Source: Octopus sinensis (lineage: Eukaryota). Taken from it: a DNA stretch of 64,000 nt. Of this stretch, positions 1 to 64,000 are shown piece after piece; position 1 is the first letter of the stretch, and each line of letters opens with the position of its first letter. The DNA lies in NCBI RefSeq assembly GCF_006345805.1, contig NC_043018.1:27776001-27840000 (forward strand), given 5' to 3'. A program made the translations under genes and the position numbers. The notes below the pieces were generated by a model. The model had not been told where the DNA came from, made no database searches, and saw only the letters and a list, made by a program, of their open reading frames with translations.

Positions 1-105
1 TTAAGTACCAGTTACGCACTGGGGTCGATATAATTGACTTAATCCGTTTGTCTGTCCTTGTTTGTTCCATCTCTGTTCAGCCCCTTGTGGGTAATAAAGA
101 AATAA
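1..105 (+). mobile_element. 3' part of tRNA-derived SINE, family B (Meta-domain-like core)
   Basis: TAAGTACCAGTTACGCACTGGGGTCGATATAA...GCCCCTTGTGGGTAATAAAGAAATA is the reverse complement of the fuller copies at 24812-25039 and 29513-29722. Confidence 0.75.
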
Positions 106-654
106 ATAGTTTGTAGAAGACGCTTGCCCTAGGCGCCATCCAGTGGGACCGAGACCAGAAACGTGGCTGGGAAGTAAATCTCTAACCACACATCCACAGC
201 TCTGCCTGGATATAACTTTTATCATGTATTGCCAGATTACTTTAAATATTACATAGTTTAATGCATCAAAGACACCTGTTATCCTGATTAACTGCTGCGA
301 AAATCAGAGGGGGTCATAAAGCAGTGTTTAATCCATGGAATTTTTTTGTTTTGCAAGGGAGAGAAATCTAATATTATTAGCGAGAGTTACCTCCCTAAAA
401 TTGTATTTTTATTGTATTAATTATTAGAAGTAAGGAATTACAACCGTGTTTCGTGGTCTGCTCCCACAACAGCTCCTTTATAGGATCCAGTTAGCTCAAG
501 TCATCATCAGGAGGAACCACGTCCGATTTCGGCCCCTACTCCTCTACCGTTTTGACGTGGCGGGGGCCTCTCCTTTCGGAGGTGTCTTCAGCTCTGGTGT
601 TGGGTGCATGTCTTCTTTCTTCTTCTTTCTTCTGTTCCCCGGCCTCTTCGAAGT

Positions 655-656
655 GC

Positions 657-710
<54 letters not shown>

Positions 711-905
711 TGTGTGTGTGGGGGGGGTGTGTATGTGCGTGGGCGTGTGTTTGGTTGTGTGTGGGTGTGGTGTGGTGTGGTGTGGGTGGTGGGTGTGTTG
801 TGTGCGTGTGTGCGTGTGTTGGTTGTTGTGTGTGTGTTTGTGTGGTGTGTTGTATGTGTGTGCGTGTGCGTGTGTTTGTTTGTGTGTGGGGGGGTGGATG
901 TGTGT
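655..905. repeat. Degenerate (GT)n microsatellite
   Basis: Visible GT/GTG repeats; source of the Cys/Val and His/Thr ORFs. Confidence 0.95.
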
Positions 906-1059
906 CCGTGTTTTTCCCCTCAGCATCGCTTTTTCTTGCGTCTGAAGAAAGTCATATTGTCTTGATGCCTTATTATCGAACACACTCACTGGTTCGATTT
1001 CCACTCGCTTTTCATTATCTATCTTTCTTTCTTTCTTTCTTTTTCTTTTTGTTTTTACG

Positions 1060-1448
1060 TGTTTCAGTCATTTGACTGCGGCCATGCTGGAGCACCGCCT
1101 TTAATCGAGCAACTCGACGCCGGAACTTATTCTTTGTAAGCCCAGTACTTATTCTATCGGTCTCTTTTGCCGAACCGCTAAGTGACGGGGACGTAAGCAT
1201 ACAAGCATCGGTTGTCAAGTAATGCTAGGGGCACAAACACAGACACACAAACACATACACACACATACATATATATACATATATACGAAAGGCTTCTTTC
1301 AGTTTCCGTCTACCAAATATACTCACAAGGCTTTGGTCGGCCCGGGGCTATAGCAGAAGACACTTGCCCAAGATGCCACGCAGTGGGACTGAACCCAGAA
1401 CCATGTGGTTGGTTAGCAAGCTACTTACCACACAACCACTCCTGCGCC
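1060..1448 (-). mobile_element. tRNA-derived CORE-type SINE, family A (octopus OR-type), near full length
   Basis: Minus strand starts GGCGCAGGAGTGGTTGTGTGGTAAG (A box) ... GGGTTCAGTCCC (B box), then CTTGGGCAAGT core and an internal (TG/TA)n tract; near-identical copy at 61244-61643. Confidence 0.85.
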
Positions 1449-1789
1449 TATATATATATATATTTCTTCCAAACTTTCTGTTGCTTTAGCAACCTTGTCA
1501 ATGAATGTTGAGTGTTTTTTTTGAAAAAAAAAACTTATTTGAAAAGTGAAAAAGAATACTCGTCTCCGCTCGTCGGTTCATTGAGCTGAACTGCTATGTT
1601 ACGAGGACGCAAACAAAACAACATCGGTTTTGAACTGGAAGTTGGCAATCGCGATACAGAGATATTGTTTTTGAGCTGAGTATGTGGGGGGTGTGCTAGA
1701 TTCCTTTGTTCGAAAATATAAGGACACAGATCGTGTCGTATAGCCAGCTGGAGACGATGTCTCCTGGAACTAAATTACAGCAACATTCG

Positions 1790-2085
1790 TCCTAAACCAG
1801 GACTGCCATGTTATGTTAGCAAACAACCTTTAATCCAAAGTACTTTAGTTTCCTTTCTTCTAATAGTCTAGAATTATGATCTTGTATTCGCTAGTTGTAG
1901 CACTTTTTCATTAATCATATGTTTTGTCCAAGATACGCTAAGCATTCTTCTGTATGTCCACATTTCAAAACCTTTTAGTTTGTCGACAAATAGTTTTCGT
2001 CAATGTTGTCCACCATCGGATAATTTAGTCCAGTACTTGATGATATCAAACCAGCTTGTTCTTTGTCTTTCTCTCGACTGTTTGC
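1790..2085 (-). mobile_element. RTE-clade LINE C-terminal fragment (decayed)
   Basis: Minus translation KLKGFEMWTYRRMLSVSWTKHMINEKVL...RKLKYFG and RQRTSWFDIIKYWT match the RTE post-RT motifs FEMWxYRRMLxISW and GRPRxxWxD. Confidence 0.7.
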
Positions 2086-2999
2086 AAGTTATTTCTGTTT
2101 TTAATAGTTTTTTGTTGTTGTAGTAGTAGTAGTAGTAGTTTTTCTTCATTCCTATGTATATCGCTAGCACAGCAGTTAAGGCTATTTCCAGTACCGAGGT
2201 ACCTACCATTGACAAAGTCAAATGCGGCCGAAATCATGCGATCTGGTTGTAGCTGTGATTTTCTGCCGCTGGCGATTGCTATCATGTGCTTTTATACACC
2301 AAAAAACCATAAGAGAGTTTTTCTTTCCTGGTAAATATTACGGTATTTGTGAGTTCTTACGGTATTTGTGTTCTTCATTTGTCTTATGTCTTGTCCAAAA
2401 TATTCTTAACATTTTCCCATACAAGTTTATATTTGGTCCAATTGGCGTAAGTAGATTAAAAACATTTTTCTATCTTTAGAAAATGGTATCGACCATTGAC
2501 AAAACCAAATAATTCAAAATCAGCCAACAAATATTAGAGATACTGGAATCAATATAATTTGGTTGACGATGGATTGAACTTATAATATGGAGAAATGATT
2601 TTCACTGATAAGTCTGTAGAAAGTAGAATCATGAAATGGTTGAGAGACAGAAAAGACAAAGGGAGAATCACTGAATATCTCGTAATGTTAAAAATTGCTG
2701 TCGTGCAATAAATTTAAATTAATTTTCTGTAGTTAAAATTTTCAATAATAAAAGAAGTTCAATAACCACATTTCGATAAAAATCAATTACAATTAGAATT
2801 CTTAAGAATTTTCTAGACCGTGTAGTCTTTAATAATTACTTTCTTTTTGCAAATGTTACATTCTCCCGACTTATTAATAAGCAGCTTTCTTTATTACTGC
2901 AGAGATCTCCACATTTCTAAACCTTTTCGTCGATGTCTATCTTTCTGCACAATATAATGATAATGGACCATTTACACAGCGTTATTCTTGTTTCTGAAA

Positions 3000-3315
3000 G
3001 CGCATGGCTTAGTGTTTAGAGCGTCGGTTTCACAATCATGAGGTATTGAGCTCGATTCCCGGACTGGGCTGTGTTGTGTTCTTGAGCATGACACCTTATT
3101 TCATGTTGTTCCAGCTCATTCAGCTGTAGAAATGAGTTGTGACGTCACTGGTGCCAAGCTGTATCAGCCTTTACCTTTTTCTTGGATAACATCAGCGGCG
3201 TGGAGAGAAGACGCTGGTATTCAGGGGTGAGGGCTGGTCTTCCATAAACAACCTTGTCCGGAGGATAACTTTCTAAATACAATCCCACGGTCCTCATGAC
3301 CGAAAGGGGTCTTTG
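3000..3315 (+). mobile_element. tRNA-derived SINE, family D
   Basis: GCGCATGGCTTAGTG (A box), GCTCGATTCCC (B box), TGTGTTCTTGAGCA core; reverse-complement relative at 32225-32558. Confidence 0.75.
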
Positions 3316-3548
3316 CTGTATTCTTCTTTCTATAGCTCTTGATGTTTATTAATTAATGATGGTAAATTAATCAATCATAATCTAGTTAAATTTTTTAAAA
3401 ACAATACCCCTAAAAATACAGATATCCAATAATTGGCAATTGTTTCTTCATTGTTCTAAATGAATTCCCTCTCGGAATCAACAGAAATTTCGGGGGTGCA
3501 AAAACGTGTTTGTTACAATAACAAACCCTTTGAGGTCCTTTCTTTCCT

Positions 3549-3584
<36 letters not shown>

Positions 3585-3719
3585 TCGTTCTTTCTTCATT
3601 CCTTCCTCCCCTCCTTCTTCCCTTCCTTTAGCGATCTACAATATTTATTCATCTGGTATACGAATGTAAAGTCCACAGTCTGTCCGAAGTTCGGAGTTTG
3701 TGACCTGTGAATCAGAAAC

Positions 3720-4194
3720 GCATACACACACACATGCAAACATACGCACACGCACACACAACACACACACACACACGCACACACACACACACACACACAT
3801 ACACACGCACGCAAACGCGCGCACACACAAACACACACACACGCACCCGTACCGAGGCACACATGCACACACATACAAAAGTATGCATGAAGCATACACT
3901 TTGTCACACACGAACTCAGATATATAACCGCGCACACAATTATAATACACACACACACACACATATATATAGATACATATGCACAGCCAGACACACACAC
4001 ATGTATGCATACATGCATACATACTCTCACACATAGCTTTCGATTATCTCTCTCTCTCTCTCTCTTTCCCCTCAACACACATATATATACATTTGCATAG
4101 ACACACACATACATATACGCATGCATACATACATACCGTACATGCGTTCTTACATACATATATGCATACATATATACATTCATTCATATATTCA

Positions 4195-4228
<34 letters not shown>

Positions 4229-4768
4229 CATACATACATATATACATGCATGCATACATAGATTCTTACATGTATGTATGTATATACATATATATATATA
4301 CATACATACACGCATACATATATACATACACGCATACATACATACTTACTTACATACATATATGTACATACACACATATATACGTACAAACACACATACG
4401 TGCATACATGCATACCTATCTACCTTCCTCCCTCCCTCCTTACCTACCTACCTACCTACCTACCTACATATATACATACATGTAACTCTCTTCTACACAC
4501 ATATAGATTTATACAGACAGACACACATAAACACATGCAAATACACACACATATACACATGCATACATATATCTGTCAATCTTTCTATCTTTCTCCCTCC
4601 ACACATACACACACGCACACACATACATACATGTATCTATCTTTTTCTGTATCTCTATCCCCCTCAAAACACACATACACATACACACACACATGTATAC
4701 GTGTATCTGTTTTTCCACACACATACGAGTACGGACACACGCTCGTACTCATTCACATACATACACAC

Positions 4769-4866
<98 letters not shown>

Positions 4867-4880
4867 CATACACACACACA
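3720..4880. repeat. Compound (CA)n/(CATA)n/(CT)n/(TA)n microsatellite block
   Basis: Direct inspection. Confidence 0.95.
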
Positions 4881-5322
4881 AAGAGATACACCTCCTTGGT
4901 TATTCGGGTGGATGGGAGTAATTTTGACAAATTAAGTGAATATGTTCTGTTAAAAGAGATTGGATGTAGGGGAGTGAGTGGGTGTGTTGGAATGGCTTTA
5001 CAAACGGGTGGGGAAAGGGTACCCAGCCTTTTATCTCACCCTCTAACACGTGACTTCTATTTCATGTTTCAATTAGACATCTTGTACTCCACCCCGCTCT
5101 CGCTCACACCCCACCCCACCCGGTAGGGTCATTGTTTGGAGCGGGTAAAAAGGGGGTAACAGGGTTATTGGTGTTGTTGTTGGTGTAGTTGTTGCTGTTG
5201 CTCTTGTTGTAGTTGTTGGAGTTAGTGTTGTTGTTTGTGTTGTTGTTGTTATTATTACTGCTGCTGCTGTTGCTGCTTTGTTTGCTTGTTTGTTTGTTGA
5301 GAGAATCGGTCGTCGTCTCATT

Positions 5323-5612
5323 AGGGGGAGAAATCCGAAACGTGGTCCTTTGCTATTCGTAAGACCCGCAGAAGAGATAGCAGGTCAACCCCCGACACCG
5401 AGAGCATCGACGGATGGATGAATGCGCATCCAGGCTCAGCGGTTGCGTAGGAAGTCGGGGACAAGAAACAGGAAGAAAGAGTGAGAGAAAGTTGTAGCGA
5501 AAGAGTACAACAGGGGTCACCCCCCCACCACCGCTGCCGGAGCCTCGTGGAGCCTTAGGTGTTTTCGCTCAATAAACACACACAACGCCCGGTCTGAGAA
5601 TCGAAACCGCGA
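5323..5612 (-). mobile_element. SINE family C relative, 5'-truncated, with variant 3' half
   Basis: Shares GTGTTTTCGCTCAATAAACACACACAACGCCCGGTCTGAGAATCGAAACCGCG and GAGTGAGAGAAAGTTG with the copies at 10646, 26790 and 58581. Confidence 0.65.
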
Positions 5613-5619
5613 TAAGCTA

Positions 5620-6718
5620 CCTACATCAACTTGCTATAAAAGCAGGTAGTTATTTTACCTTGTCCTTATTCTTAGTGCAACTTTTGGGGAGTCCAGTTAG
5701 ATTTTAACAGTTATTTTTTTCAAAGCTATGATGGGACTGACAAAGGAGCATATTCGGCACATTATGCTTTATGAGTTCAATAAAGATAACAATGCAATGG
5801 AAGGTGCGAGGAATGTTAATGCAGTATATGTGGATCGGACAATAAGCGTAAGGCAGGGTCAACGGGTATTTTCGGAAATTCCAAGCCAGAAACTACAGTC
5901 TAAAAGACGAGCCTCATCCTGGAAGATCTGTGGAGATCGACGAGGAGATCCTGCAAAACCTGGTGGAACAAAATCCCATTGTTACTGTTGAAGAACTAGC
6001 AGAGAAGCTTGGATTTGGTCATTCAACCATTCATTGACACCCGCGTGCCATCGGAAAACTAAGCAAATTGGGTCATTGAGTTCCTCACAAACCTTCCGAG
6101 TCTAGTCGTGCACAGAGAGTGAATGTGTGCTGTTCTTTGCTGTCACGTCTCACAAATGAACCTTTTTTGGCACCGAATAGTGACTGGTGACGAGAAATGG
6201 GTTCTCTATAAAAATATTAAACGCAGAAGACAATGGGTAGGTAAAGGAGGAACACCGGCACCCCAGGTTAAGAAAGGTGTTATCTGTTTGATGGGATATG
6301 AAAAGTTTAGTCCACTTTGAACTTTAAAACCCAAACCAAACGATAACAAAGGAGATCTACTGCGAGCAGCTTATGCGGCTTAAGTCAGCGCTGGAAGAAA
6401 GTCGACCATCTTTGGTTTCAAGACGGAATGTGTTTTGCCATCAGAAATGCCACATACAGCGAGGATGACATTCCAAAGGTTGGAGCAGTTTGAATAGGAA
6501 ACGATGCCCCACTCACCATATTTACCGGACATTTCCCCTTCTGATTATCATTTATTCCGCAGTCTTCAAAAGCAGTTGGACGGAAAAAATATGAATTCTG
6601 TAGACGAGCTGAGAATAGTACTAGAGGAGTATTTTTCGTGACGGAGAAGGAAATTTTGGAAGAGGGGCTTTGCAAGTCTAACAGATGGATGGAAGAGCAG
6701 TGTAGAAAATGAAGGAGA
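5620..6718 (+). mobile_element. Decayed mariner (DD34D) transposon, transposase pseudogene
   Basis: MMGLTKEHIRHIMLYEF (ATG 5728), decayed WVPH, IVTGDEKWVLY (first D) and PYLPDISPSDYHLF (YSPDLAPSDYHLF motif); several frameshifts and stops; TIRs not recognisable. Confidence 0.9.
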
Positions 6719-6719
6719 G

Positions 6720-6880
6720 TGTTTGTATGCGTGTGAGTGCGCTTGTGTGTATGTGTAGGTATGTGTATGTATGTATATACACATACACACAGACACATCA
6801 CGCGCACTAACGTACACACAGACACATCACGCGCACTAACGTACACACACGTACACACACACACGCACATATACACACAC

Positions 6881-6918
<38 letters not shown>

Positions 6919-7023
6919 ACATGTATGTATTTTGTAAATACCAATATGTTTTCTCTCTGTATCACTCTGTCTCTGTATCTGCGTGTCTCTCTCTTTCTCT
7001 CTATCTTTCTATCTGTATGTCTG

Positions 7024-7084
<61 letters not shown>

Positions 7085-7152
7085 TTAACTGCCTGTCTGC
7101 CTGCCTGTCCGTCCGTCTGTCTGTCTGTCTTTCTGTCTGTCTGTCTTTCTGG

Positions 7153-7221
<69 letters not shown>

Positions 7222-8567
7222 ATCTATCTATCTATCTTTATTTTTTGTTACTCTGCTCAGCCCAGCTATACTCTCACTCACTCACTCACTCACTCACTCA
7301 CTTACTCACTCACTCACTCACTTTCTCTCTATCACTGTCTAGACCTCACGCACATTTGCAAATACTCACTCACACACACACACATACACACACACACACA
7401 CACGCATACACACACGCATACACACACACACATGAATACCGAAATTCACCGACAGTAGCAGAAACAGCAACAACAACAACAACCTCACTCACCCCCCCAC
7501 ACCTCCACGAATCCCTACTATTGTAATATGTTCCCAATTAGTCACCTGCTGTAGTCCCAGATTCTTCAATAAGACATCAAATATTATCCATGTTATCTTG
7601 TTGACAACAAGTTGACCCCATGATGGGAGTTACTCACCTCACACTTATTTGAAAACGGATTCGTTCAATTAAGTGTATTAGAAACATTCTTTTGATTTCA
7701 CGATCACGCACACGCACACGCACACGTGCACACACGTAAACACACACACACGCATACACACGTACACACACGCACACATACGTACATACGTAATTCCATA
7801 TGTACGTACATGCACACACATATGCGAACAAAATATAAATTCACTCTCTTATATAGATATGTGTGTGTGTGTGTGCGTGTGTGTGTGTGTGTGTGTGTTG
7901 TGAGTGTGTGTGTGTATATGTGTGTGTGTGTGTATGTGTGTGAGTTTGCGTGTGTGTTTATGTGTGTGAGTTTGCGTGTGTGTGTATGTGTGTGAGTGTG
8001 CGTGTGTGTGTGTGTGTGAGTGTGTATGTGTGTGAGTGTGCGTGTGTGTGTATGTGTGTGAGTGTGCGTGTGTGTGTATGTGTGTGAGCGTGTGTGTATG
8101 TGTGTAAGTGTGCGTGTATATGTATGTATGGATGGATGGATGGATGAATGCGTGAGTGATACACTTGAACGCACTCATCTACACGCTCACAACATGTACA
8201 TACAATAATGCGCATACATACCTATATACATACTTACACACGTACATATGTATATATGTATATATGTAATAGATATATATACACACACATATATACATAC
8301 ATATATGCATACATATGTGTGTATGTATATATACATATATATGTATGTATGTACATGTATATATATATATATGTATACGTATAGGTATGTATGTATCTAT
8401 GTATGTATATACGTATGTATATATCTATGTATGTATACGTAGCTATAAGTGTGTTTGTGTATGTGTGTATATATGTATATGGATGTATGTATACATACAT
8501 GTATAAATACGGACGTTAAATGAAACCATGTCTTCTCACCCTCTCACACAAACGCATTCATACATGC

Positions 8568-8600
<33 letters not shown>
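6720..8600. repeat. Compound (CA)n, (TATC)n, (CACT)n, (TG)n, (TA)n, (GA)n microsatellites
   Basis: Direct inspection; short unique island at ~7500-7700. Confidence 0.9.
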
Positions 8601-8604
<4 letters not shown>

Positions 8605-8811
8605 AAGGGAGGGGGCAATATTTTCTGGAATGTTCGCCGAGAAATTGGTCAGCAGCCGATCGCTTTTTGAAGTACATCTCCTACATATTTCCATTTGATT
8701 TTCTGAATCAAACATAAATAAACAAATATATATCGCCAAAGTTAATGGGAAGGGGATGAGAATCGAACCTTCCACTCATCTTTTACATTCCGTTGCCTCC
8801 AATCATGTATA

Positions 8812-9703
8812 CAGGTCGTCGTCGACTTACGACCGATCGACTTTACGACGATTGGCGCTCCAGTTCTAAGCAGCAATAATAAATAGTCCTGTTGAAATCT
8901 AATGGGTTTAATATCATAGAAATTAACCCTTCTGCAGATAATGTCAGCTAACAAACGCTTACCCTAGCTTTGGTTATCGATCGCCACTGTTTTGGATAAC
9001 TATCCTGTCACGGAAACATCGAGGCAACCGGATCTTTTCGGTTTGAATGGCAGTATTTTCTAGCGGTGTGATATGAAATTGTCACTCATAATTATGACCC
9101 TAGTATCGATCTATCTCATTTCAATCTGTTTTAGGGTTAGGGTTAGTTAGGGTTAGGGGTGGGGGAAGGGTATCTTTTTTTCTTCACAAATGTAAACAAG
9201 CCCAATCTGTATCTTAAACGAGGGACATATTGATGCGGCACAGAATGTTTTTTTTACCTCAATGGACGTCAGTGATTGGTTGAAATTGCAGAAATTGAAG
9301 AAAAAAACAACAAATATCTTACAAACTATAATATTTTCTCAATAATGCCAAGAGAAAAAGATGTTTTATAAACACATTCTACTAGTATACGAAGTTTAAA
9401 CTTTTTTAGTTACCTAGAAATTACTTTTAAAAACTGCCGTTCAAACCGAACAGATCCAGGCAACCTCGTATTTGTTTATAAGACGACTGCTTGAGACTCC
9501 AACACTTTTGACTAACGCCAGTATAACAGTATAATATAGAATGATGTGTGACTTTTACCTGAGAATGTGCCGTAAGAATGTAAAAATATGAAAGAAAGAT
9601 ATGTAGGCCTATAGGCCGACTTACGACCAAATCAACTTACGACCAAATCGACTTACGACCAGTCAGTCGGAACCAATTTTAGTCGTAAGTCGACGACGAC
9701 CTA
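8812..9703. mobile_element. Tigger/pogo-like MITE (Tc1/mariner superfamily), interrupted by a nested MITE
   Basis: TIR CAGGTCGTCGTCGACTTACGAC ... GTCGTAAGTCGACGACGACCTA, flanked by TA on both sides; subterminal GACTTACGACC repeats at 9619-9660. Confidence 0.8.
9030..9457. mobile_element. MITE with ~25-bp TIR and 8-bp TSD (Merlin- or hAT-like) containing TTAGGG repeats
   Basis: TIR GGATCTTTTCGGTTTGAATGGCAGT / ACTGCCGTTCAAACCGAACAGATCC; TSD AGGCAACC at 9022-9029 and 9458-9465; TTAGGG repeats at 9131-9157. Confidence 0.85.
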
Positions 9704-9734
9704 TAATATCTCCCTCATCTTTTATCTTTCCCTT

Positions 9735-10105
9735 GTTTCAATCATTCGACTGCGGTCATGCTGGGGCACTGCTTTGAACAGTTTTTACTCGAATGAATCG
9801 ATCAGTACTTTTTTGTTGAAGCCTGGGGACGTTAACACACCAACACCGGTTGTCAAGCAATGGCGTGGGACAAATACAGGAACAAAGGCACACAGATACA
9901 CATACACACGTATGTCTGTGTTCCTGAGTTCGATCACTTCCAGCCACTGCTTGACGGTTGAAGTGCTTTTGCTTATGTTCCCGTGAATTAGCGGTCCGGC
10001 AAAAGCGACCGATAGAATGAGTATCTGGTTCAACAAATAAGTACTGAAACTCATCAAAGTAGTGCTGCATCATGGCCAGAGTCTAATGACTGAAACAAGT
10101 AACAG
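9735..10105. mobile_element. Two diverged family A SINE 3' halves in opposite orientation
   Basis: GACTGCGGTCATGCTGGGGCAC...CCAACACCGGTTGTCAAGC on the left; GCTTGACGGTTG...CATGGCC...AATGACTGAAACAAG on the right. Confidence 0.6.
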
Positions 10106-10645
10106 ATGAACGACGAAACGCACTCACAGTATACACCCCCCCACACACACATACACTAACTGATATATACACACACACACACTGACACACACACATACAC
10201 AGAAACACATACACAGTATACACACCCACGCACACACACATACACTAACTGATATACACGCACACACACATACACACATACATACACACTCACACACACA
10301 TACAGACACAAATACATACATACACAGAAATACATACACTCACACATACATACACACTTATTCATATTCCGTAGAATACCAGATATTGTAGACTCGGTGT
10401 TTAGATCAACATTCCACTCTATTCCCGTGTTACCTTTATAAGCGTATTATTCAAGCTGCGAAAGTCTAAATTGTTACATAACACGAATCACATAACATCA
10501 AAGTAACGATTCTATTGTTGACGGCCAACAGTTGCTTATGCATGCAAGTCTTTCCGTTTTCTTTCTACGCCTTTGATGCTGTCCAAAGGAAGGGCGACGA
10601 CTTTGGGCGATGTAGTTTGGTACCAGTGTCGGTCAAAGAGTTGCC

Positions 10646-11245
10646 GTGGAGGCACATGGCCTAGTGGTTAGAGCAGCGGACTTGCGGTCAACAGTGCGCG
10701 GGTTCGAATCTCAGACCGGGCGATGTGTGTGTGTTTATGAGCGAAAACACCTAAGCTCCACGCGGCGCCGGCAGAAGGTAATGGCGAAACTTCTGCTGAC
10801 TCTTTCGCCACTACTTTCTCTCACTCTTTCCTCTTGCATCTTGCAGCTCACCTGCGACGGACCGGCGTCCCAAGAAACCGGGAAACCGGCCCTTATGAGC
10901 CAGGCATGGCTCGAGAAGGAACAAAAAACAGACAGAGGCAGCAGTAGTGGAGGCACATGGCCTAGTGGTTAGAGGGATCGCGGTTTCGAATCTCAGATCG
11001 GGTGATGTGTGTGTGTGTTTATGAGCGAAAACACCTAAGCTCCATGCGGCTCCGGCAGAAGGTAATGGCGAAACTTCTGTTGACTCTTTCGCCACAGCTT
11101 TCGCTCACTCTTTCCTCCTGCATCTTGTAGCTCACCTGCGACGGACCGGCGTCCCGTCCAGGTGGGGAACCTATACGCCAAGAAACAGGGGAAACCGGCC
11201 CTTATGAGCCAGGCATGGCTCGAGAAGGAACAAACAACAAACAAA
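10646..11245 (+). mobile_element. Tandem dimer of tRNA-derived SINE family C with a shared TSD
   Basis: Two units starting GTGGAGGCACATGGCCTAGTGGTTAGAG (10646, ~10947), B box GGTTCGAATC, (AAAC)n tail; TSD CAAAGAGTTGC at 10634-10644 and 11246-11256. Confidence 0.85.
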
Positions 11246-11667
11246 CAAAGAGTTGCTGTTGGAATTCAGCAAATCATAATCAAATACAGCAAGAGATCCT
11301 TTCCGAACAGCAACGAGCTATACGTCCGCAGAGAGCTTTCAACTGATGATGTCCAAGGGCGGGACAATGACTTTGGCCGAAATGGTTGGCCACCAGTGTC
11401 GTTCCAAGAGTTGTCGTTAGAATTCAGCAAATTAGAATCAGATATAGTTAGAGATGTTGTTCTATGCTTTGGTACATCCCCCCAATCCTCTATCCTAATG
11501 ATTCTCCACTGGATTCCATATGATCCTTTGGGATCCACATAAGATATTATTTTGCTAAAATGTATGTGCGATAAGTTGGTTACACTTCGACATTACACAA
11601 AATATTTCAAAAATTTTAATACAATCCCTAATAAACTTTAATTCTACAAATACAGTGGGATTCCTTT

Positions 11668-11714
<47 letters not shown>

Positions 11715-12228
11715 GAAAAATACAATAATGGTAAAAACAGGACAAAAACAGCGGGTGTCTTACGACTAATAAACAGTACAACTTAGTTTAACTGGCGTGT
11801 TTTGGAAAAAATGCCTTTATCGGCAGACTAAGACAACGATGTTCTCACGGCAGTGGTCAGAGGCCAAAAGGCTGGTTTGACCAGCGGTCACGTGAGAGAA
11901 GAGAAAGAAAAGAAAGAAAAAAGAAGGGGGGCAAAGGAAACAAAGAGAAGGAGAAAAAGAGGGACGAAGGCAACATGGGGGGGGGGAGAAGAGAGAGAAA
12001 GAAGGAATTAAAGAGGGGAGAAGAAAGAGTGCGTGCCAAGGATTGGCTGGGGATAGAATCAGTGAGTGCAATTGAGAAAGACAGAGAAATGTGTATGCTG
12101 AATGGCTATGAAGGGCCAGTTGCGTAAAATAAGAATCGAAGGGATCCAGAAGCAAATGTTTGAGACCCACTGAGTTAGACAGAGGATGGGGCAAGATCCC
12201 TGCTACAACCTCATTGCAAGAATCTAGA

Positions 12229-12370
12229 GCAGGGGCTCTCAACAGGTATCCATATGGCTATGAGGAGTCCATATGGCCCTGAGGAGTCAATATGGCCCTG
12301 AGGAGTCCATATGGCCCTGAGGAATCCATATGGCTATGAAGGGTCCAAATGGCCCTGAGGAGTTCATATT
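12229..12370 (+). repeat. ~20-bp tandem minisatellite (CCATATGGCCCTGAGGAGT, about 6 copies), possibly the subterminal region of a hAT-type element
   Basis: Repeat units visible at 12250-12368, preceded by CAGGGGCTCTCAAC, which resembles a hAT terminus; no matching right end found. Confidence 0.6.
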
Positions 12371-13352
12371 AGAGTTTGTTAAAATTTATCTGCAATAAAG
12401 ATAGATACGTGACGTATAATAGCATGAAACTATCAGTAGCTCTTTCGGCTATGTATTTTAATTTGAAATATATCTATAGTACATTAAAAGTGAGCTTGAA
12501 TCTTGCTTGCTTGCTTGCTTGTAATGTTGCCCAGCCAAAGTGGAACATAATGTGAAAATACTATGCATTAAGTTTTCCCTGAAATGTGAATACGAACGGA
12601 ATAAGGCAAATTTCGCATACATCAGACAACTGGTTGTTGAGATATATGGAGTTTTCGGGGTATAACTACCCAAAACGGTGCATAATGGGAAAATACTCTG
12701 AAAATAACTTAACTCTGAAAGGGAAGAAACTCTAACATTTCGATTAGACACAGTGACTTGACAACGAAAAAATACGTGTTGTTTTTTACGGTAAATGTTT
12801 CTATTTTCGCTTTTGTTAAACACAATATTTTAATCATTTAGAAATATTTTTCAGTGAATGTTATTTCAAAAATGTAAGTTGTTTGTACAGTAAAGTATTA
12901 ATATTTTAGCTTTCTTTAAGCAGACAATATTTTTATGTTTTTTAAAATTATTTTCGAGTGAATACCATTGCCAAAAAATTTTTGGCATATTTACAAAATA
13001 TCTTAAAGTGAAAATGACTTTAAAAATACAGTAAATATTTCGTAAAAGACCTGTTCGAAATCTCGGTGTGAAAATTTTTTTCCATGTTTTTTTTCGAGTG
13101 CATTCAACGTATGTCACCTTCAAAGAGTTGGTTGCTATTTCTAGCACACCCTGCTACCCCGTAACAACTATTTGCGATAAAGGATGCGAAATAACTGCTA
13201 CGTGGTAGCAGGGCAGGCAAGAAATAGCAGCCAAGGCTTTCCTTTCCTGGGGAAAGAAACCGCTTACGCGAGCAAAGCAGCAAGTTCTAAATATATATAC
13301 ATATATGCACATATATATATATACATACACACACACACACACACATACACAC

Positions 13353-13408
<56 letters not shown>

Positions 13409-13438
13409 TATACACACACACACACCACATATATATAT

Positions 13439-13600
13439 AGAAGAAGAAGAAGACAAGAAGAAGAAGAAGAGAGAAGAAGAAGAAGAGAAAAAAAGAAAAG
13501 AAGAAGAAGAAGAAAGAAGAAGAAGAGGAGAGAAGAAGAAGAAGAAGAAGGACGAAGAAGAAAGAAAGAAGAAGAAGAAGAAGAAGAAGAAGAAGAAGAA
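13439..13600 (+). repeat. (GAA)n microsatellite
   Basis: Direct inspection. Confidence 0.95.
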
Positions 13601-14172
13601 CCTTTTACATGCAGGTTAATATTTCCAGAGAAACTCTACTTTGTAAAAAAATCCATCATATTTTTTAGAGCTAATGTTATTTCTACGAACACATCTTCAC
13701 AAGCCCGTCTGAGTACTTCCTTTCCGGTTGCTGATACAGGTTTCAGACAGCCATATCATATTGTTCTACCCGTCAAAATGCATTAGAACTGAAATTATTG
13801 CCGTACACCTCGTCGCGACTGCTTTTTGCTTGTTTTTTTTTTCAGTCGATGATATTTGAAAGAAAACGCAGCTACAATCGTTCAAATTCGCCGTGCACCG
13901 TTTTGTTTCTTATTTCCTCTAGAAAAAAAAATTTAAAAAAAAGAGAATATAAAACGGAAATTCTCTTTCATTCATTCTTGTTGCAAATTGGATCAATTCA
14001 TGAATGCTATTTAATAATTTCAAGAATCTTGTAAACTCTTCTTTTACAACCGTTCCGAAATATGCAACAGTCATCCGGGAATCGTTCCTAGTTTTCTTTT
14101 AAATTGGATTTAGTTCTTGCAAATTCTTCAGCACGTCGCCTTACCGCAGTTTGTTTTTCTTTCGCTGTTTAT

Positions 14173-14612
14173 TTTCTTCTTCTTCTTCTTCTTCTTCTTC
14201 TTCTTCTTCTTCTTCTTCTTCTTCTTCTTCTTCTTCTTCTTCTTCTTCTTCTTCTTCTTCTTCTTCTTCTTCTTCTTCTTCTTCGTCGTCGTCGTTGTCG
14301 TCTTCTTCTTCTTCTTCGTCGTCTTCTTCTTCTTCATCGTCTTCTTCTTCATCGTCTTCTTCTTCATCGTCTTCTTCTTCATCGTCTTCTTCTTCTTCTC
14401 TTTTCTTCTTCTTCTTCTTCTTCTTCTTCGCTTCTTCTTCTTCTTCTTTTTCTTCTTCTTCTTCTTCTTCTTCTTCTTCTTCTTCTTTTTCTTCTTCTTC
14501 TTCTTCTTCGTCTTTTTTCTTCTTCTTCTTCTTCTTCTTCTTCTTCTTCTCCGTCTTTTTTCTTCTTCTTCTTCTTCTTCTTCTTCTTCTTCTTCTTCTT
14601 CTTCTTCCTCCT
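14173..14612 (+). repeat. (TTC)n microsatellite
   Basis: Direct inspection. Confidence 0.95.
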
Positions 14613-15244
14613 CCTTTATTCTCTCACGAATGTTCAGGAAGTTAATAGCGCAGGGCTTTATATGTTTGTTATCAAAATTGATATATCATATCTGGTATTT
14701 TACTCTCATTCTTCTGAGGGATTACCTGATATTTTTGTAGAAATACTTTTGAAAATAAAAAGCGCCGAATAAAGAAATAATTCCAGAACAATGTTAACCA
14801 TATTTTGTTACAGTAAGGACCACACAACGTTTACAGATGGGGGAAATGGTGGGGTGGGGGGGAGGGCGAGGTGAGGAAGAGGAGGAGGAGGGGGAGGATA
14901 TGGGCATATATTCTCACTGTGGTGCGTATATGTATGTATGTGTATGTGTGTGTGTGTATGTGCGTGGTGTGTGTGTGTATGCATGTGTGTGTGTGTTAGT
15001 AGGTTGCATGTTTTTGAATATTGTATGTATGTATGTATGTGCGTGTGTGATAGTATATGTATGTGTACATGTGTATGAGTGTGTACGTGTGTATGTGAGT
15101 GTGTGTGTGTGTGTGTGAGAGTGTGTGTGTGTATATGTGTGTGCATACATCAGCAGGATTATGTGCAATGATTGGTGATTAGAGATCATGGAGATAATAG
15201 AGTTCTCTTTGATTATTTTCTTTTCAAATAATAAAATCTTTATT

Positions 15245-15319
15245 GTAATAATAATAATAATAATGATGATGATGATGATATTAACGACAGTAATAGTAAT
15301 AATAATAATAATGATAATA

Positions 15320-15354
<35 letters not shown>

Positions 15355-15409
15355 AATAATAATAATAATAATAATAATGATAATCATAATCATAATGATA
15401 ATAATAATG

Positions 15410-15458
<49 letters not shown>

Positions 15459-15544
15459 TGATGATAATAATATATAAAAAATGATCTAAGGACCTATAAT
15501 GGGGACAAATGAGGAAACGACATTGAGATTAAATAAACAACAAA

Positions 15545-15612
<68 letters not shown>

Positions 15613-16103
15613 GAACGCGACGACAAGCACGACAGCGATGGTGGTGATGATAAAGATGATGACGACGACGGCGTCGATGACGATAATGATGATGACGATG
15701 ATGATGGTGACCATGTTGGTAGTGGTGACGACAATGATGATGATGATGATGATGATGATGATTATGATGGTGATGATGATGATGATTGTAGTGCGGTTCA
15801 CAACGACGATGATGAAGATGGCGATAAAAATGTTGCTACTGCTGCTGCTGCTGCTGATGATTGTTATGATAATGACGAAGATGACGATAATGATAATGAC
15901 GATATGATGCTGACCATATTGGTAGTGGTGGCGACAATGTGGAGGGTGATGATGACGATGATGATGATGATGATGACGACCACGACGATGATGACGGTGA
16001 TCATAATGGTGACGATGGTAGTGCGGTTCACGAAAACGATGATGAAAATGATGATGTTGATAATGATAATGATGACGACGACGACGATGATGACAACGAC
16101 GTC

Positions 16104-16136
<33 letters not shown>

Positions 16137-16244
16137 AATGATGATGATGGCTACGACGACGACGATGAAGATGATTATGATGATGAAGAAGATGATGATG
16201 ATGATGATAATGATGACGACGACGACGATGATGACGACGACGAC

Positions 16245-16280
<36 letters not shown>

Positions 16281-16388
16281 AATGATGATGATGGCTACGA
16301 CGACGACGATGAAGATGATTATGATGATGAAGAAGATGATGATGATGATGATAATGATGACGACGACGACGATGATGACGACGACGAC

Positions 16389-16421
<33 letters not shown>

Positions 16422-16700
16422 AATGATGATGATGGCTACGACGACGACGATGAAGATGATTATGATGATGAAGATGATGATGATGATGATAATGATGACG
16501 ACGACGACGATGATGACAACGAAGATGATGATGATGATGATGATGATGATGAAGATGATGATGACGACGACAACGACGATGATGACGATGATGATGTTAA
16601 TGATGATGACGATGACGACGACGACGACGACGACTACGACGACGATGATGGTGATGGTGATGACGACGACGACGACGGTGCTAATACTGTTCGTGATGAT
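15245..16700 (+). repeat. Compound (AAT)n/(GAT)n/(GAC)n trinucleotide array with ~141-144-bp higher-order repeat
   Basis: GGCTACGAC landmark recurs at ~16149, ~16293 and ~16434; older duplicated landmarks TGACCAT.TTGGTAGTGGTG (15708, 15911) and GTAGTGCGGTTCAC (15788, 16018). Confidence 0.9.
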
Positions 16701-16895
16701 AACAGCAGCAAAGACAATAAAAAATTAAACGTCTGAAACTTGAATCATCTGAGAGACTTGCGCAAGTTTCTGCAATTTCAATTATATTTATAAACATGCG
16801 CGCATACACGCTTTAATACATACATACATACATACATACACACACACACATACATACATACATACACACATACATACATACATACATACATACAT

Positions 16896-16943
<48 letters not shown>

Positions 16944-17020
16944 TCATGTATATGTACATATACGTTTATATGTATATACATATATAAAAACCTACATACA
17001 GTGTGTCTATACATGCACAT

Positions 17021-17077
<57 letters not shown>

Positions 17078-17192
17078 TATTCACCTACATATAGGTTATG
17101 TGAAATAAAATAATACGAATATTTGTGTAAACAATATTATAAAAGTTAATATGTCTGGGCATCAATATAGTATGTAAACACTACTGCTGCTT

Positions 17193-17225
<33 letters not shown>

Positions 17226-17228
17226 GTA

Positions 17229-17263
<35 letters not shown>

Positions 17264-17933
17264 ACTATGATTGTGATGTGTATGTATATATACATATATA
17301 TATATTTATCAATATATGTAGGTATGCATGTGCATTCGTGTGTATGTGTATATACACATATATATATGTATGTATTTGTGTTGGTATATATATATATGTG
17401 TGTGTGTGTGAGTGTGTGTATGTAAACGACAACTTATGATATTGTTGATTCTTGTGGTATTTTATTGAACTTTTCTTTCTTATCTTGGAATACGTTATGA
17501 TCTTTCGGTTTTAGTTATCAAATTACTCACCATTGGAGAGAGAGAGAGAGAAAGAAAGAGAGCGAGAGAGAGAAAGAGAGAGAGAGAGATGGTTTCTAAC
17601 CCAGAAACAACGAACGTATGAATGCACGTAAGTATATATATATGTATGTATGTACGTACGTACGTATGTATGTATGTATGTGTGTGTTTGTGTGTCTGTG
17701 TGTTCATTTGTTAATGTATGTTCGTACATATCTATGTGTGTATGCATATACATGTATGTACGCGTGTGTGTATTTTGTGCCTGTGTTTGTGTATACGCAC
17801 GTATGTATAAGTTTACCTGCATACATATATGTGTATATTTATTTGCCTACACACATATGTAGTTGTAGATGCGTACCTTTCTCTGCCTGTTTGTCTCTCT
17901 GTCTCTGAATATATATGTATATGTATGTATATG

Positions 17934-17996
<63 letters not shown>

Positions 17997-18109
17997 TTTT
18001 CGAACCACCTTAGCGTCCAGAGAGCTGCTGATTTTCACAAGAGGCCATATCTTCTCCTTGAGATCCACACACCAATATCCGACCCATTATGTTTTATTTA
18101 TGTCATTAT

Positions 18110-18568
18110 TCAGTTTTATTTCAAGATTTCTTACCAATAGAGAAACAGCTGGTTTCTAACCTAGATTCAAGGCTCCTTCATTTGAATTTCAACATCAACA
18201 GTGTTTTTGTATGTATGCATATATATGTTCAGATTTGTATGTTTTGTTTTATGTATGCATTCTCATGCATATAGTTGCATATCTAGATCTGCTCATATAA
18301 ACTTAAGTGATAAACTTCTGGAAAGTTTTACAGACTTTTACAGTTCCAGTGATGACTTGGATCTGTGGCATTCGAATTAAGTTTCTCTTTTCTGGTTTTG
18401 AGATTGGCATTTAAACAGTGTTACATATCGCTGTTTTCCAATAATTACAGGTATAAACCCGAACTTGTAATCTTGATTTCTAAATAGTTCAGCGTATCTT
18501 TCTTTTTCGTTGATATTTAGCTGTATGTTAACATCCTCTGGGCAGATAACTTCCACAACTGTACTCAA
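18110..18568 (-). mobile_element. 3' fragment of an RLE-type non-LTR retrotransposon
   Basis: Minus translation TVVEVICPEDVNIQLNINEKERYAELFRNQDYKFGFIPVIIG resembles the restriction-like endonuclease C-terminus (E..P...K..Y..L...P..IG), followed by a 3' UTR. Confidence 0.55.
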
Positions 18569-18739
18569 TTGTATGTATGCATGTATGCATGTATTTATGT
18601 ATGTATGTATGTATGTATGTATGTATGTATGTATGTATGTATGTATGTATGTATGTATGTATGTATGTATGTGTGTGTATGTATGTATGTATGTATGTAT
18701 GTATGTATGTATGTATGTATGCATGTATGTATGCATATG

Positions 18740-19076
18740 AGCGCGGGGACATGGAAATAATCGGACTGAATACCCGATCGCGCGGTTAAACCATTGGGAG
18801 TGAAGGGTTCTTAGCTTTTGTTAGGGCATCCTTCTAGGAGAAGGTAACTCAGGTAACTGAGATAACTCCGACATAAAACCTGCAGCTCAGTGGTTACCGA
18901 TGATGTTAACTTGTTCTTCTTTTCGGATTATGGCTGCTGTTGCTTAGTGAGTGGGATTGACTCCGCGCAAAGACTTTCCTCACTTTAAAAAAATCTTCTT
19001 GCACAGGCATTGCACGATAACAACATTGATTAAGCTTCGTGCAATGGTGATACTCGATAACGAGGGGGCAGCCACC
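18740..19076 (+). mobile_element. RTE-type 5' UTR or RTE-related SINE fragment
   Basis: GGGCATCCTTCTAGGAGAAGGTAACTC...AAACC resembles the conserved RTE 5' UTR motif; embedded in (TATG)n. Confidence 0.45.
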
Positions 19077-19720
19077 ATACATGTATGTATGTATGTATGT
19101 ATATTTGTATGTATGTATGTATGTATGTATCTATGAATGTATGCATGAATGTATCTATGAGTGTATGTATGTATGTATGTATGTATGTATGTATGTATGT
19201 ATGTATGTATGTATGAATGTATGCATGTATGCTTGTTGGCAATGCATGTATGTATGCGTGCATGTATGTATATATGTATGCATATATGTACGTAAGTATG
19301 TATGTAATTTGTATTACGCATGTATGTACTCTGGCCCGCAGCAGTAAAAGCTGTAAGGGTCCCATGAATGGGATTACTAGCATATGTGATGACCATCCAG
19401 CTGAACGCGAAGAGACAGAAAAACCGTTGGTTGGTGTCAGGACACGCAGCAACTTATCATTTAAATATGCATGAGCATGTCTAGATATGCAACTATAAGC
19501 GTGAGAATACATACATAAAACATACAAATCTGCACATATACATATATACATTAATACATACACACATACATACATACATAATACATACATACATATATAC
19601 ACACATACATACATACATATATACATACGTACATACATACATACATACATACATACATACATACATACATACATACATACATACATACATACATACATAC
19701 ATACATACATACATACATCT

Positions 19721-20465
19721 GAGGACAGTGCAGAGGATTTGGAAAGAGTTGAATGAGTTTAATGGTGATTACGAAAGTACGGCAGCTCGGAAAACTCACT
19801 CTGATCGTTCTGATGAGAAAAGAAATCCTAAATTTGTTGTTGAGATTCAGGCGATCATTGACAACGATCCCTCCAAATCAATAAGGTCCATTGCTAGGGA
19901 CATGGAAGTGTCTGAGTTTCTTATCAGGTAGCTACTGCATGAAGACATTCGGTATTTCTCATACAAGATTAGAAAAGGCCAATTTTTATCCCAAGCCATC
20001 AAGGACAAGAGGAAAGACCATGCTACGAATCTTTTGAACGAACTCAAGCATCCCCTCCAACCGAACATGCTTTGGTTTTTCTCAGACGGGAAAAATTTCT
20101 GCCAGGATCAGATGGTGAACTCACAGAACAAGCATTGGCTTGCCATGTCTCCAAAACATGTACCAAGAGTAATAACAGTCACACACCCAGACAATATCAT
20201 GGTGTTTGGAGTGATCACTAATGAGGGCGAAGTTGTGCCTCCATTTATCTTCCCAAACGGCCTCAGACTCAATATAGAGGCCTACATCAAGTGCCTGGAA
20301 AAGGTAGTGCTGCTCTGAATCAAGGGGGTGGCAACAGGACTCTGCACCATGCCACGAAAGCAGGAGAACCCAGTCATGGCTGTCAGACAATTTCTGAGAC
20401 CACAACATAACAACTGTCTACCTAATTCACCAGACTGCACCCCCTTGATTATTATGTGTGGGGCA
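19721..20465 (+). mobile_element. Decayed DD37D (maT-like) Tc1/mariner-superfamily transposase
   Basis: SIRSIARDMEVS (HTH), WFFSDGKNF (first D), IMVFGVI, WQQDSAPCH (second D), [15 protein letters not shown] (third D); frameshifted. Confidence 0.85.
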
Positions 20466-20484
20466 TTTTGGTATAATTAGACGT

Positions 20485-20549
<65 letters not shown>

Positions 20550-20590
20550 CATATATATATACATATATACATATATATATACATACATAT

Positions 20591-20666
<76 letters not shown>

Positions 20667-21197
20667 GTATATATATGCAAGGCTTTGGTTGGCCCGGACT
20701 ATAGTTGAAGACACATGCCGAAGATGTCACGCAGTGGGGACTGAACCCGAACTCATGTGGTTGGGAAGCAGACATTTCACCACATAGCCACGCCTGATAA
20801 TATAGATATATATATGTATTATACACACACACACACACATACACATACATTGATGTGCGTATGCATTTTCTCTGGGTGTTTATGTAACATCTGTCGGATT
20901 TTATGTCAGCACGGGTGGTCCCATTTAGAGACGGAATTAACTGCTTAGGTTATTTATCTGCTTGCCTGCCTGCCTGTCTGTCTGTCTCTCTGTCTGTGTG
21001 CTTGTCTGTCGGTATGTGTTTGTGTATATATTTGTATGCATCGAAATATTTGCGAATGTGTGTATATAGTTATGTTAACTTGCGTTGTGTGGTATGAAGC
21101 TTGCTTCCCAACTACATGGTTCCGGGTTCAGTTCCACCTTGGCAAATGTCTTCTACTATAACCTTGAGTAAGGGGAGACTCTGGATGTGTTTACAGA

Positions 21198-21459
21198 AAG
21201 AGTTGTCTCCCCTTACTCACAACACAGGAACTTATATAAATTATATAAAAAAGATAATGCAAATGAAGCTAAAATGATAGTTTTATAATTTGGGTTTTAT
21301 TGAAGAACTCAAAAGAGTTGTCTCCCCTTACTCACAACACAGGAACTTATATAAATTAATAAAAAAAGATAATGCAAATGAAGCTAAAATGATAGTTTTA
21401 TAATTTGGGTTTTATTGAAGAACTCAAAAGAGTTGTCTCCCCTTACTCACAACACAGGA
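21198..21459. repeat. 115-bp tandem repeat (about 2.3 copies) at the 3' end of the minus-strand Penelope-like element
   Basis: AAGAGTTGTCTCCCCTTACTCACAACACAGGA at 21198, 21313 and 21428. Confidence 0.9.
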
Positions 21460-21939
21460 CTGAAGAACCAGGACCACAATTACTACTACTTCCTGTCCTG
21501 CAAACATGCTGAATTAACAACACAACACACAACACATGCTCTTAATCCCTTGGATCTTAACACCTCAAGGTAATTTTTTCGTAAACAACCATAAAACTCA
21601 AGATTACACAACGAACTCACAATGTATCGGAGAACTTATTTTTTAATTTTTGTACATTTTTATCATTATTCTTTACAAAAAACAATGCAATTTTCTTGTT
21701 AACTTAACTTTCAGATTTTAACACTTTATTTATATTATTTTCTAATAATATAAATCTGCATAGACAATTGCATTTCAAATTGTCATATCATTTATAATAA
21801 AAATGATAGTAATAACAACAATAGTAAAAATGATATTTAAAGAATATAAGTTTTAGCTTGAAGTGATGAATGCATGGTATCTTTATATATTTGTGTTAGT
21901 CCATCCATGAAGAGTGAGGTAGAGAAGGAAGTTTGATCA

Positions 21940-24360
21940 ACGAGGAGTTTGCATATTAAGTTGTGTTTGGAATTTTTCAATAAAGAGATTGTCCTTGTTA
22001 ATTCTCTCCTGTGTGGTGATCCCGTCTTTACATTGGTAGAAGGGGAATATATAGAATTGGGGTTTAAGTCTTTAGCACATGAGTCTAAGTGGTCACTCAG
22101 TGGAATTTGTCGGTATTCCGGGAGATTTATTTGTTCTTTATGCACCGTTACTCGTTTACGTAACGGGAGACTCGTTTGTCCAACATAATTATGTTGGCAA
22201 CCAGCGCATGTGAGAACGTAGATAAGGTTCTCAGGAGGAACAGGAGAAGTTAGTCTTGATTTTAAACTTCGTACCTTGTTTGAAGGTAAATTCAGAGCCT
22301 TCAAGTAGAAAGGGGCAGGTACCACAGTTGGGGTTGGATGTGGTTGTGTGAATTTTGGCATTTGTCAAGAGTTTTTTTAAAGATTTGTGTTGCCTTTTGC
22401 ATTTGAGGATTTGTGTTGTATTATAAATGTTTTCATTTTGGGGTCTGTTGACAGTAGACTGAGGTTTTGTATGATTGTGGTGTATGCTTCGATATTTTTG
22501 GGGGTGTGGGTGGAAATGTATGGAAGTATTTTGAGGTTGTGTGTGGTGTTAGGTTGGGTGGTTTTCAGTGTAGTGTTGTCTAGTTCTTTGGCGCGTTTTA
22601 TTCCATACTCTATAAGGGTAGAGGGATATTGACGTTGTAATAGTGTTTTTTTGAGGTCTTGAAGGTATTTCTCGTGTTTTTGGATCCGAGACAATGGTGC
22701 ATACCCTTTTAGCTAAATTGAAAGGGATATTGTCTTGGTGTGTTTTGGGTGGCATGAACTAAAGAGGAGGTATTGTTGTGAGTCTGTAGGTTTGTGGTAG
22801 ATGTCTGTTATGATTTGGTTCTTAGGTGTTTTTATAATTAGGAGATCAAGGAATGGGAGATGATGTTTGCTTAATTCCATAGTGAATTGGATGTTGGGAT
22901 GTATGTTGTTTAGTATGGTTTTGAATTCCAGGAGGAGTTTTTCATAAGGTTCTTTCCATGATGAAACAATCATCTAAATACCTTTTCCAGTTTTCCATTA
23001 GGTAGGTGTGGAAAACATGTCCAAATTTCTGGCTTGATATTTCATAGAGTGACAGTTCGAAGTAACCCATTATGAGGTTCGCAAGGACTGGTGCAGCCTT
23101 GGTACCCATCGCAATGCCACATTTTTGACGGTAGTGTGTGTCGTCGAAGAGAAAAAAATTGTTTGTCAGAATGAACTTAAGAGATTCTGTAATAAAAGAC
23201 TTGTTAATGCGGTCAGGGAATGTCTCTGGGTGTTTTTCTAGCCAGAAGTCAATTGCCTCTATACCATACTCATGTGGAATGTTGGTGTAGAGGTTGATGA
23301 CATCAAAGGATACCAGGAGCGCCTCCTCGTTAACTGTTTTCGGGAGGTGTTTGAGCATGTCCAGATCATCCCTAATGAAACTTTTGATGTGGGTAAGGAA
23401 AGGTTTCAAAAGGATGTCTAGGAAGTTACTCAGGCGGTGTGTTTCACAGGAGGTACCAGTCACGATGGGCCTTAGTTTTAGGTCCTCCGGTGCTTTGATG
23501 TTGATGTGGATGTCAGTGGAGAGTTTGCAGGCTTCGGTGATGTATTTGTTTTTATGGATTTTTAGGAAGGCCATAAAAAAGGCTGGGCTTGCATTTGAAA
23601 ATGGTGATATAATCCCTTTCTTTTTCTGTGAGTCCCTGACCGTGTTGGCGTATGAGTGTGGTGAGGTTTCTGATTGTTTTTTGCTGTTTGTAGTTGTTAA
23701 TAACCTCATAGAAAATGTTATTGTTAAGCATGGAGAACACTAGGTGTTTATAAAATTCCGTGTCCATAAGGACCACAGCACTCCCTTTGTCCGCTTCTTT
23801 GATGGTGAGGTTTTTATCCAGTTGTATGTCACGTAGGTTTTCCCATTCTTCCTTACTGAAATTGGATTTTACCTTGATTTTGCTTGGGGTAAAGGGGAGA
23901 CTCTGGATGTGTTTACAGAAATCGTCCAGTGTTTTATTTCTCCCTTTTGGTGGTAGGAAGTTGCTTTTATTTCTGATCAATGAATCGTCTCCATTGTTGA
24001 TATCTGTTAAAGCTTCTGTTAGGCGAAGTTTTCTGCAGAATTCAGAAACGTCATCCTTGGGTTGGGTGTTCTTGGGGTGGGTGTGAATTTCAAACCTCTT
24101 GCTAGGATGTTGATTTGGGTTGGTGTCAGTGTTTTGCTGGAGAGGTTTATAATTTTTGTTTTCTTATTTTGGGTCTGTGTTAGCGGTGGTGTTTGTATTT
24201 TTCCCCTCTGTCTAAAAAATGGTTGTTGAGGTAAGGGGTGTATTCTTTGTTAAAGTTCTGGTTGTATGTGTAGGAGTGTTTTTGGGTGGGGAGGTTGGAG
24301 GGGGTAGGTAGTTGTCGTATTTGTGTTGGTATGGGATGCGATGGTGTAAGGATTTGTGAG
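21940..24360 (-). mobile_element. Penelope-like retroelement ORF (RT + GIY-YIG endonuclease; Neptune-like), frameshifted
   Basis: IKEADKGSAVVLMD (DKG motif), LRPIV, FDVINLYTNIP, GIAMGTKAAPVLANL, WKRYLDD, LPFLDL, YHKPT, SSCHP, a CGTC linker, then NLIYVLTCAGCQHNYVGQT...R...H (GIY-YIG); split over at least five frames. Confidence 0.95.
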
Positions 24361-24379
24361 AAATGCGATGGGTTTGTGA

Positions 24380-24427
<48 letters not shown>

Positions 24428-24430
<3 letters not shown>

Positions 24431-24802
24431 TAATCCAAACATGAAAACACAAAGAGAAAACACAACAACGCGAGGACGTGGAACAAATATAGTATTATTG
24501 GACGCTCAGGAAGGAAGGGAAGAAGGAGGGTTTAACGTTTCGAGCGGAGCTCTTCGTCTGAAACATAGGAAAAAGAAAGATCCAGAGAAGGGAAGACGGA
24601 GGAAAAAAATCGCCAACGGTACACACGCGGTCACATTTTGAATGACCGGAAGGAAATGGGTATGAAACAAAAATGCAATAGAGGACATTAAAACATTCGG
24701 ACAGATAGACGATAAAAAGGCGGACAAGCAAAAAAGACAGGTCATTCGTGGCTTTCTTTCCTCAGTCAAGTTCCAGAAGTCACGACCATTTCGGGCAATT
24801 AC
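24428..24802 (-). mobile_element. pLTR-like repeat upstream of the Penelope-like ORF, with a hammerhead motif
   Basis: Near-identical to 28614-28819; separated from the ORF by (TA)n; hammerhead at 24530-24564. Confidence 0.7.
24530..24564 (-). ncRNA. Minimal type I hammerhead ribozyme, core mutated (CAGACGA)
   Basis: GTTT-CAGACGA-A-GAGC-TCC-GCTC-GAAAC-GT-T-AAAC; stem I GTTT/AAAC; U4->A change probably inactivates it. Confidence 0.65.
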
Positions 24803-24811
24803 ATATATATA

Positions 24812-25038
24812 TATTTCTTTATTTCCCACAGGGAGTCAAACATAGAAGGGACACACAAGAACAGACAAATGGATTAAGTCGAATACATCGACTCCAGTGC
24901 GTAACTGGTGCTTATTTAATCGACCCCGAAATGATAAAAGACAAAGTCGACCTCAACGGAATTTGAACTCAGAACGTAACGGCAGACGAAATAACGTTAA
25001 GCACTTCGCCCGGCGTGCTAACGATTCTGCCAGTTCGC

Positions 25039-25039
<1 letters not shown>
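24812..25039 (-). mobile_element. SINE family B (tRNA head + Meta-like domain)
   Basis: Minus strand GGCGAACTGGCAGAATCGTTAGCACG...GAGTTCAAATTCC...GGTCGACTTTGTCTTTTATCATTTCGGGGTCGATTAAATAAGCACCAG. Confidence 0.8.
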
Positions 25040-25070
<31 letters not shown>

Positions 25071-25076
25071 ATAACA

Positions 25077-25299
25077 TTATTATCGAGTTAGAAAACAGAG
25101 AGATCTAATGAATAGAAATTAATTAATTAGTTATTCAACATATTCCCCTATAATTGTTTCATTTCCCAAACAAAATTAAAATTACAATTACAAAGTTAAA
25201 AGCTGTTTGTGAAATGAAACATTTGTAGGTGAATATGTTGATTAATTAATAAATTAATTTGTATCTATTATATCTCTCTGTTTTCTAACTCGATAATAA
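25077..25299. repeat. AT-rich fold-back inverted repeat (arms ~95-100 bp)
   Basis: TTATTATCGAGTTAGAAAACAGAGAGAT...TGTTTCATTTCCCAAACA mirrored by TGTTTGTGAAATGAAACA...ATCTCTCTGTTTTCTAACTCGATAATAA. Confidence 0.85.
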
Positions 25300-25430
25300 T
25301 ACTCGATATTTTACGATATTTCATATAATATATTCTTTGAAGAAATATCTCTTCAAAATACAGTATATTAAACCAGTGTATCCTGGAATAAAGATATCCC
25401 TGTATGAGGTTTAAATATACTCATTGTGAC

Positions 25431-25468
<38 letters not shown>

Positions 25469-25823
25469 TGTCTGTCTGTCTGTCTGTCTTTGTGTCTGTG
25501 TTTGCCACTACATCACCGTTTGACAACCTGTGTTGGTGTGTTTACGAACCCTGCAACTTAGTCGAACAAATCAACCCTAGGACTTACTTTTTTAAACCTA
25601 GTATATATTCTATCGGTCTCTTTGCCCCACTGCTAAGTACTAGGCCTAAAAAAATTAAGCCTCGACTAAAACCTCCATCAAGGTGGTGTTCCAGCACTGC
25701 CGCAGTGAATTGATAGTAAGAAGTAAAAGAATAAAAGAAAGAATATATAATACATGTGCGTGTGTACACACACACACACATACACACACACATACACACA
25801 CACACATATATATATATATACAT

Positions 25824-25860
<37 letters not shown>

Positions 25861-25863
25861 CAT

Positions 25864-25910
<47 letters not shown>

Positions 25911-26034
25911 TACATATAAAAATGGGACAAGAACGCAAAACATCCAGATAGACGAAACAAGGAAAACAAGAATAGATCATTCGGAGTTTTCTATCCTCAG
26001 TCGAGTTCCACATTATCTTTGCAATTTCGGCTGG

Positions 26035-26385
26035 TTCTGGGTTCAGTCCCACTACGTGGCACTTTGGGCCGACCAAAGCCTCTACAAAGCCTCGGGCCGA
26101 CCAAAGCCTTGTAAGTGGATTTGGTTGACGGAAACTGAAAGAAGCCCGTCGTATATATGTATATGTATATATGTGTGTGTTTGTGTGTCTGTGTTTGTCC
26201 CCCCATCATCGCTTGACAACCGATGCTGGTGTGTTTATGTTCCCGTCACTAAGTGGTTCGGCAAAAGACACTGATAGAATAAGTACTAGGCTTACAAAGA
26301 ATATTTCCTGGGGTCAATTTGCTCGACTAAAGGCAGTGCTCCAGCATGGCCGCAGTCAAATGACTGAAACAAGTAAAAGAGAGTA
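26035..26385 (+). mobile_element. SINE family A (5'-truncated)
   Basis: GGGTTCAGTCCCACT...GGGCCGACCAAAGCC (duplicated)...GCATGGCCGCAGTCAAATGACTGAAACAAG. Confidence 0.8.
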
Positions 26386-26789
26386 AAGAGTAATATATGT
26401 AAATACTATACACAAAGCCCCTCCTCCCAAACCAGGCTGTACGCTTCCCTTAGGCAAACATCTTACCACCCAGTGGTAAACCTCTTACCACACAGCCACC
26501 CTTGTCCTGCGCCTCATATAATTAAAATCTCGAAGCAACACAATAATTCTCGATTAATTCAAAACTATGCGAATAAATATTTGTTGAGATTAATCTGAGT
26601 GTTAAATGGTTAAAGAAGAACCCTTGAAGGACCCTTGAAGGACCCTTGAAGTCGACATAACATTACATCAGTGATGAGCGAACTGCGGCGACGCGGAACT
26701 TTCTGAATGGTACATTTAACAAAATAATTCCCTTGATTTTCTTTTTGGTCAATAGTGCAGCCTGCTTGACGATGGCCCAAGTATCCAGC

Positions 26790-27101
26790 GTGGAGGCACA
26801 TGGCCTATTGGTTAGAGCAGCGGATTCGCGGTCGAGGGATCGCGGGTTCGAATCTCAGACCGCGGGATATGTGTGTTTATGAGCGAAACACCTAAGATCC
26901 ACGCAGCAACGGCAGCAGATAATGGCGAAACTTCTGCTGACTCTTTCGCCACAACTTTCTCTCACTCTTTGCTCCTGCATCTTGCAGCTCATCTGTGACG
27001 GACCGGCGTACCGTTCAGGTGGGGAACCTATACGCCAAGAAACCGGGAAACCGGCCCTTATGAGCCAGGCATAGCTCGAGAAGGAACAACCAACCAACCA
27101 A
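26790..27101 (+). mobile_element. SINE family C, full length with TSD
   Basis: GTGGAGGCACATGGCC head, GGTTCGAATC B box, (CAAC)n tail; TSD CCAAGTATC(C/T)AGC at 26777-26789 and 27102-27114. Confidence 0.85.
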
Positions 27102-27414
27102 CCAAGTATCTAGCGGCTCACCTTTTAAGAGAAATTTCCCATGTCTGCTTTATATGGCAATTTGACCTGCAAGAAAGAGGAACAAATTCTGGAAATCAGA
27201 GCCTACCTTCTTGGTAAATGAACGAAACAATTAATCTAGAGACATTAGAACCAAAAAGACAAACGAAAAGAAGAGAAGGATGTCGTAAGTGGAATGCTTT
27301 TCTGGAGTCAACATTAAGTTTCATCAGAGATAAAGTTGGGCTCTATAGCGTGTCCGTAAAGTCTTGGTGGCATTTCAAAACTATTTCAAAACAGTTATAC
27401 ATTATTTACATTAT

Positions 27415-27670
27415 TTACATTATTTATATTATTTACATTTGACGGATATTTGTCCTCATCTTGTTTGTTGTTAGCACAACGTTTCGGCTGATATACCCTC
27501 TAGCTTTCTTCAGGTGTCTTGGGAAAATTTCGAACCTGGGTTCCCCAGACACCTGAAGATTTCCACAAGAACCTGAAGAAGGCTGGAGGGTATATCAGCC
27601 GAAACGTTGTGTTAACAACAAACAAGATGAAGACAAATATTCGTCGAATGTAAATAATATAAATAATGTA
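27415..27670. mobile_element. Inverted-repeat element with a hammerhead motif on each arm (inverted pLTR pair)
   Basis: Arms ~27415-27527 and ~27560-27670 are reverse complements; right arm CTGAAGA-A-GGCTG-GAGGGTATAT-CAGCC-GAAAC-GT-T-GTGT. Confidence 0.8.
27570..27612 (+). ncRNA. Minimal type I hammerhead ribozyme
   Basis: CUGAAGA core at 27573, stem II GGCUG/CAGCC, GAAA, palindromic ACGU stem III, GUU site; mirror copy at 27473-27517 (-) with damaged stem II. Confidence 0.75.
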
Positions 27671-27741
27671 CATAATCTCTCATCTCTTAAATATAGGACA
27701 GTACTACACAGTTATATTCTTTTATTTTTAATTCTTTTTCT

Positions 27742-27938
27742 TGTTTCAGTCATTTAACTGCGGCCATGCTGAAGCACTACCTTGAATGGTTTCTATCGAA
27801 CAAACTAGCCCCGGGGCGTAGTACTTGCTCTATCGGATTGTTTTGCTGAACCACTAAGTTACGGTGACACAAACACACCAACACCGGTTGTCAGGCGGTG
27901 ATGGGAAGACAAACACACACACACAGACAGACAGACAG

Positions 27939-27999
<61 letters not shown>

Positions 28000-28185
28000 T
28001 GTATAGATATATATAAGACGGGCTTCTTTCAGTTTCCATCTACCAAATCCACTCCCAAGGCTTTAGTTTCCGTCTACCAAATCCACTCGCAAGGCTTTTA
28101 GAGGCTATAGTAGAAAACAATTGCCCAAGGTGCTACGCACTGGGACTGAACCCGGAATCAGATTTTTGGGAAAGCAAGCTTCTTA
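27742..28185 (-). mobile_element. SINE family A
   Basis: Same blocks as 1060-1448, with an internal duplication of AGTTTCC.TCTACCAAATCCACTC.CAAGGCTTT. Confidence 0.75.
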
Positions 28186-28339
28186 ATCCTTCCACGACTT
28201 TACGGACACATTGTATTCAAAGGATGCTTTTGGGTTTCTTTTTCTAGCACGTACCTACATCTTGAAATACGACTCATTTGTCTCTTGGATTTTGCTTTAC
28301 TTTAAGCTTCAACCCAGGTATTGACTCTTTACTCTTTTA

Positions 28340-28488
28340 CTTGTTTCAGTCAACTCGATCCCAGGACTTATTCTTCGTAAACCTAGTACTTATTCTATCG
28401 GGCTCTTTTGCCGACCTGCTAGGTTACGGAGACGTAAACACACCAGCATCGGTTGTCAAGCGATGTTGGGGGAACAAACACATACACA

Positions 28489-28584
<96 letters not shown>

Positions 28585-28986
28585 ACACACACATATATAT
28601 ATATATATACGTAGTTAATCCAAACAGGAAAACACAAAGAGAAAACAATAATGCGAGGACGTGGAACAAATATAGTATTATTGGACGCCCAGGAAGGAAG
28701 GGAAGAAAGAGAGTTTTACGTTTCGAGCGGAGCTCTTCGTCAGAAACATAGGAAAAGGAGAGATCCAGAGAAGGGAAGACGGAGGAAAAAAAACCCGCCA
28801 ACGGTGCACACGCGGTCATACATATATACGACGGGCTTCTTTCAGTTTCCGTCTACCAAATCCACTCACATGGCTTTGGTCGGCCCGAGACTATACTAGA
28901 AGACACATGCCCAAGGTGCCACGCAGTGGGACTGAACCCAGAACCATGTGGTCGTTAAGCAAGCTACTTACCACACAGCCACTCCT
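28340..28986 (-). mobile_element. SINE family A interrupted within its microsatellite by a pLTR-like fragment (28614-28819)
   Basis: SINE 3' half at 28340-28500, head at 28828-28986; the insert matches 24428-24633. Confidence 0.8.
28713..28747 (-). ncRNA. Minimal type I hammerhead ribozyme (intact core)
   Basis: GTTT-CTGACGA-A-GAGC-TCC-GCTC-GAAAC-GT-A-AAAC: stem I GUUU/AAAC, stem II GAGC/GCUC, palindromic ACGU stem III, GUA cleavage triplet. Confidence 0.8.
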
Positions 28987-29512
28987 ACATCTATTTGATA
29001 ACTTTATTTTTAAATTTACTAATAAATGTAGAAATATGATGATTCAAACCACTAAATTTGTTTTTACTAACATGTTTTCTTTTCTTTTAAGATTATGACA
29101 TATCCGAACTACGCTATCAACAAGCTTAGAGAACGCGAATATCACTCGACTCTGTTTGCTAAGCTTGCAATGGCTTCACAACTCTTATCACAGCAGCGAT
29201 ATGTTACAAGAGATATCAGAAAGATACACAACTTGTATTTTGACTGTCAACTAACTGACGGAGATAAAACACAGTCACCTCCCGAAATTTGTATTACAGC
29301 ATGTTTAAGTGGTTTGTATGATTGGATGAAGACAAAGGAGCCGTGAATGTCTTTTGCAGGGCCAGGGATTTTGACGGGAGAGGAAAGAAACGTAACTGTT
29401 ATTTTTAATGTCGTTAGTATTTAAGCGGCTCCTTCACATCCCCGCCACGACGACGACGATGACGACGACCACGACGACGACCACGACCACCACGACGACC
29501 ACCACCACTACC

Positions 29513-29722
29513 TATTTCTTTATTGCCCACAAAGGGGCTAAACATAGAGGGGACAAACAAGGACAGACAATGGGATTAAGTCGATTATATCGACCCCAGT
29601 GCGTAACTGGTACTTATTTAATCGACCCCGAAAGGATGAAAGGCAAAGTCGACTTCGGCGGAATTTGAACTCAGAACGTGGCGGCAGACGAAATACCGCT
29701 AATGTTTCTGCCAACTCGCCGC
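29513..29722 (-). mobile_element. SINE family B inserted in an (ACC/ACG)n tract
   Basis: Same family as 1-105 and 24812-25039. Confidence 0.8.
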
Positions 29723-30499
29723 CTTTTCCACCACCACTACCAGCACCAGCACCAGCACCAGCACCACCACCCCGACCACGACCACCACGACCACCACGAC
29801 CACCACGACCACGACCACGACCACGACAACCACGACCACGACCACCACCACTACCACCACCACCAACAACAACAACAATTTGTATACTGCATTGGGAGAC
29901 ACTGATCTTAATTCTCTCCAAGGTGGACTCAAGTCTATTGAAAGGGGAGAAGATATTAATGAAGATGCAACGATGGATGGTGTTTCTGAACTTTCATTAT
30001 GTCCACCCATCCTTCCTTCCCACCTTCCTTCCTTCCTTCCTTCCTTCCTTCCCACCTTCCTTCCTTCCTTCCTTCCTTCCTTCCTTCCTCCTTCCTTCCT
30101 TCCTCCTTCCTTCCTTCCTTTCTTTCTTTATTCCTTCCTTCCTTCCATTTCCTTTGTCCATTATTCGTATGAGTAGAGTCCTCTGACACCTAACAAAAGC
30201 AAACGTCGTTACATTTTCTGGATTGGATTCCCAAGCATGACCAGTTGAGACTATGGATATTATCCAACCATCTCGCTCTTGGTCTACTCCTAGGTTTCTA
30301 ACCAGTTTTCTCAGCTTCAAGAATCTGTCTTGCAATTCTATACTGTCACATCTAATTACACTTCCGTGGTACCGAAGCTGTGACGTCACAATTCAGAGAA
30401 AAAGCGGTTTGATCTGGAGACGCTCCTTGTTCTCCGAATTACGCTTATTATATCGAGTAACGTTATTCCAGAGATCCATTCTTTATGTTCCAAATAAAA

Positions 30500-31690
30500 T
30501 TCAGGAGAGAATATAGGTTCGAACGATCTTTAGAAGGATTTAGAACTGTCAGAAAATCAGGCAGAGCTTCTAACCTCTCGTTTGAAATAAAGGCATTTGC
30601 GAGAAGAAAATCCAACAAAGCATTCTCTAGAAAGCGAAATTTTGATTTAGCAGTATATTTCAAAGTGGATAGTCCTCTCTGTTATTATTATGGCACTAAT
30701 GGGCTTTTCCCAAGTTTATCTGAAAGGCGCAATAGCGATTTTTTTTATATAGATTCATCACTAGGAAGTTTAAAAGCTGTTTTATTGCATAATGGAAATT
30801 TAGGACCACCAAGCCCCATCGCTTATATTCAGTACATTTAAAAGAATCCTATGTTAACACAGAGATCCTTCTTAATACAATTCAATAGAACGATTACCGA
30901 TGGAATCTTTGTAGATATCTTAAAGTAATTACTATGTTAATAGGCATGCAAGAAGGATTCAGTAAGCATTGCTGGTTTCTATGTCTGTGGGACAGTCACG
31001 CTATTACAGCTCATTATTATAGAAGAAAATGGTTGAGCAGGTCTTCGTATATTTCCTGAAGAAATAATATTCAATCATTTCTTTTCCTTTAGTTGATCCG
31101 AAGAAGATATTTTTATCACCTTTTCACATTAAGTTGGTTTAATGAAGATATCTGTTAAGACCAAGAGGAAAGAAAATTCAAAAGGACTTCAATTTTCAAC
31201 TGGAAATATAAAAAAAAAATAAGCAAAGTGTGAGTTTTTATTGGAGTTCAGATCGTAGAAATATAAAAAGAAAATAGCTGTGATGAAACAATCAGAATAG
31301 CTGAACTAAAAGCTTGGCATGGCATGTCTTTAAATTGTCGTGTGCTAACTCCTTAGGAAATTAAAGGTCTTCTTTTCAAAAGGGAGTCGAGAAAATGATT
31401 GAAGCTTTCAAAAATATGGTTTGTTGCATGTCTCCTAAATTGCATGTCTCACATTTCACACCTAGATTTCTTTAACTGAAAACCTTGGCTTAGTTAGTGA
31501 CAAACAAATAAAGAAAGAGAGAGAGAAAGAGAAAGAGAGAGAGAGAGAGAGTGTGTGTGTGTGGTGAGAGAGAATGGATGGGAGAGAGATTTCACCAAAG
31601 ATGTCTAATCTACGGAAGCACGCTACCAAAGATTCTAGAATACAAAATGGAAGACTAGCGCTGGATGTTCATATTGTGATAGTGCAAAGC
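30500..31690 (+). mobile_element. Decayed DNA transposase, Chapaev3 (CMC)-like
   Basis: FYIDSSLGSLKAVLLHNGN, EGFSKHCWFLCLWDS, decayed HIKLGLMK, KAW...GN, MSxKLH..H.HLDF..NLG.VSD and GERFHQ..RYQ motifs in order; a (GA)/(GT) tract interrupts at ~31510-31580. Family name from recalled motifs. Confidence 0.7.
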
Positions 31691-31816
31691 CACATTTACG
31701 TTTAAGATTGCGGATATGTGTGTACTATATACATATTGCATACAAATAGTATAAATGTGCACAGGTAATAAAATTTATAGTAGAAAATAAAATATTAATA
31801 TGGTATTTTAAATATA

Positions 31817-32180
31817 AGGCGGTGAACCAGCAGAATCGTTAGCACGACGGACCAAATGCTTAGCGGCATATCGTCCGACTTTTCACTTCGAGTTTAAATT
31901 CAATTGAGGCCGACGTTGCCTTTCATGCTTTCGGGGTCGATAAAATAAGTACCAGTTGAATATTAGGGTTCACGTAATCGACTCCTCCGCTCCTGAACTA
32001 GCGAACTAAATGCTTAGCGGCATTTCGTCCGACTTTTCACTCCGAGTTCAAATTCAACTGAGGCCGACGTTGCCTTTCATGCTTTCGGGGTCGATAAAAT
32101 AAGTACCAGTTGAATATTAGGGTCCACGTAATCGACTCCCCCGCTCCCGAACTAGCTGGTCTTGTGCCAAAAATTGAAAC
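31817..32180 (+). mobile_element. SINE family B with internal tandem duplication
   Basis: AAATGCTTAGCGGCAT...CACGTAATCGACTCC occurs twice (~31854-32000 and ~32008-32155). Confidence 0.8.
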
Positions 32181-32224
32181 CAGTATAATGCTTTAGATAT
32201 TATATTATAATATAAAAGGGTAAA

Positions 32225-32558
32225 GAACACCCTTCGGTTATGAATGATCATGGGATTGCACCCGTAAAGTTATCCTCTGAGGCAAAAGTCCGGGTAAGGT
32301 TGTTTCTGGAAGACCAGCAGTTGCCCATGCATACCAGACTCCTCTCTCTATGCCACCGATGTTATCCAAGGGAAAGGCAAAGACCGATAGAGCTTGGCAA
32401 CAGTGACGTCACGACATATTTCTACAACTGAGTGAACTGGAGCAGCGCAAATAAAGTGTCTCGCTCAAGAACACAACATATAGCCCGGTTCGGGAATCGA
32501 ACTCACTACCCCACAACTGCGAGCCCGATACTTTAACCACTGAGCCATGCGCCTTCAC
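32225..32558 (-). mobile_element. SINE family D
   Basis: Reverse complement of the 3000-3315 family (GGCGCATGGCTCAGTGGTTA...GAGTTCGATTCCC...TGTGTTCTTGAGC). Confidence 0.75.
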
Positions 32559-32617
32559 GTAATGCCTTAATGACCAAAGGGAGTCTTTACCCTTTTGTCC
32601 TTATAGCATGATATATA

Positions 32618-32668
<51 letters not shown>

Positions 32669-33390
32669 TTATTTGAGGGAATAAAATCCAAACTTATTTT
32701 CTACCTATTATATACGTTTTTATTGTTATTTTTTGCAATTTACTTAATATTTGACATTTTATTGTTATTTTAATTTCAATTTTTCCATTATATGTGATTT
32801 TCTAGATGGTGTAATTTAATCGTTCATTTTGAATTGATAAAAGGTGGGTTTTTTGCGGCCTTCGGGCTAAAACATTTTTAAGGATTTAAGGATATATATT
32901 GTTGACGTCGTAAGAACTTAAAATTCTTCCAGAAAACGAGAAATAATTCTTTTATATTTTTAGAATAAAGGATTTCGAAGCACACAGAGCTATAAATAAT
33001 AACGTATAAATATTGGGCAGAACAAAAACTTTTTGGATAAATAAGAGTCGAAGGCTATCATATCTACAGGAGATGTGGGTTCGTTTCCCACGGAGAGGTT
33101 CGAATTTTCTATTTAACAGAGCAAGACGACTGAAGGAATTCATGTTATCTACAATAGCGACAACATGAATTTCTTCCATCTTCTGTTGGCCATGCTGCAG
33201 CACCGCCTTTGATCGAGAAAATCGAACCCAGGACTTATTCTTTGTTGTTATATCGGTTTCTATATTTTGCCGAACCGCTAAGTTACGGGGATGTAAACAT
33301 ACTAGCATCGGTTGTCAAGCGATGTTAGGGGACAAACACAGACACACAAACATACGCAAACATACATACATACATACATACATACATACA

Positions 33391-33442
<52 letters not shown>

Positions 33443-33599
33443 CAAAGTGAGATAGGGGTTGCAAATTCAACCCTCCATGGGATAACATATATCCAATATA
33501 TTACAAAGTTAATACATAAATGTTAAGAATTGCGATGCAATTAATTCATTTACTGTATTACATGGGCAAAGGTAAAATTATTTTTACCATAATTAATAA

Positions 33600-35579
33600 T
33601 ACAAAATCAGAAAATGGAGAAATACATATTTATTTTATTTATTTATTTCTATTTTATTTTATTTTATATATTTTTTAACTTTATTATTTCTATTGTATTT
33701 TTTTTATTTTATGTTATTTTTTATTTTTTATTTTATTCTATTTTGTTAAGTAATAACACTTAGTAACTTATAATAAATTTAATTTATAATTATTTACTTA
33801 TATATTATTTAATGGTGAGTCCGGTTAACTTATTGTATATATATTTATAAGTCCATTAATATTTAATATATATATATATATGTATGCGAATGTTTGCATA
33901 CACAGCAAAGGTAAATGTGCGTATATTTGTGAATATGCACGAATGTACGTATGTGTGTGTGTGTGTGTGAGTGTGTGTGTGTATGTGTAGATGTTAATAT
34001 AATTTTCCTGTACCTATATTGGTTTGATGGTGAGAGGTTGATTGGAAATAAAATGGTAATACAACGATATAGGAGTTTCAGTGATGTGATGGTATGTTTA
34101 AGAAATTACAGTGTTATTTTGATTATATATCGTAGAATAATAACGTATTTTGACTATTTACAATTAATATACTTGTATCTTAATTAATAGTATTTTCTGT
34201 TAACTTATTGTGTATGTATTTATACGTCCTTTGATGGGCATACACGTATTTTATATTTTATAATTTAGTAAATATTTGAATAGAAACATAGTGGAAATGT
34301 AAAGATATAGAAATTTTTTTTAATGGTAGAATAGTTTGTTTACGGAAAATACGGTGTTATTTTAATTATGTACCTTATGATAATTTACATTCTTCATCGG
34401 GGTATAAATGTATGTATGTATGATTGCATATGCGAATTTATGAATATATGTGAGTGGATCTGTTTGTAAGCATGTATGTGTGTGTAAGTGTGGGCTAATA
34501 TCTCTTATGTTATGTTGTGATTTGGCTGTGTATGTGCGTATGTGCGCACGTTTGTAAGTGTGCGCGTGTGGATGTCTCTCAAGTAACCAACCGTAAAAAA
34601 CATTTGTAATTTAAATTTAAAAGTATAAGCCAATCAATTTCCGGCGTTCGTTTCATAACTATTTCGGAAATTAATAATATATTAGTGTCACAATAGAAAT
34701 TATTAATTCACATGCATCTGTGGAAATTAACACCATGTAAACTGGACTGCTTTTTGTATGTATGTGCAAATATTTAATGCCTTGCATAATACTGTGGTAT
34801 TATTTTGGTCCCTAGTTTTGCTACTATATTGCTAATTATGTGATATATGTATTGTTTTATTAGTATTAATGTTATTAGAAATAAGAACTATGATATTAGT
34901 AGCATTAATGATATTGATAACAGTATTGATGTTAACATTAATGACTTTTTGTAAATTAATATAAGGTAATACTGACTCTATATATATGCATTGAAATATG
35001 AATATGTCTATGTTCTCTACGTTGTAATATCTTAATATTAAGTTGAAAAACATTGAATATGGAACATATATATATTTTATTGATTTATATTATTTGTATT
35101 ATTATGTATATGTATATGTGTATGTATAAGAGTATGAGTATATGCACTCATATATATATGTAAATGATTTTTTATGGGTATGTACCCACACTTATATGAG
35201 TATATATGTAATTTGGTTTATACTTTAGAATCTCCGAAGAGGCCTTAAGATATCTTTGTAAATGTCTCATTTTTAACTTCATATTGACATACTATACATG
35301 GCTAATATAGGTAAAATGAGGCATATTTATCTGCATGGCCGAAACAGCTATAAGATATAGTGTATATTTATATTTATATCTATTTATATTTATTTATTTA
35401 TATCCTCTTATAATGATTGTACCTATTGTATTGTATTACTCATTCATGTACGCTGTTTTGTTATATATTTTTATGTTTAACCTTAATGTTCTTATGTAGT
35501 AGTTCAATAAAGTATGTGATTGGGTATTATCTGGTAGTTGCTTAATGATGTAGATGTATTTCTCCATTTTCTGATTTTG

Positions 35580-35580
<1 letters not shown>
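33600..35580 (+). mobile_element. Non-coding AT-rich element with ~27-bp inverted ends and a hammerhead motif near the 3' end (putative non-autonomous PLE derivative)
   Basis: ACAAAATCAGAAAATGGAGAAATACAT at 33601 is the reverse complement of ~35554-35580; hammerhead at 35230-35356; 3' part homologous to 48758-49200 (-). Confidence 0.6.
35230..35356 (+). ncRNA. Type I hammerhead-like motif with long stem II insertion (degenerate)
   Basis: ATCT-CCGAAGA-GGCC-(~90 nt)-GGCC-GAAAC-AGCT-ATA-AGAT; stem I AUCU/AGAU. Confidence 0.6.
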
Positions 35581-35619
<39 letters not shown>

Positions 35620-36566
35620 ACGAGCTTCTTCCAGTTTCCGTCTACCACATCCACTCATAAGGCTTTGGTCGGCCCGAGACTATAGTAGAAGACACTTTGT
35701 CGAAGGTGCCACACAGTGGGACTGAATCTGGAACCATGTGGTTGGTAAGCAAGCTAGTTACCTCACAGCCACTCCTGCACCCACACACACACACACACAC
35801 ACACACCACACACACACCACATATATTATATATATATATATATTATATATATAATATATTAATAAATAAAATAAAAAATATGCATATATATAAACATATA
35901 TTACGTACTACCTACCTCTACATGTACTATACACGCATATATGTGAGTACAGGACACCAAAAGGACGTCGAACACAAAGAGAAACGAAAACAGACACCAA
36001 CCAAAGGAACTGGACATATATTTAAAAACAACAAAAAATAGAATACAGGACAATTAACACAAAGAAAAAAACCCTTCTTCAGTCGCTAAAGCTTTCATCT
36101 ACTCTACGTTTCGAAGGATAAAAGCGAGACGTATCTTCGACAAGAAATCTTTCCTTCCTGCGAAAAGCAAATCAATTAAAATTCTGAGATCTTTTCGCAG
36201 AGGAGTAAAAAATAGTAACAACAGGACAGTAACGACAGTGCAAATTGCAAACAATAGACGACAGGACAAGGAAAAACAAGATAAGAAGGGCTGTTGACGC
36301 CGAACGAAAAAAAGTATTACAAACGCAGAATTTTTTAGGGACGACGAGGAGGAAAAAGAGTGACGTCCATTATATATATATATATATATCAGAAATACTA
36401 AATTTCTAAATCTCTCGTATGTATATATATATACATATATATATATCACCGTGATCACCGTGACCGACCAGGCTGTCAGATGTTGCTACACATCGCTGGC
36501 CACAATGCACTTCGCATTGTTTTAGCCTTCGAGCAGGCCAATTATATATATATATATGTATGTATG

Positions 36567-36602
<36 letters not shown>

Positions 36603-36832
36603 ATATATATATATAATATATTATATATCTATACATGTATGTATATGTATGTATTTATGCATGTATGTATGTAGATATACTGCTATATTTCGGGATTGTC
36701 ATTTCGTTTATGTATATATATATCAGTATACACCATGTAGAAAAAGAAATGATTATGAGTTGAAAATATGTGGAAAACATATAAAAAGTGGAAGAGAAAT
36801 GCTTCCGTTTCACATAAACTAATATCTTTCTA

Positions 36833-37058
36833 TTGGGTTGTCCGGAACATTCGCGCCGATTTATAGTAGCTTACCTTTCGACTTACCCTCCCAAGCACCT
36901 CATTTCTGGGAAGAGGGTATTTTCAAGTTAAAGGAAAGATGGAGACGTTTTGTGCAACAAAATGGTTCATATTTGGTTGATTAAAAATGTAATGGCAAGT
37001 ATTTATTGACCTTTTTCTTTCCTTTAAAAATCGGCACGAACTTTCCGGACATCCAAAA
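36833..37058. mobile_element. Mariner-type MITE
   Basis: TIR TTGGGTTGTCCGGAACATTCGCGCCGATTT / AAATCGGCACGAACTTTCCGGACATCCAAAA with TA flanks. Confidence 0.8.
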
Positions 37059-37217
37059 TAATTTTTTTTTAAGTATACATATTTTATGGATGTCGTGATA
37101 TCCAACCGTTTTTCTCTTGTTAAATTAGCCTTTCAAGGGACATTGTGACGTAATCATTTCTCGATGGCCGCAGTCAAATGACTGAAACAAGTTAAAGGGT
37201 AAAAGAGTGATATATAT

Positions 37218-37257
<40 letters not shown>

Positions 37258-37930
37258 CTAAAGCGTGAATGTGGGTTGTATGTGTGTGTGTGTGGGAGTA
37301 TGAATAAATATTGTGTTGAAGTATTTAGCTATTTTATTTATTTTAGTTGCCTAGACATTTATGTGTATGTATAGGGATATATATATAGGTGTGATTTAGT
37401 GTATGTAGTTAGATATGGTTATATATAATTAGGTATATGCGTATGGGTGTATATATAGTTTATTATTATATTATTATTATTTTTTTTGTTTTGTTTATAT
37501 TTTATATTTTATATTTTATATTTTATATTTTATACTTTATATTTAATTGTTGATAGGTTTTTTTTTAGTTAATATTGTTTATATATTGATTATATGGATT
37601 ATAGATAGGTTATATATGGATTATATACTTATATTTTTTCATTCATACTTTAATTATTTTAAAAATTATTATTTTATATTAAAATATTGATTTTTAGATT
37701 GGAAGTCCCCTGAAGATTGTCGATCAAGACAAGAAACGATTGTAGTGGCGTGGTTTTTTTTGACTATTTATTAAAATTTTATGTATTGATTAGTCTTTCC
37801 TTGTTTGTTTTGCAAATAGTGGTTGTCTCGAATATATTTTATAATATTTTACTATAAAATCGATTTATTCCTAATCTGATTTTTTCCCTGTAATTTTGGA
37901 TTTATTCCCTAATATTTATTATTTATATAA
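37258..37930 (+). repeat. 5' pseudo-LTR (~675 bp)
   Basis: Near-identical to 45208-45892; most differences are 1-2-nt indels in runs. Confidence 0.92.
37706..37748 (+). ncRNA. Type I hammerhead ribozyme in 5' pLTR
   Basis: CCC-CTGAAGA-TTGTC-GATCAA-GACAA-GAAAC-GATT-GTA-GTGG. Confidence 0.8.
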
Positions 37931-37974
37931 TATATAATTTTGTATATTGAGTGTAATACCTCAATTTCGTAATT

Positions 37975-40450
37975 ATGGATTTTACAGGTAAGATAGAACC
38001 GCTGTTTTGGGATTCATCTTTGAAAGATATTCCTATTCCTTCTAGAAAGGAATTTATTTTGAAACTTGTTAATAATGTTAAAGATTTTATTTCTAGAATT
38101 AAATGGAAAGCTTTTTACTATAATTTTTTTTTTATTTAATGATATTGATAGTAGGAATGATATTTTACCTCTAAATTTAAATCTAGAAAGGAACTCCATT
38201 TAAAGAATTACAATTACTTGAAGATAGTATAGGAAGGTGGTAAAAAATATTGAATTCCATAATACCCAAATAGAAATAATGAATATTAAGGAATTTAGCA
38301 ATTAAAATTAAAGATATGAGAAATATGGATGGTATTATAGTACAATCTGATACAAGGAACTTAATAATTAGATGTTAATTATATGATAAACTATTAGGAA
38401 AGAAATAATTAAAAAATATAAAATTGTTCCAGATGATATTCTTTATAATATTATAAGGCCTCTAAAGTAGTAATGTTAAAATATGAGTTGGATAATAAAC
38501 TGACCTTATGTACCTTTGAACCCCAGAATTAACTCTTAAAGACCATAAAGATAATTTTATTCAGACCCTAAAGTTAGATTAATTTGCCCATGTAAATCGG
38601 ATCTAGGTAAATTAGTAAATTTATTTTAGATAAATATATTGATAAGTAAATAAACTTATTTTTAAAATTATGGTTTAGTAATAATAATACATTGAAATGG
38701 TTTATAATATTAAAGATAAAAATCGTTATAAATTTATTCAAATAGATATAGATATTATTATTCTTCTATTAATGAAATTGTGTTTAATAAAGCGCTTATT
38801 TTCGCAATGAATAAAGCGGGTATGTTACGGGAAGAGTTAATGTAATTAAAATGGCTAGGAAATCGCTAATTAAATATAAAAAATAATTATGGGCTAGGAA
38901 TGATACGAGAATTGTTTTGATATACCTATGGGAGCACCAGATTCTGCACAGGCTACTGATTTAGTAGGTATTTTTCTTTTATCTGAACTCCAATTAGAAA
39001 ATCTTAAGATAGAGGGTGGTTTATATAGAGACGATCTTCTACTAGTTACAAAGAATTGTACTAATAGGAATCTAGAAGTATATAAGAAAAACTATATAGT
39101 TTCTTTAAAAGATATGGTTTAGTATTACTATATATAAGGAGAATTATAATGTTAATTATTTAGATGTTAATTTTAATCTTATTACAGGTAAACACAACCA
39201 TATCATAAACTTAATGAGAACCTTAGATATATAAATGTTAATAGTAATCACCCATTCTCTATTAAAAAATCGTTGATTAATAATATAAGTAAACGTATTT
39301 CATTACTCTCTTATGATTAGAGATTTTTAATAAACATGCTAATTATTATAATGAGGCCCTTAGAGGGGCAGGTTATAATAGGAATATTAAATTTTATAAT
39401 ATTAGTGATAAGATTTAATTGTTAATTTTCGAGATACTTCTAATAATAATTATAATTTTGTTAGGTTTAGTGGTAAAAAAATAATATTAAAAAAAATAAT
39501 AAAAATTATAAAAATATATAAGAATAATAATAATAATATAATATAATAATAATATATAATAAATATAATATAAGAAAATATAAATAAAAATAATTTATAT
39601 TATTATAATAATTATATTGATAAATTTAATAATATTAATAATTCCTTAAATGCTGTACATAGATATAATTCTGATAATAATTTTAATAAAATAAAGAATT
39701 ATAAATATATTTATAATAATGATAATAATAATAAGGTTAATAAGAATAAAATTTGTTAATAGTTCCTTATGGAGATCAAGTAAAAACGAATATTATTAGA
39801 GATTTTAGATGTTATAGAACTATTTATTAGAGATAATCGTAATATAGAAACATTTTCTCTTTTAATAATTTTGGAGTTGGTTACTCTACCACTAATAATG
39901 TTGGTAACATTATTTCTTCATTTATAAATATAAACTGAATAATTTTATTAAAAGAAATTATTTGATAATAATATTAATAATGATAAGACTTATATTAATT
40001 GTACATGTAGAGATAAATCTAATTGTATATTAAAAAATAATTGTGATATTAACGATGTAGTGTATAATGTATAGTTACATTACATGATAATAACTTTAAG
40101 AATAATAATTACAAAAAAGCGGTTTATATAGGTTCTACTTCCTCAAAAATAAACTAAGAATCGCACAACATATGAATTCTTTTAAAAATAAAAACTTAAT
40201 CACTCAACAACCGGACTTAGTAAGTACATTTGAGTCTTAAATCACTAAATATTAATTATAGTTTAATTTGGGAAATAATTTGTAAAACTAAATCATATAC
40301 TATAGGAGCTAATTGTTGTTTTTATGCTCTAATGAGTTTAAAGAAATTTTATTTTATAAGTATGATAATTTACTTAATACTGGCGAGGAGCGCAAAATAA
40401 AATGCAGACATAAGTTACTTTACCTATATAATAAGTTTCATGATAAATAG
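37975..40450 (+). pseudogene. PLE polyprotein RT + GIY-YIG (Naiad-like), heavily frameshifted as assembled
   Basis: MDFTGKIEPLFWDSSLKDIPIPSRKEFILKLVNNVKDFISRIKWKAF; TLKDHKDNF; KVRLICPCKSDLG; FIQIDID; MGAPDSAQATDLVG...GLYRDD; NYLDVNF; SNHP; NCTCRDKSNC...VVY...VYIGST...R..QH..SF...GLSKYI; WEII; CC..C.NE...LLN..E...KCRH. Confidence 0.9.
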
Positions 40451-41596
40451 CAATAATAGTTCCCTTTTAGGTTACTTTAGTTTAGTTTAAATTAGTTTAG
40501 ATAATATATTTTTGGTTATGTTGTCTAGGCTTTAATTATAGTTAGTCTTTATTATATTTCTTTGTTTTAATTAGTTCATTTTTAATGTATATATTTTGGA
40601 GGATATATTTAATGTTTATGGGTGTTATTTAGTGGTGTTTTTATTGAGTTTTGTATGTATGTGTGAATGTTTAAGATCCCTTTGTTTTTTGTTTTTTATT
40701 TGGTATTTGAATTGACAGATTTTATTGGTATTGTCTGTTATAATAAAGTAACACACCCCATAACAAATATAAGTGCCCACTTCATTCGATGTACCTGGAA
40801 TTGCATGTGAGCCTCGCATATACACCTAACGGCCACTCCCGCCCCACATGGATAAATAAACACATACATCCCCAAAAATGGGCGTAATCCCATTCACACC
40901 AATTATATGTATACAATTATACACACTAGAATAATACATAACTAACCCAATATACAGAACATACTAAAATCACCAACTAACCACTATCACAAATGAAACC
41001 CACACCCATACAATGACAAAATTCCTCCCTCCATACCCAATTTACACCCACATAGTAATCCAATATATTCATCCATATATGGACGCAAGTGCGTGAAGCA
41101 CATGCACATAATTAATACGGTACAACCCCTAATACACACTTATATAAATACGTATTAAGCTCGACATCCACAGTGATAAGATTACACCCACTCACACCCA
41201 GATGGGTGAATTGCACAACCAGGAACGCACACACACACGTGTGCGTTTTTTGATTGTGCAATTCGCCCATATGCATGTATGCGGGCGCGATTACATTGTT
41301 GCATATATCGAGCCAAATTAGCATGCATATGTACATGTGAGGGGTACACGCAAATGACGTGCGCGTGTACCCCCTGCATTTATACCCGTGCGTAATATAC
41401 ACATGGAGACTACCACACAGGTACAAATGTGTATAGTAATGGGAGCCCCATCACTACACTCATGTATACTCTCATCCATCCCTCACCATCCGCACGGATG
41501 TAAGTGTATCTCCGGTGTATATGTTGAGGCTTTATGTAGCGTTGTGGAGGCGAATGTCGTTGAAATTGTGAATGAATGGGTGGAGTTGGGAATTGT

Positions 41597-44460
41597 AACC
41601 GGGTGGTGGACTAGCGTTGCTTGGAATTGGGAATTGATTAGTGTGGTAGTGAGGTAGGCATCGGGAATAGGTTTGGGTTGCTGTAGGTTGTTTGTTAGAG
41701 CTGCTAGGGTGAGCTAAAGCTCATAAATGTATATAATGATTTTTCATGGTAGTTTTTAAAGAATCCATTCATTATACATTTTTTTTACGTAGTGTTGGTT
41801 TGCTCTACGTGGATATAGTTTTTAGTTCCATTTATTCTATTTCTCCATTCATAATTTAAATGACGTTTAATTTCTATGGCGCGTATTCTCTCTTTTTTTT
41901 ACATAAGTTATTCTATGGTAACGTAATTTTGGTTTGGTTTTTTTAACGGCAAGAATTTAATTTCACTTCATTATTTGAAATTGACTTGTAGTATGTATTT
42001 TATTTATCCTTATGTCATATTGTTATTTTGATATTCTGGTTAATTACGATGTATTTAATGTTGTTTTCATAGGAGTGTTATGTATATGAGATTGTGTGTG
42101 AGTTTTTAGTTGTATATTTTTATTTATCTGTATGAGTGTGGGTGTGTAAATATTGTTGTATATATCGAGTTTAGTGAGTATATATATGAGTATATGTGAG
42201 GAGTATATGTATCTGTTGTGTGTGGTGTGTTTTTTGTGTGTGTGTGTGGTTGTGTGTGTATGTGTATATGGTTGTTATTTAGGTTTTGGGATGTTGTGTT
42301 AATTTGTCTGTGTGGGGTGGGGAGTGGGTTTTGGTGTATATTGAGGTTTATAAATTAGGATAGGTATGTGTATAAGTCGTGGGTCTGTGGTTTACGAGTG
42401 TGTATTTGTGTGTGAATGTTTAGGTTTAGGGGGATTACTATATAGGTTTGTTATAGAGTTTAGCAAAGGGAGATTTTATCGTTATATGTTTTTATGAGTT
42501 TTGTTTTGGTTTATCATGGTTATTTTAGGGATTCGTGGTAATTTGTCTATTTTCGATGTTGGTTGTTTATTACATTGTTTCATTCATATTTTTTTGAGTG
42601 GTGTTCGTTTTGCCACGTGAATAACCGGTGGTGGACTAGCGTTGCTTGGAATTGTGAATGGGATAGTGTAGTAGTGAGGTAGGCATAGAGAATGGGTTTG
42701 GGTTACTGCAAGTTGTTTGTTAGAGCTGCTAAGGTGAGCTAAAGTTCATAGATGTATATAATGATTTTTCATGGTAGTTTTTAAAGAATCCATTCATAAT
42801 AAATTTTTTTTAAGTAGTGTTGGTTTGCCACGTGGATATAGTTTTTAGTTCCATTTCTATTTCTCCATTCATAATTGAAATGACGTTTACTTTCCATGGC
42901 GCGTATTCTTTTTTTACATAAGTTATTTCTATGGTAACGTAATTTTGCTTTGATTTTTTTAACGGCTAAGAATTTAATTTCACTTCATAATTTGACACTG
43001 AATTGTAAGTATGTATTTTATTTATCCTTATGCCATATTGTTATTTTTGATATTCTGGTTAATTACGATGTATTTAATGTTGTTTTCATAGGTGTGTTTA
43101 TGTATATGAGATTGTGTGCGAGTTTTTAGTTGTATAATTTATTTATCTGTATGAGTGTGGGTGTGTAAATATTGTTGTATATATCGAGTTTAGTGAGTAT
43201 GTATATGCGTATATGTGAGGGAGTATATGTATCTGTGTTGTGTGTGTGTGTTTTGCGTGTGTGTGTGTTTGTGTGTGAAGTGTATATGGTTTGTTATTTA
43301 GGTTTTGGGATGTATGTGTTAATTTGTCTGTGTGGGAGGGAGTGGGTTTTGGTGTATATTGAGGTTATAAGTTAGTATAGGTATGTGTATAAGTCGTGGG
43401 TCTGTGGTTTACGAGTGTGTATTTGTGTGTGAATGTTTAGGTTAGGGAGATTGCTATATAGGTTTGTTATAGAGTTTAGCAAAGGGAGATTTATCGTTAT
43501 ATGTTTTTAGGAGTTTTGGTTTATCATGGTTTTTTTTAGGGAATTTGTGGTAATTTGTCTATTTTCGATGTTGGTTTTTTATTACATTGTTTCATTCATA
43601 ATTTTTGAGTGGTGTTCGTTTTGCCACGTGAATAACCGGGAGGTGGACTAGCGTTGTTTGGAATTGTGAATGGAATAGTGTAGTAGTGAGGTAGGCATAG
43701 AGAATGGGTTTGGGTTACTGCAAGTTGTTTGTTAGTCTTTTTTTACATAAGTTATTTCTATGGTAACGTAATTTTGGTTTGATTTTTTAACGGCTAAGAA
43801 TTTAATTTCACTTCATAATTTGACACTGAATTGTAAGTATGTATTTTATTTACCTTTATGTCATATTGTTATTTTTGATATTCTGGTTAATTACGATGTA
43901 TTTAATGTTGTTTTCATAGGAGTGTTTATGTATATGAGATTGTGTGCGAGTTTTTAGTTGTATAATTTATTTATCTGTATGAGTGTGGGTGTGTAAATAT
44001 TGTTGTATATATTGAGTTTAGTGAGTATGTATATGCGTATATGTGAGGGAGTATATGTATCTGTTGTGTGTGTGTTTTGCGTGTGTGTGTGTTTGTGTGT
44101 GAATGTGTATATGGGTTTGTTATTTAGGTTTTGGGATGTATGAGTTAATTTGTCTGTGTGGGAGGGAGTGGGTTTTGGTGTATATGGAGGTTTATAAGTT
44201 AGTTTAGGTATGTGTATAAGTCGTGGGTCTGTGGTTTACGTGTGTGTTTGTGTGTGAATGTTTAGGTTAGGGGGATTACTATATAGGTTTGTTATAGAGT
44301 TTAGCAAAGGGAGATTTTATCGTTATATGTTTTTTAAGAGTTTTGGTTTATCATGGTTTTTTTAGGGAATTCGTAGTAATTTGTCTATTTTCGATGTTGG
44401 TTGTTATTTATTGTTTTTCATCATTCATAATTTTTGAGTGGTGTTCGTTTTGCCACGTGA
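41597..44460 (+). repeat. ~1.02-kb tandem repeat, 3 copies (third with a ~175-bp deletion), inside the PLE 3' region
   Basis: Unit start AACCGG(G)TGGTGGACTAGCGTTG at ~41597, ~42623 and ~43634; unit end TTTTGCCACGTGAAT; further diverged sub-repeats at 44460-45207. Confidence 0.92.
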
Positions 44461-45207
44461 ATTTTATTTTAATTCCATTTATTCCATTTCTCCATTCATT
44501 AATTTAGAGATGTTCGTTTCCAGAGCGGTATACTTTTTATATATATGTTAAGTTCCTTGGTAAAGTAATTTGTTTGGTGTATATGTTGAGGCTTATATGT
44601 ACTTGTGGGTGTGTGTGAGTGGGGTGGGAGTTTGTATTTGTTATGGGTGTGTGGTTTACGAGTGGTTTTTGTGTGTGAATGTATAGGTTAAAGGAATTGC
44701 TATATAAGTATGTTTTAGTGTTTAGTAAAGGGAGGTTTTATCATTTCTGTTTTGTGAGTTTTAGCTTATCATGGTAGTTTTATAAAAGAATCCATTCATA
44801 ATTTTTGTGTTTATTTGTCTGTGTGGGTTGAGTGGGTTTTTGGAGTATATGTTGAGGTTTATATGTATGTATTGGTATGTGTAAGTGGTGTGGGTATTTG
44901 TATATGTCGTGGGTGTGTGGTTTACGTGTGTGTATTGTGTGTGAATGTTTAGGTTAGGGGATTGCTATATAGGTTTGTTATAGAGTTTAGTAAAGGGAGA
45001 TTTTATCATTATATGTTTTTATGAGTTTTGGTTATCATGGTAGGTTTGATAAGGAATTTGTAGTAATTTGTGTCTATTTGCGATGTCTGTTGTTTTATTG
45101 CATTGTTTCATTCATAATTTTTAAGTAGTGTTCGTTTTACCAAGTGAATATATTTTTAATTCCATTTATTCCATTTCTCCGTTCATAGTTTTGAGTGATG
45201 TCCGTTT

Positions 45208-45892
45208 TCTAGAGCGTGAATGTGGGTTGTATGTGTGTGTGTGTGGGAGTATGAATAAGTATTGTGTTGAAGTATTTAGCTATTTTATTTATTTATAGTT
45301 GCCTAGACATTTTTATGTGTATGTATAGGGATATATATATAGGTGTGTGATTTAGTGTATGTAGTTAGATATGGTTATATATAATTAGGTATATGCGTAT
45401 GGGTGTATATATAGTTTATTATTATATTATTATTTTTTTTGTTTTGTTTTATATTTTATTTTATATTTTATATTTTATATTTTATACTTTATATTTAATT
45501 GTTGATAGGTTTTTTTAGTTTATATATTGTTTATATATTGATTATATATGGATTATAGATAGGTTATATATGGATTATATATATTATATTTTTTCATTCA
45601 TACTTTAATTATTTTAAAATTATTATTTTTATATTTTAAAATATTGATTTTTTAGATTGGAAGTCCACCTGAAGATTGTCGATCAAGACAAGAAACGATT
45701 GTAGTGGCGGTTTTTTTTGACTATTTATTAAATTTTATGTATTGATTAAGTCTTCCTCCTTTTTGTTTTTGCAAAATAGTGGTTTTGTCTCGAATAATAT
45801 TTTATATATTTTACTATAAAATCGATTTATTCCTAAATCTGATTTTTTCCCTGTAATTTTGGATTTATTCCCTAATATTTATTATTTATATA
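45208..45892 (+). repeat. 3' pseudo-LTR
   Basis: Direct repeat of 37258-37930. Confidence 0.92.
45665..45707 (+). ncRNA. Type I hammerhead ribozyme in 3' pLTR
   Basis: CCAC-CTGAAGA-TTGTC-GATCAA-GACAA-GAAAC-GATT-GTA-GTGG: stem I CCAC/GUGG, stem II UUGUC/GACAA, GUA site. Confidence 0.85.
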
Positions 45893-45937
45893 TAATATAT
45901 ATATACATACTATTATATATATATATACTAATTTAAT

Positions 45938-45969
<32 letters not shown>

Positions 45970-45971
45970 AT

Positions 45972-46497
45972 GATAAATCTCAGAGCAGTTATAAACGTAA
46001 GCAGTAACACATCGTGACCATATTGCCATTGAATATGGCTAACACCTAAGAGTGGATGCTACTGTAGTTTGTAGCTCCAGGAAGATATCTCCTCCAGCTG
46101 GCTATAGACACTATCTGTGTCCTCTCAGTAATTGTGAAGGGGAGTCATCCTCCCCGTCTTCAACATCATGATACACACGGACCCGAGTTTTCAAGGTGTT
46201 TACCTTTCCTCAGCGTGTGAACATTCATGGTTGTCGACGAGAAGTCAGCTCCCTGCACAAATACATATACTTTTTCCAGTTTCGATTGACACTGATATTG
46301 AAAATGTGAAATCAAACAATGATAAATCTCAGAGCGAGTCATAAACAGTAGCGGTAACACATCGTGACGCATATTTGCCATTTGAGAGGACACAGTGTGT
46401 CTATAGCCAGCTGGAGGAGATATCTTCCTGGGGCTACAAACTACAGTAGCATCCACCCTTAGGGGTTAGCCATATTCAAATGGCAAATATGCGTCAC
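45972..46497. mobile_element. Short non-coding element with direct and inverted terminal repeats and a central hammerhead
   Basis: Direct repeat ~45972-46030 / 46321-46385; inverted repeat ~46015-46127 / 46383-46497; related fragment at ~1725-1785. Confidence 0.7.
46174..46219 (-). ncRNA. Type I hammerhead ribozyme
   Basis: CACACG-CTGAGGA-AAGGT-AAAC-ACCTT-GAAAAC-TCGG-GTC-CGTGTG: 6-bp stem I, 5-bp stem II, GUC site; one extra A after GAAA. Confidence 0.78.
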
Positions 46498-46544
46498 TAT
46501 ATGTATAAATAATATATATGTATATATATATATAATATATATAT

Positions 46545-46856
46545 ATAAATTAAATTAGAGATATAACCACTATTAGGCAACCCAAACAGTGATAGATATA
46601 AAACAAACATAAAAAACAAAAAATAAATATAGTTAACATAATATATATATATAATAAAATTTAATATTTAAATTATTAACATTTGAAATTTTAAAATTAT
46701 ATTTATAAATTTTTGTATTTTTATATTTTAAATTTTTAAACTTTTAAACTTTTTTTTTATTTAGCTAACCAAAAAGTATTATAAAGTTAAATATAATATA
46801 ATAAGTAATAAGTGTGAGTTGCCTAATAGGGGTTATATCCCTAACTTAATTTATAT
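46545..46856. repeat. AT-rich inverted-repeat element
   Basis: ATAAATTAAATTAGAGATATAACCACTATTAGGCAAC vs GTTGCCTAATAGGGGTTATATCCCTAACTTAATTTAT. Confidence 0.7.
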
Positions 46857-46980
46857 TCATACTGTGAAATTTGATATGTAAGTTTGGATATACTCCCTAA
46901 TATTATTATTATTTGGATATACTCCCTATTATTATTATTAATATTATTATTATTATTATTATTTTATTATTTTATTATTA

Positions 46981-47020
<40 letters not shown>

Positions 47021-47025
47021 TTATT

Positions 47026-48022
47026 CAGTAGTTTTATTTTTATAGCGTGCTTTCCCTTCACTACCGAGCACAGCTCTGTGTGCCTTGGCATGTGCTGTGA
47101 TTTGTTGTGATGCTCTGATGGTTATTGTATGGAAAGTGTTCTGCGTAGGATGTGTGCAGTGCCTAGTAGTGCAATTTTCTGTATGTATATGTGTTTGTAA
47201 GTCCTGGTGTTTTTGTTATGTATTTGTCTGAATATTTTTTTATCATGCCTAATGCACCTACTATGATAGGAATTGTTTCTGTTTTCAGATTCCACATTCT
47301 AGTTACCTCTATTTCCAGGTCTTTTATTTGAGAGTTTCCATTTTCTTTTAGAGACACGTTGTCATCAGCCGGTATTGATACATCAATTAGAAAGCATTTT
47401 TTTTCTTCATGATCTCTGACAACTATATCTGGTCTGTTGGCCTTAATTTCCCTATCTGTGTGTATCGGCATATCCCAGAGTATGGTTGCTTTCTCGTTTT
47501 CTGTGACCTTTTCTGGTGTGTGCCTATACCATCTTTTTTCTGTTGTTATTCCATAATGTTGGCATAGCTTCCATGTATGTAGGTTCAACTCTGTCATGTC
47601 TGTGATATATTCCTTCTTAGCAAGACTGGGCAGCTAGAGATAATATGATTTATTGTTTCTTGTCCATCTCCACATATTCTGCAGTTACTTGTAATATTTC
47701 TTTTCATTACATGTTTTTGGTAATTTCTGGTGGGGAGGCTTTGGTCTTGTGCTGCAATTAAAAATCCCTCTGTTTCTGCTTTGAGTCCTGAGCTTCTCAA
47801 CCATTGCTGGGATTTTTCTTTGTCTATTTCTTTTGCGTTTATTTTAGTCCAGTATTCACCATGAAGGGGCTTTTCTTGCCATCGTTTTATCATGGTTCGT
47901 TGCTGTTCTATTTTAAGTTTGGATTTCATTTGTTTTATAGCTTTTTTGTTTCTCTTCATCTTCTCTTCTTCTTCATGTTTATTAGGTGGTATGATTTCTT
48001 GTTTGTATTTGTCAGCTTCCTT
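47026..48022 (-). mobile_element. 5'-truncated R4/Dong-like non-LTR retrotransposon (CCHC + RLE) in (TAA)n
   Basis: KPLHG, LKAETEGFLIAAQDQSLPT, CRICGDGQETINHIISSC (CCHC), LWDMPIHTDREIKANRPDIVV...LIDVSIP (PD..D), PIIVGALG; (TTA)n on both sides. Confidence 0.88.
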
Positions 48023-48038
48023 AATATTATTATTATTA

Positions 48039-48085
<47 letters not shown>

Positions 48086-48086
<1 letters not shown>

Positions 48087-48676
48087 GAGTGAGAGAGCAG
48101 TGCATGCCATCAAAGTGACACTGGGGTAAAATATACGAAGCCCAGTGTACATGACTACCCGTCTGATAAGGGTACACCAGGTACATCATCACAACCATAT
48201 GTGTGCAACATGGTGATCTCATATCAAGATAAACAGCACATGACCTTGCAGGTGGGGCCCAGTTAGAATTTTCCTCAGGTCGAGTAGCCCATCCTGCTCA
48301 AAAGGTCCCTGAATAAGAGTTGCTTTAGGATGTTGAACGAAACACCCATGTTTCCAGAGGTGAATTATTGAAACCCCAAAGAATCCCTCTCAATACATGG
48401 CTATGATGCTCCCCCACTACTTCTGCTCGTGATCAGAGATGCACAAATCGTCAACCACTAAGGGACATGCTCAACTGGTTAAGGTCAAACAACTGACAAG
48501 CAAATCTGTGGTATTGAGCAGAATATTTGCTGTAGCCCCATCTTTTATAACAAGACAAATCAATGTACATGATAACACTTCCAATCAGTTAAGATCAGAA
48601 GCCACGAGAGCCACTGCCTGGTACTGCATCAGGGCATTGGTACAGCATCAGGGCATGGTACTGCATCAGGGCATTT
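48086..48676. mobile_element. Unclassified ~590-bp interspersed-repeat-like sequence between (TTA)n tracts
   Basis: Complex non-coding block bounded by (TTA)n, with GGTAC(T)GCATCAGGGCAT three times at its right end; family not identified. Confidence 0.4.
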
Positions 48677-48683
48677 ATTATTA

Positions 48684-48724
<41 letters not shown>

Positions 48725-48757
48725 TATTATTATATATATATATATATAAATATATAT

Positions 48758-50400
48758 ACAAAATTAGAAAATGGAGAAACATACCTAATCAATCATCAAC
48801 CATCAGATAATACCCAATCAATACTTTATTAAACCATTACACACCACAGCAATGATATATACATTGATATAGTACAAATATAACAAGACATAGAAATAGA
48901 AATAGAAAATACATTTACATTGTAGCTGACAGCTGTTTCGGCCGTGAAGACAGTATGTCCCATTTACCTATTAGCCATATAAAGCAGGTATAAATGAGAC
49001 ATTAACAAGAATGTCTCACGGCCTCTTCAGAGAATTTAATGTAAGTATGAAAAAATTTTTTTACATATAAATATAAATATGTGTGCATACACACTCATAT
49101 TCCTACATATATATATATACACAATAATACAATATAAACAGTATAGAACAATATACATTAACAAACACAATAGTGTTCCATATTGAACTTCACAGTTCTA
49201 TAACCAACATCAAGGTAATACAACATGTACACTCACATTTAAAGCGGGCATATATATTGAACAGTCCAATCTATTAAAATGTGTCACCACACAAAAAGTC
49301 AATAAAATTAATATTAATATTAATAATAATAATGACAACCACTATTTGTACCATCCAAAGCAAGCGGACATCCACATATATATTCAATCAGTCGAACTCC
49401 TCTGCCCGCATGGTATTGATTTTGGCTTATAGTTTAAATTTGAATCACAATGGAAATTTTACGGTTAGTTGGCCAGGAAACATACACACGCGCACGCACA
49501 TCCACAAATCATGCGCACATACATACATAGTTATATGTATACACACACACACACACCCACACACATACACACACACCCACACACATACACACAGACATAC
49601 CCACATACACAACCAAATCATAAATAAATAAATAATATAAGAGGTAGTATCGCAACTATATACATGGAAAACAGAGGAACTCAACCGATTGCACATACAT
49701 GCATGCAGACATCCAGACACCCCAACGACACCATGGCGGTGGTATATATATATATATATATATATATAACCCAAGCTAAATAAGCAATAATAATAATACT
49801 TAGAGGTACTACTTCTACTGCTACGACCATGACCACTAACAACAACAACAATACTAAAGGTGATCAAGATGAAGATAGCAGGAAAATTATCTTATTTAGG
49901 GTTAAAAGTTCTATTGCCACCACCATCACCACTAGCAACAATAATTAAGGTGCTGACAATGATGATGATGACGATTGAAATATAAAAATATAAAAATCTC
50001 TGACAAAGGCTATTTACAACATTTCTAAAAATAACCCAACAATTGCTGCTTCGGCCAGGGTCAAGGTACAGCGTGACGCCTAAACCAATCAGCTTAAGTA
50101 ATTGAGTGATACTACACACTGATTGGTCAGAATACAGCTTGCAAAACTACCCAGCTGTATTTATAGCACAGAATCAATCATCTTGCTACAGTCAAAAATT
50201 GTGAAGCATGACTGTCACCACTACTACATGAACCCGAAGATTGCAGAATTTAATGCATGAAAGTACTAGTTCAATCAGAATGAACATTTAACATTCTACT
50301 ATTTTATTTTATTTTATTCTATTATATAATATTATCTTATAATATATCATTATAAGATTGTAAATAAAACGTGAAAATCAGACAAGTTTGGAATTACTTT
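48758..50400 (-). mobile_element. Non-coding relative of the 33600-35580 element, with hammerhead
   Basis: ACAAAATTAGAAAATGGAGAAACATAC...CAGATAATACCCAATCA.ATACTTTATT is the reverse complement of ~35505-35580; right boundary uncertain. Confidence 0.55.
48925..49033 (-). ncRNA. Type I hammerhead ribozyme with extended stem II
   Basis: CTGAAGA-GGCCGTGA-(~70 nt)-TCACGGCC-GAAAC-AGCT-GTC; palindromic ACAGCUGU stem III, GUC site; stem I weak. Confidence 0.72.
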
Positions 50401-50445
50401 TATTATATATTCTTCTATACACAATCACACCACCCATATATATAT

Positions 50446-50492
<47 letters not shown>

Positions 50493-50514
50493 ATATGCAT
50501 GTATGTATATATCT

Positions 50515-50715
50515 GTGTGCGTGTCTTTGTCTGTGTTGTCCCCCTATCATCGCCTGGCAACCGGTGTTGGTGTGTACGTTTCCGTAACTTAGCGTTTTGG
50601 CAAAGGACCCGATGGATAACATTTCTAGGCTTAGAAATATGCCGTAGGGTCGAATTGTTCGACAAAAGGCGGTGCTCCAGCATGGCCGCAGTCAAATCAC
50701 TGAAACAATAAAAGA
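50515..50715 (+). mobile_element. SINE family A 3' half
   Basis: CAACCGGTGTTGGTGTG...GGCGGTGCTCCAGCATGGCCGCAGTCAAAT. Confidence 0.7.
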
Positions 50716-50921
50716 TAAAAATGAATCGAACGTGAGTGTATGCGTGTATGTGTGTCTGCGGAGGAGTCGGTGAGTTTATGTGTATGTGCGTGTGTGTGTG
50801 TGTGTGCGTGTGTACAAACATTCATACAAAATGATGTGTGCTTATAGACACACGTATGTGATTATATATATATATATATTATATATATAGATATATATTA
50901 TATATATATATATATATTATA

Positions 50922-50969
<48 letters not shown>

Positions 50970-51684
50970 CTTTGTGTGTGGTATGTGTGTGTGTGTATGT
51001 ATTTGACAAAGCTATGATCCCTCGATCGTATTGTATTAAGGAGGTTGGACTGGTTTGGATAAGTCCTGGTTGTTCGCCATTGCTATTGCTGCTGGTGTTG
51101 TTGTTGTAACTGTTGTTGTTGTTATTGTTGTTGTTGCTGTTGTTGTAGGCGGCGGTGATGTGGTGGCGTGGTGGCGTGGTGGCGTTAGCAGTTTTTCCCT
51201 TTGCGAGTGCTGACCATTATCTACACAAAGTTGGTCTTAATAACCGTTCACTAAAATCGCAATGCAGTCTGACTCCCTTCAGCTAAGTCGGGGGTTTGGC
51301 AGAAGAAGAATGGTGGCAATGGCAGCGGCGGTGGCGGTGGTGGTAGTGGCGGTGGGGGTGGTAATGGAAAGAAAGAAAGACAGAATGAAAGGAAGCTGTT
51401 CTCGAAAGGTAGAGAGAAAGATTTGGGGCTGGGGACGAATCACAAACGGTGAGATAAATTTATGTATAAATGCTGTGAATAGAGGGAAATATTTACAGAG
51501 AGACAGTGGCACAAACAGGGAGGGAGTGGAGCACTGAGAGACGGATGAGAAAGGAGAGAAACTGACGGACAATATGGTACATAGATGAATTGATAAACGG
51601 AAAAGACGTTTATGTGTCTGTTTATGTGTGTATGCATGCGTGTGTGTGTGTGCGACTGTGTAGATAGTGTAAGTAAAGAAAGAT

Positions 51685-51687
51685 TCG

Positions 51688-51750
<63 letters not shown>

Positions 51751-51771
51751 GTCTTTCTGTCTATCTGTCTG

Positions 51772-51852
<81 letters not shown>

Positions 51853-51916
51853 TTGTCTGTCTGTCTGCCTGTCTGTCTATCTATCTGTCTGCCTGTCTGT
51901 CTGTCTGTCTGTCTCA

Positions 51917-51954
<38 letters not shown>

Positions 51955-51996
51955 GTTGGGCAGTGTGTCTGTCAGTCTGTATTCATATACATAATG

Positions 51997-52056
<60 letters not shown>

Positions 52057-52189
52057 TACATATATATATATATATATACAGAGAGAGAGATAAATAGATA
52101 GATACATACATACATACATATATTCCTACACACACACAAGCACACACACAAATACATACATACGTACGAGCAGAGAAAGTGAAAAGAAG

Positions 52190-52225
<36 letters not shown>
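51685..52225. repeat. (TATC)n/(TGTC)n/(TA)n/(GA)n microsatellites
   Basis: Direct inspection. Confidence 0.95.
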
Positions 52226-52229
<4 letters not shown>

Positions 52230-52799
52230 ATTTGTCTGGCTAGATCGATAGATTGGTAGATAGACAGGTATATAGACAGACAGTCAGACAGCGATAGTTA
52301 TATATGAAGACAGATAGGCAAACAGCCTGCTAGCCAGTCAGATTGCTAGCTAAATATATAGATAGCAAGAATGTTTAAAGGAAAGACAAAGTCATTAAAG
52401 AAAGAAGGAAAACACGAAGAAAGGAGATAGAAGAAAAGAAAGACAAAAAAAATCGTACGCCTCTAAAGAGGTTGAAGGGAATTGAATAAAAGTAAGGAAA
52501 GAGAAGGAAAATAAATGAAACAGAAAAATGGAAGAGAAGAATAAGAAGAGGATAAGAGATAAGGCGAAAAGCTATTTCGGTAAAGGGCAGAAGCCGGTAG
52601 AAGATTTCTACGGAATCTCGTTAATGGTGCAGAGTTTGATCTGTTGAAGCTACTTTGGTAAATTGAAGTACGGTTTGACCGTCAACTAAGATGTCTTAAC
52701 GTACATTTTGCTTAACGCAGACGACCAAAGCAAAAAGACGCAGACGACCGACAGAGGAGGCAAAAGGAAAGTAAGCTGAAAAATGCCGTGACACATCGA

Positions 52800-54410
52800 C
52801 AGAGGGAGGGAGGGAAAGAGGGAGAAAGAGAGTATACGGGTGAAAGGCAGAGAGAAAGCAAAAGAACGAAAGAGAGAGAGAAACCAATAAGAGAATAGGA
52901 GAGAGAGAGAAAGAGACTATGTGGGTGAATGGTAGAGAGAAAACAGAAGAACGAAAGAGAGAGAGAGAAACCAATAAAAGAAAGAAAGAGAGGGAGAGAA
53001 TAGGAGAGAAAGAATGAGAGTATGTGGGTGAAAGGCAGAGAGCGAAGGAGAGAGAGAAACCGATAAGAGAGAGAGAGAAAGAGAGAAAAGAGGGAGAGAA
53101 TAGGGGAGAGAGAAAGAGAGTATGTGGGTGAATGGTAGAGAGAAAACAAAAGAACGAAAGAGAGAGGAACCGATAAGAGAAAGAGAGAGAAAGACAAAGA
53201 AAGGGTGACAGAAAGAGGAGAGAGAGACAGACTGACAGAGAAAGGGAAGAGAAAAAAATTGTATGGGTCTCTGAGTGGGTAGGAGGGAATAAAAGGGAGG
53301 GATGAGAGAGAGAGAGAAAAAGAGAGAGAGGAGTGAGAGAGAGGAAGAGAGAGAACAGAAGAATGAAAGGGGAACACATGAGAGAAAGAGAGAGAGGCAA
53401 AGAAAGGGTAAGAGAAAAGAGAAATAGATAAATAAAGAGAGAGAGGCAGAGAGAGAAAGAGAGGGGAAGAGATTGTATGGGTTTCTGGGTGGCTAAGAGG
53501 GAGAGAGAGAGAGAGAGCGAGAGAGAGAGAGAGAAAGGGAGAGAGAGAGAGAAAGAAAGAGAGAGAGAAATCAACAAAGAGGAAGGGAAAGCGTATGTGT
53601 GTGTGTGTGTTTGTCGGGGGGTGAGTGACCAAGAGAAAATATAAAGGTGAGAGAGACTGAGAAGCAGAGAGAGAGAGAGAGGTATATACAAATATTGAGA
53701 AAGGTTAAGGGACAAGCATAAAAAGAAAAAGATGGAGAAGATTATTTGTGAAAGAATCAGTGATGGCGAGACAGAGAGTGAACGAGAGAAAAGGAGATTG
53801 CGAAAGAGCTTGAGAGGCAAAGAGGAGAGAGAGGAAGGAGGCAGAGAGAAGAGAGGCAGAGAGAGAAGAGAGGCAGAGAGAAAAGAAGCAGAGAGAGGAG
53901 AGGGAAAGAGAGGAGAGGCAGAGAGAGGAGAGGCAGAGAGATGAGAGGCAGAGAGATAAGAGGCAGAGAGATGAGAGACAGAGAGAGGAGATGCAGAGAG
54001 AGGAGAGGTAAAGAGAGGAGAGGCAGAGAGAGGAGAGGCAGAGAGAAGAGAGGGGAAGAGAGGGGAAGAGAGAAAGAAGGAAAACAGTGCGGCAGAAAGA
54101 GAGAGAGAGAGGGGGACAGAGAGAAAGGCAGAGAGAGGGGGTAGAGAGAGGCAGCAAGGGAGGGAGAAATGTAGAGAAAGAGAGAGAGCGCGGAAGGGGG
54201 AAGTGGGTGGGGGCAGAGAGAGACAGGTAGAGAGAGGAAAAGGAAGGAGAGAGAGAGGCAGAGAAGGAGGGGAAAGAGAGGAGGGGAAGAGAGAAAGAGG
54301 GAAAACAGCACGACAGAAAGAGAGAGAGGAAAAGGAAGAAGGAGAGAGGGAGAGAGAGAAAGAGAGGGAAAGGCTGAGAGAGGGGGTAGAGAGGAGGAGG
54401 AGATGAAAAT
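52800..54410 (+). repeat. Polypurine (GA-rich) tract with ~90-100-bp and 15-bp sub-repeats
   Basis: TATGTGGGTGAA landmark at ~52835, 52918, 53021 and 53121; GAGAGGCAGAGAGAG-type repeats at ~53850-54050. Confidence 0.9.
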
Positions 54411-55269
54411 GGGGAGAATGTGGAAGGAAGCAGGACGGGAGGTGGAAAGAGACCAGGAAGCGTAAGGAAGGGTTGGGGGTGGTTCGGTGAAATGGGAGTG
54501 TGTGATGTAGTGTTTTTGTTGTTGTTGTTGTGTGTTTGTGGGTAGCATGGAGGTGGGTGGTGGTATGAGAACAGACAGAAGAAACATTTCTGGGGAATGT
54601 TCGTATGTATTTACAAATATTAATGCACTCCTAGGGAAAGAGAAAGAACGGAATAGCCGTAGTAATAATAGGCGGGTGCGGGTTGGGAGAGAAAGAGCTA
54701 GAGAATAGGAAGAATTAGGGAACAGGAGAATTAGAGAATAGGAGAATTAGGGAATTTGAAAGAATAGGAACGATATAGGTGCAATAAGATGAATAGATGC
54801 AAAAAGACACTATAGGGGCGATCAAAAGAATAGGAGCAACAAGAGTTATTACAGATACAGTAAAAAGGGTTTAGAAATTTGGCATAAGTCCAGAAATTTT
54901 AGGGGCAGAGGTTTAACTATTTTACATCAACCCGAATAATTGACAGGAACGTTAGTAAACAGTATTTCGTCCGTCTTTATGATCCTTTAGCCCAGCGGTT
55001 CCCATAGTAGGCGATATGTCCCCTCCCATCCCGAGGGCGGTAGAAAGTTCCAATGAGGGGCGTTGAAGAAAATTGGGGAGATAAATGTGGTAGCGATTCA
55101 TGTAAAAACAACAAAGTAATGGGTTCGTTAGGTTAAGTTTTATTTGTGAAATACTGTTGCTTTGAATTTGCTTCAGAAAGGGGTCTATGTTTGTGATGGT
55201 TAGTTGGGGTGGAGGAACTAGGAATGTGGCCTGGATGTCAAAGGGGTGGCAGCCTGAAAAAGTTTGAAA

Positions 55270-55586
55270 AAGTTTAGATCCCTAAAGGATGACAGGTAAA
55301 TTCGATCACGGCGGAATTCGAACTCGGGACAAAATGCTTGGAGTAAAAGTGCAAAGCGTTTTGCACGGATTGCTAACGATTCTGCCATCTGGTGGGAAGT
55401 AAGTCGATTACATCGACCCCATCGATCAAATGATACTTATTTTATCGACCCCAAAAGGGATAAAAGGCAAAGGCGACCTTGGCGGAATTTGCTCTCAGAT
55501 CGTAAAGACGGATGAAATGTCGCTAACTATTTTGTCCGGCTTACTAACGTTTCTGTCACCTCACCGCCTTAATAATGATGATGATG

Positions 55587-55639
<53 letters not shown>

Positions 55640-55852
55640 CTTTTCTACTCTAGGCACAAGGCCTGAAATTTTGTGGGAGGGAGCCAGTCGATTAGATAAA
55701 CCCCAGTACGCAACTGGTGCTTAATTTATGACCCCGAAAGGATGAAAAGCAAAGTCGACCTCAGCAGAATTTGAACTCAGGACGTAAAGACAAACTAAAT
55801 ACCGCTAAGCATTTCGCCCGGCGTGCTAATGTTTCTACCAGCGCGCTGCCTT
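55270..55852 (-). mobile_element. Cluster of family B SINE copies around (AAT)n
   Basis: Three overlapping or partial copies of ATCGACCCC.AAAGGATGAAAGGCAAAGTCGACCTC.GCGGAATTTGAACTC. Confidence 0.7.
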
Positions 55853-56216
55853 AATATGACACTCGGAAAAGGAAAAGAGTACTTGTTTTATGTTGTTTCG
55901 AGCATGGCTCTTCTTCGGAAACAGGAAAAACAGAAAAGTCCAGTGAGAAGAAGGAAAGAAGAAAAAATAACGCCAATAATACACGTGCTGTGCTGTTATG
56001 CACACACATACACACCAATGTATATAACGTATGTGTGTTTTCATGTATATGTATGTGTGCGTGTGTATGTGTGTGGTGTGAGGGGGATAGATTCTGTGCA
56101 TTTGTATGCGCGCGCGCGTGCATCACTTAAATTCACTCTAGAAGATTGAGATAACGTTTCGTTTCGCATCATTTCTATCTCAGAGAGTGTTTCGTACGTA
56201 TGTGTGTGAATGTGTG

Positions 56217-56247
<31 letters not shown>

Positions 56248-56897
56248 GTACACACATATATACACACATATATATACGCATATATCAGGTATGTGTGTAG
56301 CACATGTATGAGCTTGTGCATATGTGTGTATGCGTTTGTACGCATTAGTATATGTGTGTGTACACATGTGTTTATGTGTGTGTGTGTACGCATGAGTGTG
56401 TATATATGTGTGTGCGTGTGTGTGTGTGTGTGTGCGTATGTGTTGAGTGTGATGTTATGGGTGGTAAACGAATCAAGCTGACGTGTCCATCTTAAAAACG
56501 TATTTCATGCGTGAATATTGTAATTGCCGTTCCCGTCATGCCTTGACGATGGTACAAAACACACACGTACACACATACACGCACACACACGCACAAACAA
56601 ATATACATACACAAATGCACGCATATACCCGTGCGGAAGTACACGCAGAGACAAAGACATATCGAGGCAAACACTACCCGTATATTCATATTTGAATATT
56701 CCGACACCCATACAGTAACGCACATAGTGAAGACACAACTATGTATGCATACATACATACATACATACATACATACATACATACATACAAACATACATAC
56801 ATACATACAAACATACATACATACATACAAACATACATACATACATACAAACATACATACATACATACATATATATATATATATGCACACAAACACA

Positions 56898-56930
<33 letters not shown>

Positions 56931-56968
56931 GCTTATCTATCTGTCTAGTTATCTATCTATTTATCTAA

Positions 56969-57033
<65 letters not shown>

Positions 57034-57074
57034 ATATATACATACATAATATATATATATATTATATATATAAG

Positions 57075-57106
<32 letters not shown>

Positions 57107-57809
57107 TCTGTTTTTCTGTCTATCTATGTATCTATGTATCTATATATTTATCTATCTATGTATCTATTTATTTGCCTGTTTGTTGCCCGTCTATCTTATC
57201 GGTATGTATGTATGTATGTATGGATGTCTGTATGTATGTATGTTTGTATGTATGTATGTATTTAAAATGTCCCTTGTGTCTTCACCCGATTTGAGCGAAA
57301 TCAGTACATGGTAATGATAAACTGTTTGACTAATGTTTTTTTAAACGCTTACCTTTCTTTCTTCATTATCTTCCACTTCCTTCCTCTCACTGGAACCCAG
57401 AAAAAACCAAATGTGACGTTGATTATTGTATCAATACCCGAAATGCCCAAATTCATGAATTACATCAACAAACAGATGCACTAACACACGCACATTTTGA
57501 ATATATAGGAAATACTGACACGACAAGGTACCAATTTTTCCTGGAAATAGCAGTCGATAACTGTTAGACGCTTGGCAAAGCTTCACTGAATGTATAGAGA
57601 CACAGATGCTTGCTTGCTTGCTTGCTTACTTACTTGCTTACTTACTTACTTGCTTACTTACTTATTTACTTACTTGCTTACTTACTTGCTTGCTTATTTA
57701 CTTTTTGTACAAGTTTTTACCAAATATCGTTCTTTTCCATATCTAAAATTTATTAATTATATATATGTATAACATATATGTATATATATTAGATATGTGT
57801 ATATATATA

Positions 57810-58360
57810 TGTTAGTTGGATGGTTGGTTGGATCGATGGATGGACGGACGGACGGATGGATGGATGGGTTTGTGGGTGGATGGATTAATGGATGGATGGG
57901 TAGAAGACTGGGTGGATGGATGGATGGACGAATGGGTGGGTTGATGGGTGGATCGATGGATTGATGGATTGATGGATGGACGGATGGGTGGATGGATGAG
58001 TGGGTGGATGGATGGGTGGATGGGTGGGTGGATGGATGGATGATGGATAAATGGATGGATGGACGGATGAATGGATGGATGGATGGGTGGATGGATGGAT
58101 GGTGGGTGGGTGGGTGGGTTTATAAGTGGATGGGTGGATGGACAGACGGACGGACGGACGGATGGATGGACGGATGGACGGATGGACGGACGGATGAATG
58201 GATGGATGGTGGGTGGGTGGGTGGGTGGATAAGTGGATGGGTGGATGGATGGATGGATGGATGGATGGATGGGTGGATAGATGGGTGGGTGGATGGATGG
58301 TACATAGATTGATGGATGGATGTATGGATGAATGGATGAATGGAAGTATGGATGGATGGT
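57810..58360. repeat. (GGAT)n/(GGGT)n microsatellite
   Basis: Direct inspection. Confidence 0.95.
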
Positions 58361-58580
58361 ACTTGCTTGCTTTATTGCTTACTTACGTACTTACTTTCTT
58401 ACTTACTTTGTGGGCACAAGACCTGAAATTTTGGTGGGAGGGTTAAGTCGATTACATTGACTCTAGTGCTCAACTGGTACTTATTTCATCGACCTTGGAG
58501 GGATGAAAGGCAAAGTCGACCACTGTAGAATATGAGCTTAGTAAGAGAAAAACCTGAAGAAATAACATAACGTTAAGATA

Positions 58581-58888
58581 TTGTTGTTTGTCCCTTCTCG
58601 AGCCACGCCTGGCTCATAAGGGCCGGTTTCCGGTTTCTGTGGCGTATAGGTTCCTCACCTGGACGGGACGCCGGTCCGTCGCAGTTGTGCTGCATGATGC
58701 AGGAGGAAAGAGTAAGAGAAAGTTGTGGCGGTAGAGTCAGCAGAAGTTCGCCATTACCTTCTGCCGGAGCCGCGTGGAACTTTGGTGTTTTCGCTCATAA
58801 ACACACACACCACCCGGTCTGAGATTCGAACCCGCAATCCTTCGACCGCGAATCCACTGCTCTAACCACTAGGCCATGTACCTCCACC
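58581..58888 (-). mobile_element. SINE family C with 12-bp TSD
   Basis: Reverse complement of GTGGAGG(T)ACATGGCCTAGTGGTTAGAGCAG head; TSD AACGTTAAGATA at 58569-58580 and 58889-58900. Confidence 0.88.
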
Positions 58889-59010
58889 AACGTTAAGATA
58901 CGCACGTGAAGGAGTCTGCACGCGCACTCGTGTGTGTGTTCTCGTCATGTCCACTGCCTTATACACTCGAGTTGAATGGCTTTCGCTAGAGATGATGATA
59001 ATATTCCTAG

Positions 59011-59246
59011 AGTCAATGTAATCGACTTAACCCTCCCACCAAAGTTTCAGGTCTTGTGCCCACAAAGTAAGTAAGTAAGTAAGTAAGCAACCATCCATCC
59101 ATCAATTAATCCATCCATCTATCCATCCATCCATCCATCCAACTAACATAAATATATATACATATATAATATATATACATATACATATATAATATATATA
59201 CATATGTATAATTAATAAACTTTCGGTATGGAAATGAACGATATGG
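59011..59246 (-). repeat. Local inverted duplication of ~57720-58465, flanked by a 15-bp direct repeat
   Basis: Reverse complement of 58400-58465, a shortened (GGAT)n and 57720-57830; TGATAATATTCCTAG at 58996-59010 and 59247-59261. Confidence 0.85.
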
Positions 59247-59790
59247 TGATAATATTCCTAGGAAAATGTGTCTGCTAATCCCTTCGTACAGCTTCCGTAG
59301 GATATCCAAGTGCACAGTGTGAGTCTTCAATGGCGTTTTCCGTATCCCCATCCTCGTTACAACCAGATCAAAGTCAAGTGCGATGGAGAATCCCATAACT
59401 TTGTGGAAATGTAATTGTTGCGTCTCGCGTATTTGCTGTTAATCGTTTTAATTCACTTCTATTAATATTCGATACACCTGAGTAGTTAATAGCCATGCTT
59501 TGCTCACGTTAATTAGGAATTTAATTGAAATATTTGGTGGAACCGACTTCAATAACGACGAAGTCACAATGATTGCTTTGCAGTATCTAACCGGCTCTTA
59601 ACGGTCCACGATTTCACGTTTGTTTCCCAAACGCTTTAAAGATTAATATTTCTTTCTTTTTGTTTTTTAAAAATTTCTTCGTCAGCCAACGCTCTCTCCG
59701 TTTTGGTGTACACGACCAGTCGTGATTCTCCACTTTTGATATTTTTGCCAATTTATTTCGGATTTTGTATATTAAACATAAATTACTGAG

Positions 59791-59830
<40 letters not shown>

Positions 59831-60688
59831 ATAGTGAGGGAGAGAGAGAGTAAAAGATGTTATTATTGAGAAATAAAGTGTGTAAACATACATACGTACG
59901 CACACACGCACACATATATAGTCACAGAGTTATACAGTTCTTTATGTATGCATATTTATTTATATACATACATATAAATATATGTATACACACACACACA
60001 CGCATATATATAATTGAGGTTATAAGAGATAATGGTGTCAGTGAGACCCAAAGGTGTCAATTAATGCTGAATAAGTGCTATAGACAGACCATAGTTAAGT
60101 TCCAGGTTCAGTAATATTGCGAATAAAGGGTTCAACGTTGGTTCAATATCAGCGTGTGTATATGAGAATTTTTTGCGTAATAAGATAAAAATAACAAAGG
60201 CTGTATAGATATTAGAGCATTTATAGATATATATTTATGTATGTATGTATGTATGTATGTATGTATGTATGTATGTATGTATGTATGTATGTATGTATGT
60301 ATTGTATGTATGTATGTATGTATATAAATATATATATAATTTATCAATATAGGGTAGCAAAAAAATTCAAGAAAAATTCAAGAAAAATTTTCTGCAACCA
60401 GCGGTCAAGTGAGAAAATAGAAATAGTCACAGACTATATAATATATTCAACAAAGGAATGACCCTAACAGGTCTTTCAACTCACTTGAAAAGAGCAGCCA
60501 AACTCAAACCGCAAAAATAGTAGTAATTCTGAAAGCTAAAGGAGAAATAAAAACATTTATCCCTTTCAACTTTGTACCCTGCAAGGTTTCAACAATTTTT
60601 ACGCAATCGAACTTAATTAAATTAAATTAAATCCGTTTGCGATTCCTTAATACTTTGTTAAATATATATATATATATTTATTTAAATG

Positions 60689-60732
<44 letters not shown>

Positions 60733-60764
60733 AATGCTCTAAGACTGCTGCCATGCCTCTATGT

Positions 60765-60985
60765 TACGGGGATGTAAACACACCAACACCGGTTGTCAAA
60801 CGGGGGGGGGTGAAATACAAACACAAACACGACAGGCTTCATTCGATTTCCGTCTACCAAATCCACTCACAAGGCTTTGATTGGCCGATGACTATAGTAG
60901 AAGACACTTGCCCAAGGTGCCACGCAGTGGGATTGAACCAGAACAATGTGATTGAGAAACGAGCTTTTTACCACACAACCACGGC
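60765..60985 (-). mobile_element. SINE family A (partial)
   Basis: GTTACGGGGATGTAAACACACCAACACCGGTTGTC...GAAGACACTTGCCCAAGGTGCCACGCAGTGGGA. Confidence 0.7.
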
Positions 60986-61243
60986 TGAGCCTAAGTGTGT
61001 AGACATTTATGCGAACAAATAAAACTGCTTAGGTTTGATAAGCAAATCTCTATTTTTTCTAAAATATAACGTGTCTTGAATGGCACAACAATGCCGAATG
61101 CACTATATTAACTGTTATAATTTAATTATCCATAGTCTGATATAATAATAATATTTTGGAATACAAAAGTTCCTTCTTCAGATATCGCTAGTAATTGATC
61201 GAGTCACTGCTATAATCGATTTTCCAACGGTTCTTCTTTTATT

Positions 61244-61643
61244 TGTTTCAGTCATTTGACTGCGGCCATGCTAGAGCACCGCCTTTAGTCGAGCAAATCG
61301 ACCTCGGGACTTATTCTTTGTAAGCCCAGTACTTATTCTATCGGTCTCTTTTTGCCGAACTGCTAAGTGACGGGGACGTAAACACACCAGCATCGGTTGT
61401 CAAGCAATGGTAGGGGGACAAACACAAACACACAAACACACACGCATACATATATATATACATATATATATACATATGTACGACAGGCTTCTTTCAGTTT
61501 CCGTCTACCAAATCCACTGACAAGGCATTGGTCGGCCCGGGGCTATAACAGAAGACACTTGCCCAAGATGCCACGCAGTGGGACTGAACCCGGAACCATG
61601 TGGTTGGTTAGCAAGCTACTTACCACACAGCCACTCCTGCGCC
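61244..61643 (-). mobile_element. SINE family A, near full length
   Basis: Near-identical to 1060-1448. Confidence 0.85.
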
Positions 61644-61792
61644 TCGGAAGCGCCTCTGCAGTGGTCTCACGAAGCTCCTTCCAGAATTCCTCATGAGAAG
61701 TGCATGAGGGCGACCATGTCTCAAGCTTGTGTGTGCTGGCACATTCGTAGCGCTGCTTCTAAGTTATGTATTGTACGTGCAGTTTCTTTTCT

Positions 61793-61831
<39 letters not shown>

Positions 61832-62503
61832 TTTATATAATACATGAGCATGTTATGAAAAATGACCCAACACGCATCTAGATATAGGTAAATAATATAC
61901 TGATTGCTAACCTCCAGCCTGTTGTTAATTTGGAGCCCTAGTCTGAATTAAGGATAGCTTCCTTCATTCTTAGATTATGCAAATTTCTTTCATCTTTTTG
62001 TGAGTATTTGTAAATAAGGAGAAAGAAACATTAGAGAATTTTCAGATCATGGTTATTCAAGTATAAATATATAGATATTTATATAATAATATAGCAAACT
62101 TACACAGAATACAAACGACAGAGAAAATTAAAGGGGAGAAGTTATGGTGTCCGACAGCTGTTTCTGGGGGGATCAGGCATCCTTTATAATGTTGACAGAT
62201 GTAATTCATCACAATATACAACCTGTAATGGAAGTAAATAAACACTAGATGAATTCAGCTTCCGTCTTCAAGGTGGAGAGATAAAAATCTGACATTTCAG
62301 ATCACGATGGAAAGAAGTTTAAATGCGTAATAGATAAAGTGGAGGTAAGTAGTAATGGGGAAAGGAGAAAGGAAGTTAGTAGCTCGGTGTGGGTGTAGGA
62401 AGTGTTAAAACAGAGAGAGAGAGAGAGTACATACATATATATACGTCTCTTACAGACGTATAATATGTATGAATCACCCTCTGTCTCTTTATGTATTTAT
62501 GAA

Positions 62504-62544
<41 letters not shown>

Positions 62545-63589
62545 GAAATATGTTACGAAAAGAAAATATAACATACACGTGGAAATGTAAGGGTAAAATA
62601 TGAAAAATCAACGAAAATGCATATTGCAAATAGAAAAAGGCTATTTATGACAGGTAACGACAAATATATACATTTAGATTGACTGAAGTAGTAATACGAG
62701 TCATAAAAGTCATTATTATGAGATGATTATAAGATGATAATAAAGTAAGAGAACAAAACGAACCAATAGTTTACGCAAAGCTATTCATCGTTTGAACAAC
62801 ACCAGTTAATACTATATATATATATAAATTTAATACACAACCGAAAGAGCTTCTAATAGTTTCATGCTTTTATGATACTTTAGCTAAGCACATTTATAAA
62901 ATACGTCATGTATTTCCAAAAAATGTAAACTGGTATATGCAAAAGTGGTTGGCGTATTTTTTCTTAAACCACTTTCGGATATACTGATGTACTTTTGCTT
63001 ATGAATTTCATTATTTTAGAACTCTGAGGTAACTTCAGCTTCAGAAGCCATCGAGCTAATCAAGTATGATTAAACCACTGAGCTAGTCGAATGGGCAAGT
63101 TTCTGCGTCTCGACAGTTACAACATAGAGTGAGCATTTGGTGTGACTAGCGATTCATAATATTTTCCATGTCGGGGCAGCAGCTGTATGAAACTTTCAGT
63201 GGATGTCTATTAAAAATTTTCTTGTATCTATGGTTATGTGGGAAATGCTTATCAATAAACTTTCAAAGGAAAAGATGGGACAAGCAATATAATCTTCCTA
63301 GTTCTGTTTTTAGGCTTCATATTTTTAAGTATAGGGTTGTTATCTTTTCTTTGAAACCACATGATATTCTCTATCAATAAATGAAAAGTAGTTTTTTTTT
63401 TATTTTCTACTTGCTTCAATCATGCGGTCAAGCTGGGGCACAGCTTGCAAGAGCGATCCTAGTCGTTATTTTAAGTCTGGAACTTATTCAACAGACTTCT
63501 TTTTCCCGAACTGTTTGGTTACAGGGGTCATAAACAAACCAACACCAGTTGGCAAGTGTTGACAGTCTTTCACAAAGACGCACCCGCCA

Positions 63590-63620
63590 TATCAATCAAT
63601 CAATCAATCAATCATTTAAT

Positions 63621-63686
<66 letters not shown>

Positions 63687-63757
63687 GTCTGTCTGTCTGT
63701 CTGTCTATCTGTCTGTCTGTCTGTTTGTCTGTCTTCCGTCCGTCCGTTCGTCTGTCG

Positions 63758-63791
<34 letters not shown>

Positions 63792-63861
63792 ATCTATCTG
63801 TCAGTCTGTCTGTCTGACTGTCGTCTGTGTCTGTCCGTCCGTCTGTCTGTCTGTCTCTTTC

Positions 63862-63899
<38 letters not shown>

Positions 63900-64000
63900 A
63901 ATCTATCTATCTATCTATCTGTCTGTCTGTCTGTCTGTCTGCCTGCTTGTCTGTCTTCCGTCCGTTCGTCTGTCGGTCTGTCTTTCTGTCTGTCCGTCTC
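63590..64000. repeat. (ATCA)n/(TATC)n/(TGTC)n microsatellites
   Basis: Direct inspection. Confidence 0.95.

Follow-up and report, generated by a model that had tools for sequence, protein, structure and literature searches.

A Hydra-clade Penelope-like element of Octopus sinensis with an 8-kb unit, a self-derived tail and likely ADAR-type edits in genomic DNA

Hydra-clade Penelope-like elements (PLEs) encode a reverse transcriptase (RT) followed by a GIY-YIG endonuclease (EN), with RWK, DKT, CxCx5C, CxxC and CxH motifs and without CCHH, carry a canonical hammerhead with a short palindromic stem III, and target (TA)n; the published entries listed measure 1080–3045 bp, their ORF being followed closely by the hammerhead (PMC8557442, Craig et al., 2021). 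The gene, ribozyme and target features are shared by the element described here, which lies in a window of 64,000 nt of the Octopus sinensis genome (assembly GCF_006345805.1, contig NC_043018.1, positions 27,776,001–27,840,000). However, its unit of about 8 kb is approximately 2.6-fold the longest Hydra entry among those listed (3.0 kb), and its protein carries an approximately 110-aa Asn-rich insertion. Compared by eye, its N-terminus and hammerhead differ from those of Hydra-1_Obim, so it represents another family. For genomes other than that of O. sinensis, tail lengths are those given in the published table.

Among other PLEs, Chlamys elements (3.3–8.2 kb, several families being lengthened by tandem repeats) provide a precedent for a long, repeat-swollen element, but they have an N-terminal endonuclease, mostly lack the hammerhead and are described from algae and protists (PMC8557442). 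Terminons are likewise oversized, hammerhead-bearing PLE relatives, but EN-deficient, telomeric and enlarged by extra ORFs (PMC6431247), whereas the octopus element is enlarged by a non-coding, self-derived tail. For PAc, a Poseidon element from the green anole, alternative 3′ ends at an AT-rich target are set by a pair of internal RT start sites downstream of the hammerhead (PMC11167929); the corresponding putative sites here are similarly placed, but are about 85 nt apart (30–40 nt in PAc), and precede the start codon in AT-rich motifs resembling the target. Deaminase-type mutation clusters fixed in genomic copies are described as APOBEC "DNA editing" of retrotransposons (PMC4866542, PMC2873906), which is G>A on cDNA, whereas the changes reported below are A>G, occur only in inverted repeats and are inherited by whole subfamilies; the term "ADAR" is absent from the available text of PMC4866542. 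Conversely, ADAR hyper-editing of transcript inverted repeats, the heavily edited cases named including lizard Penelope and octopus repeats, produces dense A>G in fold-backs with upstream-G depletion (PMC5625713), but in RNA only, whereas the present pattern is in genomic DNA. Among the papers listed for these subjects, none described fixed A>G edits of this kind in transposon copies or long PLE tails, although a prior description is possible.

We have good confidence that the element is a recently amplified Hydra-clade PLE with an 8-kb unit, that its 5.25-kb tail arose from its own GT-rich 3′ module, copied in tandem and in inverted orientation, and that the one-strand A>G in the inverted copies likely came from host ADAR acting on fold-back RNA and was likely fixed when the element RT copied the edited RNA. 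An earlier note on this DNA had already recognized an oversized PLE with type I hammerheads and an RT + GIY-YIG gene, and the direct repeats, the hammerhead cores and a gene carrying the quoted motifs bear this out (Table 1). The gene of about 2.5 kb is real, but not as the open frame supposed: in this copy no stop-free stretch of at least 80 aa was found, and compared with an unbroken natural copy it has 46 deletions (36 of them in single-base runs) and 9 insertions; these are probably largely assembly error. A complete unbroken ORF was found in no copy among 43 loci.

Table 1. Features of the element; positions are numbered from the first nucleotide of the window.
Feature	Position	Strand	Remarks
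5′-truncated upstream copy of the unit 3′ end (pseudo-LTR)	37257–37936	+	Length specific to this insertion; joins (TA)n/(CA)n flank
Type I hammerhead (predicted), upstream copy	37706–37748	+	One base of stem I missing; predicted cut after 37744
RT + GIY-YIG gene, Hydra type	37975–40450	+	About 840 aa in family; ~110-aa Asn-rich insertion; frameshifted in this copy
T-rich tail start	40451–40750	+	
Fold-back left arm	40752–41238	-	Reverse-complement copy of GT-rich tail module; old and newer (likely) edits
Fold-back right arm	41239–41456	+	Fold-back centre 41238/41239
Inverted module end turned G-rich	41487–41740	+	Second (likely) editing layer; 3′ part forms the tandem-repeat head
GT-rich tandem repeat of ~1027 bp	41596–44462	+	Full copies 41596–42622 and 42622–43633; third, 43633–44462, with internal deletion; 91–95% alike
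Tail end, mosaic of GT-rich module	44463–45207	+	z 26.5 against tandem repeat
Unit 3′ end, second pseudo-LTR	45208–45884	+	Runs into (TA)n
Type I hammerhead (predicted), downstream copy	45665–45707	+	Intact family sequence; self-complementary stem III octamer; predicted cut after 45703
Two family 3′-end sites	45793–45884	+	About +100 (45806) and about +185 (45884) relative to cut; putative reverse-transcription start sites

The two direct repeats (37257–37936 and 45208–45901) were 93.5% identical over 704 columns and differed by only 5 substitutions but 27 gap events. Both carry a hammerhead, as first noted; their size of about 680 bp, however, is not a pLTR length but only the truncation point of this copy, whose upstream repeat starts about 490 nt before the predicted cut, while those of other loci start anywhere from about +130 to -3800. 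Exactly two CUGANGA cores were found in the element, at 37710 and 45669 and both on the + strand, and the same core search yielded no additional hammerhead in the tail. The 5′ hammerhead is one stem I base short compared with the 52 identical family copies among 82. No hammerhead matched Rfam at the gathering score in the window, and single-strand folding did not produce the hammerhead fold; rather, these predicted ribozymes are supported by conservation and covariation. The hammerhead is the most conserved part of the element (0–1.4% divergence), and the stem III octamer is self-complementary in 135 of 137 matches, as in dimeric hammerheads.

The 3′ repeat lies 4757 nt, and the hammerhead cut 5253 nt, downstream of the stop codon. 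The tail was described as lacking a coding signal, and this is borne out: no conserved coding frame was found, and the stop-free stretches of 120–215 codons in the hairpin block vary in frame and strand between copies. It is not featureless, however, since it contains the tandem repeat of about 1027 bp and an inverted duplication, in G+T-rich sequence (A 24, C 9, G 23, T 43%). The tail does belong to the element. In a sample of loci biased toward copies resembling this one, the same architecture recurred at many loci, tails ranged from 1.3 to 5.4 kb with 1–3 copies of the tandem repeat, and 7 other loci on 4 contigs had tails of 5178–5287 nt. Further, both fold-back arms begin at the same module position in inversion-free relatives (1819/1823 in L082, 1922/1923 in L164). 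A nested foreign insertion or a misassembly is ruled out by the family-wide tail and its self-derived module.

Whether such a tail does anything for the element was then weighed. Its GT-rich repeats and hairpin block might serve as promoter or enhancer for the next copy, or as an RNA structure for transposition, the edits being incidental; we regard this as unlikely. In tandems the tail precedes the following ORF, the hairpin block is CpG-rich and folds better than shuffled sequences (z -4.4 on the + and -5.0 on the - strand), and long tails recur in sister families (5.0 kb in L083, 5.6 kb in L172). However, the tail diverges between subfamilies about 3-fold faster than fourfold-degenerate sites (6–7% vs. 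2.3%), none of the pairs that RNAalifold predicted in a search for a conserved hairpin showed a double compensatory change, and the fold-back block is absent from subfamily D (5 loci), while 46 nt of a hairpin arm are deleted in 10/10 copies of subfamily C. Other Hydra families of the same genome have tails of only 0.65–0.7 kb, and locus L015, in tandem, has one of 1334 nt. The short tails and the subfamily C deletion indicate that the tail is dispensable, and it is probably cargo that the element tolerates but does not need.

A precedent for such changes in integrated copies is the A>G hypermutation known from retroviral proviruses. Counted against columns invariant in subfamily D, the 5 loci without the fold-back, the inverted pieces showed A>G at 44–62% on one strand and at 0–4% on the other. 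In detail, the inverted arm of L029 had A>G at 58/98, T>C at 0/46 and transversions at 2/204 sites, its forward arm 30/59 vs. 1/124. In L165, the inverted piece had 49/79 vs. 0/38; transversions in the L029 and L165 pieces amounted to 1–4%. In the window copy, the inverted module end (about 41480–41780) carried sense-strand A>G at 46/87 vs. T>C at 0/43, and the right arm (41239–41456) T>C at 43/97, that is, A>G on the opposite strand, vs. 2/45 on the other. Forward controls gave only 1/54 and 1/102 in the subfamily D comparison, and 0/58, 3/53 and 0/48 in a separate one. The A>G changes were thus confined to inverted pieces and their partner arm, i.e., to sequence able to form long duplex RNA.

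The changes fall into at least two successive layers, each common to whole subfamilies. In the right arm, 42 of the T>C sites are common to L029, where the block is oppositely oriented. Most right-arm C's do not recur in the left arm (9/42 do), so the pattern does not stem from ancestral C's that were retained. The left arm carries older changes (A>G 19/50 in module orientation) that are common to L029, and newer ones on its present sense strand (16/107, vs. 0/111 in L029). Because the endonuclease genes of the compared copies differ by only 0.2–5.8%, the A>G change was fast. By 5′ neighbour, A>G occurred at 59/85 sites after U, 39/60 after A, 16/40 after C and 5/20 after G; the depletion after G (5/20 vs. 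114/185, p = 0.003) was not significant in smaller first tests. Upstream-G depletion is typical in the published accounts of ADAR hyper-editing (PMC5625713, PMC8096273), while no preference for a downstream A, as reported for invertebrates, was evident (37/64 vs. 82/141). From these sequence patterns we infer ADAR as the cause of the A>G clusters. Fixation of edits seems rare and episodic, as recent private changes had no A>G excess (15 A>G beside 28 T>C in the tail) and a fresh A>G cluster relative to same-family references was absent from all 2595 pieces of 300 nt.

Gradual strand-biased mutation without an editing enzyme was also considered for the A>G clusters, with selection favouring either a sense strand rich in G+T or hairpins weakened by G-U pairs. 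It would fit the G+T-richness of the whole tail, the C>T gained within inverted pieces (4/54, 7/20) and the recent sense-strand excess of C>T over G>A (41/681 vs. 22/973; at CpG, 15/129 vs. 4/130), a general excess that ADAR does not explain. Nevertheless, this account is quite improbable, as it must accommodate 50–60% of A's changed beside few transversions in L029 and L165 and genes within 0.2–2% of those of relatives, change on one and the same strand in both arms, a level of only 1–2% in forward controls, the depletion after G, and recent changes without A>G bias. Editing of fold-back RNA stays the preferred reading.

All 52 scored family 3′ ends lay past the hammerhead cut at two discrete sites, 25 at about 100 nt and 27 at about 185 nt, and the window copy ends at the second. 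The 5′ ends, in contrast, are variable. Upstream copies run through the cut, and 5′ junction counts in equal windows over the family loci (3, 6, 13 at the cut, 27 and 11) revealed no pile-up there. Inverted junctions that are fresh and unedited exist as well, for example at L017, L022, L026 and L043. Repeats within one locus were mostly 0.1–1% apart, vs. 1.2–2.9% between loci (groups A/B), those of L039, L052 and the inverted piece of L030 not being close.

According to the earlier note, cleavage at both hammerheads, predicted from sequence, would release a unit-length RNA of about 7.96 kb (37745–45703); this RNA was considered here as a linear template for transposition. The predicted cuts, after 37744 and 45703, are indeed 7959 nt apart, the conservation of the hammerhead and its self-complementary stem III favour the proposal, the L015 array starts at the cut, and the starts of 13 mini-insertions are no more than 4 nt away from it. 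The role of this RNA as transposition template is nonetheless very doubtful, since the 3′ ends lie past the cut, upstream copies cross it, junctions do not peak at it, and cleavage of the anole element was dispensable in the in vitro work reported (PMC11167929). With copies ending about 100 or 185 nt past the cut, reverse transcription cannot have relied solely on a linear RNA that runs from cut to cut, whereas a ligated circle, or a 5′-to-3′ template jump on cut RNA, is compatible with all end data.

Placement in the Hydra clade rests on the family proteins. A single ORF encodes the RT and then the C-terminal GIY-YIG domain, with RWK as RIKWK, DKT (in place of DKG) as QSDKTR, and the Cys motifs CTCRDKSNC (CxCx5C linker), CYLC (CxxC) and CRH (CxH); read by eye, the two-Cys pattern inside the GIY-YIG core is missing, i.e., CCHH is absent. 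The family 3′ ends run into (TA)n, and the predicted hammerhead is of the canonical type I by motif, stems and covariation. TERT was the top fold match of the protein. A Pfam scan of two family proteins gave no significant match, and a sequence search against solved structures gave none. In an RT tree without Naiad, Penelope or Neptune outgroup, the element grouped among Hydra-type proteins, one of which, P0004, closely resembles Hydra-2_Amil as judged by eye. Only the unit of 7959 nt departs from the "generally short, <3 kb" that describes, but does not diagnose, the clade. The assignment to Naiads made at first is practically excluded: partial tandems and the (TA)n target are common to both, but in Naiads the endonuclease is N-terminal, the DKA and CCHH motifs are present and a canonical hammerhead is absent, while the C-terminal endonuclease, DKT, RWK, CxCx5C, absence of CCHH and canonical hammerhead found here define Hydra elements (PMC8557442), and the LKDHK, GLYRDD and IPIP-type motifs taken as Naiad markers are also present in published Hydra proteins.

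For the Hydra element so placed, the following course is proposed. The GIY-YIG domain would nick (TA)n, and the RT would start inside the RNA at one of the two sites about 100 and 185 nt past the cut, as in the in vitro reactions reported for the anole Poseidon. It would continue through the hammerhead and copy beyond a single unit, on an uncut tandem transcript, by a template jump or on a circle, and this may yield the partial tandems and inverted 5′ copies. Template switches may then have moved an inverted junction into the tail, where the resulting RNA hairpin would have been hyper-edited A-to-I and re-integrated, giving a first layer that appears in its original orientation in L029 and L165. 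A block of about 1 kb may later have been flipped, its newly inverted part edited again as a second layer, and part of the flipped block tandemly duplicated to form the tail of the window copy. It is quite possible, if a little short of probable, that host A-to-I editing has acted in this way as a heritable mutator of the element: each captured inverted self-copy would be rewritten by ADAR, the edited RNA reverse-transcribed, and the edited form, no longer perfect dsRNA, would found the next expanding subfamily, so that the element sheds its dsRNA signature and keeps lengthening its tail.

The unit of this family is more than twice as long as any Hydra element among the published entries listed. 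The use of two internal start sites, so far reported in vitro for one Penelope element, is here suggested genome-wide by the 3′ ends and constrains the role of the hammerhead. RNA editing is normally not inherited, yet the family appears to carry at least two dated layers of ADAR-type edits in germ-line DNA, and copies with apparently no edits (subfamily D), with one layer (L029, L165) and, in flipped form, with two layers (the type of the window copy) occur side by side in one genome. If true, these copies would be direct fossil evidence of transposition intermediates that met ADAR in the germ line and still transposed, and would offer an immediate way to test whether retroelements are restricted or protected by editing.

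Other copies of the family in the source genome retained unbroken natural frames (797 aa to the stop in locus L026, and from the start codon in L029), and their proteins carried the RT followed by GIY-YIG, with the motifs RIKWK, DKT, LKDHK, GLYRDD, CTCRDKSNC, CYLC, and CRH, while the CCHH sought in these proteins was absent. Craig et al. (2021, PMC8557442) define Hydra by this domain order and these motifs; their Naiad elements instead have the endonuclease at the N-terminus and a DKA motif, and lack a canonical hammerhead. The earlier assignment to Naiad was thus not upheld, as the RT precedes the endonuclease, DKT stands in place of DKA, CCHH is lacking and the Hydra definition fits; the motifs cited for it are present in Hydra proteins published in that source. 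A quick tree of 58 proteins, built with no outgroup clades, placed the family within a clade of 25 rows from the Octopus sinensis genome, adjoining two public proteins, and telomerase RTs were the top fold matches of the protein's predicted structure. The 27 Hydra entries in that publication span 1080–3045 bp. The element represents a new Hydra family of unusually large size rather than a Naiad. Its size alone is a modest novelty, because long PLEs enlarged by tandem repeats are already described there among Chlamys (PMC8557442).

Each direct repeat bore one CUGANGA core, in line with the type I hammerhead that the earlier note had placed in each, and no further core was found on either strand of the element. 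Stem III was self-complementary at its four inner bases in 135/137 matches, overlapping loci being counted repeatedly, and in eight of ten distinct octamers; self-complementary stem III is a known dimer-type hammerhead architecture. The claimed RT + GIY-YIG gene was recovered, but not as an open reading frame, since the window copy had no stop-free stretch of 80 aa. Compared with an unbroken natural copy it carried 46 deletions, 36 of them in one-base runs; much of the frameshifting is probably assembly error, because other copies with equally few substitutions had 0–12 deletions. The ORF stop lay 5253 nt before the predicted cut.

Coordinates of the element and neighboring features in the window
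Feature	Position	Remarks
Direct repeats	37257-37936 and 45208-45901	5 substitutions + 27 gap events between them (alignment)
RT + GIY-YIG gene	37975-40450	frameshifted throughout in window copy
Short element, twice	46040-46165 and 46390-46500	opposite orientations, just downstream of PLE
Fragments of another non-LTR retrotransposon	47163-48109	minus strand; presumably RT C-terminal zinc knuckle + restriction-like endonuclease motifs

First-look DNA candidates in the genome numbered 2972 for the hammerhead end, 822 for the RT, 576 for the hairpin block, and 1453 for the repeat, the best 40 being 92–98% identical. In 43 loci chosen by ORF, hairpin-block, or hammerhead-end matches, the same tail parts lay behind the ORF in several architectures, confirming that the tail belongs to the element. 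Tails were 1.3–5.4 kb long across the family (5178–5287 nt in seven other loci), and stop-to-hammerhead distances in other Hydra families of the genome were 0.65–0.7, 1.0–1.9, 2.1–2.2, 2.8, 5.0, and 5.6 kb. Open frames of 780–960 aa occurred in many of these other families; a big radiation of Hydra-type families (L094–L113) had such frames with Asn-rich insertions, and hammerheads with a long stem II and differing palindromic stem III octamers, and first-look candidates for a related protein numbered 120,902. Between subfamilies A and C, divergence was 6–7% in the tail, 2.3% at fourfold sites, and 0% in the hammerhead.

Hammerhead regions were surveyed in 41 arrays: 29 regions ran on into the next ORF, 25 stopped ~100 nt and 27 ~185 nt beyond the cut, seven were unscored and one was a duplicate; the 3′ ends continued into (TA)n. 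Upstream partial copies started from about +130 to −3800 relative to the cut, and only one of 24 measured (two at the data edge, one unreliable) began at it, namely L015 (G000:C4:121825600-121835599), where a 4.08-kb deletion variant forms a tandem and both units show the same junction. Genome-wide, five intervals of equal size contained 3, 6, 13, 27, and 11 (TA)n-joined 5′ ends; the third interval lay at the cut, and its 13 ends were mini-insertions; such insertions in (TA)n (L114–L137, 100–185 nt) contained only sequence between the cut and the two 3′-end sites, and in L114 two stood head to head. Because the 3′ ends lie beyond the cut and the 5′ starts show no preference for it, the reverse-transcription template must, judged from sequence, extend through the predicted hammerhead site. 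The anole element is described in PMC11167929 as initiating internally at two sites, which fits the two 3′ ends here, with cleavage dispensable in vitro; Cervera and de la Pena's circle model (PMC4209133) also fits, and the end data match both.

The family often had inverted 5′ copies, and arrays commonly comprised more than two units. In L019/L056 the upstream unit lacked about two repeat copies present downstream, which may reflect slippage on the template during a single insertion, recombination at a later time, or collapse in the assembly. L020 was duplicated together with its flank (L071; identical 3′ flanks), the units of the L028/L045 array had a ~185-nt ORF insertion in common, and in L161, a subfamily D copy, an unrelated repeat of ~600 nt interrupted the 3′ end (tail positions 2620–3220).

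The tail is self-derived: its end was homologous to the 1027-bp repeat (z 26.5), and the AC-rich block was the reverse complement of tail end and repeat (z 7.8 and 4.8, with locally shuffled sequence as background). Because both hairpin arms, from the centre 41238/41239, align to one start point in a sister family that lacks the block, the latter is read from these alignments as a captured fold-back junction, of the type these elements form at 5′ ends. One arm was partly deleted in 10/10 subfamily C copies, and no double compensatory changes were found among the hairpin's predicted pairs; the tail is probably dispensable.

The window right arm showed T>C at 44/117 T's against nine forward paralogs (two distant, poorly alignable families excluded), each paralog having 0–5 of ~125. 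Forty additional loci supplied subfamily D, five copies that have no fold-back, as well as L165, a second copy with the ~1-kb block in the orientation of L029, opposite to the window's. Counted on the carrier's sense strand at columns invariant in D only, A>G reached 58/98 in the L029 inverted arm (T>C 0/46, transversions 2/204), 30/59 in its partner arm (T>C 1/124), 49/79 in L165 (T>C 0/38), and 46/87 in window segment 41480-41780 (T>C 0/43), with 1/54 and 1/102 in forward controls. Endonuclease genes of the compared copies were 0.2–5.8% apart. In the window right arm the A>G changes were on the opposite strand (43/97), and 42 of them coincided with sites changed in L029; of 53 columns compared between L029 and L165, 31 were edited in both, indicating one first editing layer. 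All window-type subfamilies had 13–17 extra A>G in common in the left arm on the present sense strand (L029, 0/111), and segment 41487-41740 was unedited in L029, pointing to a second layer that followed the flip; a portion of that segment would later have been duplicated along with the tandem repeat (29/57 in the second copy).

The edited fraction depended on the 5′ neighbor (U 59/85, A 39/60, C 16/40, G 5/20; p=0.003), although two earlier, smaller tests were not significant. Upstream-G depletion is given as an ADAR motif common across animals in PMC5625713 and PMC8096273; a preference for downstream A, reported in invertebrates, was not seen in the 3′-neighbor counts (G 5/6, C 29/44, A 37/64, U 48/91).

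Recent private changes showed no A>G excess, and no fresh A>G cluster occurred in 2595 pieces, so fixation of edits appears episodic. They showed instead a sense-strand C>T excess over G>A in tail and ORF (window 37975-42622; at CpG, 15/129 vs. 4/130 in the tail and 6/55 vs. 0/55 in the ORF), which may stem from single-strand deamination during transcription or from RT bias, and this second bias would help make the tail C-poor. The literature searched, itself incomplete, yielded no account of ADAR-type edits being inherited by a transposon family; a precedent is the A>G hypermutation known from retroviral proviruses. The tail likely records at least two rounds of editing, with ADAR as the putative editor, fixed by retrotransposition. 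Among 24 loci with endonuclease identity of at least 95% and a hammerhead found, 18 were window-type, five D-type, and one L029-type. The sampling favored copies like the window's, and it hints at most that edited forms spread better.
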